A DNA stretch of 64,000 nucleotides from Iphione sp. A-MEVVRFRX5 (Eukaryota). Positions 1 to 64,000 of this stretch are shown one piece after another. How positions within the stretch are numbered: position 1 is the first letter of the stretch; each line of letters opens with the position of its first letter. The notes under the pieces are model-generated. The model searched no databases. It was not told the origin of the DNA and saw only the letters and a list, made by a program, of their open reading frames with translations. The position numbers were made by a program, and so were the translations under genes. Location of the stretch: the NCBI GenBank assembly GCA_976226885.1, contig OZ320315.1, forward strand, positions 56,544,001 to 56,608,000, given 5' to 3'.

Positions 1-280
1 AATACCACACTGATAGTGTTGTGCATTGTAATCCCAACTATCATGCTCAGCAACACTGATCAGGGTGGTAGAGCAAGAGACAGTGAAAGAGAGAGAGAAT
101 GAGTAAGGCCCACTTTCCGTGTGTCTGGAAATGTTTTCTCTACTCCTTGGTCCTCTCCAGAGAGATGCTTTGAATATACATGTATATGAAGAGGAGTGGT
201 GGAGCAGAGACTGAGCAGCGGCTGAATATCGGGGGAGGGTTGATACCCAACACATCCCCTGGGTATGTGTGTGTTTGTTA

Positions 281-394
281 TTTTTCATGCTGATCTCAAG
301 GAAGTCTGTCCAATTCTGTGTAAATTGTAAGTTTTTCATGCTGATCTAGAGAAATTCTGTCCAATTCTGTGTAAAGTGTGAGTTTTTTTCATGT
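281..394. repeat. ~51-bp tandem duplication (about 2.2 copies)
   Basis: The unit ttttcatgctgatct..ctgtccaattctgtgtaaa is repeated head-to-tail. Confidence 0.7.
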
Positions 395-709
395 ACATTA
401 GACAAAGTTTCCTAGCATCTATCATGTGATAGACAGTGTCTATCCAGCTGAAGAGTCCCATCTCTCGATCCTACTCATCTGTGGGTGTCCATGGTGTGGA
501 AAAAAATTAACATTACCCATTCTCCATTCACGGACTTTCTATCCACGGACAGCTCTGGAGCCCGGACACCTGCCTGTACACATTGAAATGACCCTGTTGA
601 ATCTCATAGAATCATTATTTTCCATGTCGTGAACTCTGGAATCTGTTCATGAAACCTGCATACATGGGAAGCGAAAAAGAAAATCACATTCAAATTCAGG
701 GTTACTTCC

Positions 710-1009
710 TAAGGCCTGAAAATACATTGCTGTTTCCAGTAATATACTGAAAAAAATGTAGGGTCAGAAGGTAGGTGTTGTTTTATTCTTTTTTCCATTG
801 CTATTTGATAATGAAAACAACAAATATACACGGCAATATCAGTTCTGGTGTATTATGTGAAAGAAAATGGTCTAAGTGAGTCTGTGAGTCTCTAACATTA
901 TTCATGCCCAGGATATTCACAAACCAAGAAAACAATAAAATGGTACAACTATCCTTAATGTAGGGTCGGTCAGGTTACCGGAAATGCAAATATATTTCAC
1001 GAGGCCTAA
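710..1009. mobile_element. Probable small non-autonomous DNA transposon (MITE) with imperfect terminal inverted repeats
   Basis: Left end taaggcctgaaaatacattgctgtttccagtaa is roughly the reverse complement of the right end ttaccggaaatgcaaatatatttcacgaggcctaa. No coding capacity. Confidence 0.4.
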
Positions 1010-1174
1010 CAATAAATGAACCCACCTTGTCGTATCTCAGAGATGAAATAAAAGGAATGTAATGTTTTAAATACCAAAAAGAAAACTGTAGCTAGATTCT
1101 AAGATGAATAAATTGCAGGGAATACACAATTAAAATGTTTCAAACATAACGTGGTCAGGTCTGCAGCTATATGT

Positions 1175-1530
1175 TTATTTCCACATCAATGCTGGACATC
1201 CATAGAAATAATGTCTCTCAGTGACTAGGTGAACAACTATCTTTCTCCCGATGTGCAGTAACCCTAGGAAGCTGGGTCGGACCCACAACCCTGGATTGTT
1301 GCTGGAAGGTCCAGCACTTTCATGTGAAGGGCTGCCAATTTCATAAGGAAGAATGCCAGACCAAGGTATTTGGCAAGGATTACCACCCCACTCCACATCC
1401 GATGTAGGTCATATACCAACCTAAGCGTTAAATAGTGAAAGACACATTTTTCGTGTATAGATTGCAGGCCCTTAACAAGGATACGGACTTCTAACGGGTT
1501 CGAACAAAGCCCAACCCTGCCCAAAGACAC
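1175..1530 (-). pseudogene. Possible decayed tyrosine-recombinase C-terminus (DIRS/Crypton-like remnant)
   Basis: YDLHRMWSGVVILAKYLGLAFFLMKL loosely resembles the YR motif YxxHSxRxGGATxAxxxGxxxxxIK. The match is weak and degenerate. Confidence 0.25.
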
Positions 1531-4021
1531 AGCAGTTCAGTTCTCCACTGAAGGCAGTTACAGGAAATCTATAATTACTTTTAACAATGTGTCTATAACA
1601 CTGTTTATCCCCCTCTGTGTCGAGCCTATATATCTTAAACTCCTTAAGATCTTAAGTTATACTCGCAACAATACGCTACTTTATATTAAATTATTAGTCT
1701 GATGTACACATAATTTGCATCAATACGCACAATTTCCACAGATATGCTTCAATTTCCACAAATGTTCACACAATCTTCACGGATGTGCTTTTTTCCACAA
1801 AAACCACACAACTTTCACAGATATGCTTCAAATTGACACACACTCTCAAACACACATACACACAGGAGAAGGAGGCCTTCAGGTATGGCACATTTCGAAC
1901 ACATGGAAATTGGGCTTCTGTGTCCATCTGTGCTCTTCCAGAAAATTGGTAAAATCTTCCAGACTCTGTACATGGAAAAAAATCCAGACACATGGAAATC
2001 GGGCTTAACTAAGCACGCTTTCATGAAGTCAACAGGAAATTAAAGAAAATAACTCATGATCTTTACTGGTGGCAGCAAGGTAAATACAACCATTATACCG
2101 CCGAAAGGCTGAGGTACTAAAACCAGCGCAACGAAATTTGCATTTCTGCTCTATTTGAGTGTCAGTTCCGGATGATGCACATGGCCTGGATAAGGCTTTC
2201 AAAGACACATACACAGGTGGGACCTTTTTTGTTAAAACAAACGTGGTAAGTACATCGTTTTACTAGAACTAAAACAATGTTTCTTTTCTTTACATTATTC
2301 AGTTTCCATTTGTCTGATGAGAATAACTTTGGTTCATTATGAACTTTGTACAGCAGAGGTGCATGTATGCATTAAGTAAAGCAACTTTTGCTATTTGCAA
2401 CAGAGTGTCGTGATGTGAATCCAATGTACCTGTACATTATGATCCTTTCAACAGGATGATATTAATCTTCTAAATTTTACTTGAGAGGCCTTGTATTTAT
2501 CATTTTGCTCCTTCGGGTGTCATTCTGTCAAGTGGCACCATGTATTTGACTGCAATATTTACCAACTCATGTCCACAGTAACACGTGGGCAGTGTCTCAC
2601 TGTTCCATGCTATTCACAAACAAAACCTTTCAGTCTTTGAAACATACCATCTGGTTCAACGTATCAAAAGCTAGTTAATATCACTGGGTGACAATGAGGG
2701 CTACATTTTACCTTATTTGATGAACTAGTTGATATTGATGATATTGCTTATCCTCTGCAAGTAAATGCAGGCAAAACCTATGTCACTCAGTATGACAGAC
2801 AGACTTAAATATAGAATGTGCTTTCATCATCTGCGGTGCTTGTGTCGGCTTTATCCAGCTTGGAATAATATCCGTCTACTACTCTGTGCCCCATAGTTAC
2901 AGAGTTGGAAAATGTGAAGGACAGTTGCCTTTAAAAATAATATAAATTAACTCAATAAACGCATCTCTTTTGTGTAGCTTTAGATACTTAAACATGCTTG
3001 ACAGATAGGCATTCTCTATGGAATAACACACATAACATGAGCATGAGCATGCAGAGCGGTGACATGTATAAAAAAATCTCAAAGCACTTCTAATTTCCAA
3101 AAATAATTGATTTATCAACTGAAAGGCAGCGATAGGTTCGCAGTTTCTAACAACTGCATGTGCAAGTACTTCGTTTCAAACAATAACAATGCTGATATGA
3201 ACAAACAATGACTATATCAGACTAATCGTCAGGATAAAGCTATTAATTTTTCACAGATACCTGCATAAAATAGTTCTAGTGACTCAATACATCCACACAT
3301 GACACATCTCTGGAGACTATGCTGTTGGTCCGAATACTATAAATATTCTCTAAGTATCTGTTTGAAAGGTACATAGCGTGTATCATCTTAGAGAGCAGAA
3401 GACATTCCAAAAGTAGTCCCACTCTTTCAAGGTACGTCTCGTTGGCGTGTGAAGGACTTTCTTGTCAGGGCTATTTCCAATTTCCTCTAAAATATGTTCT
3501 ATAAATGCATGACGGATGTCTAGACCATAAAACGTATATCATATACAATGTCCAGTGTGTCTCAGAGGCGGAGTCTATTATTTGTCCATTCAAATGACTC
3601 CAGGCGAAGGTAACTTGTAATTTGTAAAGGTGAGATCTGAAATACCTCTGTTGTTATTTTAATATTACATGTGTATATCAACTTGAAAAGAACCAGTTTT
3701 GTTTGGAAATAATGTATAAATATACAGCTGTATACCATTGGGATTCACTTTGAAGGCATTGCCGCCACTGGCGTGTCACGACACTAAATATTATGTAACA
3801 GTACTGCGGAGGAAACATTAAAGGACTCCACCCTGAGACGTCTACGCCATCACCAAGGCCTGCCTGCTATATATATCTGTTACATGTGACCACGCGCATT
3901 GATTGATTACAAGATCGCAGTCGGCTGTGCCACTCACTACGATTCCCCTGCGCCCTCAGCAGCACAGCTGCTTGGTCTTTTCTATGTCCTTCTAGGCGGT
4001 TCGAGTCACTTGGCAGCAGCG

Positions 4022-4111
4022 ATGGCGCGAGAGCAGCATCGGTTATCCCAGACAGAGGAGCTGTCGGCGGCCAAGACTCCTGTGTCATTTGCCCTTTTAC
4101 CGTCTAGTGAG
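4022..4111 (+). CDS. SLC43A3: SLC43A3-like exon 1 (MAREQHRL...LPSSE)
   Basis: ATG in a CpG-rich context, donor GAG|GTAGGT, phase 0 matches exon 2. No family homology in this exon, so it is less certain. Confidence 0.6.
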
Positions 4112-7100
4112 GTAGGTTATTCTCCTCAAAATATAACAACAACGCTCTCATTTTATAGAAGGTGTGGGACATGGACATCCACAGTTTACCTGTGTCTGTG
4201 TATGCCATTCACCTTGAAATCACTAGGTATCGTCTATTCGGTGTGTGCCTCTCTCTTTGGCACCTTTCGACTTCCTCCCTTCTCACGAACACTCAGTCCG
4301 ATTATATATGCGTATTGTCCACAATGACATCGAGGGTAGAGACACATAGGTTCCACCAAAGAGATAGGAAAAAACCCGTATTTGAATGTACCGTTCGGAA
4401 AAAAAATTGATCGCTGTTCTATGTTACTGTCCTCGACCCTATTCTATCATGTTTACCATGTAAAAGGATGTTATTGAACATCCCTAAGTAGGGAGTCGTG
4501 ACACTTTTTGTCGCAGAGTACTATGAAGATTTCGGCTCGTTTCATGGTGAATCAGCCAGACACTGGACAAACTCTTTGTGTATAAAAGTGAACACATGCA
4601 CGTGCTTTTAAAGGCTCTTGTCTGTAAATCACGTAATTTTACCTTTGCTCTTTTCTTCTCTTCACTGCAACCTGCTTTTTAGGGGTCGTCCACTTATCTT
4701 CGGTCGCTATCTAAATCACGAAGCAATCGATATGTCGATGTGTAAGGCTTATGAAGGACTGTTCTCTATGCTGGAGATCGATATGAATACCCGGTTTATG
4801 AACAGTTTCCTCTATGTAACCGTCAAATGTAGTGGCTAGTTCATTGACACTGGTGTATATAAGTGGGGGTGAGGAGGAGAAGGCTGGGGAGCCACCATCC
4901 TTTATTTGTATGTCTGTTAAAATATATTAAAATATATATAAATATTCACTTACATTTATATACAGATACATATGCTTTACTTGCCGTTTTCTAAGGAGCA
5001 TATATATCTATTCAGACATTTTTCATTCATCGAATAACAACAGCCCTACCCCCAATAATAATATTGTCCGTTTTGTGTAAGTAGGTGAGACGGCCTGATC
5101 CAGTGTACTTGTCCCATCTGCCTTGTGCTGTTTGTTGCAGCCGATTTGATGTCATACTCGGCTGAATAGCTATAAAGTTAATGTTGCTACCAGCCGAGAT
5201 ATTTTTCAATTGTTGGAAGCCCTGGAGAGCCAGTAACTGTTGTAGATGGCATTAGGTAGATGGCTAACTTCCTATAGGCCCCTGTGGAGGCCTGGTGATA
5301 CTGCTGAGGTCTCCTTAGGTCGGTGGTGGTGTATGGGAGGGGGAGTTGTTATTGTGAGTCTATGCTCATTTTTCGAAATGCTAGGCTGATGTTCTGCTCA
5401 TTCCAATACCTATTAATAATAATACGTATTGTCAAATACTCTAAATACATAATACAAAGCTTTTCAGGATTGACAGTTGAAAAGCAAATGTAAATTATGC
5501 AGGGATACTACAGTCAAGCATCAGTCTGTTGTACATCTTCTTCAAGTAAATAATACAATGGATATAACTAGTGCAATACTTTCTTCTTTGTTATAGCTTT
5601 TTGAAAACTTTTAATGTTGTTTCTTGCTTAGCTCTTTCTTCAAGAGCGTTCCACCATATTGTACCATAGTACGTAATGTCTTGCAATGCTACAATTTTGT
5701 CCTGGCTACCTAAAGTCGCATTGTATGTCCTTTCCTTGTTCTACCCTTCGGTTCCTTATCTAGCAAGTTGATCACTTGTGCTCTGTGCACCTGTTTTAAA
5801 ACTTCTAGTTTCAATACATTTTTCAACTCTGGTATTTTATTTTGTGATTGTCCAATCAACTTGTTGCCCAGGCCCTTCCGTACCACTGTTTTCTTGATTC
5901 CCATGGTGTATTGTGATTCCAGTAGTCTTTGTGGCGTTTTGTTTATGTTGCCTATCATGTATGGCTTTTTGTACTGGATTGGTACTACTAAGGCATCAAA
6001 TAACTTTATTCTTACTTGTTGGGGTAATACTATTTTAAGTTTGGGAAGCTTGTAGGATGCAAGCACTATTTTCCGACTTGCATCCTTGAATGGGTCTTTC
6101 CATATTAGCCTGTTCTCTAATGTGTATCCCTGTACCTTTAGTGCATGCCTTTCCATGATTGTTTTCACCTTGAACTATGATTTACTTTGGGGTTGTATAA
6201 CCCGTGCCTATTACCAAGTATCCACTCTTTTGTGCATTTAGGACAAAAGCAGTTTTTCTACACCATGCTAGCATATTTAAAAAGTAGTACCCCATATTAC
6301 GTAATAGTTCGTCTATTGTCGAGCCAAAAGCTACCCATGTAATATCACTGACATGCACAATAATATCATTGACATGTAAAAAATTATGTTTTAGACTAGT
6401 GATAGAGTTGATTGCAAATATTAATGCTCCTGGGCCTAATCATGATCCCTGTGTCACGCCGTATGGTTGTTCTCTAAAATCTGAAAGTGAAGCGTTTACC
6501 TTTTTGCCTTTGTGACTTATCCTCAAAGTGCCGATAGCTCTGTTGTCTACACAGTTGTTCCCCTGAGTGTTAAGTAATACTTTACGATTGAAGACATTAA
6601 ATGCCTTGGTCAGGTCATAGGTCACGATGGGCACTAACTTCCTTGCTTCTAAGCCTTTCACTAAATGGTCATTATAATTTTTGTCACTGCATTTTTGTTG
6701 ACCTATTCTTTACAAAACCGTGCTGGTGCTCACTCAAAAAAGCTATTTCATGCAGTCCTGATTGTAAATTTCTACATAGTGTTTCTCAAATATTTTTCCC
6801 TGGCATTGGTAATATGGTGGTTCCAGTTTTCCCTTATTTCCATAATACATGTACTGTATCCAGTATTCTGTTAAAGAGATTTGTGATCTGTAGTTGTAGC
6901 ACTAAGAGTGCGTCCCGTACAATTTTACAGGGAATCCCCTCTAGGTTCCAGCTCTTGTTTGTTTCTTATCTCATCTACGATAAAATTACCCAGGTCAATC
7001 GTTACCTTGCTGTTTCGTCTCTGAATTGTGGGTGGTGGTTAGTATAACAATAAAAGGGTAGTGGCTCATTGAAGTCCATCCACATCCATTGGCAGGGTGA

Positions 7101-10100
7101 AGCTGAATCTGGGCCACTTAGTCAATTGGGGAGGCTACACAGCATTCAAGTGGATTGGCTGTATCCATAGTTTCGATGCGAGCTGTTTGGTTCTAATTCA
7201 TACAACATGTTCGGACGCGTGAAATACATTTGAGCAATGCGTTTTTTTAGCTATACCTGTCAGCTGCTGACCCACAGATCTAGGTCGGGTAGACTGGTTG
7301 TAAAGATGAACCTGAAAGTTTTTTTGCAATGGAAAGGAGACATACAAGTTAACTTCAAATGCTCATACATCAAGTGACATCTCCGTAATTTGACATTGGC
7401 TTGGGTCTGAAAAAAATTCTGTGTTTCTAGTAATATAGGGAAAAAATTGAGGGTCGATTAGCCGGTGTTTTAAATTTTTTACCTCAGATTCTTCTATGAA
7501 AATGGTAGCCAGTTCTTGTGAAGCCTGGTATGGTTACTTTTCATACTTTGATTTTAATAAAATACATATGAAATGAAAGGTAATGCTATAAGAAACACAT
7601 CTTTATCCAAATCCAAATATTCACAAAAGAAGGAAAAAGTTTCAAGTGGCAATTGGGTCGGTTGGGTTACTGGAAGCACAGAACTTTTTTTATTAGGCCT
7701 TATTTTAAATATGCATATACAGTGAAACCTCTCTACTATGGACAGCAAAGGGACTGGCCAAAATGTATCCATAAAAAGGGGTGTCCCTTATAGCACGGCT
7801 ATTTTAAACATGCTTATATAGATTTGGTTGTTTCCAGCTTGTACATTATGAGGTGTCCGTTATAGAGGGTGTCCTTAGTAGAGGGGTTCCACTTTATGCA
7901 CATGTACATTCAGTGATATCTTAGGAATTTAATGTAAAATTGCTCCATGTGTATACATTGAGTGTCACATCAGGAGTTTAATGTATGTGTGATCCAAATA
8001 AATGTAGGTACACATGTAGTGACACACACATTCTTTCCCTCTCCTCGCCCCATCTCCAACTACCTTCAAGGTATCAGCCCTGGTAGCAGCTAGCAGCCAC
8101 TCCTCCCCCATATCCCCCCATATAAAAAACAACTCTTTCCAAAGGACATAATACTAGAGAATCACATTCCCTTATAAAAATGGATCAAAATATAATATTG
8201 GAAGTTCGAGAAGAGAGATGTCGTATTCCTCCTATGCAAAGTGTTCCAAAAATCCATGACTACAACACAGGCACAACAGTTCTTATTGACAGCCGGTCAC
8301 TGTAGAACGAGAGCATAATGTAACCAGACCTTGTCTTAATGAGACCCGCTAACTTGGCAATCTTTTATCTCACAAAATCATACGCGATGCATATAGATTG
8401 TACATGTAGCTGAAGAGCAATCCTTAGTAACGTCAGAACTGTTCCACGTTTTCAAATATGAGTGCCCACTTTCTATTATAGGTTCACCTATTTAACATAG
8501 CAACGTTACGCAAACGTTTCCATATGGAGTTTTAATTAGCTTTCTCTCAAATAGACTAACGAAAAGCCAGGATAAAACTGACTAGTATTTAAATGCTAAA
8601 GCTGCCTCATTCAAGAAGTGCTAGAGTGGCAAGCACATGCAGACGCTCTAGTTGTACCAAGCACTTTTTATTGTGTATATTTATCATAGGCACCAAATTT
8701 GAATCTGAGGAACTCACAAATGCACTGCATTATTGGTGAATTCGTTAGGTGTCCATGAATAGCCAGAAATTTGGGGGAGGGGGGATATCGCTTTGGTGGA
8801 CAAGCACTGAGGAGCTTGAATATATGAGTACAACTATATTGACTGTCCTGATTGGTTGATATGAAGGTGGACAGCACTTAAGTTGAAGTGGCTTTGAACT
8901 TTGATGATAAAGAAGGTTGTGGAAAAGAAGACATACATTTACAAGCTTGAACTTGAGCTACCATTACTACTTACCTTTACGACCAGGTCTTGGAGGAAGA
9001 AGAGGGTCATAAGGGAAATGTAATGATGTAGAAAATCAGTATAACTTTTTATCCCAATTCTTGAAATTCATCATTAGTCCAACATTTTGTGAATGATTAA
9101 CCCAAACATTAATAAAAGATATTCATGGATGGGCCAGTAAGATGAGTGAAAAAGACAGTTTCAGGCTTGGGGCCTAATATGATTCTCTGCAGAATCATTT
9201 CCTGTATGCTAGTGTTGTCCTTAATTTTTATACTCTTTTCAGCAGAATCCCCCTGCGACACCAGAGGGCTTTTCCAAGCTACATCGAGCCTTTGTGCTGT
9301 TCACCTGCTTCCTGGAATGTGTTCTCTTTGGTGGTGCCCTCTTTGGTTGGGCCTCTTTGGCATTTGTATTGAAACGCGGAGGCGTGTTTGCACACATATG
9401 TGAAGGTCACCTGTCACCTTCCTCATCACCAGCACAGATTTACTTAAACAACACGGATATATCCAGCCCAGTTTCCCTTGATGGCATTAGGAATGAAACG
9501 TATTCGCATGATGGAGACGATGAAAGCGCCCTATTGTCCTGTCCGGAGCAGGATGCCCGCCTCACCCAAGCTTTCACAGTTGGAGTGGCCTTCTTTGGTT
9601 TGATGTCCTTTCCTTTGGGTTGGCTGTTTGACAGGTTCGGGCTCAGAGTTGTACGCACCCTGGCTTGGTAAGTATGCTCATTAATTTATTCATAAAGGCG
9701 GCTTTTGAACAATTATACGACATTCCAAAAGAGGCACCATAATGTATATTCTTTTACTCGTTAGCTTTGAGCATGTAAATTTGTACGTATGCGTGTCTCA
9801 GTGTAAACATCTTGCTATGTTACTCCATCTTTTTTCGCATTTCTTATGGTCTCTTGCTGATTGCAACCATATATTATATATGTGCATATGTATATATAAA
9901 TTTACATCTCTATATGCACGTGTATCGATGCCTTTTTGTCTCCCTTCATCTATTTCTGTGTCTTTTTTGACCTTCCCAATTATCATACAAATACTCTGTA
10001 TGTCTGAAATATGTTTGTCACATTCAGTTGGAGGCAAAAGGACAAATGCTATGCCAAGAGCACATTTTCATGTTTATTTCTGCTCTTTATCCAATAAATA

Positions 10101-13100
10101 AATCTTTATTTACATTAAATGTGTTTAGTTATCTGATACTTCTTATTGCTTGTTTACTTCCGAATTATTTTGTGTATTTCAGAATCCTGGGCAATTGAGC
10201 TTTATTGATTTAACAAATGTTGATTTCAGGTTACTTGCACTTCTGGGCTATCTCTTGATTGCATTTGCCAGGAAAGGAGGCTAGTAATGCTCTTACTTTC
10301 ACGTGTTACATATTGGGTTATACTGCACAAATTATTCATTAAGAATAGTGTCCCTCTCCTTAAGAACAAATTATAGCAAATATCTTTAAGGTAATGTTTT
10401 TCGTTTGATATAAATATGTATATATTTACTGTCAGTTTCCAGATAGTTTCACAAACGAATACGAAATAAAACTAAGTCAATATTATTGTCTATGTTAGCT
10501 TGGATGGTGATAATACAGCGAACTTTCATTGTTCGAAAGAGTGAGAGGCCACACGTTTCAATCATAATCTTTTTGATATTAGCACCAGTAGGTATATAGG
10601 ACAGATATACATCAGAGACATACCGGAGCACTAATACGTATTCACAGGCAGGGTAGAAAGAATGTGTATGAATTTTCTGTAAGATAGAGACAGAAGCTAT
10701 CGAGCTATATCTCTAAGTCCTTGTGTCTACCTTCCCTTAAGCAGCGAATTTTGTTGCATCACAGCCAGTTGGCAGTATATCTTAAACTCCATGCACAGAG
10801 GCCATGCGTGAAACAGATTGACCATGACAGTACTGACAATGTTCAGCATGGCAACGCCTGGCTACCTTGTTGGTCGGGCATAGTAATGTGCCTGAAATAC
10901 CTTGGCATATTGTAACGATCACCTGGATAAGCAAATGTAACCTGATCCGCTGTATATCTAATTATGGCCTCCTTTTCATACTGCGCTCTGTTAGGCTAAC
11001 GATGTCATATAAAAGGTAATGTTTAACAGTTTAGTCAGAAAGAGACGTGAACTCATCCATCCAAGATACGCAAACCGTGTATCGGTTACCTTTGTATATA
11101 ATGTATTATATATTTAAGGAGGCTGGAACCTATTGGTATGGATATTTATTTTTTATCATTCAACAGTAGCAACATGAAAATCTGAACCCCTCCTGTATCA
11201 GCCTGTCAGGGTATTTTTACTAGACAATCTGGTCTTATTGAACAAAAAAAGAATCTAAACTCTGAACAGATGGAGAAAAGCGCTTATGATCCAGTCGTAC
11301 ATCTCTGTTCATAGGCCCCTCATGCTGTAAACCATAGCAGGCTGTCACCAACATATTTATTCATTTAAAAAACGTTCAAAATTAGCATTCATCATCAGGG
11401 CTTTTACCCAACTCGATGTTAGTTTTATTAGGAGAGTCACAAAAGTTCACTTCAGCAACGATAAAACATATACTAATGTACAGATATCGATATTTTTCTG
11501 TTCTTTTAAGCCATTCCATCATGTTGATTGTTGCAACTTTCAGCATTGTCTTGGGCGATTTATCCAGGATGTGCTTGTATTGGAATGACGTGCAACTTGA
11601 TTATTATGACCAACTGCCATGTAAGTGACGCCAGAGTGATTTCAAATGTGACAAGCTATAAAAGTCAAATATAAAATTCAAGGCATGCTTCCATGTATAG
11701 CTATGTGATTTTTTCTACTCATAAATAATCTCCGATTCATATATAATATACAGGTTTAGTGGGCCATATCTATACGTAAAAGAAAACTGAATCATTAGAA
11801 TTAAGAATTATGTATATACCTCGTTTCTTGTTGCAACAAGATATGTCTACTTGCCGGCAGCAGGACTTCAACTTTTGTTACTCTTTACAATGGTGGACTC
11901 AACGTTTCAACAATAGTATACCTTCTTTTAAAGGTAAAGTAATAAGTTCATTTCAACTGTCCGCACCATTAGATTTAAGTTGCCATTACATTTTAAAGCG
12001 GTGTTCACATGTGTCTGTATTTTCTTCATCTTCGTCTCCATTCCCATCGCCTTATACCCACTGTGTAATAATCAAGTAAATCCTTCACTTGTAGACGTAT
12101 CCATATTTCTCTACATCTACGCATCCATAGACATAGATGACAAGCCCATCCAGGATAGATTTTCTACCGTCATGGACACATATCTTATAGGCTCCAATAG
12201 TATAGAGACATCTATCTTGTAATATATGTTAGCAATTAAAATGCACCACAACAGGAGGTATCCTATGTCTCTGGACGAGTAGACGTACTTTTCATCCGGA
12301 AATCATATGTGTACATGTGAAGAGTCCTTAAAATAATAAACATATATATCCAGTCGTAGTGTTAGCACAGCTCCGCAGCACTATCGAACTACTTATACAG
12401 CACCCACATATCCTGTCAACGCCATTTATTTCACAAGAAATGCGATACATGGGAAGATGGGTTCAGAATCTCCGTCTGCATATCAGTTTTTGATATTCCT
12501 TCACTACACAATGGATTTTACAGCTACATGTATACGATTATACTTGTTAATCTGTCAAACACTGTGCCCAAAAGGCCAGGTTTCTGTTTTTTTGCCAATG
12601 AAATATGCCTATCGACAATATGATTGTATCAACAGTTGCTGATCAATTTTAAAACTGCGTACATGTTCCCGGAAAATGAAAATACTAACTGTTTCTTTTA
12701 AAAAGGGCCAGTTTCATTACCTGCGTTGAGGTTTGTTAGGCTGCGTTTTCCTTTTGTGTTCCATAACAGGTGTTTTACATGAATTTCCCCTCACGGATAG
12801 GGGTGCCTATTGAGGGTTGCGTTATGGCTGCATTATGGCTGTGTGATATGGTGTATAAAAACTGGTAAATGTCACTGGAAAAGTATTTTAAAAAACTGGG
12901 CAATTTCATTAGAAAATTATAGAAACTGGTGAATGTCACTAGAAAAGTATAAAAACTGGGATATTTCACTGCAGAAAAGTATAAAAACTGAGGAATGTGA
13001 TAGGAAAAAGTATAAATACTGGTAAATGTCACAGAAAAAAGGATGAAAATTGAGCAGAATTGTGTAGACATGTGTGGCAATGTGCCATAATCATTTTTCA

Positions 13101-16100
13101 TACATCTATCATACATTTTTCATAAATTCTCACCTGATTCAAAGGCCATCTCCACTATGCCACTGTCCGTTGCTGTCCGTGTGCATTACATTTTTGATTC
13201 TGGACCATTAATGGTCAATTTCAAGGCAAATACAGGTCACCACACACAGACACAATCGACACCCTTCAATAGATATCACTGTTTCAATAAAAACACATCA
13301 AAACGCACCCAAAACACACCAGAAAATGCACCCAAAATGTATGGACACCAATGCAGGTATGGAAACCAGCCCAAACAATTCCCTATTTGCACTGTTAGCA
13401 TTTGTGAGATGGATTATACCAGCCTGATAACCTCTAGCAAAGAGGTCGTAGCATGCGTTCTACATACTCTTTCCCTCTTACATGGTTGCATGTCAAATGT
13501 AGCCAATTTGATAAAAAGCATTTCGTACTTGCATTAGAAGGCATCCACACTATCTGTCCCCATAACAGAATTTGAGAGGTCGCAACTTCCACCAGAGGCC
13601 TGAGACGAAGGGTTTAAGCCTAGACCCTATACTTTTTGTTCAATAATTTCAGCCCATCGCCCGAGGCTGCAGGCCGAGGGCAAAAGGACTGGAATTATTG
13701 AACAAAAAGTATAGGGTCTAGGCTTAAACACTGTTCTGACAGTATATTACGGAAAGATTGAATTTTCGGCTTAATTATTATTTGGCTTTATTATTACAAT
13801 AACAATACAATACAATACAATAATTTTTATTGGACATCTTCGTATGCAATTACAAAGATCTTCAGAACAATATTGTACAGTGAAAATGAGACAATTGAGA
13901 TCAAAGTAACCAAACTAAGTAATAAGAAAAAGGGAACAGAACATATATACATAGGAGCCAAGTTTTTTTTGTATACTCAGCTCAAAAGACTGTGTAGTAT
14001 TGGAGTGTAGTATTGGAACAATATAATTGCGACTTTTTACATGCATGTGTGAAACTGTCTGGTTTACAGAAACGAGAATTTTACTATCAATCATATGGAG
14101 ATAAACCTTCACATGGTGAAATATTATATATCAGGTAGATATGAGCATTGTAGTGTACAGTATAACAATCCAACTCAACACAAGTATATGACAGATAAGT
14201 GCTATTACAAGTCAGCTATATAACAAATGGGAAAAATATTATGACATAAGATAACTCATTGTTGAAAAAAAAATGGCAGTACTGCCTTAAGAAATTAAAA
14301 GTGAAAAGTGGAGAGATAATAAAGAATTAAGAAAAGGCAGTACATTGTTAAGTAGGAATAATACTGCCTTGTAATAGGGTGTGTATGTCATAGCTGTTGT
14401 AGTGGGGTAATGATGTTGGATAATACCATATTAGCATTATTACGGGTCATTCTTTGAGACCCGCAGTACCCATAATAGAAAGAAGTGAAATAGTAGAATA
14501 GGTGTCACAAGATTTAGCCACCATGAGCAAGCCCATAAACTCCATCAGCCCTGTAACTTGATCTTATTCCTGAGTTTCATCTCTTCTGGAAGGGAGTTCC
14601 ACATTTTTGCACCTTGATACCTCAGAGAACTAGCGAAGTGAGCACTTCTCGGATGTGGCAACATAACCCTTTTTGACATCCCCTCCCGAGTTCTTGTGGG
14701 CTCTGCCATCTGTATTAGGCCCAGCTTTACTTGTTGATGGATCGCTCTCCTAGCAGCATGGTCCAGTATTTCCTCCACCCATCCAATCCCATGACTCCTA
14801 GACACTACCATGACTGAAGTCTGTTTTTTCAGCCTCAGTGCTACCCAAACGCACTTATTGAGAAACAATTGTAGGTTATGTCTCAAGGTAGATGTTACCG
14901 AGAATATGGTGACAGCATGGTACTGCAAATGCAACATTACTAAGGACTTGAAAAGGAGGCCCCTGGCTTCCTTTGGCAATACCCCTTTCAGTCTGCCAAT
15001 CCTCAACGCGCATGGCCACATCTTCCGTTTCAGCCTTTTCAGTTCCTCAGTCATCTTTAGCTTCCCATCAATCCAAAAACCGAGTAGATTGGTACACTGA
15101 GTCATCCCCAGTGTCTCTCCATCTATGTGGAGATCCAAGTCACGTCCTGCTAGATAGCCCATGGGCAAGTAGGAGCACTTCTCCTTACTGATCAAAAGAC
15201 CATTCCTACTAGTCCATTCCAGTAGTATCTCACCCACCCCATTCGCAGTCTTGCACAGCCCTTCAACGTCATCTGACTCAACAATAACTGTAATGTCATC
15301 TGCATACATGACCAGGGTTGTATCTGCTGGCAGAGCTGATTCCAAGCTACTCATTATTATTAATATAACATCTAAGTAACTATTAGAATTAACGATTTTG
15401 CCAAGATAACATTTTTTCCAGCCACCCTATCCACAAAGCGTAACTACATGGTATTACAAGTAAGACTGTATTGACTAAATAAATACAGTCAAACGTCCCA
15501 ATTACAGACACCCTCCATTCTTCACCAAATCATCCACATTTCAGATGTGGCTGGTTTACAGATCATTTAGCAGTATACAAGTTTAGAGTCCTAAAAGTGC
15601 TGAATTTAATGAGCTAGAGTCCTTCAGGTGCTAAATTTAACAAGTTAGAGTCCTAAAAGTGCTGAATTTAAGGGGTTAGAGTCCTAAAAGGGCTGAATTA
15701 AACAAATATAAGTCATAAAAGTGCACAATTTGATGATCAAATTCCTAACCTAAATTTGAGCAACAACACCTTCTGACCTAAATTTGCACAACAACACATC
15801 GTTTATAGGGGGATATAGAGAGAAACGTGTGAAAATGACATCTTGGGCCTCTCTGCTGACCTCAATTTGCATGGCAACACATCATTTGTAGGGGGATATT
15901 GAGGGAAACATGTAAAAATGATTTCTTAGGCCTCCCTGCTGACCTAAATTTGTGTGCCAAAACCCGGATTTCTTTGAAAATGACTTCTGAGGCCTCTCTG
16001 CAGCTCTAGATTCATGACACAACACTATACATAGGGAAACGCTTTCTGCAATTAGCTGTCCTGATTGGAGATGTCTTGGAACAATGGCTAACTATAGGAA

Positions 16101-19100
16101 ACATTTTGGTTCTTTTTCAAATCGTCTGCATTTGGGATGTGTCTGCATCCCAGACATATCCTCCAGGGGACGTCACACTGTATGGTATAAATTGGAATAT
16201 TAACATACTTAGTACTGAAATTTCCTGGTATAGCTTATGCATGTCATAGGTCCACTGACAAACTCGCAAAAGAAAAGTACTGTATTTGCATTTATTGTTC
16301 TCTGTAAGGCTACAAACTATACTATCATTATTGTGGTCACATATAACATATGAAAATATTTACAGGTTTCTGCCAGTATACCAGGAATGAATGGGAAGCC
16401 AAGGCTTGTATTGTTTAGTACACTAAGCTGATATCTGCTTTAATGTCATGGGTACCTACATTACTTGACATGGACAATTTAATCTTTTGTACCTACTGTA
16501 CAATGTATTTTGTCTTTTTCTATTACTTTTTCCATTCTATTTCCTATTGTCTACCTTTCAGTTCAATTTAATCATAAAAAACATCCTCTGTATACAATTG
16601 AGATGATTAATAAAACTTTCAAATTCAAACAATATAAAGACACAAACTAACTATTGTTATTATAACATTATATGTCATATGAATCAATATCATGACCTAA
16701 ACCTAATCTACAAATAGTAGGTAAATACCTCACCAGCCTTGCCACTCTCTATTAAATTGCCATGTCATACTGACCTAAACTGAGATCATTCGCTACTAAC
16801 AAAATAACAGTATATTGTATACCTTGCTGCGCAGGGCAGGTCAGAGACACTAACATAAAACATTACAATAAACTTAGTCATATGTAGGTCGATAGCAACA
16901 CCATGCGGACCTCAAACGAGGTCACACAATACTGGTATACTAACAAAGTTACAGACATGGCTATAAATAACTAAGCAGTGACAGTCATCGCTGGATTATG
17001 GCCAATTCATCTATGCCCTTTGATTCTTGAACTATCCATAATGATTATTTCATGGTCAACAACTTCTCCTATGACATTAGTTGCTGTGTTTTCCAACTGC
17101 CTTTAGTAAATTTGTCGTCATATTGATTTCTTGCTAACCCTAGAGTTATGTCCACGTCAAATATTTTAAAAGGAAGGCTGTTCAAAATCTTAATGCTGTT
17201 ATATAATAGTGATTTCCAAAATTGTTCTGTATTGACTCTTGTGATAACTAATAGGTGCCTTAGATTCTTCTTTGCACTTGGCCTTCTACTTAATTTTTAT
17301 ATCTTTTCTTTTGGATACATTGGTTGATGATCCACAAAAAACTATATCCCAGAAAAGAACTATATTCTGACAATCTCTTCTATGATCTATCTTATTAATT
17401 TTGAAATCATGATAGACATGCTTCCCATCTATGTTAAGTCAGTGAGTAACTTGATACTCAACGACACTTAATTCTGCTATAAATTCGACTCTGAACTTAA
17501 TACACAGCTAAATCATATCCAATTATGGGCAACACATAAGTCTTAATTATCAGAACCATGATCCCCCTTGACAAGTAACCCTTTCTTGAATACCATAGTT
17601 TGGGGCATACTAAGTGAATTTGTATTCTCATAAATTCCTCGAGTCTTATGTTATCTAGGTTCACTCCTTAGTATTTTATACATTGGTAATATCCCCAATT
17701 TTTTAATCAGTTATGAAACAAGCCAGTTTCGTTGAATTACATCTCTTTGGCCGTCTATCAAACAGTAGTTCGTGTATCTTTCTTTTTTGTTTATTAGCAA
17801 TTATTATATTCCATGAACCATTCATTAAATCTCCGTTAGTGCCATCTGTATCAGTTTTTGAATCCCAGACAGAAGTTGCTGTTAGACAAATATTTCGGTT
17901 TGCCTGCATATATAAAGCACGATGTTAATATTAATTACTGACGGGATATCATCAATAAAGATGCTGAACAATGAAGGACCTAGGATTGATCCCTGAGACA
18001 CACCTCATAGTACTATAATAGCATCTATAATATAGCATCATTTAATAGTGACCTTACTCTTCTATTTGTCAAATAGCTTCTAAACCATTCAATATTGCAT
18101 AGTACTGCTTTCTTATTCATCTTATTCAGACGTATATTGTGATCTATACTATCAAAAGCCTATTTACAGTCGACATATACCACTGTGACTTTTCCATTCC
18201 GAGATGCATGAATATTTACTAGTTTGTAGACAGTCGACGATTTCACTAAGTCCCTGTCTGAAACCGTGTTTGAAAGATGTAATTAAGTTATTATTATTCA
18301 AGAAGCCGTTCACCTGATGATATGCTAGTTGTTCTAAAAGTTCTGTAGATAACACACGCACTAGACTGGCCTAAAATTGGAAGGTTACAGTCTAATCCCC
18401 CCTTAAATAGTGGTCTTGTGGTGCCGTTCTGGAGACTTTCTGGGAAACAGTTCTGAATGATACATTTTTCAAATGATATAATTGCTTGATTAGTATTCTT
18501 AATATATTTATTACCATTTAGTACTTATGGAGAACATACGTATAGTTTTATTTTTTTAGCCTTTTGACTTTCCTTAGTAACTGCTCTAAAGGTATGTATT
18601 TGAAATTGAAGGCTCCGCCCCCATGTATTGATTTCTAAATGAGTATCAATCAATACTTTATGCATTTTGGTGAGACATTTTACAATGCTCGTGAAGTAGG
18701 TATTTATATAATTAGGTAAATCTCCATCTGATATATATTGTACACCCTGAATGAAGTGACATAATAGGAGGTAATGTTTCTTGAAGTTTATTGCTCAAAT
18801 GCAAGAAGGTCAATGATGACAAAGCTCTGTACGGCTGCTTTTTATACATAAAATATGAATTTATCTGGAGCCCCAAACATTACATTTAACTCCATTCGAA
18901 GGCTCTGTCCAGAACTCCACCCAACTTACTCCGCTTACACTGTCCCCCACTAAATTTTGCTCAGATGCTGAGCCAGGACTTCCTCATCGCCTGCCAGCAG
19001 AGCATCACCGGTGTCCAACTGCTCACTCTGCCCAGAAGTCACATCTGAGGTGGGCTCCACCGTTGCTTAGTCATGACCCACTGGGGTGGCCCCTGCCTGG

Positions 19101-22100
19101 CCTTCTCCATTCGTGAGGCCTTCCATGATGGTGGCATCGCTCAGCTGGTCTTGGTCAATCTGCTCCACTAAAGTGGACTCTGCTAGGGTCTTGCTGGCAT
19201 CAGCCTCGGTGGAGGTGGTGCCAGGTGGGCCTTCGGCAGCTTGTTCTGCCGAGGTGGACCCCACTGGCACTTCACTGATGGCAGGATCAATTTGGGCGAC
19301 CTCTGTCTGAGCCCAGTTGGGCCCCTCAGTGGCGGACTCCACCCAGACTTCTACGTCACTCCCTTGTCCTCATGCCATGCTGATGAGGCTCTTGGCGGCC
19401 TCCTCAACGTCCTCTGGACTCATGGGGAGGTTGGCAGCAGCCCCACCCGACGAGTCTAGGACGGCATACCGTATCTGGCCCACTGTTTTCTTGGCTCGGG
19501 GGTGGTTGGTCGATCTTGGTGGCTTAAGTTTCAGTAGCCTCCTCCTCCTTGCTGGAGGTGAGGACAACCACTTCCTTCACCTCCTCATCCAGTCGTGCCC
19601 AGTCTAGGCCCAATTGTACATGAAGATCCCGGGCCTACTGGCAGGGAGGAGTAGGTGGAGCCCAGTGTTGTGGTGTGTGTCAAGGGCAGTACTCCTAATG
19701 TGGTCACCGCCCAGGCCATGGGCGACATGGTAGCAGTGAGCCCACAGCCAGCGGTGGCTTTCTTCTTTGCAGGGGTGGGAGTACTGGTCTCGCTGCCTGA
19801 GGAGATGGGTGACGTCACCAGCTGGTATCTGCCACATGCTGCCCACATCTTGTCCAAGTCCAGATTGCAGGGCTGGTTTCGAACATGGGAATGGGAGTAC
19901 CAGTGGTTGGAGATCTGTCCCTCCCCCTACTCCCTGCATCCCCCGTGATGAGGCCAGGCATGGGCCACCCCAGGAGTTCTGGCCTCAGATGGGGGCAGAA
20001 CTGCCTCTGTTCCTGGTGCTGGGTGCTTACATTGTCGAGCCTCACAGATGGCGGTGACCTGCTTGAGCTCTGGGGTAAGTCCAGTACTTGTGGATGCATG
20101 AGAAGAATCTAGTCCATGGAGCTTTGTGTTGATGGACCCGCTCCCTGCAGAACTGACACCAGACGGCCCAGCATGGGGGTCCTCTGGGGTCCCCTGGACA
20201 GTCAAATTCACAGCCTCTCTCTTTGCCCCTAGAGTACGTACCTGGGGGCCAACAGTCTGCATGGGGCCCCCATCTCTGCGGTGTCTTCATCGTCCTCGTC
20301 CTTGTCCTCCTCTGAGTACCCACCAGAGAGGGGTGGAGACAGCCGAACGCCTGTTGTCGACTGCTGCTGCTATGGTGTTGGGGCCGGCGATGCTCCTGCT
20401 TGGGTTGAGGAGGGGCAGGCTCCCCTCACGTCATTGCTCATTCCTTGGTGCTCTCCCACTCTTCTATCTGTGGTCGGCAATGTAATTCTTCCTCCTTCTT
20501 AGGGGAGTTCTTCCTTCAGGCCCATTTTCACATACACATACACCAGCATCACCTGCTGGCCCCACTCTAGGTAGTGCCTGCCCTTGTTGGTATGCTGTGC
20601 CTTCAAGTGCTGCCGGAAGTCATCCTTGCAGTGGAAAACAGGGCGTCAGCATTGGGGGGCAGGGCAGCAACAAGCGTAGGTCATCTGCCAGTGCTTGACC
20701 ATATGCTGGCACAAGTTGCCAGGCCTATCTGTGCTATAGCTGCACAGGTTGCAGCTGTGGCTGGTGTCACCAGGGTCGGTCATCTTCTCAGGGGTGACCC
20801 TATCCACAGTCCGGTCAGGAAACTGTCACTACAGGCTCCACCCGGAGTTCGGAATTCTGCCTCTTGAAGGCAAACTCCACCTAACCTGCTGATGGTCGAG
20901 CAGGCTCTGCTCTCTTCTTGGCTCTTCACCAGATATCTTGGCACTCTCTGCCTGCATCATGCTCTATGGCCGGGGAAATTCTCTCTTCATGGGAAGGGTC
21001 TGCCTATGAATCGACTGAACAGCGAGCTCCGCCACTTTGCACTCATATGCACCACTCCAAATCTCCACCAAGCACTGATTGGACAATGTTTCACATGCTC
21101 TCCTCTCATTGGCTACCGCAGGGTGGAGTGTGGTCAGTCCTCACATCAGAGCCTGCCTCTCCATCATTGCTGGGTGGAGTGAGGTACCTGCTCTGCCTGG
21201 AGTCCACTGGCCACCAGGCTCTGCCCTGCTTTTATTCCTTCGGAGGTCAGTGAGAGAGGGGGGTCATTGGCAGACAAACTGCCAAGTCTTGCACCATCTC
21301 CCCCAAAGACTGGATGCCAGGGCCTTGGTGGCTTCTTCTCCATAGCACTACCACAGTTTCTGGCAGATCCCATGGAACTTCAACAGCACCAGGCAAAACC
21401 AATCTTGTCGTTACAGCCATCTGACCTCAACCACAGGGGCTCTGCTCACTACTTGGCACCGGGGTCCCAGCATTCCTCACATCAGCCGATTTAATTCACA
21501 GAGTTCTTTGTCCAGCATCTCTGCCCACCCCCAGGGAATATGGGCCAGGGCAGGCGGATAGGTAGTGCTCCAGCTTGGAGCCATCAGGGCCAGTCTTCTC
21601 TCAGGAGGTGCAAGTGGCCATCTGTACCAGCATGGGGGTGATAGTGCTCTAGGCGAGTGAAATCCCACAGCATCCTGACGAAGGATGTTTAGCCGGCCAA
21701 TCACGTCTGGGGGGTCTTCAACAGCATCTTGGAAAGCAGGTTTTAACAAATCAGCTTGAATGATGTGCTGCTTGCTTCCCTTCTTTATGTGGTACACAAC
21801 TGCACTCAGCTTGGTCTTCACTACCCAGGGTCCTTGCCAGCGGCACTGAAGTTTGAAAGAGTGGCCCTTCTTCTTGATTGGAGAATAAAAACAAACGCGG
21901 TCGTCTTCATGGTAGTCTTGTTGCTGCACCTTCTAATTGTACCAATCTTTCCGATGCTCCTTGGCCTGCTGCAGGTTTTGTCACACCACTATATGCTCTG
22001 ACACTGGTAGCTTCCTGTTTGCCTGCACATAGTCATTCACTGCCACTTCCTCTTCCCAGGGAGATCCTACCATCAGTTCAACTGGCAGCATTGTTTCACG

Positions 22101-25100
22101 CCCTAGAGTCATCCAGTTTGGGGAATAACCAGTCATGCGGTGTGGTGTAGACCTGTACACACCCATCAGGAAGCAGAGCTGTTCGCCACAGTTAGATTGA
22201 TCTTCTTTAACCACTTTAACTAGCATACCTGTCAATGTATGATTAAAGCGTTCCACCACCCCATCACTTTGGGGGTGGTATGGCATCCTCCAGGTCTTCT
22301 GTATCTGCAACAGTTGGAGGAGCTCCTGCATTTGGGCAGCATCAAAGTTTCTCCCCTCATCTGAATGCAGGACCCTTGGGGGGGCCAAACTGACATGATT
22401 TCTCTCAGCAAGTGGTGAGCAGTTGACACAGCATCTACATCAGCAGTAGGGATGGTCTCTGTCCACTTCAGGAAATGGTCCGCAACTATGATAATGTAGC
22501 CGTTACCCCTTGGCATGACTGGGAAGGGGCCGCAAACATCTACTGCTACTAACTCCCAGGGCCCGGGCCATTCTGAGCTGCATGGGGACTTGGTGCTTGC
22601 AAGCGGGGTCTGGACATCGCTGGCACTCCAGGCACCCTTGATTCCATTGGCACACATCTCTGCTAAGCCCAGGCCAGAAGTAACACATCCTAATGGCTCC
22701 CTCAGTCTTCTCTGGTCCTAGGTGTTTTGCAAGGGCCCCCCCATGGACCTCCTTCCACACCACATGGCATAGGTCCAAGGGGACATAAGCTTGTTGTCAC
22801 ACGCCTCTGTCCTCCATGCTTCAGCGCTTAAACAGCAGCTGACGAGAGATGCACAGGTGGGGTCACTCGTTCTTCAGACAACACGCCACATCACACGAGC
22901 CCTTTCTCTCCCCCCTCAAGCCACCGGTGCAGCTCTCAAACCAGTTCATGTCATTCTTGGGCTTGCAGCAATCCCCCCTCATCTGACCTTGCCTCGATCT
23001 GTAAAGCTGCCACCCTGCTATCAGGTGCCTCATCCTCCTCTTTGGGTTCCCTGCCACACTAGTGGCACTTAGTCCATGAAAGGCTATCCATGTTGCTGTG
23101 TTGTCGTCCCAGGCAGTGTAAGATCTCGATGTAACAGTAAATCTCTTTGAGCCAGCAAGCCAGCTGGCCCTCAGGCTCCTGGAACTGGCAGAGCCAGAGG
23201 AGGGAACTGTAGTCGGTTTGGATCACTAGCTTCTTCCCTTCCATGTATGTGCGGAACTTCCGAAGTCCAAAAACTACTGCTAGCAGTTCTTTTTGGGTCA
23301 CGCAGTAGTCCTTCTCTGCTCACATAAGGCTCTGACTTGCATAGGCCAGTGCCTGCTCTCTCTCTCCTTGCTCCTGGGAAAGTACCACTCCAATCCCGGT
23401 GGTTGACGCATCAGTGTCCATGGTCAACTGGTAGTCGGGCTGGGGATACGCCAGGATGGGGGATGACATCGGCCAGTTCTTCAACTCAACGAAGGCCCCC
23501 TGGCAGTTTTTGTCCCAACGGTACTCTTCACCCTTCTCCAGCAGGCGATGCAGGGGGCCCGTAGTAGGAACACAGTCCAATGAAGCTGTGCAGCTCAGTG
23601 ACACAGTGTGGGGTAGACCACTCCTGGATGACTCTCACTTTTTCCAGATCTGGCTTCACACCCTAGGCTGACACGTGGTGTCCAAGGTATGCCACCTCCC
23701 ACTGAAAGATCTGGCACTTCTGTGGCTTGATCTTGAGTCCTGCTTGCCGTAACCAGATGTTTTTTAAACTTTAGAAGTGTTTATTTCTGGAACAATACAC
23801 AACTTGGTACATTTCGTCCAGAGGTGATAATAATGAGATGATAGTAACCATTGTAGTCAACAACATGAAAGCCAACCATTATACAGCCTTAAGTCCTAGA
23901 TCAGTATACAATGTATTAATACGAGTTTCATTTTCACAAATTTTGTGAAATAGAAAACAACTTAATAACAAGGACAACTTCAGTGGGACAAATGCCCAAG
24001 TAAACAACTGCTTTCAGCAATTAACACATAATATCTAATATCATCGCTCCTAGTTTCTTATAAACATAGTAACCTATTCGAATGTTACTATTCTAATTCA
24101 CTGTCTTGTACCTCTGCCAATACTGTTGGTTTTAATTATGTCATTCTACATTCCATCAAATCACAGATATAATCCAGCTTTCCTTAAAAGAAAAAAATAG
24201 TCGGTCAGTCATAATCACTCATTTCTTGCAAACAGTCTCATCAATATGCGAGCCTTGCGCCTCCTTACTTTTAGATAGCCAATAAAGGCCTTCAAGTCTA
24301 ACTTGGTTACATATCTATCAAGGGACATCCACAGTTTGCATGAGCAGTAATAACTAGACTGTTTAAATTTTGAAAAGTAGGGTTTAGCTGGTATGATTCT
24401 AAACTTGTTTCTTATCCGCTGGACTTCCTTCCCACTATTTGTATACTTATCATCTAAGGGTTCATTATGTACCTTACAGTTTGCAAATAAGCGCAGCAGA
24501 GTTATATCTCGTAGTTCAAACAACTCCGTTTTGACTTCAGTACGGGGAGGAACTTCAGTACTACATAGTGTATACAGTCTTCTTCGTAGAGTTATATAAC
24601 GTTCGAAGTAATTTGGTCTAAATTTTGTTAATACGAAGATCCCATAATCGATTTCCGGGAAGGCCATGGTCGTTACCAACCGTTGTAGTGTTCTATTATC
24701 TATGTATGGCTTAATATGTGTTAACATTTTTAATTTGTAGTAACCCTTCTTCAGTAGATCAGTGAGGTGCAGGTGCCAGTCTAGATACTTGTCAATTTGG
24801 ATTCCTAAATATTTAAAGACCGTAACTTCACTTATCACAGCGTCCCCAACTGTTATTGGACCTAAGGGTTTTTCAGGGCGATATGTGGGGCACATATATT
24901 TTGTTTTGCTCATGTTTATTCTAATCTTATTTTCTAAAGACCATCGAATTACCTCCTCTATTCCTCGTTTTAAATTAGCCATACTCGTGGGTCGGTCAGG
25001 ACCTTCTGAGATTAGCACTACATCGTCGGCATACATCATGTAGTCTACGGAGTTAATTGAGAGCAACAGGTCATTTATAAATATAAGAAATAATGTGGGC

Positions 25101-28100
25101 CCCAGGATGGATCCCTGGGGGACACCAGTCTGCACTTGTTGGAAGCTAGAGTATACATTGTTTATTTTTACTCGTTGTCTACGATTTGACAGATACGCTC
25201 GCATCCACGGGACAATTTTCCTTAGGCCTATTCCCGACATTTTCTTTAGCAAAATATTGTGATTTACCGAATCAAAGGCCTTGCTAAAATCAATAAAGCA
25301 AAGGCCAACATGTCTGCAAGCATTCAAGAGCTTATGTACCTTTTCTAGTAAACAGTAGACTGCCATCTCAGTACCCCACTCTCGTCTAAAACCAAATTGG
25401 GCATGACTTAGTCTTTTATTTGATTCGAGATACCGAGTTATCCTATTATTTATTATTCATTCTACCACTTTAATCACCACCGTTAGAAGACTAATTGGAC
25501 GATAGTTTTTTATGTCAGACCTGTTTCCACCTTTGTAAATTGGAACAATAGTTGCGTCTTTCCACTGTTGGGGGAGCGAGGCTGTTGTTAAGCTCAGATT
25601 TGCTAGCTCGAGTAGTTCATCAGTTAAATCTAATAATATCTCTTTACAAATTTTCATTGGGATATCCAAAAAGTTTGAGGCCTTGTTTAAAGGTAAATTA
25701 GAGACAGCGGTTATCCATTCATCAATAGTAATTAGTGGTACTCCCATGTGCAAATAGGAAGGGACAGAATAAGAGATCACTTGAGTAACGTCCGGGAGGT
25801 CCGATATGCTCTCTTTTACTACATTGATGAAGTAGATGTTTAGCTTTTCTACAGACAGCGTCAGTAATTCTGGATTACCATGTTCATCTAAGAACTGCAG
25901 AATCAAGTTTTTCTCTTTTAAACCCAACTCAGATCTCAAGTGACTCCAGAAACGCTTTGGATTATTCTTATCTAAGTTAATTTTCTTTGTAATAAATTCC
26001 TTCCTGCTTTGTCTCAGTTCCCTATGGACTCTATATTTAGCTAGTTTATATATAAGATGGTCGTACAAGTCGCCCGTCCTGTGGTATTTCTTCAATGCTT
26101 TGTTCCTGTTCCTTATACAATCTCGAATATAACTAGTACACCATAGCGGGGAATTTGTCCTTTGTGCCCATTGCTTTACTGGTGCTAATGCATCAACTGT
26201 TTTCGCCAAGGCATGTTCAATGTAGTCCCAGTATTCCTGTGCTGTCTGAATATAAAATAGCCTATCCCAGTCATCAAATGTCATTTTCCTCCTAAAGTCT
26301 GTGATAGTCACCCCCTTCCAGATACGTCCAGTGATGTATTCTTTCGTAACTTTTTCAGTCATCCACTCTACACAAATTAAATTGTGGTCACTCAGTGTAT
26401 AATCCTCAACGTTGCATTTTAGCAAATTTCTAGGTAAATCAGTGATCAGAAGATCAATTATCGTACGCAATCTGGGGGTAACACGAGTGTATTTATCTAT
26501 TAACTGCGATAGTGAATTCTCATATATCAATTCAGTGAGCATATGCTTCGATGGGGATGGTTTAGCCCAGTCTACATTGAAATCCCCTACCATGAGTATC
26601 AAGTTCTTACTATTAAGTTCTTTTATTTTCGTCAACTGCCTGTTTAGATTTTCCAACGCCTCTCTCAAATTACCTGAAGGTGGACGATAAACACAGCATA
26701 TATAGATGCTTGGGGTAGTACAGTTTCTTACTCTAAGCCACAACAATTCTAGATCTGCAGTCAAACTAGGACCTATGTCAACTGGAGTTACTATGGTTGC
26801 CAGAGTATCCCTTACATATATTAAAAGCCCCCCCCCTTTCTTTGAGGTTCTATCCTGTCTATACATACAATAGCCCGGTTTCTCTAGCAGACCTGCCGGG
26901 TACGATTGCGTTAACCATGTCTCACCGATACAAAGACAATCAGGTGATTTCGTCTTTAACATAAACGATATCTCGTCTAGTTTCGAAACAATGGAGCGTA
27001 TATTTATATATATTATCTTAAACATAATCCTTCTGTGTTATAGCCCAGGCTGAAGATGTCATATAAAGTACTTTGGCAGCAAAAACATCTAGTGATCGGC
27101 ATAGAGCATAAACATAAGTAATGAGTATAGATGAAATTACACGCAGTGCAGTGGTAGCTCCACCACATGTACATAGCATGGTAGACAACCCTCCCCCCCA
27201 GTCCTGTCAGGCTATTAAGTGTAATACTCCTCAATCTTGTTATAAATTTTGCAACCTTATATAATAATTGGGGGCTTACTATCAAATCGTAATGGTGCCA
27301 ACAGCCCCGCGATCTGTAATTGTAAGCTCACAGTCTTATCATACCAAGTTATAACGGCAAACATCTTATAAGTATCTTAACCCCTTCCTGACCGAGTAAT
27401 TGGGGCGATGTCAGTATGGTAACTGAGGTGTACATATAAAATGCTCCATATCAATGGAACTAATTGACATAGAATAAAGTGTGAGACATCATTGAAAAGC
27501 TGAGAAAATGTACTTTTTAGATATGTCTTTGTTGTATATATTACTTTATATAGCTGGAAGGTGTCACGTGGTATGTCACGTGGTTTTATAATTTTTCCTT
27601 ATAAATAGAAGCCGTACTGCATAGAAAAGTGAGAAAAAGGGCAAGAAATATTTGTTTTAGACATAATATTGCATCGTACGAATTGTAGAGGAAGTCATAA
27701 GGATTAATTTGATATATTAAGCATGTTGTTATTATAAAAATTAAGAAAATTATCTATTACCAAAGTTGGCACCATGTGGCGCCCAAAATACCGCTTCATG
27801 CGGGAAACAGATGATGGCGCTGTTGTCGAGACGAATCGTCTAGGACGTAATGACTTAAATGTACATTAATGTTGATTGCACTGCTATTGCGGTATATTAA
27901 CATTAATATTGGTGTGAAAGAGTTACAGGGCATCATGATTTAGTAAATAAATGTGAAAAAAAACATTTAAAAATCTACGATGAACATGTAAATGATGACG
28001 TCATAGTAACTTGTGACGTTCTGATCAAAAAACACTCGACGAGTCTGTTGAACTAAAGCATTTATTCCAAAAGATCAGGAATGGATGAACTAAGGAATGC

Positions 28101-31100
28101 CTTTGCAATAAGAGGGTGAGTATCTCTAGAGTATTTCTACATAATTGCAACTAATATAAAGTGATTATTAATATTTAATCATCACATTCTGTATGAACAC
28201 GTCTACCACGTGTTGGTCGATCAGTAGTGACTGACAAGCGATCAGTATATGTGATACCTCTGGAGGGTTGTACCCATGTATGAGGAAGTACATCTGGAAC
28301 TTGTGTACATAATGAAGAGTAATGCTGTATTATTACAAATCATTAGATATATTGGAATTGCAGTTTGTTTTTTTTTCATCTAGGTTGCAGATGCCCCTTG
28401 CGTTGCAATATCTCATAGAAGATGGTCCCACCAAGAAAACAGTGTACAGGCGTTTATGGGTAGCTGTGAAGGTAAGGCCAATTGACTGGGAATAAACATG
28501 ATGGGAATTATTTTGAAAGATGACAATGCCTATAGTAAAATACCTACTTCTTATTTTTACAGTTCGGTGGTCAACTTGGTGGTGGGATGACCACTTTCAA
28601 TTTCCCACCTGAGCTACGTGCTGCCATCCGTGCTTGTTATGCTGATGGACAAGGAGGGGCATATGACCATCAGTACAATGGCAATCCACATGTATGCATT
28701 ATAACTGAGTCTCGAATGTCACAGTGGAATTTCATGATCATCTGAACAGTTCTGTTGTTGGAAATGTAGATGTTTGCCTGCATATCATAAAATGTGGTGC
28801 TGACTGTGTGCTTCCTTCCAGGTGTATCATGTGTCCTACACTGAGCTTGCCAACATACCCTACCCTCCTAGGAAGAAGACCAAGTGAGAACACAAGGCAA
28901 GTAACTCCTGCTCATTTATGGCGACAGCTTTCCAAGATCAGTTTCCTGTGGACATCAAAGGCTGCTGAGTGCCATAATTTGACACAATTTCTCTCTGAAT
29001 TCAAGCAAAGGTGCATGTTGCACTTCGGGTGAAGGCATGCCCAGTTGCCCTTGTACTGCTGGCCATGGACGATGTAGCACAATTTGCAATTCCGTCGAGC
29101 AGGGACATACTCTGGTGTGTCCGCAGTGATACTCAGCGTATTCATGTGTTCTTGAGGCAAGTGTGGAGCCACTGGCTGGCATGGGAACAGGTACTGGCTC
29201 ATCATCAGAAATTCCTGCAAGCTGTTTTGCCAGCTCAGCTCTGAACCACAGCTGTGAGTAATATGCTGGTCTTTGTAGAGCCGGATCATCAGGATGAAGT
29301 TTCCTCCATTTTGTGAATAGAATGAAGGCATTTACAATGGCTACATCAATCATATGGTAGAATAAGGTTTTCCACCAATGAACTGATTTGAGCAGCACAT
29401 TGTAAGGCTGGATCAGCTGATCTGATAGATCAACAGCCCCCATTTGCAGATTGTATTCAACGATGGCCGCAGGCTTCTTTACATACACAACACGGTTACG
29501 TCCAGCTGGGTCTTTCACATTCCTCTTTGCCATACTGAAGAGATGCCCTTGGTGAATGGTTGAGCATACGGTGACACTTCGTGAGTCCATCCATTGTTGG
29601 AATAGAATAGGACCATCCCTCAGATATCGCATGTCACCACGAGATGATTTTTTTGCCCAGGTCTTATCCTTCAGCACCTGTAGAAGAAGAAGTGTGGATG
29701 TACTTAGTAAATGCAGACAAGAATGAATGATATATTTCAGATAGCAATGACCAATATGTTTCTTGAGAGCAAATATCACTATGCATTGTGGTATCAGGTG
29801 AGGACTTTTCTCTAGGAAATTTTACCTGTGGCATTCCTTTCCTGTTTGTGATGACAGTCCCACAAGAAGTGATTCCATTAGAGAGCAGATGGGTCAGCAG
29901 AGCAATTGATGTGTAAAAGTTGTCGAACCACAGTTGGTAACCCTGATGCATAAATGATGGGATCAGATTCGCCACTACATCATATGCAAGACCATTGCTG
30001 CTGGGATTTTCTCTCTTGCCAGTGTAGACGCTGTGGTAAAAAACATAACTGATCTTAATTAGTAGTGCAGTAATGCATAGATTGGGTAGGGAGAGTACAA
30101 CGTATCACAATGCACTAGGGTTAATTGTCATTTTGTCACTGTATGTCACTGTTTTCTATAGGAACTTACTTGAATTGCAGAGTGTATCCAGTGAGGGATT
30201 CGCAAGCACACCACAATTTGAAACCAAACCGTACTGGTTTCTGTGGCATATACTGGCGAATCCCTGATCTGCCCTTGCTCTTCACCATTCGCTCATCCAT
30301 GGCAATATTCCTTCCAGGTTGATACACTTGAGGGCACACCTTGTTGAAGTGCTCCAGGAGAGGTCTAACCTTGCAGAGCTTATCATCATGATCTTCTTCA
30401 GTTGGATGGGATACGTGCATCATTGCAAGTATTGCCTTGAACCTACAAGAACAACCAAGGAGAAGCAAGGCATCACTCAGTATTCCTGTACCTTACATGA
30501 AATAAAATGAAACTGTTCCTGACATAAATCTCTTCATTCCTCTTACTGAATATACAGACATATACAGATGTACTGCTCTTACCTGTTCCTAGACATATAC
30601 CGCCTAGCCCATGATCCTGAGAAGGGCGGAATTGTACACCAGTACAACGCCATTTCTGGGAACCGATTCAAACCCATCAGGATGACCAGTCCCAAGAAGC
30701 AAGACATTTCTTGAAGTGTAATGTTTTCCCAGCTTCCATCAGAAAACTTGGCATAGCTCTGCTTATCGAGGATGTGTATCCATGCATATGTGTTGGAGTT
30801 GTCCACCAGCAACTGCATTGAAATAAAACAACAATTACACACATTTGCTACCAAAGGTCGCATACATACAAATATGATGTAGTCCAGTGGTCAGTGCACA
30901 TGGCTTTTGATGGCAGGACTTGGAGTCAAACAAAAAGACAAAAAACAAAAAGAATTATACATAAACACATATTATTTCATGATTTTATTACCTGCATGAC
31001 ATCCATGGTGAAAAAGAGCTTTAAAAAATCTATAGCTCTTGTAAATGCTCCAGCTTCAGATCTTGTACCACTGTCACAAATGTGCAAGCCTACTGGCCTT

Positions 31101-34100
31101 CTTGGCTTGAATGCTGGATTTGAGATCCTTGCATCCCTATCATCATAGGATTTCAGCCTGTCGTATTCAAAAAGATGTATTTATTATAAGTACCATTATT
31201 ACCTCGGATATATGATGTAAGTGATGTAGTCCAGTGGTCAGCGCACATGACTTTTGATGGAAGGACATGGGTTCGAATCCCTTGAGGGGTAAACTTTTTT
31301 TTTTCCATAATGTTCCATTTACAGGAGTACTTTACCAAATTAACACCAAAACATTATCCTTCCAAGCAATAGACACACTTATCACTAAATTTAGGTAATA
31401 CTTCACTCCCAATAATATTATTGATAATAAAGCATACGATACTTACGTCTTTGACGTTGTCTGCCTCCTTGGCTCTTCCACTGGAGGGAACACATCTGGA
31501 TCTTCTTCATCCTGTGCCTCATCTGGTCTCACCAATAGCTCATCCAGGAGGTCTTCTTCCTCAGGTGATAACCCTTCTTGGTTACACTCATCCACATATT
31601 GCACCCCAAACCCTCTGGCTATGAGGCCTTTTGCTTTTTCAGCTGCAGTTCGTTTAGGACGACTCATGGTTACCCACTCCAGTGTTTGAACACTGACTGG
31701 AGGTGTTACATCAGGTCACGTGACTATTTATTCATTAATGGAATCAATTAAAAATCACCAAAACACAAAAAAGGGTTAATGTATTTGTTTCCTTTTATTT
31801 CTGGCATTTCCAAGCAAATACAATGACGAATAATCATTATCCACTCATGTCAGGTGATCATCCTCCTCCAGTGCCTAAACTTGGTCTGCCCACTGATTCA
31901 GTGGTCACGTGACTCAGCTAATTTGCATAAAACTAAAAAAAAACAACAAAAAAGTGTTTCGGTATATGTTTACTATTATTCCTGAAAATTTGGTACAAAT
32001 CGGATAATTATTAATGGTAGAAATTAACCAAATCCTTATCATCCAGATCTGTACGATAAGCCTATGGTCGGTCAGGAAGGGGTTAAAGCCACTACCAAAT
32101 ACACTTTTAAGAGTATTGTAATCTCGATGTTGGGACTCTCCAACCTAATATGCTACAAATAACTAGATCACCGACATAAATGTGATAGTAACAGATCAAA
32201 CAATAACAAATCAAATCAAATCACCATGGTATTGTGCAGTAATGGTTTGTCCCGTACAACAGTTAGTGGTAATAGCATATCAGACATAATGAATCAAAAC
32301 AAATCACCATGGTATACCACTCTTAGATTAATTACTTGAGAGCAAACATTATACATTTTTACCCTCCCACAGCAGTTGATGCATAATACAACTGAGACAA
32401 TAATGAGTTCAATTATCAATAACGTTATCAAATAGTAAAACGCCATAGTGGTGCCAATCAGCCCCACTTGGTCTACCAGGTTACGTACCAATCGAGTATT
32501 TTCCTTTTAACTCAAATGTTTCTCAGTGAGATAGCGTCAAAAACCAAACTAGTCAGCTTACTGGAAACAACAATTAATTACCGAGTCCGCCAGTGTGGTG
32601 CCAACAGCCCCACCTGGTGTTGTCAAGTAAATTATATTCGTTGACCAGGCAAAATGGCAAATTAACTAGCTCCTTGTTTTCTGTAAGGTAAATTTAATAC
32701 AAATGACAATTGAATACTGAGTCCGCCAAGTAGTGCCAACAGCCCCACTTGGCTTCTTCAAGTAAGCTGAAATTATTTGTCAATCATAAAGGCAAAAATG
32801 ACCTCACCTTCTCTTTAGTAGGGAATCAAATCATACTTTTACCATAGGCCGTACAGTTGGCGATAAAGCCGTATCAATGCGTCTATCAGATACCTAACCA
32901 AATAGGGCTTCCAGCAGTCCTCCAAGTGGCATCCATCCCCAAGTCTCGACAGTCGGTTTCTCCAAACGCCCTCCTTCCTCGAATGTAGTACCATGTGACA
33001 CCATGGAGTCGGGACTCCGTGGGCCATGTTAATCGTTACGATTCGCTGGTTGACCATATGTGTGGCAGTATTTATAACTGACTGGACACGTTGACTGTCT
33101 CTGGAGGTAGCGTAGTATCCATTTAGGACATAATTCATTCGGCCGTAATCCCTCGAGAATATAGTTGCCAGCATGATAGTACTCGACGGGTAACGGCGCT
33201 GTATCCTAAATCAAGCGTACCGGTACATCACTTCCAGTTCATTTGCAGCTTCGATTGGTGAGAAGTATCTTGGCATGACATACCGTATAGATACTCCATC
33301 GTCCCTGGTCATACGCCGACGGACTGTTAGGTTGTTCGTCCCCACGAGGATTATTATGACCGAAGGTATTGGCGTCAGGTCTTCCGACAGAGCACTGTCA
33401 ACCAAACTGTTTATTGTGGCGCCTGGATATACACGCATGTTTACATGCCAGCTGGTCCTATCAAATATTTCTTGCAGACCCCTACCGTGACTCGAAGTGA
33501 GGATATAGATAGACGCCATTTCGCCGGTCTTTTACTTTAGTCGAGTTTTGTTTGCAAAGAGTTATTGCTTTTCCGCCACTGTTTTCGTAAACGGGCTTCC
33601 GACCATGCAGTCACTCGTGGTTGTTTTCGGGCTCGGCACTTCCGGCGTGTCCGTGGTGCGGGTGCATTCGGAAACAGTGGCAGATTCTGCCGAGTTATCC
33701 GGTTGCAACATCGGTGGAGACAAAGCAGCTAGTTCGTTCCTGATCTGTTCTAGCATCTTACCAAGATGGTTCTTCCCAGTGAATGATCCTTCCAGTAGCT
33801 CTTTTGAACCTAGGTTTTGTCCAGCACCCCAGAATGTAGAGCGGCTTGCTTCAATCAATATGTCATTTCCAGTTGATTGCAGATATATAGCAAGCCAACT
33901 TCCCGGGGCAAATTTGCAGCGAAGGGTTGTCAGCATAGCTTCTGTCTTGCCCGTTTCCCATGCTGCCGACGGGGGGATTCTGGCTTTCAGTGATAACAGA
34001 TCATCAATATTCTTTACCTTTAGGATTTCTTCTGCAAGCTTTGGGTTGTTTGCCGCTTTTGCCTTGAGCCATTGGTATCTCTGTTCCGAAGAATCAAAGG

Positions 34101-37100
34101 TATGACCGTCTGTTTCCATCTTCACTGGATACAAATTTGACAGTGGTGACACTGAGAACGCAAAGAACAACCTTCCAGCATCTCTGATATGAGATGATTC
34201 GTAGAGTTTCAATGATGGCGGGGCAGTGGATATTGTGTCAGTGGTGTATGCCTTTCCATCAATCACTATTGATTCTCCACTTAATTTAATAGAGGTTGTC
34301 GGTGAGTGTCTTTTCACATATCGCTTTACCCACCCTAATTCAGATTTTTTACGGCGAGTACTTGGGGCTTCATCCTGGTTGATCCAGATATTGGACCCTT
34401 TTAGAAGCCGTCTGTTTCTCAACAATGCTTCTACTGTGCTCTGCCGAACAAATTTGATTAAGATAGGTCCCAGAGGCATCGGCCCAGCTCTTTTTATCCT
34501 AAAGGCAGTATCAATGTCGTCTTCCTTTATCGTTACACCAATCTTCGAAGCAATTTCAATCACCTGCTGTGATATATCTGTTCTGGCTTGTAGTCCTGAG
34601 CCATCTATTAGCAATGTTTTCCGTCGATTCCATTTATCCATATCCGCTCGCAGATTAGCCACACAACTGGAGCCCGATATGTCATTCAAACGTTTCATCT
34701 CCGCCCGCAAGCTATTATTTTCATTGGTTAACCTTGCAATATCAGATTTCAGAGCATTGATCTCTTTCTTCTTACCCTCCACCTTGGTGTTGATATCTTT
34801 CACCTTGTTCAGTGAGGAGTCCATTTTAGATTCAAATACATCTAGCCTAGCATTCAATGATGATTTTATCCCCCGCACCTCCTTCAGTAGTAGTTGAAAA
34901 TTTTCCGGCCCAATCTCTCCAGTGAGGATCATCTCTTCCTCAGTTGTCGAACTATTTGCCTTTTTACGTATAGAATCCCTTTTCGCCGATTGGCCCGGCA
35001 CCTCAGTGTTATTCAAATATTCTAGGATGCTTGATTGATTCAACTTGGGAGGGATTCCCTCAGACCGATCCATGTTTGGACTTACAGGTGGGTTTACTAA
35101 TGCACCTGCCATAGCAGCCGTCAGAATCGTGTGCCCACCTCAATATCGCTCACAAGCAGATTAAAAAAAACAAATATATCGGCGTTCTTCACAACAGATA
35201 AGTTCAAGAACGATATCAAAATGTTCTTATTATACTGACTTTAGTGAAGGCCTTGTCTTTCGTGTCCAGTTCACATGGGTAATATCCTAGCCTGACATTC
35301 TCAGGGGAGCCGGGTTCGCGGTACCTCTCTCTACCGCACCATGCTTGTTTATGATGTTCTTCCATCCTCTTCATCCTCTGACTTCTCATCCCCACTCTCA
35401 CTGGGCTTGTGGTTATTCACCTCCTCCTTAATCTCTGAGGGAGTTGGGGCCTCATCCAGAATGTGTGGCTGATGTTCTTCTCCGGCCCCACTGAGCCATG
35501 GGGGATCCCCATCAACCATCCCTAACTTGACTGGTGTCATTAGGTCCACTTCCTGAAGCTCACCTGCCTTGTCACCTGGCAGCTCCACCCAGAGCTTGCC
35601 GAGCTCTGCCCACTTGGCAGGCTCACCATGCTCCACTGCATGTTCTGCCGGATGCTCCACTGAGTCAAACTCCACTGATGCTCCGGTGGTGGAGATCCCA
35701 CTGCTGCCACCAATTGTACACCCCGAACGAAGTGACATACTAGGAGGTAATGTTTCCTGAAGTTCATTGCTTGAATGCAAGAAGGTGAATGATGATGAAG
35801 CTCTGCAAGGCTGCTTTTTATACATAAATGTGAATCCGCCCAGAGCCCCAAACATTACATTAAACTCCGCCTGAAGGCTCTGCCCAGAATACGGCCCAAC
35901 TTACTCTACTTACACTATATTTTATCATTATCACTTAAATACATTCTTTTCTCTCCTGTGTTTTTCCTCCTTGCTAATATTGTATATTCTCTGCCTTCCC
36001 AAAATCTCATAGGTGCTCTTCCATTGTTTTTAGAGTTCCTACATGTGTTCCTTCTTTTGGGTCACAGCTATCGAAACTTAAGCTCAGCCAATTTGTATAC
36101 CAGACAGTCCTTAGGGCTCTGAGAGTATTTCATTCTTCGATATGCCTCACTTTTTATGGTGATAGCATGTCTTAACCTTTTGTGTGCTTTTAAAGGGCAT
36201 TGCATAGGTTATACCTGTACTTTGACCATTGGGACATATTCTATCTGCAATGCATTGTCTCACTTTTAAGAGGAATTCTGTGATGTAATTACAACTATTA
36301 GACTAATAGCTACCTGTCAAATTGGTTTCACCTGCTCAACACTTAATAATTTTACATTAGGACGTTTACCACATCTTGTAACATTAAGCTCATCATATCG
36401 AGATTAAATGATTAGCTTTAACTTTCCCATGGATTAGATTACGATCACTAAGTTTTATTTCTATACTAGCCGCTTTGTACATACGGACATCTGAAAAAGT
36501 CAAGTCAATTGTGGATGCACCATTTTTACGCTTTCGTGTCGGTTCCTGCACTTGTTGACGTGGCCCAAACATTAATTTAGTTTCTTCTAAGTTGTAACAA
36601 CTCTTTGACACGACATTACGGTATCATTCGCTACTCATATTGTTGCCAATTAAATCACATGCTTGCTTCACGTTCCCATTTACGAACCTTTTACCTAATG
36701 AATTCTAAATGAATCGAATATTCTGTGAACAAACCATACTTTACGGCTAAGTTTCCATGTACACCCTATCCAAGTAAGGTATGTAAGTGTACTGTAAATG
36801 TGCTTTTTTTTGGAATACATGTATATACACAAATGTTTCCATATCAGCATGGGGCATGCAATGTGCAGTATGTCCGCATGTAGCATGTTTAAAAAATGGT
36901 ACATGTCCCATTCTGCCATGAAAGTTAGGTATGTTGGAACATGTTTTTTGGAAAGAATTGTTGTTGTAAAATGAGAACATGGCGAATACATGCTTCACGG
37001 TGTGTACACAGTCATTATCAGATTAAGAAAGGATTAGCAGAAATGCCCAAACCAATATGGCTACATGGAGATATGAGCACATGGATACCCAGCCTAACCT

Positions 37101-39785
37101 ACTAGAAGAATAGCCAATTTTAATATATATATACATACTCCACCAGAGTAATGCAGCCATCACCACTTAGATGTATATGATGACCACATAAGTTTAGTGG
37201 GTCTTTCTCGTGTCTGCTGCAAAGCTTAAAAATATCTTAAACCGATACAAAACGATGTTCATCTGACAGTTTTATAGATGCACTAAAGAAAACAGAAACC
37301 ACTGCTTGTATAATTTTTATGGACTACTGCATAATATGATCTACTGATACATGTATATCACTTTTTGGTTATCAGCTAGCACACGAAGCAGGCCTCAAAC
37401 GTGTTCATGGGCTGGCAATTTACCTGGGACTGTGGACGCTAGTTCCATTCAGCACGTTTGCACTCCTACCCAAGCATAAAGTGGTTCCATCCGACTTACA
37501 AGGATCCCTTGACGACAATAGAACGGTAAACCTTGTCCAAGAAGTCAACCGCAAAGACGGTGCATGTGAAACAGTTGTCTCCTCATCTCGTACTGCACGG
37601 GGTGCAATCTGTTCTCTAGTTTACTTTGCATTCGTCATTTGGTTCAGTGTTCTCACAAGCCGTGTCGCTGCATTCATTGGGTTCTTCAATGGCTGGGTGC
37701 GTGAAATCGTGTCTGACAACGCATATAAAGGTAAAAACAATTGTATAACAAGTAATGAAAATGTTATCAATTAGAGAAGTAGTTTGACATAGTTTCCAAA
37801 TTATGTATATACTTAATCAAGATAATACGCAGTCTTGTTGTAATGAGAGCACCATAGACGCTACCATGTCTAACAAGATGACCCAAGATAAAGAGCTGAT
37901 GATCGAAGCTAAGTGCTAAGCTTTACAAACTACTTTTACTTACTTGTCTGGTGTTACTACAGGTCCATGGCTTTTAATGGTACCAATAAAACAAATATCC
38001 AAAGGTCTGTTTATGCTGAAAGCCGGGCCCCTAAAATTATAATTTGCACTAAACCCACCTCTCAGATGAGAACCTCAGATATAACGACTGTCACAACTTT
38101 ATTTCAGTGAGTCACTTTACAACGGTATTCGCCTTGATGCAGCTGCTTGGCATAGTATTCGCTCCCCTGTCAGGTATCCTTATTGATTGGCGAAGACAGC
38201 TTTTGAAAGGTACGTGTTTAAAGAGGCACTGGGGCAGAAATATCTGAAACTAAGCCAGTGTCAGGCCACATCAGTAGTTTTGATTCTATCATGCAACAAT
38301 TTCTTGTTGTGCCATATGATACATCTCTGACCGGGACATGTTTATGTTTGTACAACTCAATTTACCGTATACTTTTCGCTCACAGAGAAATATCCCCATA
38401 CCCCCAGTCAAGCCTTGGCCGCATTACCATCCATCACTATAACTACAATAGCGGCTATCTTGCTGAGTATTCTAGTACTGGTTCCTGTGGAAAACCTTCT
38501 CTACTTTACCCTTATAATATCAGAAGCCTTCAGGTCGTTCCTATTTGCCACAGCTGTGGCGTTCATCGAGTTGTGGTAAGTAACGCTTCTAATAAGGGTG
38601 ATATTACACCAGTGTGCGGTATGAGCCTCTGGGTTTCAGAGAGGGCAACCTAGATTTAGAAAGGTTAAAGAAGCAGCAAAGAACACATAATGTTTCCCTG
38701 TAAAATACGTATTACAGATATACATTTATTACTCTCGTAAAGAATGTAAAGAAATGTACTTCTTTTTGATGCTTTATGATAACATTTATGAATGTCCAAG
38801 AGCTGCCTTGTAGTGTTTTAGAGGTGGTAAATCATTACCATGGGACTAATTCCAAATAGGAATGTCCTTGTACCACCTTTAGTATCATTGCTAAGGTCAT
38901 AATGGCTTTGTAAGGGTCCTTAAATACATCTGCCTGTAAAACAGAACGAGGCAGTGATCTACCTTCTGACATAGTGTTTATGGTGTATGGTAGATAGTAG
39001 TAGGGGTTCAGTTTTTGAAGGCACCACTAGTCACCGTGATACCAGTTGAACTGTTAATCTTGCAAATATATGTATTTTTCATTCTTCTCTGCCGTCCCAT
39101 TTCTTATTCTAAAATCAAACCAGCTTATCAATACATGTACTTACAAGATTGACCTTTGTTCCTGCCATAGTGCTGCTTGGTGTTGATCACCTACGCTATG
39201 TCATGTCATGTCTGGGCACATACTTAAACAATAAGCTACTTATTCCTGGTTCATTACTTACACGAACTTTCTTTTGGGATAGTGATACATGCACATGCAA
39301 AAGTGGGGAAGATTTAGCAGGTACAGATATTTAACTTTCCCATGGTCATCAACTGCTTGCATTCTATCCAATTTCTTGCGGTGGATCTAATACTAGGTAT
39401 TTTTATGCAGCTTTCCCTCAGAACATTATGGCGTTTTATTTGGGATAGCCTACGCAGTTCAGGGGCTTGCATCATTCATTCACTTTCCCTATACAGCTTG
39501 GGTACAGACAACAGGACTTTTTCAGGTAACAATAAAATGCATTTTTGTATTACCTTCATTTGAAATTTGCACCTGCATGACATTTTCAAGATTATTGGAA
39601 TGGTTTCATGATAAATAGGCAAGTTTATTTCCGTCCACCCGCGTACTAACAGGCACATTTGATCTGATTGAACTTTTCTGTACTTCCCATAGGTCAACGT
39701 ATTTTTGTTGGGAACAACCATCGCAATGCTTCTAGTGCCACTAGTTATTCTTCTCAAACACAGGAAATCCGCCCGGTCCCTCTAA
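4022..39785 (+). CDS. SLC43A3: SLC43-family MFS solute carrier (SLC43A3/ENBT1-like; LAT3/LAT4 family), 10 coding exons, 529 aa
   Basis: join(4022..4111,9243..9667,10230..10279,11544..11620,11841..11933,37376..37730,38108..38209,38386..38575,39411..39525,39693..39785) = 1590 nt. All exon phases are compatible and the frame is open to TAA. Family motifs: LECVLFGGALFGWASL, CPEQDARLTQAFTVG, PLGWLFDRFG, RTSTFVTLYNGG, APLSGILIDW, FPSEHYGVLFG, VNVFLL. Orthology within SLC43 is not established. Confidence 0.9.
5400..7200 (-). mobile_element. Degenerate CR1/L2-group LINE ORF2 remnant in intron 1
   Basis: RT motifs VTYDLTKAFN and PYGVTQGS, and a C-terminal LPQQVRIKLFDALVVP segment; many stops and frameshifts. 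Boundaries approximate. Confidence 0.7.
7720..7894. mobile_element. Tc1/pogo-type MITE, 175 bp
   Basis: TIRs cagtgaaacctctctactatggac / gtccttagtagaggggttccactt, flanked by TA on both sides. Confidence 0.75.
9243..9667 (+). CDS. SLC43A3: SLC43A3-like exon 2 (TM1, ectoloop, TM2)
   Basis: Acceptor tcttttcag|cag, donor TG|GTAAGT; contains LECVLFGGALFGWASL and PLGWLFDRFGLRVVR. Confidence 0.93.
10230..10279 (+). CDS. SLC43A3: SLC43A3-like exon 3 (LLALLGYLLIAFARKG)
   Basis: Acceptor gatttcag|G; hydrophobic helix; the only phase-compatible donor is G|GCTAGT (GC). Confidence 0.8.
11544..11620 (+). CDS. SLC43A3: SLC43A3-like exon 4 (ALSWAIYPG...IMTNCH)
   Basis: Acceptor actttcag|CA, donor CAT|GTAAGT; aligns by eye with the family segment ending in TNxQ. 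Confidence 0.85.
11841..11933 (+). CDS. SLC43A3: SLC43A3-like exon 5 (ICLLAGSRTSTFVTLYNGGLNVSTIVYLLLK)
   Basis: Matches the RSTIITLYNGAFDSS..VFLIIK family motif; AAG acceptor; donor AAG|GTAAAG. Confidence 0.88.
12858..13045. repeat. ~31-bp degenerate minisatellite, about 6 units
   Basis: Recurring aaaactgg(t/g)..at(g/t)tcact..aaaagtat. Confidence 0.7.
13612..13729. repeat. Fold-back inverted repeat (41-bp arms, 36-nt GC-rich spacer)
   Basis: Arms 13612-13652 and 13689-13729 are reverse complements with 1 mismatch. Confidence 0.9.
13795..15354 (-). mobile_element. 5'-truncated L2/CR1-group LINE (RT C-terminal half, 3' UTR, microsatellite tail)
   Basis: Open frame 15354-14545 with VMYADDIT and LLGFWIDGKL. 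On the minus strand, AATAAA plus an (ATTGT)n tail at about 13800-13830; assigning this tail to the element is inferred. Confidence 0.8.
15486..16180. mobile_element. MITE with internal ~30-bp and ~80-bp tandem repeats (TA|CAGT...ACTG|TA), copy 1
   Basis: TA-flanked CAGT/ACTG ends; internal (aaaagtgctgaatttaa..agttagagtcct)n; shares the core aattagctgtcctgattggagat...caaatcgtctgcatttg with copies at 54560, 54985 and 62153. Confidence 0.75.
16900..18738 (-). mobile_element. Old degenerate L2/Crack-type LINE ORF2, 3' part (split by the Gypsy insertion)
   Basis: Remnant motifs NYINTYFTSIV, KHGFRQG, KAFDSIDHNI and GVSQGSILGPSLFSIFIDD; many stops. Confidence 0.7.
18739..18939 (-). repeat. Gypsy 3' LTR
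   Basis: tgtacacc...cttaca; aligns with 35715-35914 (about 31 substitutions and 1 indel by manual count); adjacent to the PPT. Confidence 0.9.
18940..18952 (-). other. Polypurine tract (agtgggggacag) upstream of the 3' LTR
   Basis: Purine-rich run abutting the LTR on the minus strand. Confidence 0.7.
20500..20800 (-). pseudogene. C2H2 zinc-finger remnant in the Gypsy 3' extra region (between integrase and 3' LTR)
   Basis: HSCNLCSYSTDRPGNLCQHMVKH, then after a frameshift C..C..VFHCKDDFRQHLKAQH. Confidence 0.7.
21480..23759 (-). pseudogene. Gypsy pol remnant: RT C-terminus, RNase H, integrase
   Basis: LRQAGLKIKPQKC..YLGH; DTDASTTGIGVVLSQ; QKELLAVVFG; QTDY; H..H..C..C zinc motif; AVDVCGP; LHSDEGRNF; YHPQSDGVVERFN; GPW. 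Many stops and frameshifts. Confidence 0.93.
24215..27025 (-). pseudogene. LINE ORF2 (APE endonuclease plus reverse transcriptase), 936 codons with one in-frame TGA at 25459-25457
   Basis: YINIRS, IGETWL, KGGGLLIYV, CVYRPP, GDFN, IDL, SDH; YRPISLL, QFGFR, DFSKAFD, GVPQGSILGP, YADD, YLGI. The two ORF-track pieces are in the same frame: KVVE*IINNRITRYLES. Confidence 0.95.
27563..27582. promoter_or_regulatory. Two GTCACGTG E-box motifs in the left subterminal region of the piggyBac
   Basis: At 27563-27570 and 27575-27582, about 200 bp upstream of the cargo ATG. Confidence 0.4.
27774..28887 (+). CDS. Spliced cargo gene inside the piggyBac, ~130 aa, P2X7 C-terminal ('ballast')-like signature, basic C-terminus
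   Basis: join(27774..27846,28079..28115,28384..28471,28563..28691,28822..28887) = 393 nt, all GT-AG and in phase; ...KKTVYRRLWVAVKFGGQLGGG..FNFPPELRAAIRACYADGQGGAY...PPRKKTK then stop. The last three exons are well supported; the first two are tentative. Confidence 0.65.
30875..30931 (+). repeat. Partial tRNA-like (SINE-head-like) sequence in transposase intron 2
   Basis: A box TAGTCCAGTGG and a degenerate B box; near-copy of 31222-31290. Confidence 0.55.
31222..31304 (+). repeat. tRNA-like Pol III-type unit (A box, B box, oligo-T) in transposase intron 1
   Basis: TAGTCCAGTGG, GGTTCGAATCC, then a T run at about 31295-31304. The cloverleaf is defective, so it is not a functional tRNA. Confidence 0.6.
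31715..31913. promoter_or_regulatory. Two perfect GTCACGTGAC palindromes upstream of the transposase ATG
   Basis: At 31715-31724 and 31904-31913. Confidence 0.45.
32294..32446 (-). CDS. Putative 50-aa single-TM micro-ORF in the LINE spacer
   Basis: MAFYYLITLLIIELIIVSVVLCINCCGRVK...; strong Kozak context (accactATGG); starts just downstream of a spacer-motif copy. Could be a chance ORF in AT-rich DNA. Confidence 0.3.
   Translation of the reverse strand: MAFYYLITLLIIELIIVSVVLCINCCGRVKMYNVCSQVINLRVVYHGDLF
32839..33519 (-). pseudogene. SGNH/GDSL-type esterase ORF (226 codons, one in-frame TGA at 33213-33211)
   Basis: Block I ILTSSHGRGL, block II VYPGAT, block III LVGTNNL, block V DGCHL. The two ORF-track pieces are in frame: YRYA*FRIQRRYPSSTIMLATI. 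Confidence 0.8.
33562..35112 (-). CDS. LINE ORF1, 516 aa: coiled coil, RRM-like/CTD region and C-terminal NADAR (YbiA-like) domain
   Basis: Heptad region, TLLIDG...DIDTAFRI...PILIKF...IWINQD (ORF1 RRM/CTD pattern). Residues ~314-461: PLSNLYP, DGHTFDSSEQRYQWLKA, AWE..K...LRCKF, LQSTGNDILIEAS, FWGAG, GKNHLGKMLEQIRNEL. Confidence 0.9.
   Translation of the reverse strand: MAGALVNPPVSPNMDRSEGIPPKLNQSSILEYLNNTEVPGQSAKRDSIRKKANSSTTEEEMILTGEIGPENFQLLLKEVRGIKSSLNARLDVFESKMDSSLNKVKDINTKVEGKKKEINALKSDIARLTNENNSLRAEMKRLNDISGSSCVANLRADMDKWNRRKTLLIDGSGLQARTDISQQVIEIASKIGVTIKEDDIDTAFRIKRAGPMPLGPILIKFVRQSTVEALLRNRRLLKGSNIWINQDEAPSTRRKKSELGWVKRYVKRHSPTTSIKLSGESIVIDGKAYTTDTISTAPPSLKLYESSHIRDAGRLFFAFSVSPLSNLYPVKMETDGHTFDSSEQRYQWLKAKAANNPKLAEEILKVKNIDDLLSLKARIPPSAAWETGKTEAMLTTLRCKFAPGSWLAIYLQSTGNDILIEASRSTFWGAGQNLGSKELLEGSFTGKNHLGKMLEQIRNELAALSPPMLQPDNSAESATVSECTRTTDTPEVPSPKTTTSDCMVGSPFTKTVAEKQ
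35240..35690 (-). pseudogene. Gypsy leader / gag N-terminal remnant
   Basis: Lies between the PBS and the LINE junction; GC-rich, CpG-poor, acidic low-complexity frames. Assigned by position only. Confidence 0.45.
35695..35712 (-). other. Primer-binding site, tRNA-Leu type (TGGTGGCAGCAGTGGGAT)
   Basis: 2 nt from the 5' LTR; complementary to the tRNA-Leu 3' end ...AUCCCACCGCUGCCACCA except one CpG-type mismatch. Confidence 0.8.
35715..35914 (-). repeat. Gypsy 5' LTR
   Basis: Partner of 18739-18939; followed on the minus strand by the PBS. Confidence 0.9.
35915..36650 (-). mobile_element. Old degenerate L2/Crack-type LINE ORF2, 5' part (end of APE domain and linker)
   Basis: QQVQEPTRKRKNGASTIDLTF...SDRNLI (APE C-terminus) and PMRFWEG. 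Reads on into 18738 across the Gypsy element. Confidence 0.65.
37376..37730 (+). CDS. SLC43A3: SLC43A3-like exon 6
   Basis: Acceptor ttatcag|CTA; LAHEAG...TFALLPKHKV...ICSLVYFAFVIWFSVL...FIGFFNGW; donor AAG|GTAAAA. Confidence 0.88.
38108..38209 (+). CDS. SLC43A3: SLC43A3-like exon 7
   Basis: VSHFTTVFALMQLLGIVFAPLSGILIDWRRQLLK; canonical AG/GT; phase 1 to phase 1. Confidence 0.9.
38386..38575 (+). CDS. SLC43A3: SLC43A3-like exon 8
   Basis: ...ILVLVPVENLLYFTLIISEAFRSFLFATAVAFIEL; acceptor cacag|AG, donor TG|GTAAGT. Confidence 0.9.
39411..39525 (+). CDS. SLC43A3: SLC43A3-like exon 9
   Basis: FPSEHYGVLFGIAYAVQGLASFIHFP; acceptor ttatgcag|C, donor CAG|GTAACA. Confidence 0.92.
39693..39785 (+). 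CDS. SLC43A3: SLC43A3-like exon 10 (terminal)
   Basis: Acceptor ttcccatag|GTC; VNVFLLGTTIAMLLVPLVILLKHRKSARSL followed by stop. Confidence 0.88.
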   Translation, partial: VNVFLLGTTIAMLLVPLVILLKHRKSARSL

Positions 39786-40355
39786 CGCGACTAAGTATGG
39801 AAAGGATATCATTAAAAATTTAAGTTCAAGAATCCCTCTCCACCGTGTGTATCATATGGAGTCGTGAACGTAACATATTAATAGCTGTTCTGAGGACCTG
39901 AAGCTGAATTTAGCTAGCTGGTTTTGTTTTCGTTGCAGATGTTTTATTTAAGTTTGTTAATTATGCATAATACAGCTAGGTTACTGCTTTGCAATGATAT
40001 TGGCAGTATTTTGTGATGACTAAAATTGTATAGCGTAACACCAACAACAACATGTTAGAAATACCCCTTATGCTTGATGCATTCCGAATGTGTCGCTGAT
40101 ATTGCATCTTCAGCATCCCCATCGTTTGCATTATTAGTTAAAACCTATTTAAATTATACTGCATTTGTTATGAACATAGTCATTAATATCAGTAGTTTCC
40201 CAGGATAAATACCTTTATTGAGGAGGGTGGGAGGAGAATCAAAGGAAAATAAAATTGTGGCACAAAATTACCTGTAACTAAAAACGGGAAAATCCTTAGA
40301 AAAGGCCTTGTGACGGAGATACCGGGGTATCGCGGTCCTTGAACGATAATGGAAG

Positions 40356-40380
40356 TATATATATATATATATATATATAT
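40356..40380. repeat. (TA)n microsatellite
   Basis: About 12 TA units. Confidence 0.85.
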
Positions 40381-41134
40381 GTCGTTTTCTTCATAGAGAT
40401 AACATGTGGATCATACTATCCACCATAGAAGTAGAGTGAAGCGGGCACACTAATGTTCCCTTTCCGGAAAATGGTTTTCGATGGATATTTCTGAGAAATA
40501 AGGCCAGGAGAGAAAGAATATTTGAATGTTACCACTGTTATGCTGTCATGTTTATTCAACCTGGACAACATTTAACCGGAAGATTGGCCCCCGATGGTGT
40601 ACAAGATACCGTACTGAAACAGACGCTGTGTACACCTGACATCTGATAGATGCCTTTTAAACTACGCTGTAGTATTCAAATATATTTTTCTTTGAGGACT
40701 ATTGTAACCACTTTAAAACATTTAAAGCATGCATGTTCATGTAATGTATGCATGTTTTCCAAACGTATTGGATTATCCCGAATGAAGATGTGCTTGTATT
40801 CACACAAAGGAATAAAAAGAGATTTGAGAAGGCTGTTCTCGTGTGAGATTTCCAATACTAGGAAGCAATGAATATATTCAAACAACCTCTCAAATCACTG
40901 ACATCAAATTTCGAAGTAACCAACTTTTAGGCCCGGTTTCCATAACTGCATTTGTCTGTGGGAAACTGTCCCAGACATTCATGCACAAGGATGTCTACTG
41001 TGCTTGTGTTTTGTTACGCTTTATTAGTGCAATGTACAGGGGAGGAATGCGTGTGAACTTATGTTAGATTATGTAAAAATATCCCAGCCAATTAGCTGGG
41101 AAATTGGAGGGGAACATCTCCTAAAAAGTGAATA

Positions 41135-41300
41135 TTTGACTAGTAAATGTCTGATTAGTGGTAATTAGATGCAAAATGTCCTAATTAGTAGCAAATTAGA
41201 TGCAAATGTCCTAACTGGTAGCAAATTTCATGAGTAAATGCCCTAAGACAGACAAATTTGACAAGTAAACATCTGATTTGCATTGAAGTTGATGAAAACA
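41135..41300. repeat. Degenerate ~30-bp tandem repeat related to the MITE internal repeat
   Basis: Recurring aaatt(a/t)ga..(g/a)taaatgtc(c/t). Confidence 0.5.
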
Positions 41301-43053
41301 GAATTATTTGGTAATCATGTTTTTAGCCGATCTGACATATGTTAGATGCATATTCTTGTTGCCTGCTAACCACTTTTCTTATATCCTACTTGTGAGTTTA
41401 CATGCATTTCGGATGCATTATGTGAGCTTATCAAGTATTATCTGAAAACAAAAATGCATCCACATCCATACACGCATATATACAACACAACACAGGTATG
41501 AAAACACAGGTATATCCATTGCTTATTACCTGTGAGTAAAAAATACAAGGCAATGCATATGTACTGCACATGCAATGCATAAATACTGCATTCGCACACA
41601 TGTATGCATACATGGGTATGGAAACTAGGCCTAAGCACCTACTTCAATCAGCAACCAGCTTAAGTTTTACTTAAAATTTTCTTTAAAAGACCACTGAAGC
41701 TTTGCTTAGTATTTTATCAATGACGTGCTAATCAGGTTATCGAACACACTCAACACAACAGGGCGAAGTGATTTTCAGTTGTTTTGATATACCCACCGTT
41801 TCAGACATTACATATGCCTTCTTCAAGGTTTCGTTTATTTATCAATGATATTTTATTGCTACTCTCCTGAAACGCCTATTTGTTGAAAATGATTTAAATA
41901 TACATGTTGAAACCTGCATAAGATACCAGCTTGAGACTGGCTAATTTTGGTCTCCCCTGTGGTTTGGTCTCATTGGACATACTCTACAAAGAGGAAAATG
42001 AATCATTTGTCCTCAGATATCTGTGTCTCCACTGGTTTGGTCTGCCCTGTGATTTAGTTTTTGACCATGTCTCCAATACAATATTTCCAATGGGATGTGT
42101 GAACAAAACACATGTGTATAGTGGATCAGGCCCCAGTACAAATGAGAGAATTAACGTATGGTCAACATCTTTGGGTGACTGAGATTTTTCATAAATGTTG
42201 CAATCAACTGGTAAGGTTGCTTTACTGTAGACCAAAAAAAACGACAGACAAAAATACTCGACCTGCGCCCCTTGTTGTACCCTGCCAATATAAAACATGC
42301 ACAAAGAACAATTCTATTCTTAACCGTAATTAACATGATCATTGGCAATAGATCCCTTCCGTGGAATGCCCTCCAAGAGGGTCATCTTCAAGTGGGATAC
42401 ACCTAAAATTGGGACCATTCTGGAAGGAATGTAATAAATTTCTATACTTTTTGTAGTGTGCGATAGAAAGGCCCTCAAATGTAACTTATGTCAGAAGGGC
42501 AGCAATTGGAGAAGGTGTGACAAAGGACGTGTCGGTATATCAAAGCATATCAAAGTTTGATTTTTTGGTCAAATCTTTAAACGCATATCGTGTTGGTCCG
42601 GCGACTCCAGGCATGTGGGCAGCTCCTTGCGCGGCAAAGTGTCGCACTGTCATATTTGTGTGAATCTGTTTCCTTTAAAGGCCTCGAAGTGAGCCCTCTT
42701 GAAACTGAAAAAGTGCATCCCGCTCTTTTAATTGTACAACTTTTCTCGGCTGTGTCTTAAATCTGTATATATTCCTGTTACATCTACATTGTGTATGTAT
42801 GTATAATAGAAGCTTTGGTAGAACGTCGATACAGCGACACGTGTCACGCAGGAATATGTGGGAAAAGTACCAACGGTGTCGCAATTGGAGATCATGTTCC
42901 AATGCACATTGAGAAAGTGAGGTCCAGAAGGCAGATATCTATGTAAGATATAAACGAAGAAAAACGCAAACATGTAATACAAAGTCCAGGCAGTCGTACT
43001 ATAAGTACTAGTCATTTTAAAAGACACCTCTTGCTTGAACAAGATCCCTGATG

Positions 43054-43403
43054 CATGCCCGTAGCCAGGAATGCTTGTGGGGGGTATCTAAAATTAGAGA
43101 GGTGGAACAATATATTTCATAACATTTCTTCACCTTTCTTTACATCTTCTCACTCTGCCTCACTTCTTCTGGCCTTTGTGGGGGGTATGCAACCATATCT
43201 GAAATTAGAGAGTTGGAGCTCCTGGAGAGCAATCAATATATTTCCCTATATTTGCTCACTTTTTCTCATTTCTTCTGGCCTTTGTGGGAGGTATGGGACA
43301 ATATCCCTGATACCCCCTTGACTATAGGCCTGGAGAGATGGAACTCCTGGCTTGTGTGGGGGTATCGGACGATACCCCCGATACCCCTTTGGCTACAGAC
43401 CTG
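43054..43403. mobile_element. hAT-like MITE, 350 bp, with internal ~120-bp duplications
   Basis: 13-bp imperfect TIRs catgcccgtagcc / ggctacagacctg; CTGATG directly flanks both ends (43048-43053, 43404-43409). Confidence 0.65.
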
Positions 43404-43585
43404 CTGATGTGTATGCAAGCAAAAGGATAACTATGATAATCGATTGCTAAAAACTGCTCAACTATCTTACGCTACTGACGTGGTTTTTATGTTATGTCTG
43501 CTACGGATTATTATGGTCCATAATTTCTTAGTATCTCATAGAATCAAGACGTCCATGTTTCGCTGAAATAACAGACCAGTCAACC

Positions 43586-44521
43586 TTAGGGCTTCTTATG
43601 GCTCTGGAGGGTCATCCTGTTGCCTATTACGAAGGATTCCGATGCTTTCGTTCTTTTGGTTGTTGCTTTTGGGAGTCCGCTCCATGTCTTCGTGCTCTTA
43701 GAACCGAAGAGCGAGCGACGGCGACCCCAGTTGTAATTCTTCACAAGGTCGCTGTAGTTGTGTTCAATCTCGCCGCGAGGCGTTACTGTGCCTTGTAAAG
43801 GATTCAAAACGCGGCTACTATTAACACAGGGACGTCCTCCACAGATGCCACGCATTGGTTTACGAATAACTTTCCTACTTCCAGTACTCGCCTCATTCCT
43901 AGGATAGGATTTGACAAGACCTGGCAATTTTAATCTGGGAAGGCGAATGTTTGGTGCTGAGGCACTAGTTGGTGCTGGTCGGTGCAATTCTTCACCAACA
44001 TCCATGCCCCTGTATGTTGCACTGCTTGAAGGCCATTGCAGACCGTGGTCAGTGGAAAGATGACCGCGATGGATAGTTTTCTCCTTGAGACTTGGCAGCC
44101 GGTGACTATACTGCGGGCGCACTTTTGTCACTTTCCTATAATCAGTGTAAGGATTTACCAACTTTGGTAGAATATTTTTGTCTTGGCGCACAGGTTCAGT
44201 ATCAGAAGGACAGGGATCACTTTCTCCAGCTGCTCCTGCGCCGCTCAGCCGCCGCTTGTCGTCTTTGTTACCCTCGGTTAGTCGCTGTAACTTGTCTAGA
44301 TGATGCTCCAATCTTTCCCTCGCACTGTCAGCTTCCACTTTTGCCGTGCAACGTTCCTTCTCAAGACAATAAGTATACTTCTGAAGCTTCCTTCCCTCTT
44401 GTGCATTGGATCTCAGCCACTGACCTCTGGCTTTTGTACTCGACAGCCAACTCTGCTGATCGGTCTTATCAATCAGATCCACTGGGTGGAAGTTAGGCTG
44501 AAATTCGTACGATTTGTCCAT
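43586..44521 (-). CDS. Uncharacterised 311-aa protein: N-terminal coiled coil, then a basic Ser/Pro/Arg-rich disordered tail
   Basis: Long uninterrupted ORF in non-TE sequence; probable 5' UTR intron (donor GAG|GTAAGT at 44855, acceptor near 44536). The coiled segment EGRKLQKYTYCLEKER...LDKLQ loosely recalls CCDC190-like proteins (unverified). Confidence 0.75.
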   Translation of the reverse strand: MDKSYEFQPNFHPVDLIDKTDQQSWLSSTKARGQWLRSNAQEGRKLQKYTYCLEKERCTAKVEADSARERLEHHLDKLQRLTEGNKDDKRRLSGAGAAGESDPCPSDTEPVRQDKNILPKLVNPYTDYRKVTKVRPQYSHRLPSLKEKTIHRGHLSTDHGLQWPSSSATYRGMDVGEELHRPAPTSASAPNIRLPRLKLPGLVKSYPRNEASTGSRKVIRKPMRGICGGRPCVNSSRVLNPLQGTVTPRGEIEHNYSDLVKNYNWGRRRSLFGSKSTKTWSGLPKATTKRTKASESFVIGNRMTLQSHKKP

Positions 44522-46694
44522 TTTGATTCTTCCTCCTTCGGAACAGAGACAATGGAAACCATTGGATTAGACGGGGCCATAGCCAACACCTTCACGTATA
44601 AGCGGGTGTATGTATTGGTATAGACATACTATAATCAACTAAATTGGTCTCACTGTAATCCCGAGGTGCGCTAATTTGATTTTAAATACAACTGTATTGG
44701 TTGTTCCCTCTTAAACTCGTGCGACAAAAAAATTTCCTCAAAAAACTTGCAAGCTTCATTTTAAAATTATGTTAAAGATCTCTAACCTCTACACTGTAAC
44801 GATTCCGTATTCTTGATATTATTTTCATTTAAAAGAATACGTAGTGCACACTTACCTCAGAGAGAAGACCACCAGAAAATGTCAAGTTGATTTCGATTCA
44901 GTGCGCCAATGGTTGCCAAAGGTTCAAAGAGATTCAGGTAATACTTAACTAAGTCAATGTTCTTCAACGTATAAGAGCTAATAAAGGAACATATACATGC
45001 ACCGGACGTTATCTTTACGAGGTGACGTTGGATGGTGGCTGGCAAATAAATTCCGTAAGAATGTTTTCTTTGATTTATGGACTGAGCTTTAAGCCTATCT
45101 CAGAGCTAGTAAAAACCGTATGGAGAAGAAGGACGGAAACGTATACATGTATGTTTATTATAAGATATGTCACAAACATTTATTTTAATTAAAAAGCGAC
45201 GATTACAGTATACAAATACCATGCAAGACTGTAAATGGCCTGCATGTCATATGTTTGTGCACAGATGAATAGAAACCATGCTGCTAATATCCATATGATC
45301 CCTTTTTATAGTATGGTGTTATCTAATAGGCCAATAAACCCTATATCCCCTCAATCCCTCAGAGAACAGCTAGATGTAACATAGAAGTAATTCACTGTCT
45401 TGCATGTTTTGATAGTGTGGCAGGATGTCTGGGCTGAGTCTGGGAATATTGTTTGTTCCAACTGTGAAATGAAATGAACAATACCTTTTTACGATCGTGA
45501 CAAGTTAAAGAATTACAGTATCAAAGACTCCATAAGAAGGAGGCATCTACGCCCTCCTTAGACTCATCTTGCCAATGAAAGCTGTTACATCTAAGAAGTA
45601 AACTGAGGCTGGACAAGGACCTGTTGGTTTGGTTTAGTCATTCCTTGTAGTGTTACGTAGGTATCCTATAGTAGAGAAGCCTATAACTCCCCATCCAAGC
45701 TGCTCTACTTTCTGCTATATATATAGTCCACTTTACTTCTAGCCATCGCTGCCTCGAATACACATGAGCTTCAGAGACATAACGTGATAATAAAGTATCC
45801 ATATTCCATTCAATGATGTTACTTTGCCTCCATCAAACTCTGAAATTGTTTTGGTGCAGCTTGAAATAGCTGAGGAAAAATTACGGTTTAACGTACATGT
45901 AGTAATAATCTGTTGGCATCAGTAGCCATAGTTGGCCTCTTCATTGAGCTATACACTCCAGCCTAATTCTTCAAGGAAGACTTGTGAATAAGAAAAGAAC
46001 CGTTGTCTTTCCTGATGGACCTGATACAATGGCAATACAACCATTTTCTTCGGTAGTAGCCAGCTTTTTCTCTTAACCCGTCGCTTACACCAAAGTCAGT
46101 AATGACTACTTAGTAGACAGCTAAATTTCTTAACTAGCGCAGGCTGGTGTTACTGCACAATACTGCGTATACATTTTGCTCTAAAAAGTATAAAATTAAG
46201 CCCACCTTATATCATTTACATAAAATGACCTCAGTAGATTATTTCCGTTTATAATTTGCATTTAGGAATGTATACAATTGGTAAAATAATGTTAATTATG
46301 ATACCTTATCTGAATCATATCCGTATTATAACAAAACTAGATTGTGGTCACAATTCAACATTAGATGGTCAGTAGTTTAATGCAAAAGTGCACAGAACTC
46401 AACTAGTAATATTTGATTAATTCAATAGAACCTTCATACTGCACATCTAGACTACAAGAGGCAGTAATATGCTAAATATCAATTATGTAAATGTCATACT
46501 TTATTCTTCTATAGAGTGAAACACAAACATGTTGGCCCATTGACAGTGATCACTGTATACATTTTGTCATTGAGAGCGAAAAGTGTAATTAGCACATCGA
46601 CAAAATGAACCCACATCTTTGGAAATTGGATGTAGCAAACAGTGAGGGTTATTTATTTGCAAATATCCACCGTATGTCAGATCTGCCAGCCAAT

Positions 46695-46798
46695 AGAGGG
46701 AGAGAGAGAGAAAGAAAGAGGAGAGAGAAGGAGGAGAGAGAGAGTGAGGGTGGGAGGAGCCATGACTTTAAGTGAGATACATACCTCATAGAGGGTTG

Positions 46799-46844
<46 letters not shown>

Positions 46845-46882
46845 GGAGAGAGAGAGAGAGAGAGGGAGAGAGAGAGAGAGAG
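46695..46882. repeat. (GA)n microsatellite tracts with a duplicated gactttaagtgagatacatac spacer
   Basis: Seen directly. Confidence 0.9.
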
Positions 46883-47079
46883 GAGCTGTGACTTTAAGTG
46901 AGATACATACATGTACATTGTAGAGCGTTTTAAAGCACGGCAGCCATCTTTTTTCTCTTTAGGGCTATATAGGGAAGTGTACCAATATATCACGTATTAT
47001 CATTGTTTGGATTAGCACTCCGAGGTGTTACTGTCTGGTCACACCCTCCGCACAGTATTAGGGAAATGTGGTTTGAGCA

Positions 47080-47161
47080 TGTCCCATAAGGGATTTGAAC
47101 CCACACAGGTCTATTTTAGCTGCTTGAGGCCAGAGCTCTTATCCACTGCGCCACAGAGGAC
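47080..47161 (-). mobile_element. tRNA-derived SINE head
   Basis: Minus strand A box TGGCGCAGTGG and B box GGTTCAAATCC; weak acceptor and anticodon stems. Confidence 0.6.
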
Positions 47162-47355
47162 ACACAGTAGCAGTATGATTAGGCCGCAGACTTGCTCAGC
47201 CGATGACACAGACACGGTTTCTTTAATGTCTCTGCCACATGTTTTTTGTGCAATGGGACAGGTTGCCCAGCCCTGCTGGAAAGTTGGCTGAGTTTCCGCA
47301 CCTCTCCACAGACGTGTTTTCCATATGTGCGGTGAAAGGCCAGCAAGAGACAGAC

Positions 47356-47534
47356 NNNNNNNNNNNNNNNNNNNNNNNNNNNNNNNNNNNNNNNNNNNNN
47401 NNNNNNNNNNNNNNNNNNNNNNNNNNNNNNNNNNNNNNNNNNNNNNNNNNNNNNNNNNNNNNNNNNNNNNNNNNNNNNNNNNNNNNNNNNNNNNNNNNNN
47501 NNNNNNNNNNNNNNNNNNNNNNNNNNNNNNNNNN
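47356..47534. other. Assembly gap (179 N)
   Basis: Run of N. Confidence 1.
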
Positions 47535-47642
47535 GGAGGACCTGCAAAATTATGAAAATGGTCAGAAAAATAACGAAAAGGGACAGAAATGACGCTAAGG
47601 GGCAGGGGCCGTGCTTTAAGTTAGTTACACACCTTGTAGAGC

Positions 47643-47853
47643 ATGTACTTGATACATTGTTACAGTAGGGCTACACACTCGGCTGGGCCTCGTGTTAATC
47701 CCTACTGTAACAATATATCGCGTACAACGCTCTACTCGGTATGTAACTATAATGTACTTGTTACATTGTTACTGTAGGGCTACACACTTGGCTGTGCCTC
47801 GTGCTAATCCTTACTGTAACAATATATCACGTACAACGCTCTACTCGGTATGT
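47643..47853. repeat. 109-bp tandem duplication, each unit with a 12-bp inverted repeat
   Basis: gttacagtaggg...ccctactgtaac in unit 1; a near-identical arrangement in unit 2. Confidence 0.85.
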
Positions 47854-50800
47854 ATCCATCACTTTTATATATTTAAGGAGAGGACTGCTCAATTTATCCT
47901 TAAGATATTGTAATATTAGCCTGGTCTGAAGGGTGATGTCAACAGAGAAATAAAGAATGCAAAAATGGTTGGTTCACTCCTTGCAGAACTCTGCTGTTGA
48001 GTAACTTGAAGCTCAGTGAGAGAATGTCTGTTTATTTTGAAATAATTAGCCTCTTATAAACTACAGAGTTGCATAATTTCCATGTTTAGAAACAATTACC
48101 ACCTCTATTTTAGTCACATCATCTTCATCGGATCTTTTGGCTCAAGTCATAAGATATCTTGGATTAAATTCCAGGATAGATACACAGTTCATTCAGAGAG
48201 TCAAAACAAACAATAATTATTCTGAACCCTTCTTATGACGTAGGTACCCTAACTGCCCAGTCTCTGAGCGGAGTCAACCTGACTTTGCTACAATATTGAA
48301 AGATATGAATGCAAATCCAAATACATGTGTTCTTTCTACAGAGGCTTCTCACCAGTCATCGTAGCACTGATCCCGTATGATAGTTTACATTTGATGAGGC
48401 GACCAAGTATGGGACTGAAGAATCTTGGTCGCCTCTATAGTTTACTCAAGTATGTCTACATTTACTCATCTACAACCAATTACACAAAACCACTCATTTT
48501 ATCTCTTTCAGTCAAACATTGTAAGTGAAAACACTGTGTACAAGTAATGGGCGCTGCCTAACAAGGAAGTGGTCAATTCTTGGCTCATGTGCTCCAGACA
48601 TCAGCCGTAGTGATTGAATCCATTGCCCCCAATGACTATTACTAAAGCATCAATACATCCTTGGCTTAGTCATGGCTTCTTATAATGGACAAACTGTCTT
48701 TGAAGTGCCTACCTTCCTCAAATATTCTTATATGCACATTGGATGCACATAGTCTCCTCTGTAGCATTGTTAGTCTTCATTTAGTGTTATTGTCATGATC
48801 TATGATCTGTCCGCATTCATTTCTGACAATTTGCAAATCCAACCGATTGAACTTGGAATGAAAATATTTGCCTCTAATTTCCGTATATTAATTGACCTCA
48901 TCAAATTTTGACCAAAACCAGCCTGTGACCACATGTATTGGGGTCACTTAGTTAGGTCTAATGGACCATTTCCGGGATTTCTGCTTTTATCACTGTTGGT
49001 GGTGGTGCTATATAAACGATATCTATGCTTTTTGTCTAGATCAGTAATGATACTATCTCATCCCATCATTACTGTTATACTGACTGATAACTGGCAGAAG
49101 CCGTGTATACCAAACAGGACATGCAGAGTGTCAATTCTTCACTGGCTTTGTCTGATGGGATATTATAGAATCCAGTAGCAATATCTGATCACAAGACCCA
49201 GCCACTTTTGATAAAAGAGAAAATACACCGTTTTCTTCTGAAATTCATGTTCAATTTTTCAAGTCAACAGTAAGACACACTTTCCAGTCGTCTATACCAC
49301 AGACACGACAGGTGTGTTACTTAGTTTTGTTACCTCTTGCATCACACATCAGTCCCCGAAATCGTGTAAAAGAGGGGTTGTATTGCCAGGTTTCTAGCAT
49401 GTTTTCTTATTCCAGATTAATTTTGGATCAGAAGCCCTTCAATATATTTTCAGGACATACTTTTTAAGATATTATTCCAGATTAAGTTAACTCGCCAAAT
49501 TAGTGGGGTTAACCCTGTTTTTCCCTTTTAAGAGCATTTACCCATTACAACAGCTCTGAGTTATTGCTTCCAGTAATTTTACTGTTTTAAAAATTATGAA
49601 CAATAGGTATATTAATACTGATATGTCATTAAATATCTCTTTTAAACTTAAAAATGTTAGATTTGACTGTTAATTAACTATTACTAGTATGTATCTAAGG
49701 CAAAATTCTATTTGCTTATATATGAAGTAGTTTAAATCAACCTCTCTAATGAAGAGCTCAATATGATAGATTCTTCCCTGAGGCTAGCAGACATATACAC
49801 AAGTCTATTTAATTGATATATCTATAGTATTTTATTGATATTCATGCTTTTATAAAAGTCACAACCTTAAAATACAATTTCATTACAAGATAGATGTACA
49901 AAACAGTTCCAGAGGCAGTATCCACCTAATCAGGTTAATCCCAAACTTAACTCTGGTAAGTTAAATGTCCTAGAATCTGTTTATCTAACATCATTCAAGC
50001 TACCTCATTTTCACTGAGTGCTTAGCTTAAAAACGTGCAAAAACTGATTTTCGAGTAGCCAAAAAAATGGAGATATAAGATATTGAAGTTTCTAGTATGG
50101 TAATACAGTGGATAATTACGTCATATGAAATGTTGACATTTCTCCTGTTATCAGGGGGAGACAAAGTGTGTTAATCAGAACCAAAAAAGCCTTCTTTATG
50201 AAACAAACGCCTTTGGTGCTTGCTCTGGTTGTACATAGTAGAGGGACACGAATTGTCTCATTAATTTTCTTAGTTTAAATCGAATTGGTGGTTGAGATAG
50301 AAAGAAAAAACACCCCTTTCTCCACGATTTTGAGAATGATGATGCATACCTATCAGCCGTAGAAGTGCGGCTACCGGGGATAACATCTCCAGACTTCACA
50401 AAGTTTAAGTTCTCACTAAAATTGGCAGGTGACAGTCATATGTAGTGTGACAAATAACTGAGCATTTTTCGTCATGATAATCCTGACTGGGTCTGTCTTG
50501 AGGCATCCTGCTCCGACGGCGAATGTAGTCATCTCATGAGTTGAAAGTTTTCAGCAATGCAGACATAGCCTGGCTCCACCTAAACGTAAGATGAAACTTG
50601 GTGGCTTCCAGCGGGCCCTGAGCAGTCATTGAAGAATCCTACTCATAAGAAAAGCAAATTTTCAAGTTGAATAAGCAAAGTGCTGGATAAGCAAACCATC
50701 CTAACATTCTATGGTGCTAAAGGACAGCCACAACTGTCCAAAGGTTGATTGTCCAGTCAGTAACGCCCCTGGTCCGTTCATCTGTAGATGCCATGTCGAC

Positions 50801-51699
50801 ACGTTCACTTGCAGACCCAAATTTATAAATTTGTGAAAAACTGAAATCCTCACTTTGTCCAATCAAATGTACTCTCTGCAGGGCCGTCGAGAGTTGGGGT
50901 GGTGAGCAGGGGGTGGAGTAGAGGGTGTCAATCCCAACCAGCGGAAATGTTCAAGTGCATAGACCCAGCAGGCAAATTCACAGACAGAGCCAGCAAACAT
51001 CATCAAACACCTTCCTTGGTTTGGCCACGCAACAGTCGGCGGTGAGGTGCGGGGAATTGCCAACCACTGAAGCCATGTGAGTTCACAGCTCAAATTATTG
51101 TTCACACAGGACCATCCCCACGAAGTCTTAACATTAAAAATATGCATTTTCTCATTGGATAATATTCTCTATGATATCCGCAGTTAATAAGATGCACCAA
51201 TTCTGTCTGCTATAAAGACCTACTAACGGTCAAACTTGGTGATAACCTTAAAAATGGTACTCGTGCAAATTATGCCAAAACCATGTGATATTCCATATTA
51301 CAAAACAATAATTTTAGGTTTAGTTATCAAGCTTCTACCTTCTATTACATGAACCATCACTTTATTTGAGAATAAATGCCCAGATTTTAATGTAATCCTC
51401 CTCTTATCTATCCATAGGCGTATCTGCCAAATTTGGCAGATGAGCCTAAGGGTGGTCAGGAAGGCCTCAATGCTGCTCTACATGACTGTGTGCATTGTAT
51501 GTGTTAATAACAAACCAGATTGTGTTGGTTTATTTTCCTAGGTGACACTGCAATCACTGCCAGAAAAGGTGGACAGGGGTGTGAAATTGCACCAGGCCAA
51601 TTTTCCAAGAAATGAGATTCAAATTTTTAATGTTAAATATAATAAAATACAATTAAATTGGCTCTTACTACAGTAATCCCCCCACTGGTATGGGGGTAC

Positions 51700-53900
51700 A
51701 ACAAAGTACAAAATGCAAGGTTCTCTCTCATTCAAATGGGAAGAAGATAAAATCTATGGCATGATGCTAAATTAGTTTGACTGCTGTGTCCTTCCGATTC
51801 TGTTCTACAGATGTCAAATATCGGACTTGGAAAATACTGATAATCTTAATAAGGATGCACTCAATGTTTTGTAAGGTCATTTTTAGTGTTTCTAAGTACT
51901 TGCGTAATAAGCCAATTTATGATGCACCAGGGAGGTACCCACTAGAAATCATAATCAAGGTGAGACACTACTGGTGTATTCTTCTAAACAGTCATGAACA
52001 ATATAATGTAGAGAATCTTACATACCCTCTTTTGTAGGGGCCTTCACATATATTACCTTGGATGGAATGTCAAGATTATATCAAAAAGTAATGCCATGCT
52101 ATTGTTGCTAATACTCTGCCAAAGCCATGTCGAAATAAAGAAGGTCCACTAGCGGATCCAAGGTGGAGATGCTTATTCAACAAAGTCAATAAAGCAAATG
52201 ACAACAGCAACAGCACATGACTTACACTCTTTTTACATCCTCCACAGTACAGCGCACTCCCGGGTAACACACACCTCCACCTCCAATGAATACAAGGGCC
52301 TTACCTTGCCCTCCTCCCCATGGTAGTGGTTCCCCTTCCATAACATCCAGGTGGTGGCTATCTGCTCAGAGATGGGGGGCTGCAGCATGGGCCCAGGGGA
52401 AGACCCTTTCCTCCTCTCATCTGCCCCGACTACTAACGATGATGTACCCAGGGTAAGAAAGGGCCCCTCTCTTCATCATGCCAGGAATGATCGTCATGGA
52501 ATCCAAGGGCTGTGGTCGTGTCCTGGGGGGGGGGGAAACTCTCTTCCCTCTGTCCTCCTTGATAGCTGCACTTGGGGCAAAAAGAGGCCCTTCCCCTGGC
52601 ATTGGTAGCGGGGGCGCTACCGTCGGCGCTACCACCTTCCTAGAGCGAGGGGCTCTAATGGAGCCCTGGATAGATACACCATCTCACCTCCCTCGAACCC
52701 AGCTCTTCCAGCAACAGTGTGCGTGGCCACCTACATGGGGAGAGCATCGACCCTCCCTGACTTCCACTCCTTCATCGGGAGGGGGTAGTATGGTTGTTGT
52801 TCCAACAGGAGTCCTCTCTTTATCTACGGGGGCAGGTGTTTCCTCTCTGCCCTGCTAGCGCCCTGGGGAATCTCTGTGCAGGTCAGTAATACTCCTGGTG
52901 GCAGCTTGTTCCCAGGGTAACTCCTGGCTGCATGCAGGGGACAGTTGGGAAACCTTTGATTCCCAGGTCATACACTTTGCCTCCAACATCTTCCAGCTCT
53001 TGAACTTTCTAAGAGTTGATGGTATCAGTATGGAGGCGAGACCTTCACCCATTTGCGTCCAAACTGCCTTGCATTTGGCCTCCATGTCAGCCCAGAGCTT
53101 GGATATCTTGGCTTCTGCCTCCTTGGAGACGTTGAGTACTACCATCATCTGTGATTTACCCGCAAGAATATACTCTTATGGCCAATGCAGTGTCATAAAT
53201 GTTGCCAACGATCCCAGTTTCATACTGGACAGATCCCAATAGTAGTCATTATGGGATGCCTCTACCCCTGTTATCAAGAGCTATCCTTTCCAGGGCTCCC
53301 CCCTCCCGATGGGGTGACCCACCGTCAGTGATCGATGACAGGAATATCACATCTTCCTCCACACCTCTGACCACAATATGCCCAGCTTTCCCCTCTGCTG
53401 TATCAGCACTCGGCCCAGTTTGTCCTGCGGTGGGTTGTGCAGGGCCCCTGCTCCTCTGGAGTCAGCTTGGTCAACTCTACCCTCATGCTGACTTGCAGAG
53501 GATGCTCCCTCGTCCTCCTCCACTTGTTTCTGTACCTGATTCAATGCCTCCTCCAAGGAGGCTGCAGCCTCCCTAGGTGACTTTCCCTAGAGGGTGGAAG
53601 TAGTTACAGTAGAATCCCCAGCCCCACTGGCTGGTCATGTCCTCCATCTTGGGACACTCTCCTCATTGTGGGAGTGCCCAGATTCTTCCAGATGAAGTTG
53701 TACTTGAGAGTGGCTAGAATGCTAGAGCAGCCTCCTGGGCAAGCTGTGCTCCCTGATCTACCCCACCCTCATTGAATTTCGACATGGGTCTAGAGGTTTG
53801 TACTCTGCTTCTTGGGAGGCTGTATTGACACTGCCCTTCTGGATTGTTGCACTGGAACACACAGACTAGCCTAACACTAGCCTTGTATTCCAGTGAGTAT
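51700..53900 (-). mobile_element. Highly decayed LINE 5' portion (ORF1-like plus possible APE start)
   Basis: Coiled-coil-like frames, then HIVVRGVEED (ORF1 RRM beta-1-like). GC-rich and CpG-depleted; the remainder is barely readable. Confidence 0.4.
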
Positions 53901-53959
53901 AAGCGATTTACCTACTGCTAGTTTGTCTCCAATGCTGGTCATGAAAATTCAACTCTATG

Positions 53960-54380
53960 GCAAGTTTCTACTTACCCCATCATCTAGACTCTCAATCATC
54001 ACACCAAGCTAAGTCAACCTTTTTTCTACTACCTCAACTCACCCCACCTTATCCTTCCATTTTCCTCACACTCCCCTTTCCCCCACACTCACCGTTTTTC
54101 CCCTCCCCTATAGCCCCCTTTCTTTCCCCACTTTCTTCTCTCTCCTTTCCTATTTACACTCCCACTCCCCTTTTCCCCATTTTTCTTCTCCCGCTTCTAT
54201 TACACATTTCCTCCACTCCATACACCCATGTACCCATACAAACACATACCTCCATACACTCTCATCCTGCTTGACACATATCCTCCTAACATTCCTATAA
54301 ATTTCCCTGCATTTCCCCATGCAAACCCCTCAGACATCCACTCACCTATTATTTTCCGTTCTCTTTACCTCTTCATCCCT
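53960..54380. repeat. Pyrimidine-rich low-complexity tract
   Basis: C/T-dominated sequence. Confidence 0.7.
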
Positions 54381-54559
54381 TCTGTTTCTCCTGACGTGAG
54401 AAAAAAACCTAAATTGCATGATTAACATTTTGTCACTCCGAAGGCAAGAAGAATGTTCCAGATACATGACAAAAACCTAAACTGTGTGACTAAAATTTTG
54501 TTCTTCCTATGGTGAAAGTTTCTCTCAATTCATGAAAAACACTCCTGTTTAGGGCCATA

Positions 54560-55946
54560 CAGTGCAATGTCCTGATTACGGACACCTTCTGCTCTTCTCC
54601 AAATCATCCTCATTTCAGATATGGCCGGATTGTAGATCTGTTGGTAGGATATGACTTGGGGTTAAACCTACAAATGTTTTCCCCTTCTCCCTCTCTCTCT
54701 ACAAAGTTTTACAAGTAAAAGTTAAAAAAAGTGCTGAATATGATGAGTTAAAGTCCAAAAGGTGCTGAATTTGACAAGTAAATGTCCAAAAAGTGCTGCA
54801 ATTGATGAGTAAAGGACCAAAAAGTGCTACATTTGACGAGTAAAAATTCAATAAGGGCAGAATTTGACAAGTACAAGTCCTAAAAGTGCAGAATTTGACG
54901 AGTAAAAGTCCAATGGCTTTAGTCCCGCTGTACCTGTGAAACTGACTTCAGAAGCCTCTCTGCCAAAAATTCAAAATTCAAATACAGTTTACTCTCTCCC
55001 CGCGGACGCGTCTCGGAAGCGGACACGTCTCAAATGCGGACGATTTGACACAGAACAAAATCTATTCCCATACATAACCATTATAGGCAGATGTCTCCAA
55101 TCAGGACAGCTAATTTTACAGAGCGCCTCCCTGTGGACACCCTGACAGGGTAGACTCTGTACATGTTTTTGTGCGAATTCACACCTTGAAATGCGAATTC
55201 ACACCTTGAAACCTGCCGGGGGCGTCAACGGCGACCTCTCTGATGTCTCTGACACCCTGGAGGGACTGTATCTCACACCTCTTTTAGTCATCAAATTCTG
55301 CACTTTTTGGACTTTAAGTCATCAAATTCAGCACTTTTTGGACTTTTAGTCATCAAATTCAGCACTTTTTGGACTTAAAGTCATCAAATTCAGCACTTAT
55401 TGGACGTTTCAGAGAATATACACCTGTTACTATAGATGCCTTGTATTTGGTATGTACATATCAGTTGTAGAGAGAGAGGGAGAAAGGGATTTCATTTTCT
55501 AGTTAGACCCCCACTATACCCTGTCTCCAATGCGGACGCCTCTCAAATGCGGACGATTTGAAGCAGAACGGAGGGTGTCCGGAATGGAGAGAGTCTACTG
55601 TACATGCAACAACATGCTGTTTGGAGGGGGAGCATTCAAGCAAACCTGTAAAAATGACTTCTTAGCCTCCCTGTTGACCCAAATTCACACGACAACACCT
55701 TGGCCACATGGGTAATTCATGTCTACCTCTGAAAATGACTTCTGAGGCTTCTCTATGACCCCCAATTTGTGCGACAACGCCTCATCCACAGTGTCCACAG
55801 GGGGGCACTCTCCCAAATTAGCTGTCCTCATTGGAGATATCTCCTTATAATGGTAAACTATAAGAAGTAGGTTGGTTCTTTTTCAAATCATCCACATTTG
55901 GGACACGTCAGCATTGTAGACGTGTCCGCAGGGGGATGTCGCACTG
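54560..55946. mobile_element. Tandem-repeat MITE copy 2 (outer), inserted at TA in a degenerate satellite
   Basis: TA|CAGTG...CACTG|TA. Removing it restores gggccaTAttttg, matching the neighbouring satellite unit. Confidence 0.75.
54985..55600. mobile_element. Tandem-repeat MITE copy 3, nested in copy 2 in opposite orientation
   Basis: TA|CAGTTTACTCTCTCC...GGAGAGAGTCTACTG|TA; four 30-bp units at about 55286-55410; the family core is inverted relative to the outer copy. Confidence 0.75.
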
Positions 55947-55948
55947 TA

Positions 55949-57110
55949 TTTTGAGATAAAGAAGCATTGTGATGGATTTTTAGTCCCTCACAGGCAAGGA
56001 AACAGCTGTTTTGGGCCATATTTTGGTAAAAACGGTTCTGACAGATTTTTGTCCCTCACATGCTGACAACTGCATCTGTCTTGAGCCATAGTTTGGGATA
56101 AACAAACATTCTGATGGATTTTTAGTCCCTCCTACACCACACATCCACTCACATAATTTTTTCCCTTCTCTATACCTCTTCACCCCTTCTATTTCTCCCT
56201 GCATGAGAATAACACCTAACCTGTGTGATTAACATTTTGTCACTCCTGTGGTGAGAGTTTCTTTTTTGACTCATGAGAACACACCTGTTTAGGTGCAACA
56301 ACAAAGTGTACACCACACCAAGGAGTTTGGTTCTTTCAGTCTTTATTCCTGATCAGTATACAGCACAGCAATAGTCAACAGTGGTGAGTCTGATGAAGGT
56401 ATCAGATCAACCATCGTATATACTCAACCTCATAACAAACATTGCACACTAGCATCATGTGACTTGGAAATAACCATTATTTACAAACTGTTTGAACAAA
56501 AGTCGTCTGCAACTTTGTACATCTGGTAACATCACAGTTCCACATATCTAGGGTATCTCATCAGATATAGATGAAAAAGTCACTTCTCACATTGTATGGA
56601 TATACCTGGGAGTGTTGTAATATCAAGAAACAAGTCCATTACCTTGTTTTACCAAATAGAAGTCATGTAGTTACTGTTTACCAGAAATATGAGTACTTGC
56701 AAAAATTTTCATTTTGGCTCCAGTTAAGTATTTTGTACAAGGCCTTTACATGAATGTGTTTATCTATATACTGTACATCACACAGCAGTTTTGACACCCT
56801 TATTACTAATGATACACTTTATTCACATAAATTTATTGTCACATTAAGCATTGTGTTACCTAGGGCCATACTTCAGGTTAAACAACCATTTTGATGTACA
56901 GTTTATTAAGTTAGTCCCTCCCAAGCCAAGAAACACAGTTGTTTTTGGCCATGAGAAACAACTTGTTCTGAGGGATTTTTGTCACCCGTGTGCAGAGAAA
57001 CGCAACTATTTCAGGCCATATTTCTGGAAAAACAACATTCTGACAGATTTGTAGTCCTGCCATGCCAAGTAACACATTTGTTTCAGGACATATTTCAAGA
57101 AAGACAACTG
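55949..57110. repeat. Degenerate ~60-65-bp satellite-like units (interrupted)
   Basis: Recurring ggccatattt..aaa..ttctga..gattttt.gtcc at 55950-56130 and 56940-57110; related units at 54390-54557 and 56200-56290. Confidence 0.55.
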
Positions 57111-57370
57111 TTCTGATCGTGCACATTTCACTGATACAGCAGCCAAAGAAGACCATGAAAGGCACCGATGTCCCACCGGGGCCCATCCCAGAGGATGGGC
57201 CTCTTGGGCATGCCCCCCAAGGCCAGACTGCTGACGCCCACATACCCACATTGATGAGATGGGGGTTGGACACCAGTGTCTCCCTCTCCACCAACCGACC
57301 CGATTCTGCGGTGTCCACGCCACTAGACACATCATCCTTGTAGGCTGCCCCCACAAGGATCTGCATGGGG

Positions 57371-57664
57371 ACCCGTGTCCACTGCATCACCTGCAAATGG
57401 TGTGGCACTCAGTAAATTGGAATTACCAAGAACAGACTCAATGTATGACTGTGGGCCCACTTCTACATCTCCCAGGGCACAGATAAGGGCTTTGTCCTAA
57501 TGCACTTCAACTCTGGACAACATCATTGCATCCAAGACATTGAGATTTATGTGGTGGACTTTATCCACAGGCACCCCTAGAGTGACTGGGCTCTTTACAT
57601 GCACCTCCTCATTGAACACTGCTGTATTCACCAGCGACGCACCCAGGCACCCTTGGGCCTAAAC
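57371..57664 (+). pseudogene. Penelope-like element GIY-YIG endonuclease remnant
   Basis: VHCITCKWCGTQ*IGITKNRLNV*LWAH...MHFNSGQH...IEH..IHQRRTQAPLGLN in one frame with 3 stops. Confidence 0.85.
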
Positions 57665-57779
57665 ACTATTTCCTTGGAGAGTAACCACCCACAGAACGTG
57701 CTGCCTCTCCACAGGACCCTAGTCTTGTAAAACCTTTTTTTCTGTTCTCTGCAAAGAGAGAGAAGGTAGAAACGGAGGG

Positions 57780-58190
57780 GATGGAGAGACAGAGAGGAGG
57801 AGGTAGAGAGGAAGGGAGAGATAGAGGAAAGGGAGAGAGTGGGAGGAGGGAGAAAGGGAGGGAGAGAAGGGGAGACAAAGAGGGACAGATAAAGGGTGAG
57901 GGAGAGGAAGGGAGTGAGGGAGAGAAGGAAGCAAGAGGTAAGGAGAGGGGAAAGAAAGGGAGAAACAGAGGGAGGGGGACGGAGAGGCAAATGAAGAGGG
58001 GGACAGAGTAGCCAGGAGTCCCACCTCTCCATGCCTATATATCATGAGAAAGAGTGAGAGAGAGAGGGGAGAGAGAGAGAAAGAGAGAGAGAGAAACTTG
58101 GTGAATAGCAGGTAGGACATGATGCCTATAGCATGTAGAAAATGGTGGCGAGCTGAGAGGGCTCTTTGACTACAGGACTTGCAGAGAGAC

Positions 58191-58240
<50 letters not shown>

Positions 58241-58270
58241 GAGAGAGAGGGTAGAGAGAGAGGAAGGAAG
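57780..58270. repeat. GA-rich low-complexity / (GA)n tract
   Basis: Seen directly; contains the duplicated motif ccaggagt(c/t)ccacctct. Confidence 0.9.
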
Positions 58271-58329
58271 ACTTCTCTAACCAGGAGTTCCACCTCTCTA
58301 GCTAAGAGTTCCATCTCTTTAATTTGAAA

Positions 58330-61300
58330 TACCCCAATAAGACTTCCTGGCTATGGGCCTGTATTGTTGTTCATTCTTGTATGATAGCCCAGTAGAAGGT
58401 CTTTGCTGTTGCGAGTAAAATGTCTAATTCTTTATCAGCTATCATAACATTATATCGATGACCTGAATGAGGCCGTTGTAGATTGTGCCAAGGCAGTCAG
58501 ATAGGAAGCAGACTCTTGTAATTGATGGTGGAGAGGATGATAAACACATGAACCTACAATGGGTCATTAAGTATTGCATTCGGAGAACTAAGTGATCTAG
58601 AACGATAAGGGATCCACAGCTTACAGAAATCTATATGGAAAGGAATGGAGACACCAATATGACCAGGGTGGCTTATCTGAGAAAACAGTAGGATATATCA
58701 GACGTGTTCAGGGCATATTGAGCCAACTCTTTACCAATTAACACTTCAGTTATTAATGTTTTAACCAGTTTAAGTCTGCTGGCTTTAACTCATACTTCTA
58801 AAAAGGCCAATTGTAAGCCCTCATCATTAATCTGAGAGTGGAGTACATCACGTCGGATTTTAGGGGATCGGCCATCCCATAAGAAGGAGAATAATATGAG
58901 GTCATTGAACTGTTTTTACAACAAGGTAGAGACTGACAAGTTGAAGGTAGAAAATTGGAGTATGGGTAGTACTAGAGAATTCATAATTGACACTGTCCCT
59001 TTCAAGGACAAATTGGTCCTGCTCCATCTCGTACATATCATCTTACATAGAGCTAGTCTAGGAGCAAAATTAAGTTCATACATAAGTTGATCATTCTGGG
59101 AATGCCTCACCCCTGACCAAGAGAGAAATTTAGGGAAGTACTTCCAAAGTTTAGAATGCAAGCGTCTGGCTTCTGATCTAAGAGTCTTACTAAAGCCGAA
59201 AAACGGGGCCCCATGCCAAACTGCTGAAGTGTAAGAAAAATGAAAAAATCCCATGAAACATGGTTATATTCTATGTATGGTTGCAATGTGTCTACCAGGG
59301 AGAAAGCCCAATTGGAACTTAGAAATATACGTAGGAAAAACAAGACGAAGGCGGGAGGACAGGACGGATGCAAAGATCTTATAGTCAGTATTAAGTAGTG
59401 ATATTGGTAGCCAAATTTCAGGTCTAGTGGTATCTTAACCCGCTTTCGGTATTAATGCGATGATGGTTGTTGATAGGGGTATAGTATGCCAGTAGTAACA
59501 ATATATTGAATTGTTTGGAAAGTTGAACCAGAAGTGTGAATTAAAACTTTGATGGGATCCCGTCATTGCCGGGGGTTTTGTTTGTATTGAGATGTTTTAC
59601 TGCATTAGTTAGATCGTCCAAAGAGATATCGGATTCAAATAGTTCATAATCATCAATAGCGAGCTTAGGTAAGTGAATTCCCAATCTGGAGGACCCAAAT
59701 TCAAGAAAGAAGGCGGGAGAGGAGAGAAACCTGGCCCTGTATAGCCGTTAGAAAAATGATCATAAAGAGCGTTGCCAATATCTTTTTGCGAAGTTAGTAG
59801 TACCTACATCATTCTTGGAATGTAAAGTGGAAATAATACAAACAGCAGATTTTCTTTTTCTAGTCTAAAAAGAAAAATTTGGTAGACTTCTCCCCTGCTA
59901 TATACCAGGACACCTTTGATCTAAAGAGGGAATGTGCTGCAGACTGAATTTCCACATCTTTAAGAGTTGATCTAATTTTGTCAATTTCTAAAAAAAAGTC
60001 AGATTCTGGGTCACTACGGTCTTGTTCCTGAACTAGAAAAGCTAATCTAGCTTCAAGGGTCCTGTATTGTGCTTTGCCGCTTTACTTTTCTGGGCAGAAT
60101 ATTACGAGTAAATTTAGAAATATGAAATTTTAAATAGTCCTAAGCAGAAGAAGGAGACAAGCCTTCAGCTAAAGCTTCCTTATACTAGTCTGTGAGTACA
60201 GAGGAAATTTCCTCACAATATTGATGATCCTTTAATAAGAGTGTGTTAAATTTCCACAGCGAAATGTAACGTAATTGTGACAGTGCAGTGATCAGAATGC
60301 ACATTTGGGATAACCTCTGTAGTGGAAGTTAGGGAGGCTAAATCTGTAGAAAGAAGAATAAAATCAATGCGAGAACCGACCGTTAAATCCTTATTGAACC
60401 AAGTATACTGCTTTTTGTTCTATGTTTTGCCCTCCAAATGGCATGGTATTAAGATTGTTTTAAGTGGGAGGGGGTCGTATGCAATTTATAACGTGTGGGG
60501 TTGAGAGTAATATTCAGATCTCCAAGTATCCAGGGATCTTCATCAAACTTCAAACTTCATGGATACATGAAAACAGCTTAAGTTGTAGTGCACGTTTGTT
60601 TGCTGTTGGTGCATATACTGACATAATATCTAAGCACATATCATGTAAACAAACTTTAATATGTACAAATCTACCTTGGAGGTCTGCATAACTATGATGG
60701 ATGAAAGATCATGAGTATGTCGGAACAAAATCACAGTGCCATCTTGAGTGGTAGACAAGTGAGCGAAATACCAGTGACCGTTCCACTGGGAACGCCATAT
60801 AGGCTCATCAGCGTTAACAACTGTGAATATCTTGGATTATAATAATATCGTACAAAATAATACAATAATAATGCTTTTCGTTTACTAGGGTCAAGAAGTC
60901 CACGCACATTGAGCGTGAGAAGTTTGAGATCTGGAAACATAATCTCAAATCATTTAGGAGCTTTGGGCACCTGCAAGAACTGAGGGGAGCTTTTTACGTA
61001 TCTCATAGAGGAGACGACCTAACCAATTTTGACCGCTAACCAATTTTGACCGATCCATTCAGCAGTATTGAGGAGAGACTTGTGTCCCAGGGGGGAGGCC
61101 CACTCACCACCCAGTGACGATTGGCACTCACCTATGCCAACCTCTTGGGCTCAGTAGACAGCAGGAGTTGTTGTGCAGAGGTGTTGATAAGGAATTTGTG
61201 GCAAAGAGCAGGAAGAAGAACAGCCTTTTCTTCAATGCCGTCTGCGTCGTAAATCCTTAGCTTACACAGGATCTGGTACAATTGACAGTGGCTCTCGGCC

Positions 61301-61930
61301 TTGTTCACTCTCTTCTCAAGTAGAGGTTTGTGCAAAACCACTGCCAACTGGACTACATGTACAAGAAAATGGAACAATGATTCAAATTATCCACATCCAT
61401 GCTGAGAGAGAACAGACACTCCAATGATAATGGATGACATGGGCCGGCGAAAGCATAGATTTCATCGTTGGTGTTCATGACCAAAGTAACTTGTCTGAGA
61501 GTAACTGGGAGATAAGCTGTAGTAATCATATTGCACACCGTCACCGCAAAGTCCTTCCGTCGAACAGATATGTACTCGTTTAGCCATTCGGGCAACACAA
61601 TTAAGAGTGTTGAGGTGATCATGGTGTTCGACGGCCATATTTTCACATATCCAAAATTGATGACATTTGTATTCGTGAAGCTGAGAGTGAGAAAACCATA
61701 TCTGATTCCGACCAGTAAGTGTACGGAATCTAGCTATAATTGGACGCCCTCTACCACCAGTATTCTCAGCCCCCAAACGATGTGCTACATCCAAATGTAT
61801 CCCATTAACCTTGAACGCTTCAGAGAAAAAGGATTCAAGAAATCTCTTGATAGAATCCATAGATTCAGACCTGTCTTCAGGAAATCCAACAAAGATCAAA
61901 GTGCAATGCTGTGAGTAATGCTCATGTACC
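58330..61930 (-). mobile_element. Degenerate L1/Tx1-clade LINE (ORF1 RRM plus APE-RT remnants)
   Basis: ORF1 LIFVGFPE...LDVAHRLG...RPIIARF; ORF2 LLTLNVRGL, PISLLNTDYKI, VSWDFF..LQQFGMGPRF, WSRTNLSLKGTVSIMNSLVLP. Confidence 0.85.
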
Positions 61931-62152
61931 ATGCCCAGTAAACATGCTTGTACTGGTCCAATACCCATTTTGTACAGTTAGGTACTGGCAGTAATGACAA
62001 ATAAAAGTCATTACCCAGCCAAAAGTAGCCAATACCTTGTGTGTTTTGTATGATCTAAATGATGTACTGGCCCAGTATTGGTCCGGTATTGGCATTCTTG
62101 TCCAGTAGTATGCCTGCCACCTAGAGGTAAAAATTCAAAAATCGAAAATGAA

Positions 62153-62700
62153 CAGTCAAAAGCAGAGAGGTGCAGCACAGAAGACAACAGAATGCGGATG
62201 ATTTGTGAAAGAACCGACTGGTTCCCTATAGTTAACCATTATACACAGATGTCTACAATAAGGACAGCTAATTTTACAGAGCGTCTCCCTACGGACACCT
62301 CCAAGACCCCTCTCAGGAGTCATTTTCAAAAGAAGACATGAATAAGTGCAGTGTACGGGGTGTTGTCGCGCGAATTTTGGGCTCCAGGGAGGCTCCAGAA
62401 GTGATCTTCAAAGGTAGACATAAATAAACGCTGTGCACAGGGTGTTGTCACATGAATTCGGGGTTGCAGAGAGGCCTGAGAAGTCATTTTCAAAGGTAGA
62501 CATAAATAAACATTTGGACTTTTGCTGGTCAAATTCAGTACTTTTAGGACTTTAACTGGTCAAATTCAGTACTTTCAGGACTTTTACCAGTCAAATTCAG
62601 TACTTTTAGGGCTTTTACTGGTCAAATTCAGTACTTTAAGGGGAGAGAGAGGAGAGAAAGAGAGAGAGAGAGTACAATTCCAGGTTTGACCCCCATTCTA
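62153..62700. mobile_element. Tandem-repeat MITE copy 4 (partial; right end missing)
   Basis: Family core ggacagctaattttacagagcg and ~30-bp units gtcaaattcagtactttt at 62515-62640. Confidence 0.65.
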
Positions 62701-63068
62701 TATGCTACTAACAGATCTATAAACCGGCCACGAGTAGTAATTAGAGAGCAGAAATCCGTATGTTGGGTATGTAAATGTAGGTAAACATTAAACGCGCGTT
62801 GGGTATGTGAACCAGCTTGTGTAAACTGACCTATCTGCCCTCTTGTACTAAGCGGTTATGGGTAAATATGTAAGTAAACATCCCTCTCACATACATTCCT
62901 AGAGAGTGTTTATGTTCCGCTAGAAAGGGAACCGTGTTTAGAAATGGATTTAGGATCATTGGTCCATTTTTAACAGACGTAGGAATTTTTGGGTTTTAGA
63001 CTTTAAAAAGAATCGAATCCGATATATTGATTCATTTGTTGTCAGACTCAATAGGAAGAGACAGCAGG

Positions 63069-63386
63069 ATGAGTTTTGTTCCATATTTACCAAATGCAGA
63101 GACCTGGAAGCAACTCCCAGATCAGCGAGAAGGTAGAGACTTCTATGTATTGCAAAAAGGAAGAGGAAGTGACATAAAATTAATTTCACCTCAACAAGGT
63201 GTTGTAGAGAGAGCCAAACAACGATTGAAAACACAGTTAAATAGATCTCACAAAGCTAGGTTATCTCAGTCACGAAACAGAAGGACACGGAGAAACACGA
63301 CCAGACGCAAACCTTTGAAGGGTAAAAAGAGAAAAAAAGTTAAACCTAAGCAAAAGAAAAGGAAAAAAGTTAAAAGACGAAAATGA
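63069..63386 (+). CDS. Polinton small basic core (DNA-packaging) protein, 105 aa
   Basis: MSFVPYLPNAETWKQ...FYVLQKGRGSDIKLISPQQGVVERAK, then an Arg/Lys-rich tail. The QxGxG motif resembles an adenain cleavage site. The real start is probably the ATG at 63069. Confidence 0.7.
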   Translation: MSFVPYLPNAETWKQLPDQREGRDFYVLQKGRGSDIKLISPQQGVVERAKQRLKTQLNRSHKARLSQSRNRRTRRNTTRRKPLKGKKRKKVKPKQKKRKKVKRRK

Positions 63387-64000
63387 GTTATATACTTAAT
63401 AAGGCACAAGAAGGATTTGACAAGCGATTAGCTCTATTTAACCTACCACCTGTTGATACTGCTATTCAAGATATTTATTATAAGGACTATCGCCCTATAG
63501 GTCAAATATCAAGTGACACAACACTAGAATTTGATGTGAGTAACAATTCTCCAGATTATATTATTTTGAATGAAATTTCCTTACTGTTGACACTCCAATT
63601 GCACACTGATCAGAATAAGGCAATCACAGCGGCACATGATGTAACCCTTAGTAATTTTTCATCATGTTCACTTTTTAGACAACAAGACTTTTCAATTCAG
63701 CAACAAATCATCACAAATTCTATCGGAGCAAATTTTCCATACAAAGTTATACTAGACACTTTAATGAAGCGAGGTTTAAATGATCAATTAAGTTGGCTAT
63801 CAATTGCTGGTTATGAGAAAGATACTGCTGCTCTTATGGATGAAAATGAAGGTAAAAGTACAGGTAATACAGGTTTATCAGATAGATATGAAAAAACCAA
63901 AAATGGGAAAAAAGTAACATATAAAACTAGATTGTTTATGGATATATGTCAACAAGATAAAATGCTATTAAATGGATTACCCATAAATATTAAATTATAT
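63383..64000 (+). CDS. Polinton major capsid protein (PY, double jelly-roll), 5' 206 codons, truncated by the window end
   Basis: Open frame from ATG 63383: LALFNLPPVDTAIQ..YRPIGQIS...LEFDV....DYI...SLFRQ.DFSI...FPYKVILDTL...YEKDTAALMD...NTGLSDRY...MDICQQDKMLLNGLPINIKL. It is missing from the ORF track because it has no stop in the window. Confidence 0.9.
   Translation, partial: MSYILNKAQEGFDKRLALFNLPPVDTAIQDIYYKDYRPIGQISSDTTLEFDVSNNSPDYIILNEISLLLTLQLHTDQNKAITAAHDVTLSNFSSCSLFRQQDFSIQQQIITNSIGANFPYKVILDTLMKRGLNDQLSWLSIAGYEKDTAALMDENEGKSTGNTGLSDRYEKTKNGKKVTYKTRLFMDICQQDKMLLNGLPINIKLY

What the first reader, a model, noticed from the sequence alone, without database searches (positions are those of the whole stretch)
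27774..28887. piggyBac carries a second, convergent, multi-exon gene resembling the P2X7 'ballast' family
Seen: phase-consistent GT-AG exons within the TIRs encode about 130 aa ending in PPRKKTK (NLS-like). The stop lies 24 nt from the transposase stop, tail-to-tail. The core KTVYRRLW..KFGGQLGGG...FPPELRAAIRACYADGQGGAY follows the YR..W..G.LG.G....P......IR..(F/Y)...G.Y pattern of the P2X7 C-terminal domain and its free-standing invertebrate homologues. I recall a link of that family to the accessory gene of Kolobok transposons, but this needs checking. Known: classical piggyBacs encode only a transposase. Inference: a two-component piggyBac with a nuclear accessory or regulatory protein.
Basis: partly seen in the sequence, partly recalled or inferred. 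Interest (0 to 1): 0.75.

Follow-up and report, generated by a model that had tools for sequence, protein, structure and literature searches.

The report
piggyBac copy with small second gene
A young piggyBac jumping gene here very probably carries, facing its transposase, a small spliced second gene, but its claimed kinship with the P2X7 'ballast'/KolX family failed every test that could be run, and such second genes in piggyBacs were briefly reported in 2022.

Summary
A 4.7-kb piggyBac (TTAA duplications, perfect 19-nt ends including TTAA, 27377-32086) has a six-exon transposase on the minus strand. A GT-AG, phase-consistent reading frame lies on the plus strand, and its stop (28887) is 24 nt from the transposase stop (28912). 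The solid core is four exons, 105 aa, from ATG 28081. Its three introns have splice sites as good as or better than the transposase's own. Exons are GC-richer than introns (0.48 against 0.35), the frame has the best codon score of six, and no other of 168 tiles in the window gives such a chain. The upstream exon (27774-27846) is doubtful: weak splice sites and a CpG cluster. Kinship with P2X7 ballast/KolX is not shown. Exon pieces gave no Pfam or PDB match, the exhaustive search gave only spurious repeat proteins, and local Smith-Waterman, HMM and hhalign tests against KolX tails were at chance. The protein has one cysteine, not the seven zinc-binding ones. The Kolobok recollection is correct, and Kojima and Bao (2022) already noted KolX-tail-like proteins in a few piggyBacs. 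This scan flagged the same kind of gene at six other places in this genome. No RNA runs or related copies could be fetched. The transposase here has one frameshift.

The parts
27377..27395 (+). TTAA target duplication (27377-27380) plus terminal inverted repeat at the element's 3' end relative to the transposase
   Evidence: 19-nt perfect inverted match with 32068-32086. There are only 2 matches in the window and 0 expected by chance.
27774..27846 (+). It may instead be a CpG-rich promoter or 5' leader segment.
   Evidence: It joins in phase to 28079. However, the donor scores -2.3 and the acceptor -3.8 bits, the codon score is neutral, and CpG o/e is 1.37 against 0.27 in the other exons.
27996..28003 (.). 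CRE-like palindrome TGACGTCA, 78 nt upstream of ATG 28081. It is a possible promoter element of the accessory gene (inference).
   Evidence: Pattern search. There is no ATG between about 27995 and 28081, and an in-frame stop lies at 28054-28056.
28081..28115 (+). Accessory gene exon 1 (ATG with G at -3 and G at +4)
   Evidence: donor AGG|GTGAGT scores 6.8 bits.
28384..28471 (+). Accessory gene exon 2 (holds the ...KKTVYRRLW... stretch)
   Evidence: Acceptor 7.6 bits, donor AAG|GTAAGG 7.3 bits; GC 0.477 against 0.32-0.34 in the flanking introns.
28563..28691 (+). Accessory gene exon 3 (Gly-rich loop, FPPELRAAIR..Y..GGAY motif)
   Evidence: Acceptor 7.0 bits, donor 0.9 bits; GC 0.504. It is the only match in the window's six frames to a KolX-like composite pattern that was written after seeing this sequence.
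28822..28887 (+). Accessory gene exon 4, ending in PPRKKTK and then stop TGA at 28885-28887
   Evidence: Acceptor 4.8 bits; translation.
28912..29677 (-). Transposase exon 6, with stop at 28914-28912. It holds the end of the DDE domain and the Cys-rich C-terminal domain, which a single frameshift (roughly 29120-29180) puts out of frame.
   Evidence: PF13843 match E 5.6e-17. The spliced CDS is 1861 nt = 3n+1, and the Cys-rich part reads in frame +1.
29826..31667 (-). Transposase exons 5 to 1 (30030-29826, 30442-30170, 30812-30583, 31157-30992, 31667-31447), separated by GT-AG introns
   Evidence: Open spliced frame with no stops; PF13843 matches on the exon ORFs; splice scores.
32068..32086 (-). 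Terminal inverted repeat at the transposase 5' end plus TTAA duplication (32083-32086)

Best explanation
This is a young, almost intact copy of an intron-bearing piggyBac transposon. The 1.5 kb between the transposase stop and the far terminal repeat carries a real second gene: a small spliced gene of four exons (105 aa; possibly five exons and 130 aa) transcribed towards the transposase. On present evidence the protein is an orphan. It has a glycine-rich loop, an Arg/Tyr motif that recalls the cysteine-free tail of KolX/P2X7 ballast only at motif level, and a basic KKTK-type tail.

The most likely mode of action is inferred, not shown. The protein would be made from its own promoter near the 3' end of the element, enter the nucleus, and act as a cofactor or regulator of transposition of its own family. 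The stops are only 24 nt apart, and no canonical poly(A) signal follows the accessory stop on the plus strand for about 800 nt. The two transcripts must therefore overlap antisense at their 3' ends, which could couple or damp their expression. This copy cannot make a full transposase, because one frameshift lies before the Cys-rich domain.
For: - piggyBac identity: TTAA plus perfect inverted ends and PF13843 matches on three exon ORFs.
- Gene model: an open four-exon frame with consensus GT-AG sites. Splice scores are donors 6.8/7.3/0.9 and acceptors 7.6/7.0/4.8 bits, against 2.2-6.9 and 0.8-9.9 for the transposase's own introns.
- All three acceptors that pass the threshold in the 1.5-kb region are the ones the model uses. 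Only 1 of 168 window tiles yields such a chain.
- Composition: exon GC 0.41-0.53 against intron GC 0.31-0.40, the same contrast as in the transposase gene, Fisher p = 2e-4.
- Codon usage: the proposed frame scores best of six with a model trained on the transposase (8.6 against -5.8 or less). It beats 19926 of 20000 stop-free random frames.
- Precedent: a few piggyBac families encode a second protein (PMC9587614).
- 3' ends: no AATAAA or ATTAAA on the plus strand within 800 nt of the stop; the first canonical signals for the transposase strand are at 28179 and 28066.
Against: - No expression evidence: no RNA run was listed for this stretch.
- No other copy or relative could be fetched, so frame conservation and purifying selection are untested.
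- No protein in 1.84 billion representatives resembles exon 3.
- The splice thresholds and the motif were chosen after seeing the sequence.
- The lack of a nearby poly(A) signal on the plus strand is odd for a gene.
- The 5' end is unresolved.
- The mechanism (nuclear cofactor, antisense coupling) is inference from a 4-residue basic patch and from geometry.
Confidence: 0.55

Rival explanations
1. The gene is real and its protein is a true, very remote, cysteine-less relative of the C-terminal (guanine-nucleotide-binding) end of the KolX / P2X7 ballast domain. It would be of the same kind as the second proteins of piggyBac-2_GrCh and piggyBac-14_PI, and would work as a nucleotide-binding cofactor shared by the two TTAA-targeting superfamilies.
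For:
- In that register, residues equivalent to human Y550, P570, R574, I577, R578, F/Y581, G586 and Y588 are kept, with K for R546. The numbering comes from my own count on Fig. S6. The important positions are as listed by Rump et al. 2020 (PMC7016195).
- The spacing differences from the family (+2, +1, +1) each occur in at least one KolX row of Fig. S6.
- Several other notes of this scan report the same motif in other piggyBacs of this genome. These notes are unverified.
Against: - Every statistical test was at chance. Smith-Waterman p ranged from 0.05 to 0.8. The HMM gave 0.6 bits, below 316 shuffles and random ORFs. hhalign gave P = 0.44.
- No Pfam or PDB match for the exon pieces.
- C572, P582, the W of the WRF motif and the G-F after Y588 are not kept.
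- The seven zinc-binding cysteines that define the domain are absent.
- The local profile had only 4 sequences, and the full spliced protein could not be sent to Pfam or a structure predictor, so this is untested rather than excluded.
Confidence: 0.25
2. There is no second gene. The frame is a chance path through GT and AG dinucleotides in the long 3' untranslated or sub-terminal region of the transposon, and the GC-rich islands are transposase-binding or regulatory DNA.
For: - No RNA evidence and no relatives.
- No canonical poly(A) signal downstream on the plus strand.
- The exons are short (35-129 nt).
- CACGTG and CRE motifs in the same region show that it holds regulatory-looking DNA.
- The thresholds in the tile test were set post hoc.
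Against: - Three near-consensus introns lie in compatible phases, and every strong acceptor in the region is used.
- The exon/intron GC steps fall at the predicted borders.
- The codon score is best in the proposed frame, with p about 0.004 against stop-free random frames.
- A 1.5-kb non-coding tail would itself be unusual for a piggyBac (own knowledge).
Confidence: 0.2
3. The exons are a piece of a host gene picked up by the transposon (transduplication), carried along with its introns and without a role in transposition.
For: The exons sit in genuine-looking introns with strong sites. The 5' end is ill-defined, as expected of a fragment.
Against: - A conserved host parent gene should have shown up in the exhaustive protein search with exon 3, and none did.
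- The frame has its own ATG in good context and a stop placed 24 nt from the transposase stop.
- CpG depletion and composition match the transposase exons.
- Earlier scan notes describe the same arrangement in other piggyBac families of this genome (unverified).
Confidence: 0.07

Closest known systems
KolX-tail-like second proteins of piggyBac-2_GrCh (red alga) and piggyBac-14_PI (Phytophthora), Kojima and Bao 2022, Mob DNA 13:24 (PMC9587614)
   Same: Both are piggyBac elements that encode a second, small protein besides the transposase. [quoted passage not shown]
   Different: - The published proteins keep a plain LGKGKR..IP.C....IR..WP...GAY.GF tail. Here only a gapped subset of those positions is kept, and similarity to piggyBac-2_GrCh_2p is at chance (Smith-Waterman score 25 against a shuffle mean of 23.6).
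- This element is in an animal genome.
- The gene has three or four introns and faces the transposase tail to tail.
- The orientation and splicing of the published cases were not checked.
KolX of Kol0-lineage Kolobok transposons / P2X7 cytoplasmic ballast (zinc-coordinating cysteine domain, ZCD)
   Same: An accessory protein carried by a TTAA-targeting DNA transposon. There is a motif-level likeness to the last 45 or so residues, which hold the R546, Y550 and R578 positions of the GDP site.
   Different: The protein has no zinc-binding cysteine motif and only one Cys. No significant sequence or profile similarity was found. It is half the size of the domain, and it sits in a different transposon superfamily.
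Two-gene DNA transposons in general (e.g. PIF/Harbinger with its Myb-like partner protein)
   Same: A cut-and-paste element carries a second gene that may serve nuclear import or DNA binding of the transposase. This comparison rests on own knowledge, by analogy only.
   Different: There is no sequence relation, and the function here is untested.

Membership tests
piggyBac superfamily transposon | TTAA target-site duplication and inverted ends starting CCC | tested here: met
   TTAACCCCTTCCTGACCGA at 27377-27395 and its exact reverse complement at 32068-32086.
piggyBac superfamily transposon | DDE_Tnp_1_7 (PF13843) transposase | tested here: met
   Three exon ORFs match PF13843 with E 4e-25, 6e-17 and 2e-10, covering profile positions 16-349. 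The spliced frame is open through exon 6.
piggyBac superfamily transposon | Intact C-terminal Cys-rich domain in frame (autonomous copy) | tested here: not met
   The Cys-rich part (RRNCKLC...CNMHLC...) reads in frame +1 of exon 6, and the CDS is 3n+1 nt. This means one frameshift or an assembly indel.
P2X7 ballast / ZCD / KolX (Pfam P2RX7_C) | Zinc-coordinating motif of seven conserved cysteines | tested here: not met
   The 105/130-aa product has a single Cys. The family's motif is described in PMC9587614 and PMC7016195.
P2X7 ballast / ZCD / KolX (Pfam P2RX7_C) | Significant sequence or profile similarity to family members | tested here: not met
   - Pfam on the exon pieces: none up to E 10.
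- PDB with exon 3: no P2X7 chain.
- Smith-Waterman against shuffles: not significant.
- Four-sequence HMM: 0.6 bits.
- hhalign: P = 0.44.
- Caveat: the spliced protein has no reference, so it was not sent to Pfam itself.
P2X7 ballast / ZCD / KolX (Pfam P2RX7_C) | Conserved tail positions (R546, A549, Y550, Y/F553, I/V568, P570, C572, R578, F/Y581-P582) | tested here: inconclusive
   In the best register, Y550, P570, R578 and Y581 are kept and K stands for R546. A549, Y/F553, I/V568, C572 and P582 are not kept. Three small gaps are needed (for the family rows).
P2X7 ballast / ZCD / KolX (Pfam P2RX7_C) | Ballast fold and guanine-nucleotide binding | not testable with these tools
Two-gene piggyBac (Kojima and Bao 2022) | A second protein-coding gene inside the terminal repeats | tested here: met
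   Met on intrinsic evidence only: splice sites, phase, GC contrast, codon usage and uniqueness among the window's tiles. There are no RNA or conservation data.

The most novel reading that the evidence does not exclude
Intron-bearing piggyBacs of this animal lineage are true two-component transposons. A small nuclear protein keeps only the nucleotide-binding end of the KolX/ballast fold and is needed for, or tunes, transposition. The same cofactor module would then serve both TTAA-targeting superfamilies (Kolobok and piggyBac). The module that vertebrates fused to P2X7 would have a testable original job in transposition.
Probability: 0.12. Interest if true: 0.7.

Novelty: new member of a known kind. 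Interest (0 to 1): 0.35.

Why it matters
piggyBac is a workhorse of genome engineering and is normally treated as a one-protein system. A natural family that carries and keeps a second gene would point to an unknown cofactor or self-regulator of transposition. If the faint likeness to KolX were real, it would link the unexplained P2X7 'ballast' module to a function in TTAA-specific transposons. As it stands, this copy adds one more animal example to a class noted in one sentence of a 2022 paper and flagged several times elsewhere in this genome by this scan. It gives no new evidence on function.

Tried and rejected
- Pfam on the four exon pieces: nothing.
- PDB sequence search with exon 3: one chance hit to a phage hydrolase, E 5.
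- Word search with exon 3 in a 69-aa open stretch: no candidates.
- Exhaustive HMMER with exon 3: two hits, both artefacts of repeats, a cadherin-like giant and a tandem-repeat ORF.
- Word search with transposase exon 6: 198 candidates, none significant. The length filter excludes full-length transposases.
- Word search with a 51-aa KolX tail taken from Fig. S6, meant to collect family members for a local profile: no candidates.
- Exact look-up of seven window ORFs: none in the collection.
- The search for related loci with the accessory piece and with transposase exon 6 in metagenome, genome and viral contigs: nothing.
- The look-up of sequencing runs (rna): none was listed, so read laying could not be used.
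- Rfam and ARAGORN on the element: nothing.
- A sixth intron as an explanation of the transposase frame change: rejected. No GT..AG pair of workable length, phase and composition exists around 29100-29180 (by inspection).
- An ORF running across the empty site, to show insertion into a coding part of the LINE: none.
- Left out because it has no reference: the spliced 105/130-aa protein was not sent to Pfam, PDB, the protein databases or the structure predictor. It was used only inside scripts.
Full report
**The element.** Window 27377-32086 is a piggyBac.
- TTAA plus a 15-nt terminal repeat starting CCC is present at 27377-27395, with its exact reverse complement at 32068-32086. These are the only two matches in the window, with none expected by chance.
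- The transposase lies on the minus strand in six exons: 31667-31447, 31157-30992, 30812-30583, 30442-30170, 30030-29826 and 29677-28912. All introns are GT-AG.
- Three exon ORFs match Pfam PF13843 (DDE_Tnp_1_7) with E-values from 2e-10 to 4e-25.
- The spliced CDS is 1861 nt, that is 3n+1. The frame is open up to about 29170, but the C-terminal Cys-rich domain reads in the +1 frame. This copy therefore has one frameshift, or the assembly has one indel. No workable sixth intron explains it.
- The ends are identical and the element holds no N. It sits between the EN/RT ORFs and the NADAR/esterase ORFs of a LINE, so it is a young nested insertion.

**The observation.** On the plus strand, exons 28081-28115, 28384-28471, 28563-28691 and 28822-28887 join in phase into a 105-aa product that ends in PPRKKTK.
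- The stop at 28885-28887 lies 24 nt from the transposase stop at 28914-28912, tail to tail.

**Is it more than chance?** I scored splice sites with a generic metazoan matrix whose frequencies came from my own knowledge.
- The three core introns score 6.8/7.3/0.9 bits at donors and 7.6/7.0/4.8 bits at acceptors. That is as good as or better than the transposase's own five introns, which score 2.2-6.9 and 0.8-9.9.
- In the 1.5-kb region only three acceptors reach 4.7 bits, and the model uses all three.
- A dynamic-programming search for ATG-to-stop spliced frames at these thresholds found a chain of 3 or more introns and at least 318 nt in only one of 168 tiles of the window, both strands: this locus. 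The thresholds were set from the observed sites, so the test is post hoc.
- Exons have GC 0.41-0.53 and introns 0.31-0.40. This is the same contrast as in the transposase gene; for the core, 0.481 against 0.350, p = 2e-4.
- A codon model trained on the transposase scores the proposed frame best of six, at 8.6 bits against -5.8 or less.
- The core frame beats all but 74 of 20000 stop-free random frames of the same composition.
- I take the four-exon gene as probable.
- The upstream exon is doubtful. Its donor scores -2.3 and its acceptor -3.8 bits, and its codon score is neutral. It is also a CpG cluster, with o/e 1.37 against 0.27-0.34 everywhere else in the element.
- ATG 28081 has G at -3 and +4. 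An in-frame stop lies 27 nt upstream, no ATG lies in the 85 nt before it, and a TGACGTCA palindrome sits 78 nt upstream.

**What could not be tested.**
- No RNA run was listed for this stretch, so there are no junction reads.
- No other copy or relative could be fetched. The word searches, the exact look-ups, the scans of metagenome, genome and viral contigs and the scan's own sequence index were all blank.

**The family claim.** Kojima and Bao (Mob DNA 2022, PMC9587614) show that KolX of Kol0 Kolobok elements is the P2X7 ballast domain. [quoted passage not shown] A two-gene piggyBac of this sort is therefore not new in kind.

For this protein, however, the kinship is not demonstrable.
- The exon pieces hit no Pfam family up to E 10.
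- Exon 3 hit no P2X7 chain in the PDB.
- Exon 3 searched against 1.84 billion representatives gave only a cadherin-repeat protein and a tandem-repeat ORF. Both scores were summed over repeats.
- Locally, I compared the spliced protein with short KolX tails from the paper's Fig. S6 and Data S6. Smith-Waterman scores were 21-31 against shuffle means of 23-24; the best case had 95 of 2000 shuffles as good, and piggyBac-2_GrCh_2p had 677 of 2000.
- A four-sequence HMM gave 0.6 bits, rank 317 of 3262 among shuffles and window ORFs.
- hhalign gave probability 0.13% and P = 0.44.
In it Y550, P570, R574, I577, R578, F/Y581, G586 and Y588 (human numbering, my count on Fig. S6) are kept, with K for R546. 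C572, P582, the Trp and the final G-F are not kept, and three gaps are needed.
- The protein has one cysteine, so the zinc-binding motif that defines the domain (Rump et al. 2020, PMC7016195) is absent.
- Verdict on the family claim: a motif-level likeness that may be remote homology to the cysteine-free tail, but it failed every test that could be run.
- The decisive tests could not be run. They are Pfam/HHpred and a fold of the full spliced protein, ideally with relatives.

**How it probably works (inference).**
- The small protein would be made from a promoter in the 3' part of the element. Its KKTK-type tail fits a simple nuclear import signal (own knowledge).
- It would act on its own family's transposition, as a cofactor or a brake.
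- The stops are 24 nt apart. The plus strand has no AATAAA or ATTAAA for 800 nt, and the minus strand has its first ones at 28179 and 28066. Each transcript must therefore run into the other gene, giving antisense overlap.
- None of this is shown.

**Relation to earlier notes of this scan.** Six notes on other DNA of this genome describe the same kind of gene in other piggyBacs, with follow-ups ranging from 'remote relative' to 'failed most tests'. They gave me the word KolX, which led to the 2022 paper; I then read the paper myself. They are unverified and I do not count them as support. The scan has thus found this before on other DNA.

**Score.** This is a probable real gene and a new animal member of a briefly published class. 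Its homology is unproven and its function unknown. Interest is 0.35.

Noticed in passing
window 31220-31304 (+), and 30880-30930 (+): Inside transposase intron 1, and antisense to it, lies a tRNA-like Pol III-type unit: box A TAGTCCAGTGG at 31227, box B GGTTCGAATCC at 31270, and a T10 run at 31295-31304. A second copy without a good T-loop lies in intron 2. ARAGORN and Rfam call neither. This matches scan note s1-317828, which is about another piece of this genome.
   Followed up: partly
window 27774-27846: A 73-nt CpG cluster with CpG o/e 1.37, against 0.27-0.34 in the rest of the element.
   Followed up: partly
window 27565, 27577, 28207, 31717, 31906; 27996-28003: CACGTG boxes lie near both ends of the element, within GTCACGTG repeats, and one more lies in accessory intron 1. 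A TGACGTCA palindrome lies upstream of the accessory ATG. These may be transposase-binding or promoter sites.
   Followed up: no
window 28663-28684 and 29045-29066: A 22-nt inverted match (19/22) links accessory exon 3 (YDHQYNGN) and the transposase Cys-rich region (HGQQYKGN), in the same reading frame on the two coding strands. Two of 30 shuffles give as much, so it is probably chance.
   Followed up: partly
window about 29120-29180 (-): One frameshift puts the transposase Cys-rich domain out of frame in an otherwise open six-exon gene. It could be a real mutation or an assembly indel.
   Followed up: partly
window 24215-27025 (-) and 32839-35112: The piggyBac sits inside a LINE. EN and RT ORFs lie on one side (PF14529, PF03372, PF00078), and on the other side lie a 516-aa ORF with a NADAR domain (PF08719) and the esterase stretch of scan note s1-349367. 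No ORF crosses the empty site.
   Followed up: partly
window tiles starting 20251, 35251, 51751 (+): The spliced-ORF scan also found two-intron frames of 642, 375 and 309 nt with strong splice sites. They may be host or transposon exons.
   Followed up: no

What the first reader, a model, noticed from the sequence alone, without database searches (positions are those of the whole stretch)
33562..35112. LINE ORF1 fused to a NADAR (YbiA-like) N-glycosidase domain
Seen: an intact 516-aa ORF1 with coiled coil and RRM-like region ends in a complete NADAR-like domain (residues ~314-461, 34173-33730) with the SN, SE..Q..K, W, KF, L..T...L.E, WG.G and GKN.LG..L..R motifs. Known: NADAR proteins include E. 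coli YbiA (riboflavin-intermediate N-glycosidase) and the antitoxins that remove ADP-ribose from guanine in DNA (DarT1-NADAR). The usual LINE ORF1 accessory domains are PHD, CCHC knuckles and esterase; I know of no described NADAR-ORF1 family. Inference: the retrotransposon may carry an enzyme in its RNP that removes or binds host ADP-ribosylation of its RNA or cDNA, an anti-defence function parallel to viral macrodomains.
Basis: partly seen in the sequence, partly recalled or inferred. Interest (0 to 1): 0.9.

Follow-up and report, generated by a model that had tools for sequence, protein, structure and literature searches.

The report
LINE ORF1 protein carrying NADAR domain
A jumping gene (LINE retrotransposon) in this animal genome has an RNA-packaging protein that ends in a well-preserved NADAR enzyme domain, of the type that strips ADP-ribose from DNA and RNA bases. 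The fusion is real, old, abundant and kept by selection, but a 2025 paper noted it briefly and its function is untested.

Summary
Window 33562-35112 (-) is an intact 516-aa ORF made of a long coiled coil, an RRM plus CTD like human L1 ORF1p, and a full NADAR domain (Pfam E 1e-19; fold Z 19.8 to P. nicotianae NADAR with ADP-ribose). The main catalytic residues are kept.

It is ORF1 of a three-ORF LINE spanning about 35345-23760: ORF1-NADAR, a small SGNH esterase ORF, a spacer with repeated hairpins, then an endonuclease-RT ORF2. This copy is dead. The esterase ORF and ORF2 each carry one in-frame stop, and a 4.7-kb piggyBac sits in the spacer.

The genome holds thousands of NADAR-ORF1 copies in many lineages (30-100% identity), some with all three ORFs open. 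The NADAR part is under strong purifying selection (dN/dS about 0.1). Over 1,000 public protein clusters share the layout, several next to EN-RT genes.

PMC12477816 (2025) mentions YbiA-type NADAR in ORF1 of oyster Tx1 LINEs, and this scan has flagged the fusion many times elsewhere in this genome.

The function is inferred, not shown. Most likely the ORF1p trimer carries an eraser of base-linked ADP-ribose into the LINE RNP. No host writer enzyme was found.

The parts
35113..35345 (-). 5' UTR of the LINE (about 233 nt); homology to the 85%-identical copy on C17 starts here
   Evidence: blastn of the window against L002 starts at 35345. A target-site duplication was not resolved.
33562..35112 (-). 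ORF1, 516 aa, intact: disordered N-terminus, coiled coil, RRM, CTD-like part, NADAR, fast-evolving tail
34621..34908 (-). Coiled coil (residues 69-164), predicted to form a parallel in-register homotrimer
   Evidence: AF2 gives a single helix over 69-164. Three copies of residues 66-310 score ipSAE 0.66 against a best control of 0.01, with heptad-spaced contacts over 67-162. The pass may reflect the model's memory of the solved L1 ORF1p trimer.
34195..34620 (-). RRM (about residues 165-249) and CTD-like region (about 250-306), L1 ORF1p type
   Evidence: VIA: human L1 ORF1p RRM 2W7A Z 8.6 (model 162-247); trimer 2YKQ Z 9.9 (model 147-322); many RRMs at Z 7-8.5. Foldseek E 1.5e-6 to 2YKQ.
33712..34194 (-). 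NADAR domain (residues 307-467), YbiA-family type, with E343, K350, W385, K400, E421 and W428
32839..33519 (-). Second ORF, a small SGNH/GDSL-type esterase-like protein (about 226 aa), broken here by one in-frame stop at 33211-33213
   Evidence: Translation. Weak Pfam Lipase_GDSL_2 matches (E 0.086 here, 0.0016 for L036). The AF2 model of the intact L036 homologue (pLDDT 69) hits only SGNH hydrolases (PAF-AH, TesA, sialate esterase) at E about 3e-4, TM about 0.5.
32087..32838 (-). Spacer, part 1, with conserved hairpins (invariant cores at 32733-32746 and 32598-32611; a one-mismatch copy near 32470)
27377..32086 (.). piggyBac-type DNA transposon inserted into the LINE spacer: TTAA duplications at 27377-27380 and 32083-32086, and perfect 15-nt terminal inverted repeats. 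It is not part of the LINE.
   Evidence: Inverted repeat I1; the colinear uninterrupted copy L002/L031; transposase-like ORFs at 28955-30468.
27026..27376 (-). Spacer, part 2, with the fourth hairpin (core 27295-27308)
24215..27025 (-). ORF2, 936 codons: APE-type endonuclease plus reverse transcriptase (YADD box), broken by one in-frame stop at 25457-25459
   Evidence: Translation. Pfam Exo_endo_phos_2 1.5e-13. RVT_1 3e-39 in the intact homologue L036.
23760..24214 (-). 3' UTR ending in AATAAA and a short A run. The flank beyond it is Ty3/Gypsy pol sequence.
   Evidence: Sequence. Homology to five other copies ends at 23760-23775.

Best explanation
This is ORF1 of a non-LTR retrotransposon with three ORFs.

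Shown:
- The protein has the L1 ORF1p body plan (coiled coil, RRM, CTD) followed by a complete YbiA-family NADAR domain.
- It is followed by a separate SGNH-esterase ORF, a 0.5-1.2 kb spacer with hairpins, and an endonuclease/RT ORF2.
- The family has thousands of copies and many old lineages in this genome.
- The NADAR part evolves under strong purifying selection, with its catalytic Glu/Lys/Glu intact.

Inferred:
- ORF1p trimerises through the coiled coil and coats the LINE RNA in cis, so each RNP carries many NADAR active sites.
- These sites work as N-glycosidases that cut ADP-ribose off guanine (N2) or cytosine bases of the LINE RNA, or of the single-stranded cDNA and target DNA exposed during target-primed reverse transcription.
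- This would cancel a host or microbial nucleic-acid ADP-ribosyltransferase that otherwise blocks translation or reverse transcription. It is a counter-defence like viral macrodomains and phage NADARs.

The window copy itself is dead. It has one in-frame stop in each of the other two ORFs and a piggyBac in the spacer, and its open ORF1 needs no special explanation.
For: - NADAR by profile, sequence and fold.
- Residues that match the mechanistically important E43, K50 and E125 and the ADP-ribose-stacking W89 and W133 of P. nicotianae NADAR (PMC11543638) are E343, K350, E421, W385 and W428.
- Across 72 ORF1 proteins at 19-90% identity, these are kept in 72, 70 (K or R), 68, 69 and 68 sequences. 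In 45 own-genome copies they are kept in 40-44.
- NADAR dN/dS is 0.06-0.12. dS is saturated between lineages while NADAR dN is only 0.17-0.33, lower than for the whole protein. The C-terminal tail runs at about 0.56.
- Genome counts: 4271 first-look ORF1 candidates, with 63 of 84 scored matches free of stops. 4416 NADAR candidates, with 150 of 150 scored over the Pfam cut-off, mostly in 450-700-aa open frames.
- Copies with all three ORFs open exist: L036, L038, L042.
- Outside this genome, 1266 50%-identity clusters match at E<=1e-10, and the top 150 almost all span RRM plus NADAR. In L045 and L046 the gene sits next to EN-RT ORF2s, and in L043 next to an esterase ORF.
- A homotrimer is predicted (0.66 against control 0.01).
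- From the literature: NADARs are the only hydrolases known to reverse G-ADPr on DNA and RNA, and some reverse C-ADPr, including a sponge enzyme and YbiA types (PMC11543638, PMC11833690, PMC12945103). Eukaryotic guanine-DNA ARTs of the CARP-1 type occur in bivalves, cnidarians, sponges and other bilaterians. Invertebrate nidoviruses have independently gained NADAR domains.
Against: - No enzymatic or expression data exist, and no RNA run was listed for this stretch.
- No host writer was found. Scabin-like (PF22596) and Enterotoxin_a (PF01375) profiles found nothing in this genome. That search has no positive control and reads exon by exon, so it is inconclusive.
- Two ADP-ribose-contacting residues of 8BAU are not kept. 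The R79 equivalent is Leu here and variable across the family. The D130 equivalent is Ser or Ala in this sublineage, though Asp in most of the family. The substrate could therefore differ.
- YbiA-type NADARs also cleave small-molecule N-glycosides (riboflavin intermediates).
- The host has its own stand-alone NADAR (L047), so an extra eraser is not obviously needed.
Confidence: 0.45

Rival explanations
1. The NADAR domain is catalytically active but acts on something other than base-ADP-ribosylated nucleic acid. This is the 'RNA processing' idea voiced for viral NADARs and for the oyster and Ectocarpus elements.
For: The catalytic residues are conserved, but the R79 and D130 equivalents that hold ADP-ribose in 8BAU are not. 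E. coli YbiA and plant NADARs cleave riboflavin-pathway N-glycosides (PMC11543638). PMC12477816 proposes processing of the RNA intermediate. No host base-ART was detected.
Against: Every NADAR class tested so far removes G-ADPr from DNA and RNA, YbiA included. NADARs were inactive on phosphate-end ADP-ribosylated RNA. Fusing the domain to an RNA-coating protein points to a nucleic-acid-borne substrate.
Confidence: 0.27
2. The domain is kept as a non-catalytic module. It might be an ADP-ribose or nucleic-acid binder that steers the RNP, for example to ADP-ribosylated chromatin or DNA breaks, or a structural extension of the ORF1p C-terminal domain.
For: It sits directly after the CTD-like region, where L1 ORF1p binds nucleic acid. 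Some lineages in this genome replace E421 (L052 and L054 have Leu, L042 has Ala). Earlier notes of this scan report copies with lost catalytic residues.
Against: E343 is invariant in 72 of 72 sequences. K350 (K or R) is kept in 70 and E421 in 68 at only about 25% overall identity. That pattern is typical of a working active site rather than a scaffold.
Confidence: 0.15
3. The intact ORF1 in the window is a domesticated host gene that survives because the host uses it, not because it is part of a transposon.
For: ORF1 is open while the other two ORFs of the same copy each carry a stop and the element is split by a piggyBac.
Against: With 2 stops in 3495 nt of the neighbouring ORFs, about 0.9 would be expected in 1551 nt, so an open ORF1 has roughly a 40% chance under neutral decay (my arithmetic). 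The nearest relatives are ordinary LINE copies with the same 5' UTR and downstream ORFs. No RNA evidence was found.
Confidence: 0.03

Closest known systems
Tx1-type LINE families of Crassostrea gigas in Repbase, whose ORF1 proteins carry YbiA-family NADAR domains (noted in PMC12477816, 2025)
   Same: A LINE ORF1 protein with a YbiA-family NADAR domain, in an invertebrate host. The role is unknown, and an RNA-linked role has been proposed.
   Different: I could not compare sequences because Repbase is not on hand. Here ORF2 is about 935 aa and gave no detectable phmmer match to L1-type ORF2 in the PDB, so Tx1 membership is unproven. The separate esterase cistron, the hairpin spacer, the selection analysis, the copy numbers and the structure model are not in that paper.
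Human/mammalian L1 ORF1p (coiled-coil trimer, RRM, CTD; PDB 2YKP, 2YKQ, 2W7A)
   Same: A long N-terminal coiled coil predicted to trimerise, then an RRM, then a CTD-like region. Fold matches are Z about 9-11 over residues 118-322.
   Different: There is no Pfam Transposase_22 sequence match. A 160-residue enzyme domain and a disordered tail follow the CTD. The partner ORF2 is short and not L1-like.
Stand-alone NADAR hydrolases: P. nicotianae NADAR (8BAU), E. coli YbiA (2B3W), the metazoan host NADARs
   Same: The same fold (Z 19.8 and 17.0). The same Glu/Lys/Glu and Trp residues, and the YbiA-family Glu rather than the Asp of DarT1-linked antitoxins.
   Different: Only 25-28% identical. It is fused to an RNA-binding protein. 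The R79 and D130 equivalents are changed. This genome's own stand-alone NADAR (L047) is 25% identical to the LINE domain, so this is not a recent capture.
Esterase-bearing ORF1 proteins of CR1/L2-group LINEs (type IV ORF1; named from my own knowledge of Kapitonov 2009 and Schneider 2013, not checked here)
   Same: An SGNH esterase encoded upstream of an EN-RT ORF2 in a LINE.
   Different: Here the esterase is its own small ORF, placed after a complete L1-type ORF1p. In one foreign relative (L045) it lies after ORF2.
Viral ADP-ribose erasers: macrodomains of RNA viruses, phage NADARs against DarTG1, NADAR domains in invertebrate nidoviruses
   Same: A selfish genetic element carries an ADP-ribosyl hydrolase domain in its replication or packaging proteins.
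   Different: Those cases are viruses. Phage NADAR has a shown target (DarT1), and none is known here.

Membership tests
NADAR superfamily (PF08719), YbiA family | Profile match above the curated cut-off over the whole domain | tested here: met
   PF08719 71.9 bits against 35.1, profile positions 11-162 of 163. TIGR02464 80.1 bits against 73.7.
NADAR superfamily (PF08719), YbiA family | YbiA-like alpha-helical core fold | tested here: met
   AF2 model against 8BAU: Z 19.8, rmsd 2.1 A, 158 residues. Against 2B3W: Z 17.0. Foldseek E 7e-9 and 5e-7.
NADAR superfamily (PF08719), YbiA family | Conserved catalytic Glu (E43), phosphate-binding Lys (K50) and the YbiA-family Glu (E125) of P. nicotianae NADAR | tested here: met
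   E343, K350 and E421 by the HMMER alignment to 8BAU and the residue roles in PMC11543638. Kept in 72, 70 and 68 of 72 relatives.
NADAR superfamily (PF08719), YbiA family | Full set of ADP-ribose contacts (R79, W89, R93, D130, W133) | tested here: inconclusive
   W385 and W428 are kept and R93 becomes K389. The R79 equivalent is L375 and the D130 equivalent is S425.
NADAR superfamily (PF08719), YbiA family | N-glycosidase or ADP-ribosyl-base hydrolase activity | not testable with these tools
   Needs an enzyme assay.
DarT1-associated NADAR antitoxins (BC4488 family) | Asp instead of the YbiA-family Glu, and a gene next to a DarT1 toxin | tested here: not met
   Glu is present at position 421. 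The neighbours are an esterase ORF and ORF2, with no ART.
L1-type (type II) ORF1p | Trimeric coiled coil followed by an RRM and a CTD | tested here: met
   Fold matches to 2YKP, 2YKQ and 2W7A. Predicted trimer 0.66 against control 0.01 (may be from memory of the solved trimer).
L1-type (type II) ORF1p | Sequence membership in Pfam Transposase_22 | tested here: not met
   No hit at E<=0.1. Only feature-level resemblance of 0.78-0.79 in the Atlas.
Non-LTR retrotransposon (LINE) | APE endonuclease plus reverse transcriptase ORF2 downstream of ORF1 on the same strand, in many dispersed copies | tested here: met
Non-LTR retrotransposon (LINE) | Target-site duplication and a defined 3' tail | tested here: inconclusive
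   The 3' end has AATAAA plus a 6-7 nt A run at 23760. No convincing duplication was found by eye.
Tx1 clade of LINEs | RT phylogeny places the element with Tx1/L1 | not tested
   No reference RT set was on hand. phmmer of ORF2 against the PDB found R2 and group II RTs but no L1 ORF2p. This is only a weak hint against Tx1.
SGNH/GDSL hydrolase (second ORF) | SGNH fold with block I Ser, block III Asn and block V His | tested here: inconclusive
   All top fold hits are SGNH enzymes, but the model is mediocre (pLDDT 69, E about 3e-4). The motifs T-S/D-S-H-G, G-T-N-N/D-L and an invariant His are present. Pfam matches are below the cut-off.

The most novel reading that the evidence does not exclude
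[quoted passage not shown] These LINEs, like invertebrate nidoviruses, carry NADAR erasers in their RNPs as a counter-defence. The companion SGNH esterase and the hairpin-rich spacer may belong to the same adaptation.
Probability: 0.25. Interest if true: 0.9.

Novelty: new member of a known kind. Interest (0 to 1): 0.6.

Why it matters
Known LINE ORF1 proteins are chaperones with zinc knuckles, PHD fingers or esterases. An ADP-ribosyl-base hydrolase kept by selection in thousands of copies would suggest that the host, or its microbes, marks retroelement RNA or cDNA with ADP-ribose. It would extend the writer/eraser arms race known from phages (DarT against NADAR) and RNA viruses (PARPs against macrodomains) to eukaryotic transposons. 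It would also give animal NADARs, whose physiological role is stated to be unknown (PMC11125620), a testable context. The experiment is simple, because assays for G/C-ADPr oligonucleotides already exist.

Tried and rejected
- Expression: the look-up of sequencing runs listed no RNA run for 32839-35345, so read laying could not be used.
- Host writer enzymes: Pfam Scabin-like and Enterotoxin_a profiles found nothing in the genome. The controls also rang nowhere, so this is uninformative.
- LINE clade: names from the search for homologous proteins, the Atlas and the PDB gave no clade label. Tx1 versus the CR1/L2 group is left open.
- Host organism: cluster look-ups and encoding contigs gave only unnamed Logan/ENA records. 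The host-type NADAR is 60-65% identical to those of molluscs, annelids, echinoderms, hemichordates and a sponge, which does not fix the phylum. The top Branchiostoma hit scored high only because it has two NADAR domains.
- Recent capture from the host NADAR gene: rejected, at 25% identity.
- Stop-codon read-through joining ORF1 and the esterase: rejected. Two in-frame stops lie between them here, and the two ORFs are in different frames in L032, L038 and L041.
- Rfam: no family matches the spacer.
- NADAR tree: the LINE domains can form one clade (constrained tree not rejected, p-AU 0.64). The outgroup sampling is too narrow to name a donor.


Full report
**What is there**

The window holds an intact 516-aa ORF at 33562-35112 on the minus strand. 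Residues 322-461 match Pfam NADAR (PF08719, E 9.9e-20, 71.9 bits against a cut-off of 35.1, nearly the whole profile) and NCBIfam TIGR02464 (E 2e-22). By sequence alone it finds the two solved NADARs, P. nicotianae NADAR 8BAU and E. coli YbiA 2B3W.

An AlphaFold2 model built on 72 relatives has mean pLDDT 84, above 90 over most of residues 80-470. Its structural matches are:
- Residues 307-467 superpose on 8BAU at Z 19.8 (rmsd 2.1 A, 158 residues) and residues 302-473 on YbiA at Z 17.0.
- Residues 118/147-322 match the human LINE-1 ORF1p trimer (Z about 10).
- Residues 162-247 match its RRM (Z 8.6), alongside dozens of canonical RRMs.

Residues 69-164 form one long helix. Three copies of residues 66-310 are predicted to form a parallel, in-register trimer. 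The score is 0.66 against a best control of 0.01. In calibration this mark was reached by 21 of 30 solved homo-oligomers and 0 of 23 monomers. That calibration used two copies, and the pass may reflect memory of the solved L1 ORF1p trimer.

**The element around it**

Comparison with other genomic copies shows that the ORF is the first gene of a LINE running from about 35345 to 23760 on the minus strand. Its parts, in order:
- ORF1 is followed after 42 nt by a small ORF (33519-32839).
- Intact homologues of that ORF have SGNH-type motifs. A moderate-quality model of one (pLDDT 69) hits only SGNH hydrolases.
- Next comes a spacer, then ORF2 (27025-24215) with an APE endonuclease and a reverse transcriptase.
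- A 455-nt 3' UTR ends in AATAAA and a short A run.

In the window the spacer is split by a 4.7-kb piggyBac. This has perfect 15-nt terminal inverted repeats and TTAA duplications at 27377-27380 and 32083-32086. That is why ORF2 looks unlinked.

The esterase ORF and ORF2 each carry one in-frame stop (33211-33213 and 25457-25459), so this copy is dead. Given two stops in 3.5 kb of neighbouring coding sequence, an open 1.55-kb ORF1 is unremarkable, with roughly a 40% chance under neutral decay. Copies with all three ORFs open exist elsewhere in the genome (L036, L038, L042). The same ORF1, esterase, ORF2 order also holds in lineages only 30-36% identical in ORF1 (L041, L042).

**How common and how old**

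A six-frame search of the 1.18-Gb assembly gave 4271 first-look candidates for ORF1. The 84 that were scored range from 100% down to 30% identity, and 63 have no internal stop. The Pfam NADAR profile gave 4416 candidates. All 150 scored lie over the cut-off, mostly in open frames of 450-700 aa.

One outlier (C22:27636416-27636865, 176 bits) is a stand-alone NADAR of 212 aa. It is 60-65% identical to the NADAR genes of molluscs, annelids, echinoderms and a sponge, but only 25% identical to the LINE domain. It is the host's own gene and not a recent donor.

Outside this genome, an exhaustive search of 1.8 billion cluster representatives found 1266 proteins at E<=1e-10. The best 150 almost all align across both RRM and NADAR. 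Where contigs are long enough, these genes sit next to EN-RT ORF2s (L045, L046) and esterase ORFs (L043, and L045 where it lies after ORF2). Atlas clusters of this type are eukaryotic, with Annelida the commonest phylum where one is recorded. A NADAR-domain tree does not reject a single origin of the LINE-borne domains (p-AU 0.64), but the outgroups are too few to name a source.

**Is the enzyme kept?**

I mapped residues with the HMMER alignment to 8BAU and the residue roles given in PMC11543638.

| P. nicotianae NADAR | Window ORF1 | Kept across 72 ORF1 proteins (19-90% identity) |
|---|---|---|
| E43 | E343 | 72 |
| K50 | K350 | 70 (K or R) |
| W89 | W385 | 69 |
| E125 | E421 | 68 |
| W133 | W428 | 68 |

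In 45 distinct copies from this genome the same residues are kept in 40-44. Glu at position 421 places the domain in the YbiA family, not among the DarT1-linked antitoxins, which use Asp.

Two ADP-ribose contacts are not kept. The R79 equivalent is Leu here and variable in the family. The D130 equivalent is Ser or Ala in this sublineage, though Asp in most others.

Between lineages, synonymous sites are saturated, while NADAR dN is only 0.17-0.33, lower than for the whole protein. Where dS can be measured, NADAR dN/dS is 0.06-0.12, like the RRM and coiled coil. The C-terminal tail runs at about 0.56. Selection within the transposon lineage therefore maintains the domain and its active site.

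**Most likely mechanism**

Shown:
- An RNA-coating, probably trimeric ORF1p carries a conserved NADAR active site.

Established elsewhere:
- Every NADAR class tested removes ADP-ribose from guanine in DNA and RNA, and some remove it from cytosine. They do not act on phosphate-linked ADP-ribose, and no macrodomain or ARH does the base reaction (PMC11543638, PMC11125620, PMC11833690, PMC12945103).
- Guanine-DNA ADP-ribosyltransferases of the CARP-1 type occur in bivalves, cnidarians, sponges and other bilaterians.
- Invertebrate nidoviruses have independently acquired NADAR domains.

Inferred:
- ORF1p delivers the eraser in cis to the LINE RNA and to the single-stranded DNA of target-primed reverse transcription. 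This protects them from base ADP-ribosylation.

I give this about 45%. The main rivals are a different substrate (27%) and a non-catalytic binding role (15%). I found no writer enzyme in this genome, though that search was uninformative, and no expression data.

**Comparison with what is known, and novelty**

Full-text searches for NADAR, YbiA or DUF1768 together with retrotransposon terms found one relevant paper. PMC12477816 (2025) reports YbiA-family NADAR in Pol of an Ectocarpus Gypsy lineage. [quoted passage not shown] The fusion is therefore catalogued and has been noted in print, if only in two sentences.

This scan has also flagged it repeatedly on other DNA of the same genome: 102 notes hold the words, and eight were shown to me. 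My results agree with those that call it real, old and widespread. Some of those notes report copies that lost a catalytic residue. In my sample that applies to 3 of 43 copies for E421, and to the non-catalytic D130 position in this sublineage.

To my knowledge the following are not in print:
- the three-cistron design;
- the L1 ORF1p-like fold of the carrier protein;
- the selection and residue analysis;
- the copy numbers;
- the spacer hairpins.

I file it as a new member of a barely described known kind. Whether the element belongs to the Tx1 clade could not be tested.

**Side observation**

The spacer between the esterase ORF and ORF2 holds 2-4 copies of a hairpin. Its apical part, GGGGCUGUUGGCAC(C), is invariant. 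Its lower stem covaries: one pair is AU in 12 instances, UA in 11, GC in 6 and CG in 2 out of 33. It has no Rfam match. The 15-mer occurs 61 times in the genome against 1 for the reversed control, always in clusters beside ORF1 loci of this sublineage. It may be an ORF2 translation element or an ORF1p binding site.

Noticed in passing
window 32733-32746, 32598-32611, about 32470 and 27295-27308 (minus strand); also L002-L025, L032, L038: There are 2-4 copies per element of a hairpin in the esterase-ORF2 spacer. The apical sequence GGGGCUGUUGGCAC(C) is invariant and the lower stem covaries (AU/UA/GC/CG at one pair in 31 of 33 instances). It has no Rfam match. The 15-mer has 61 exact genome matches against 1 for the reversed control, all clustered next to this LINE sublineage. 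It may be an ORF2 initiation element or an ORF1p binding site.
   Followed up: partly
window 27377-32086: A piggyBac-type DNA transposon (4.7 kb, TTAA duplications, perfect 15-nt terminal inverted repeats CCCCTTCCTGACCGA) is inserted in the LINE spacer. Its transposase reading frame is in pieces (28955-30468). Another finding of this scan (s1-349335) concerns a second gene inside it.
   Followed up: partly
G000:C22:27636416-27636865 (L047:1357-1995, minus): A single-exon, stand-alone host NADAR gene (212 aa, PF08719 176 bits) is 60-65% identical to the NADARs of molluscs, annelids, echinoderms and Amphimedon, and only 25% to the LINE domain. Some database relatives are named 'irg-1-like' (infection response gene).
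   Followed up: partly
window about 18000-23759 (minus strand): GC-rich Ty3/Gypsy pol remnants (RT end, RNase H, integrase, many stops) directly flank the LINE 3' end. The LINE seems to have landed in the RT-coding part. The sequence upstream of the LINE 5' end (35346-35855, an acidic 168-aa ORF) does not continue that RT, so the locus has been rearranged further.
   Followed up: no
L045 (ENA ERZ21818088), L043/L044 (Logan ERR14368249), L046 (ENA ERZ25767047): Foreign relatives vary the layout. In L045 the GDSL esterase ORF lies after ORF2. L043 has two tandem ORF1-NADAR plus esterase units. L046 has a 677-aa ORF1-NADAR and ORF2 with no esterase.
   Followed up: partly
P0081 (1075 aa) and P0091 (2914 aa, NCBI, 12-kb contig): These proteins have 5 and 3 tandem NADAR domains and no other Pfam domain. 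P0091's short contig suggests a virus-like or transcript origin.
   Followed up: no
Atlas cluster, rank 100: A cluster of EN-RT LINE ORF2 proteins in which 78% of members carry a PARP-type zinc finger (PF00645). This is another link between LINEs and the DNA-nick/ADP-ribose machinery.
   Followed up: no
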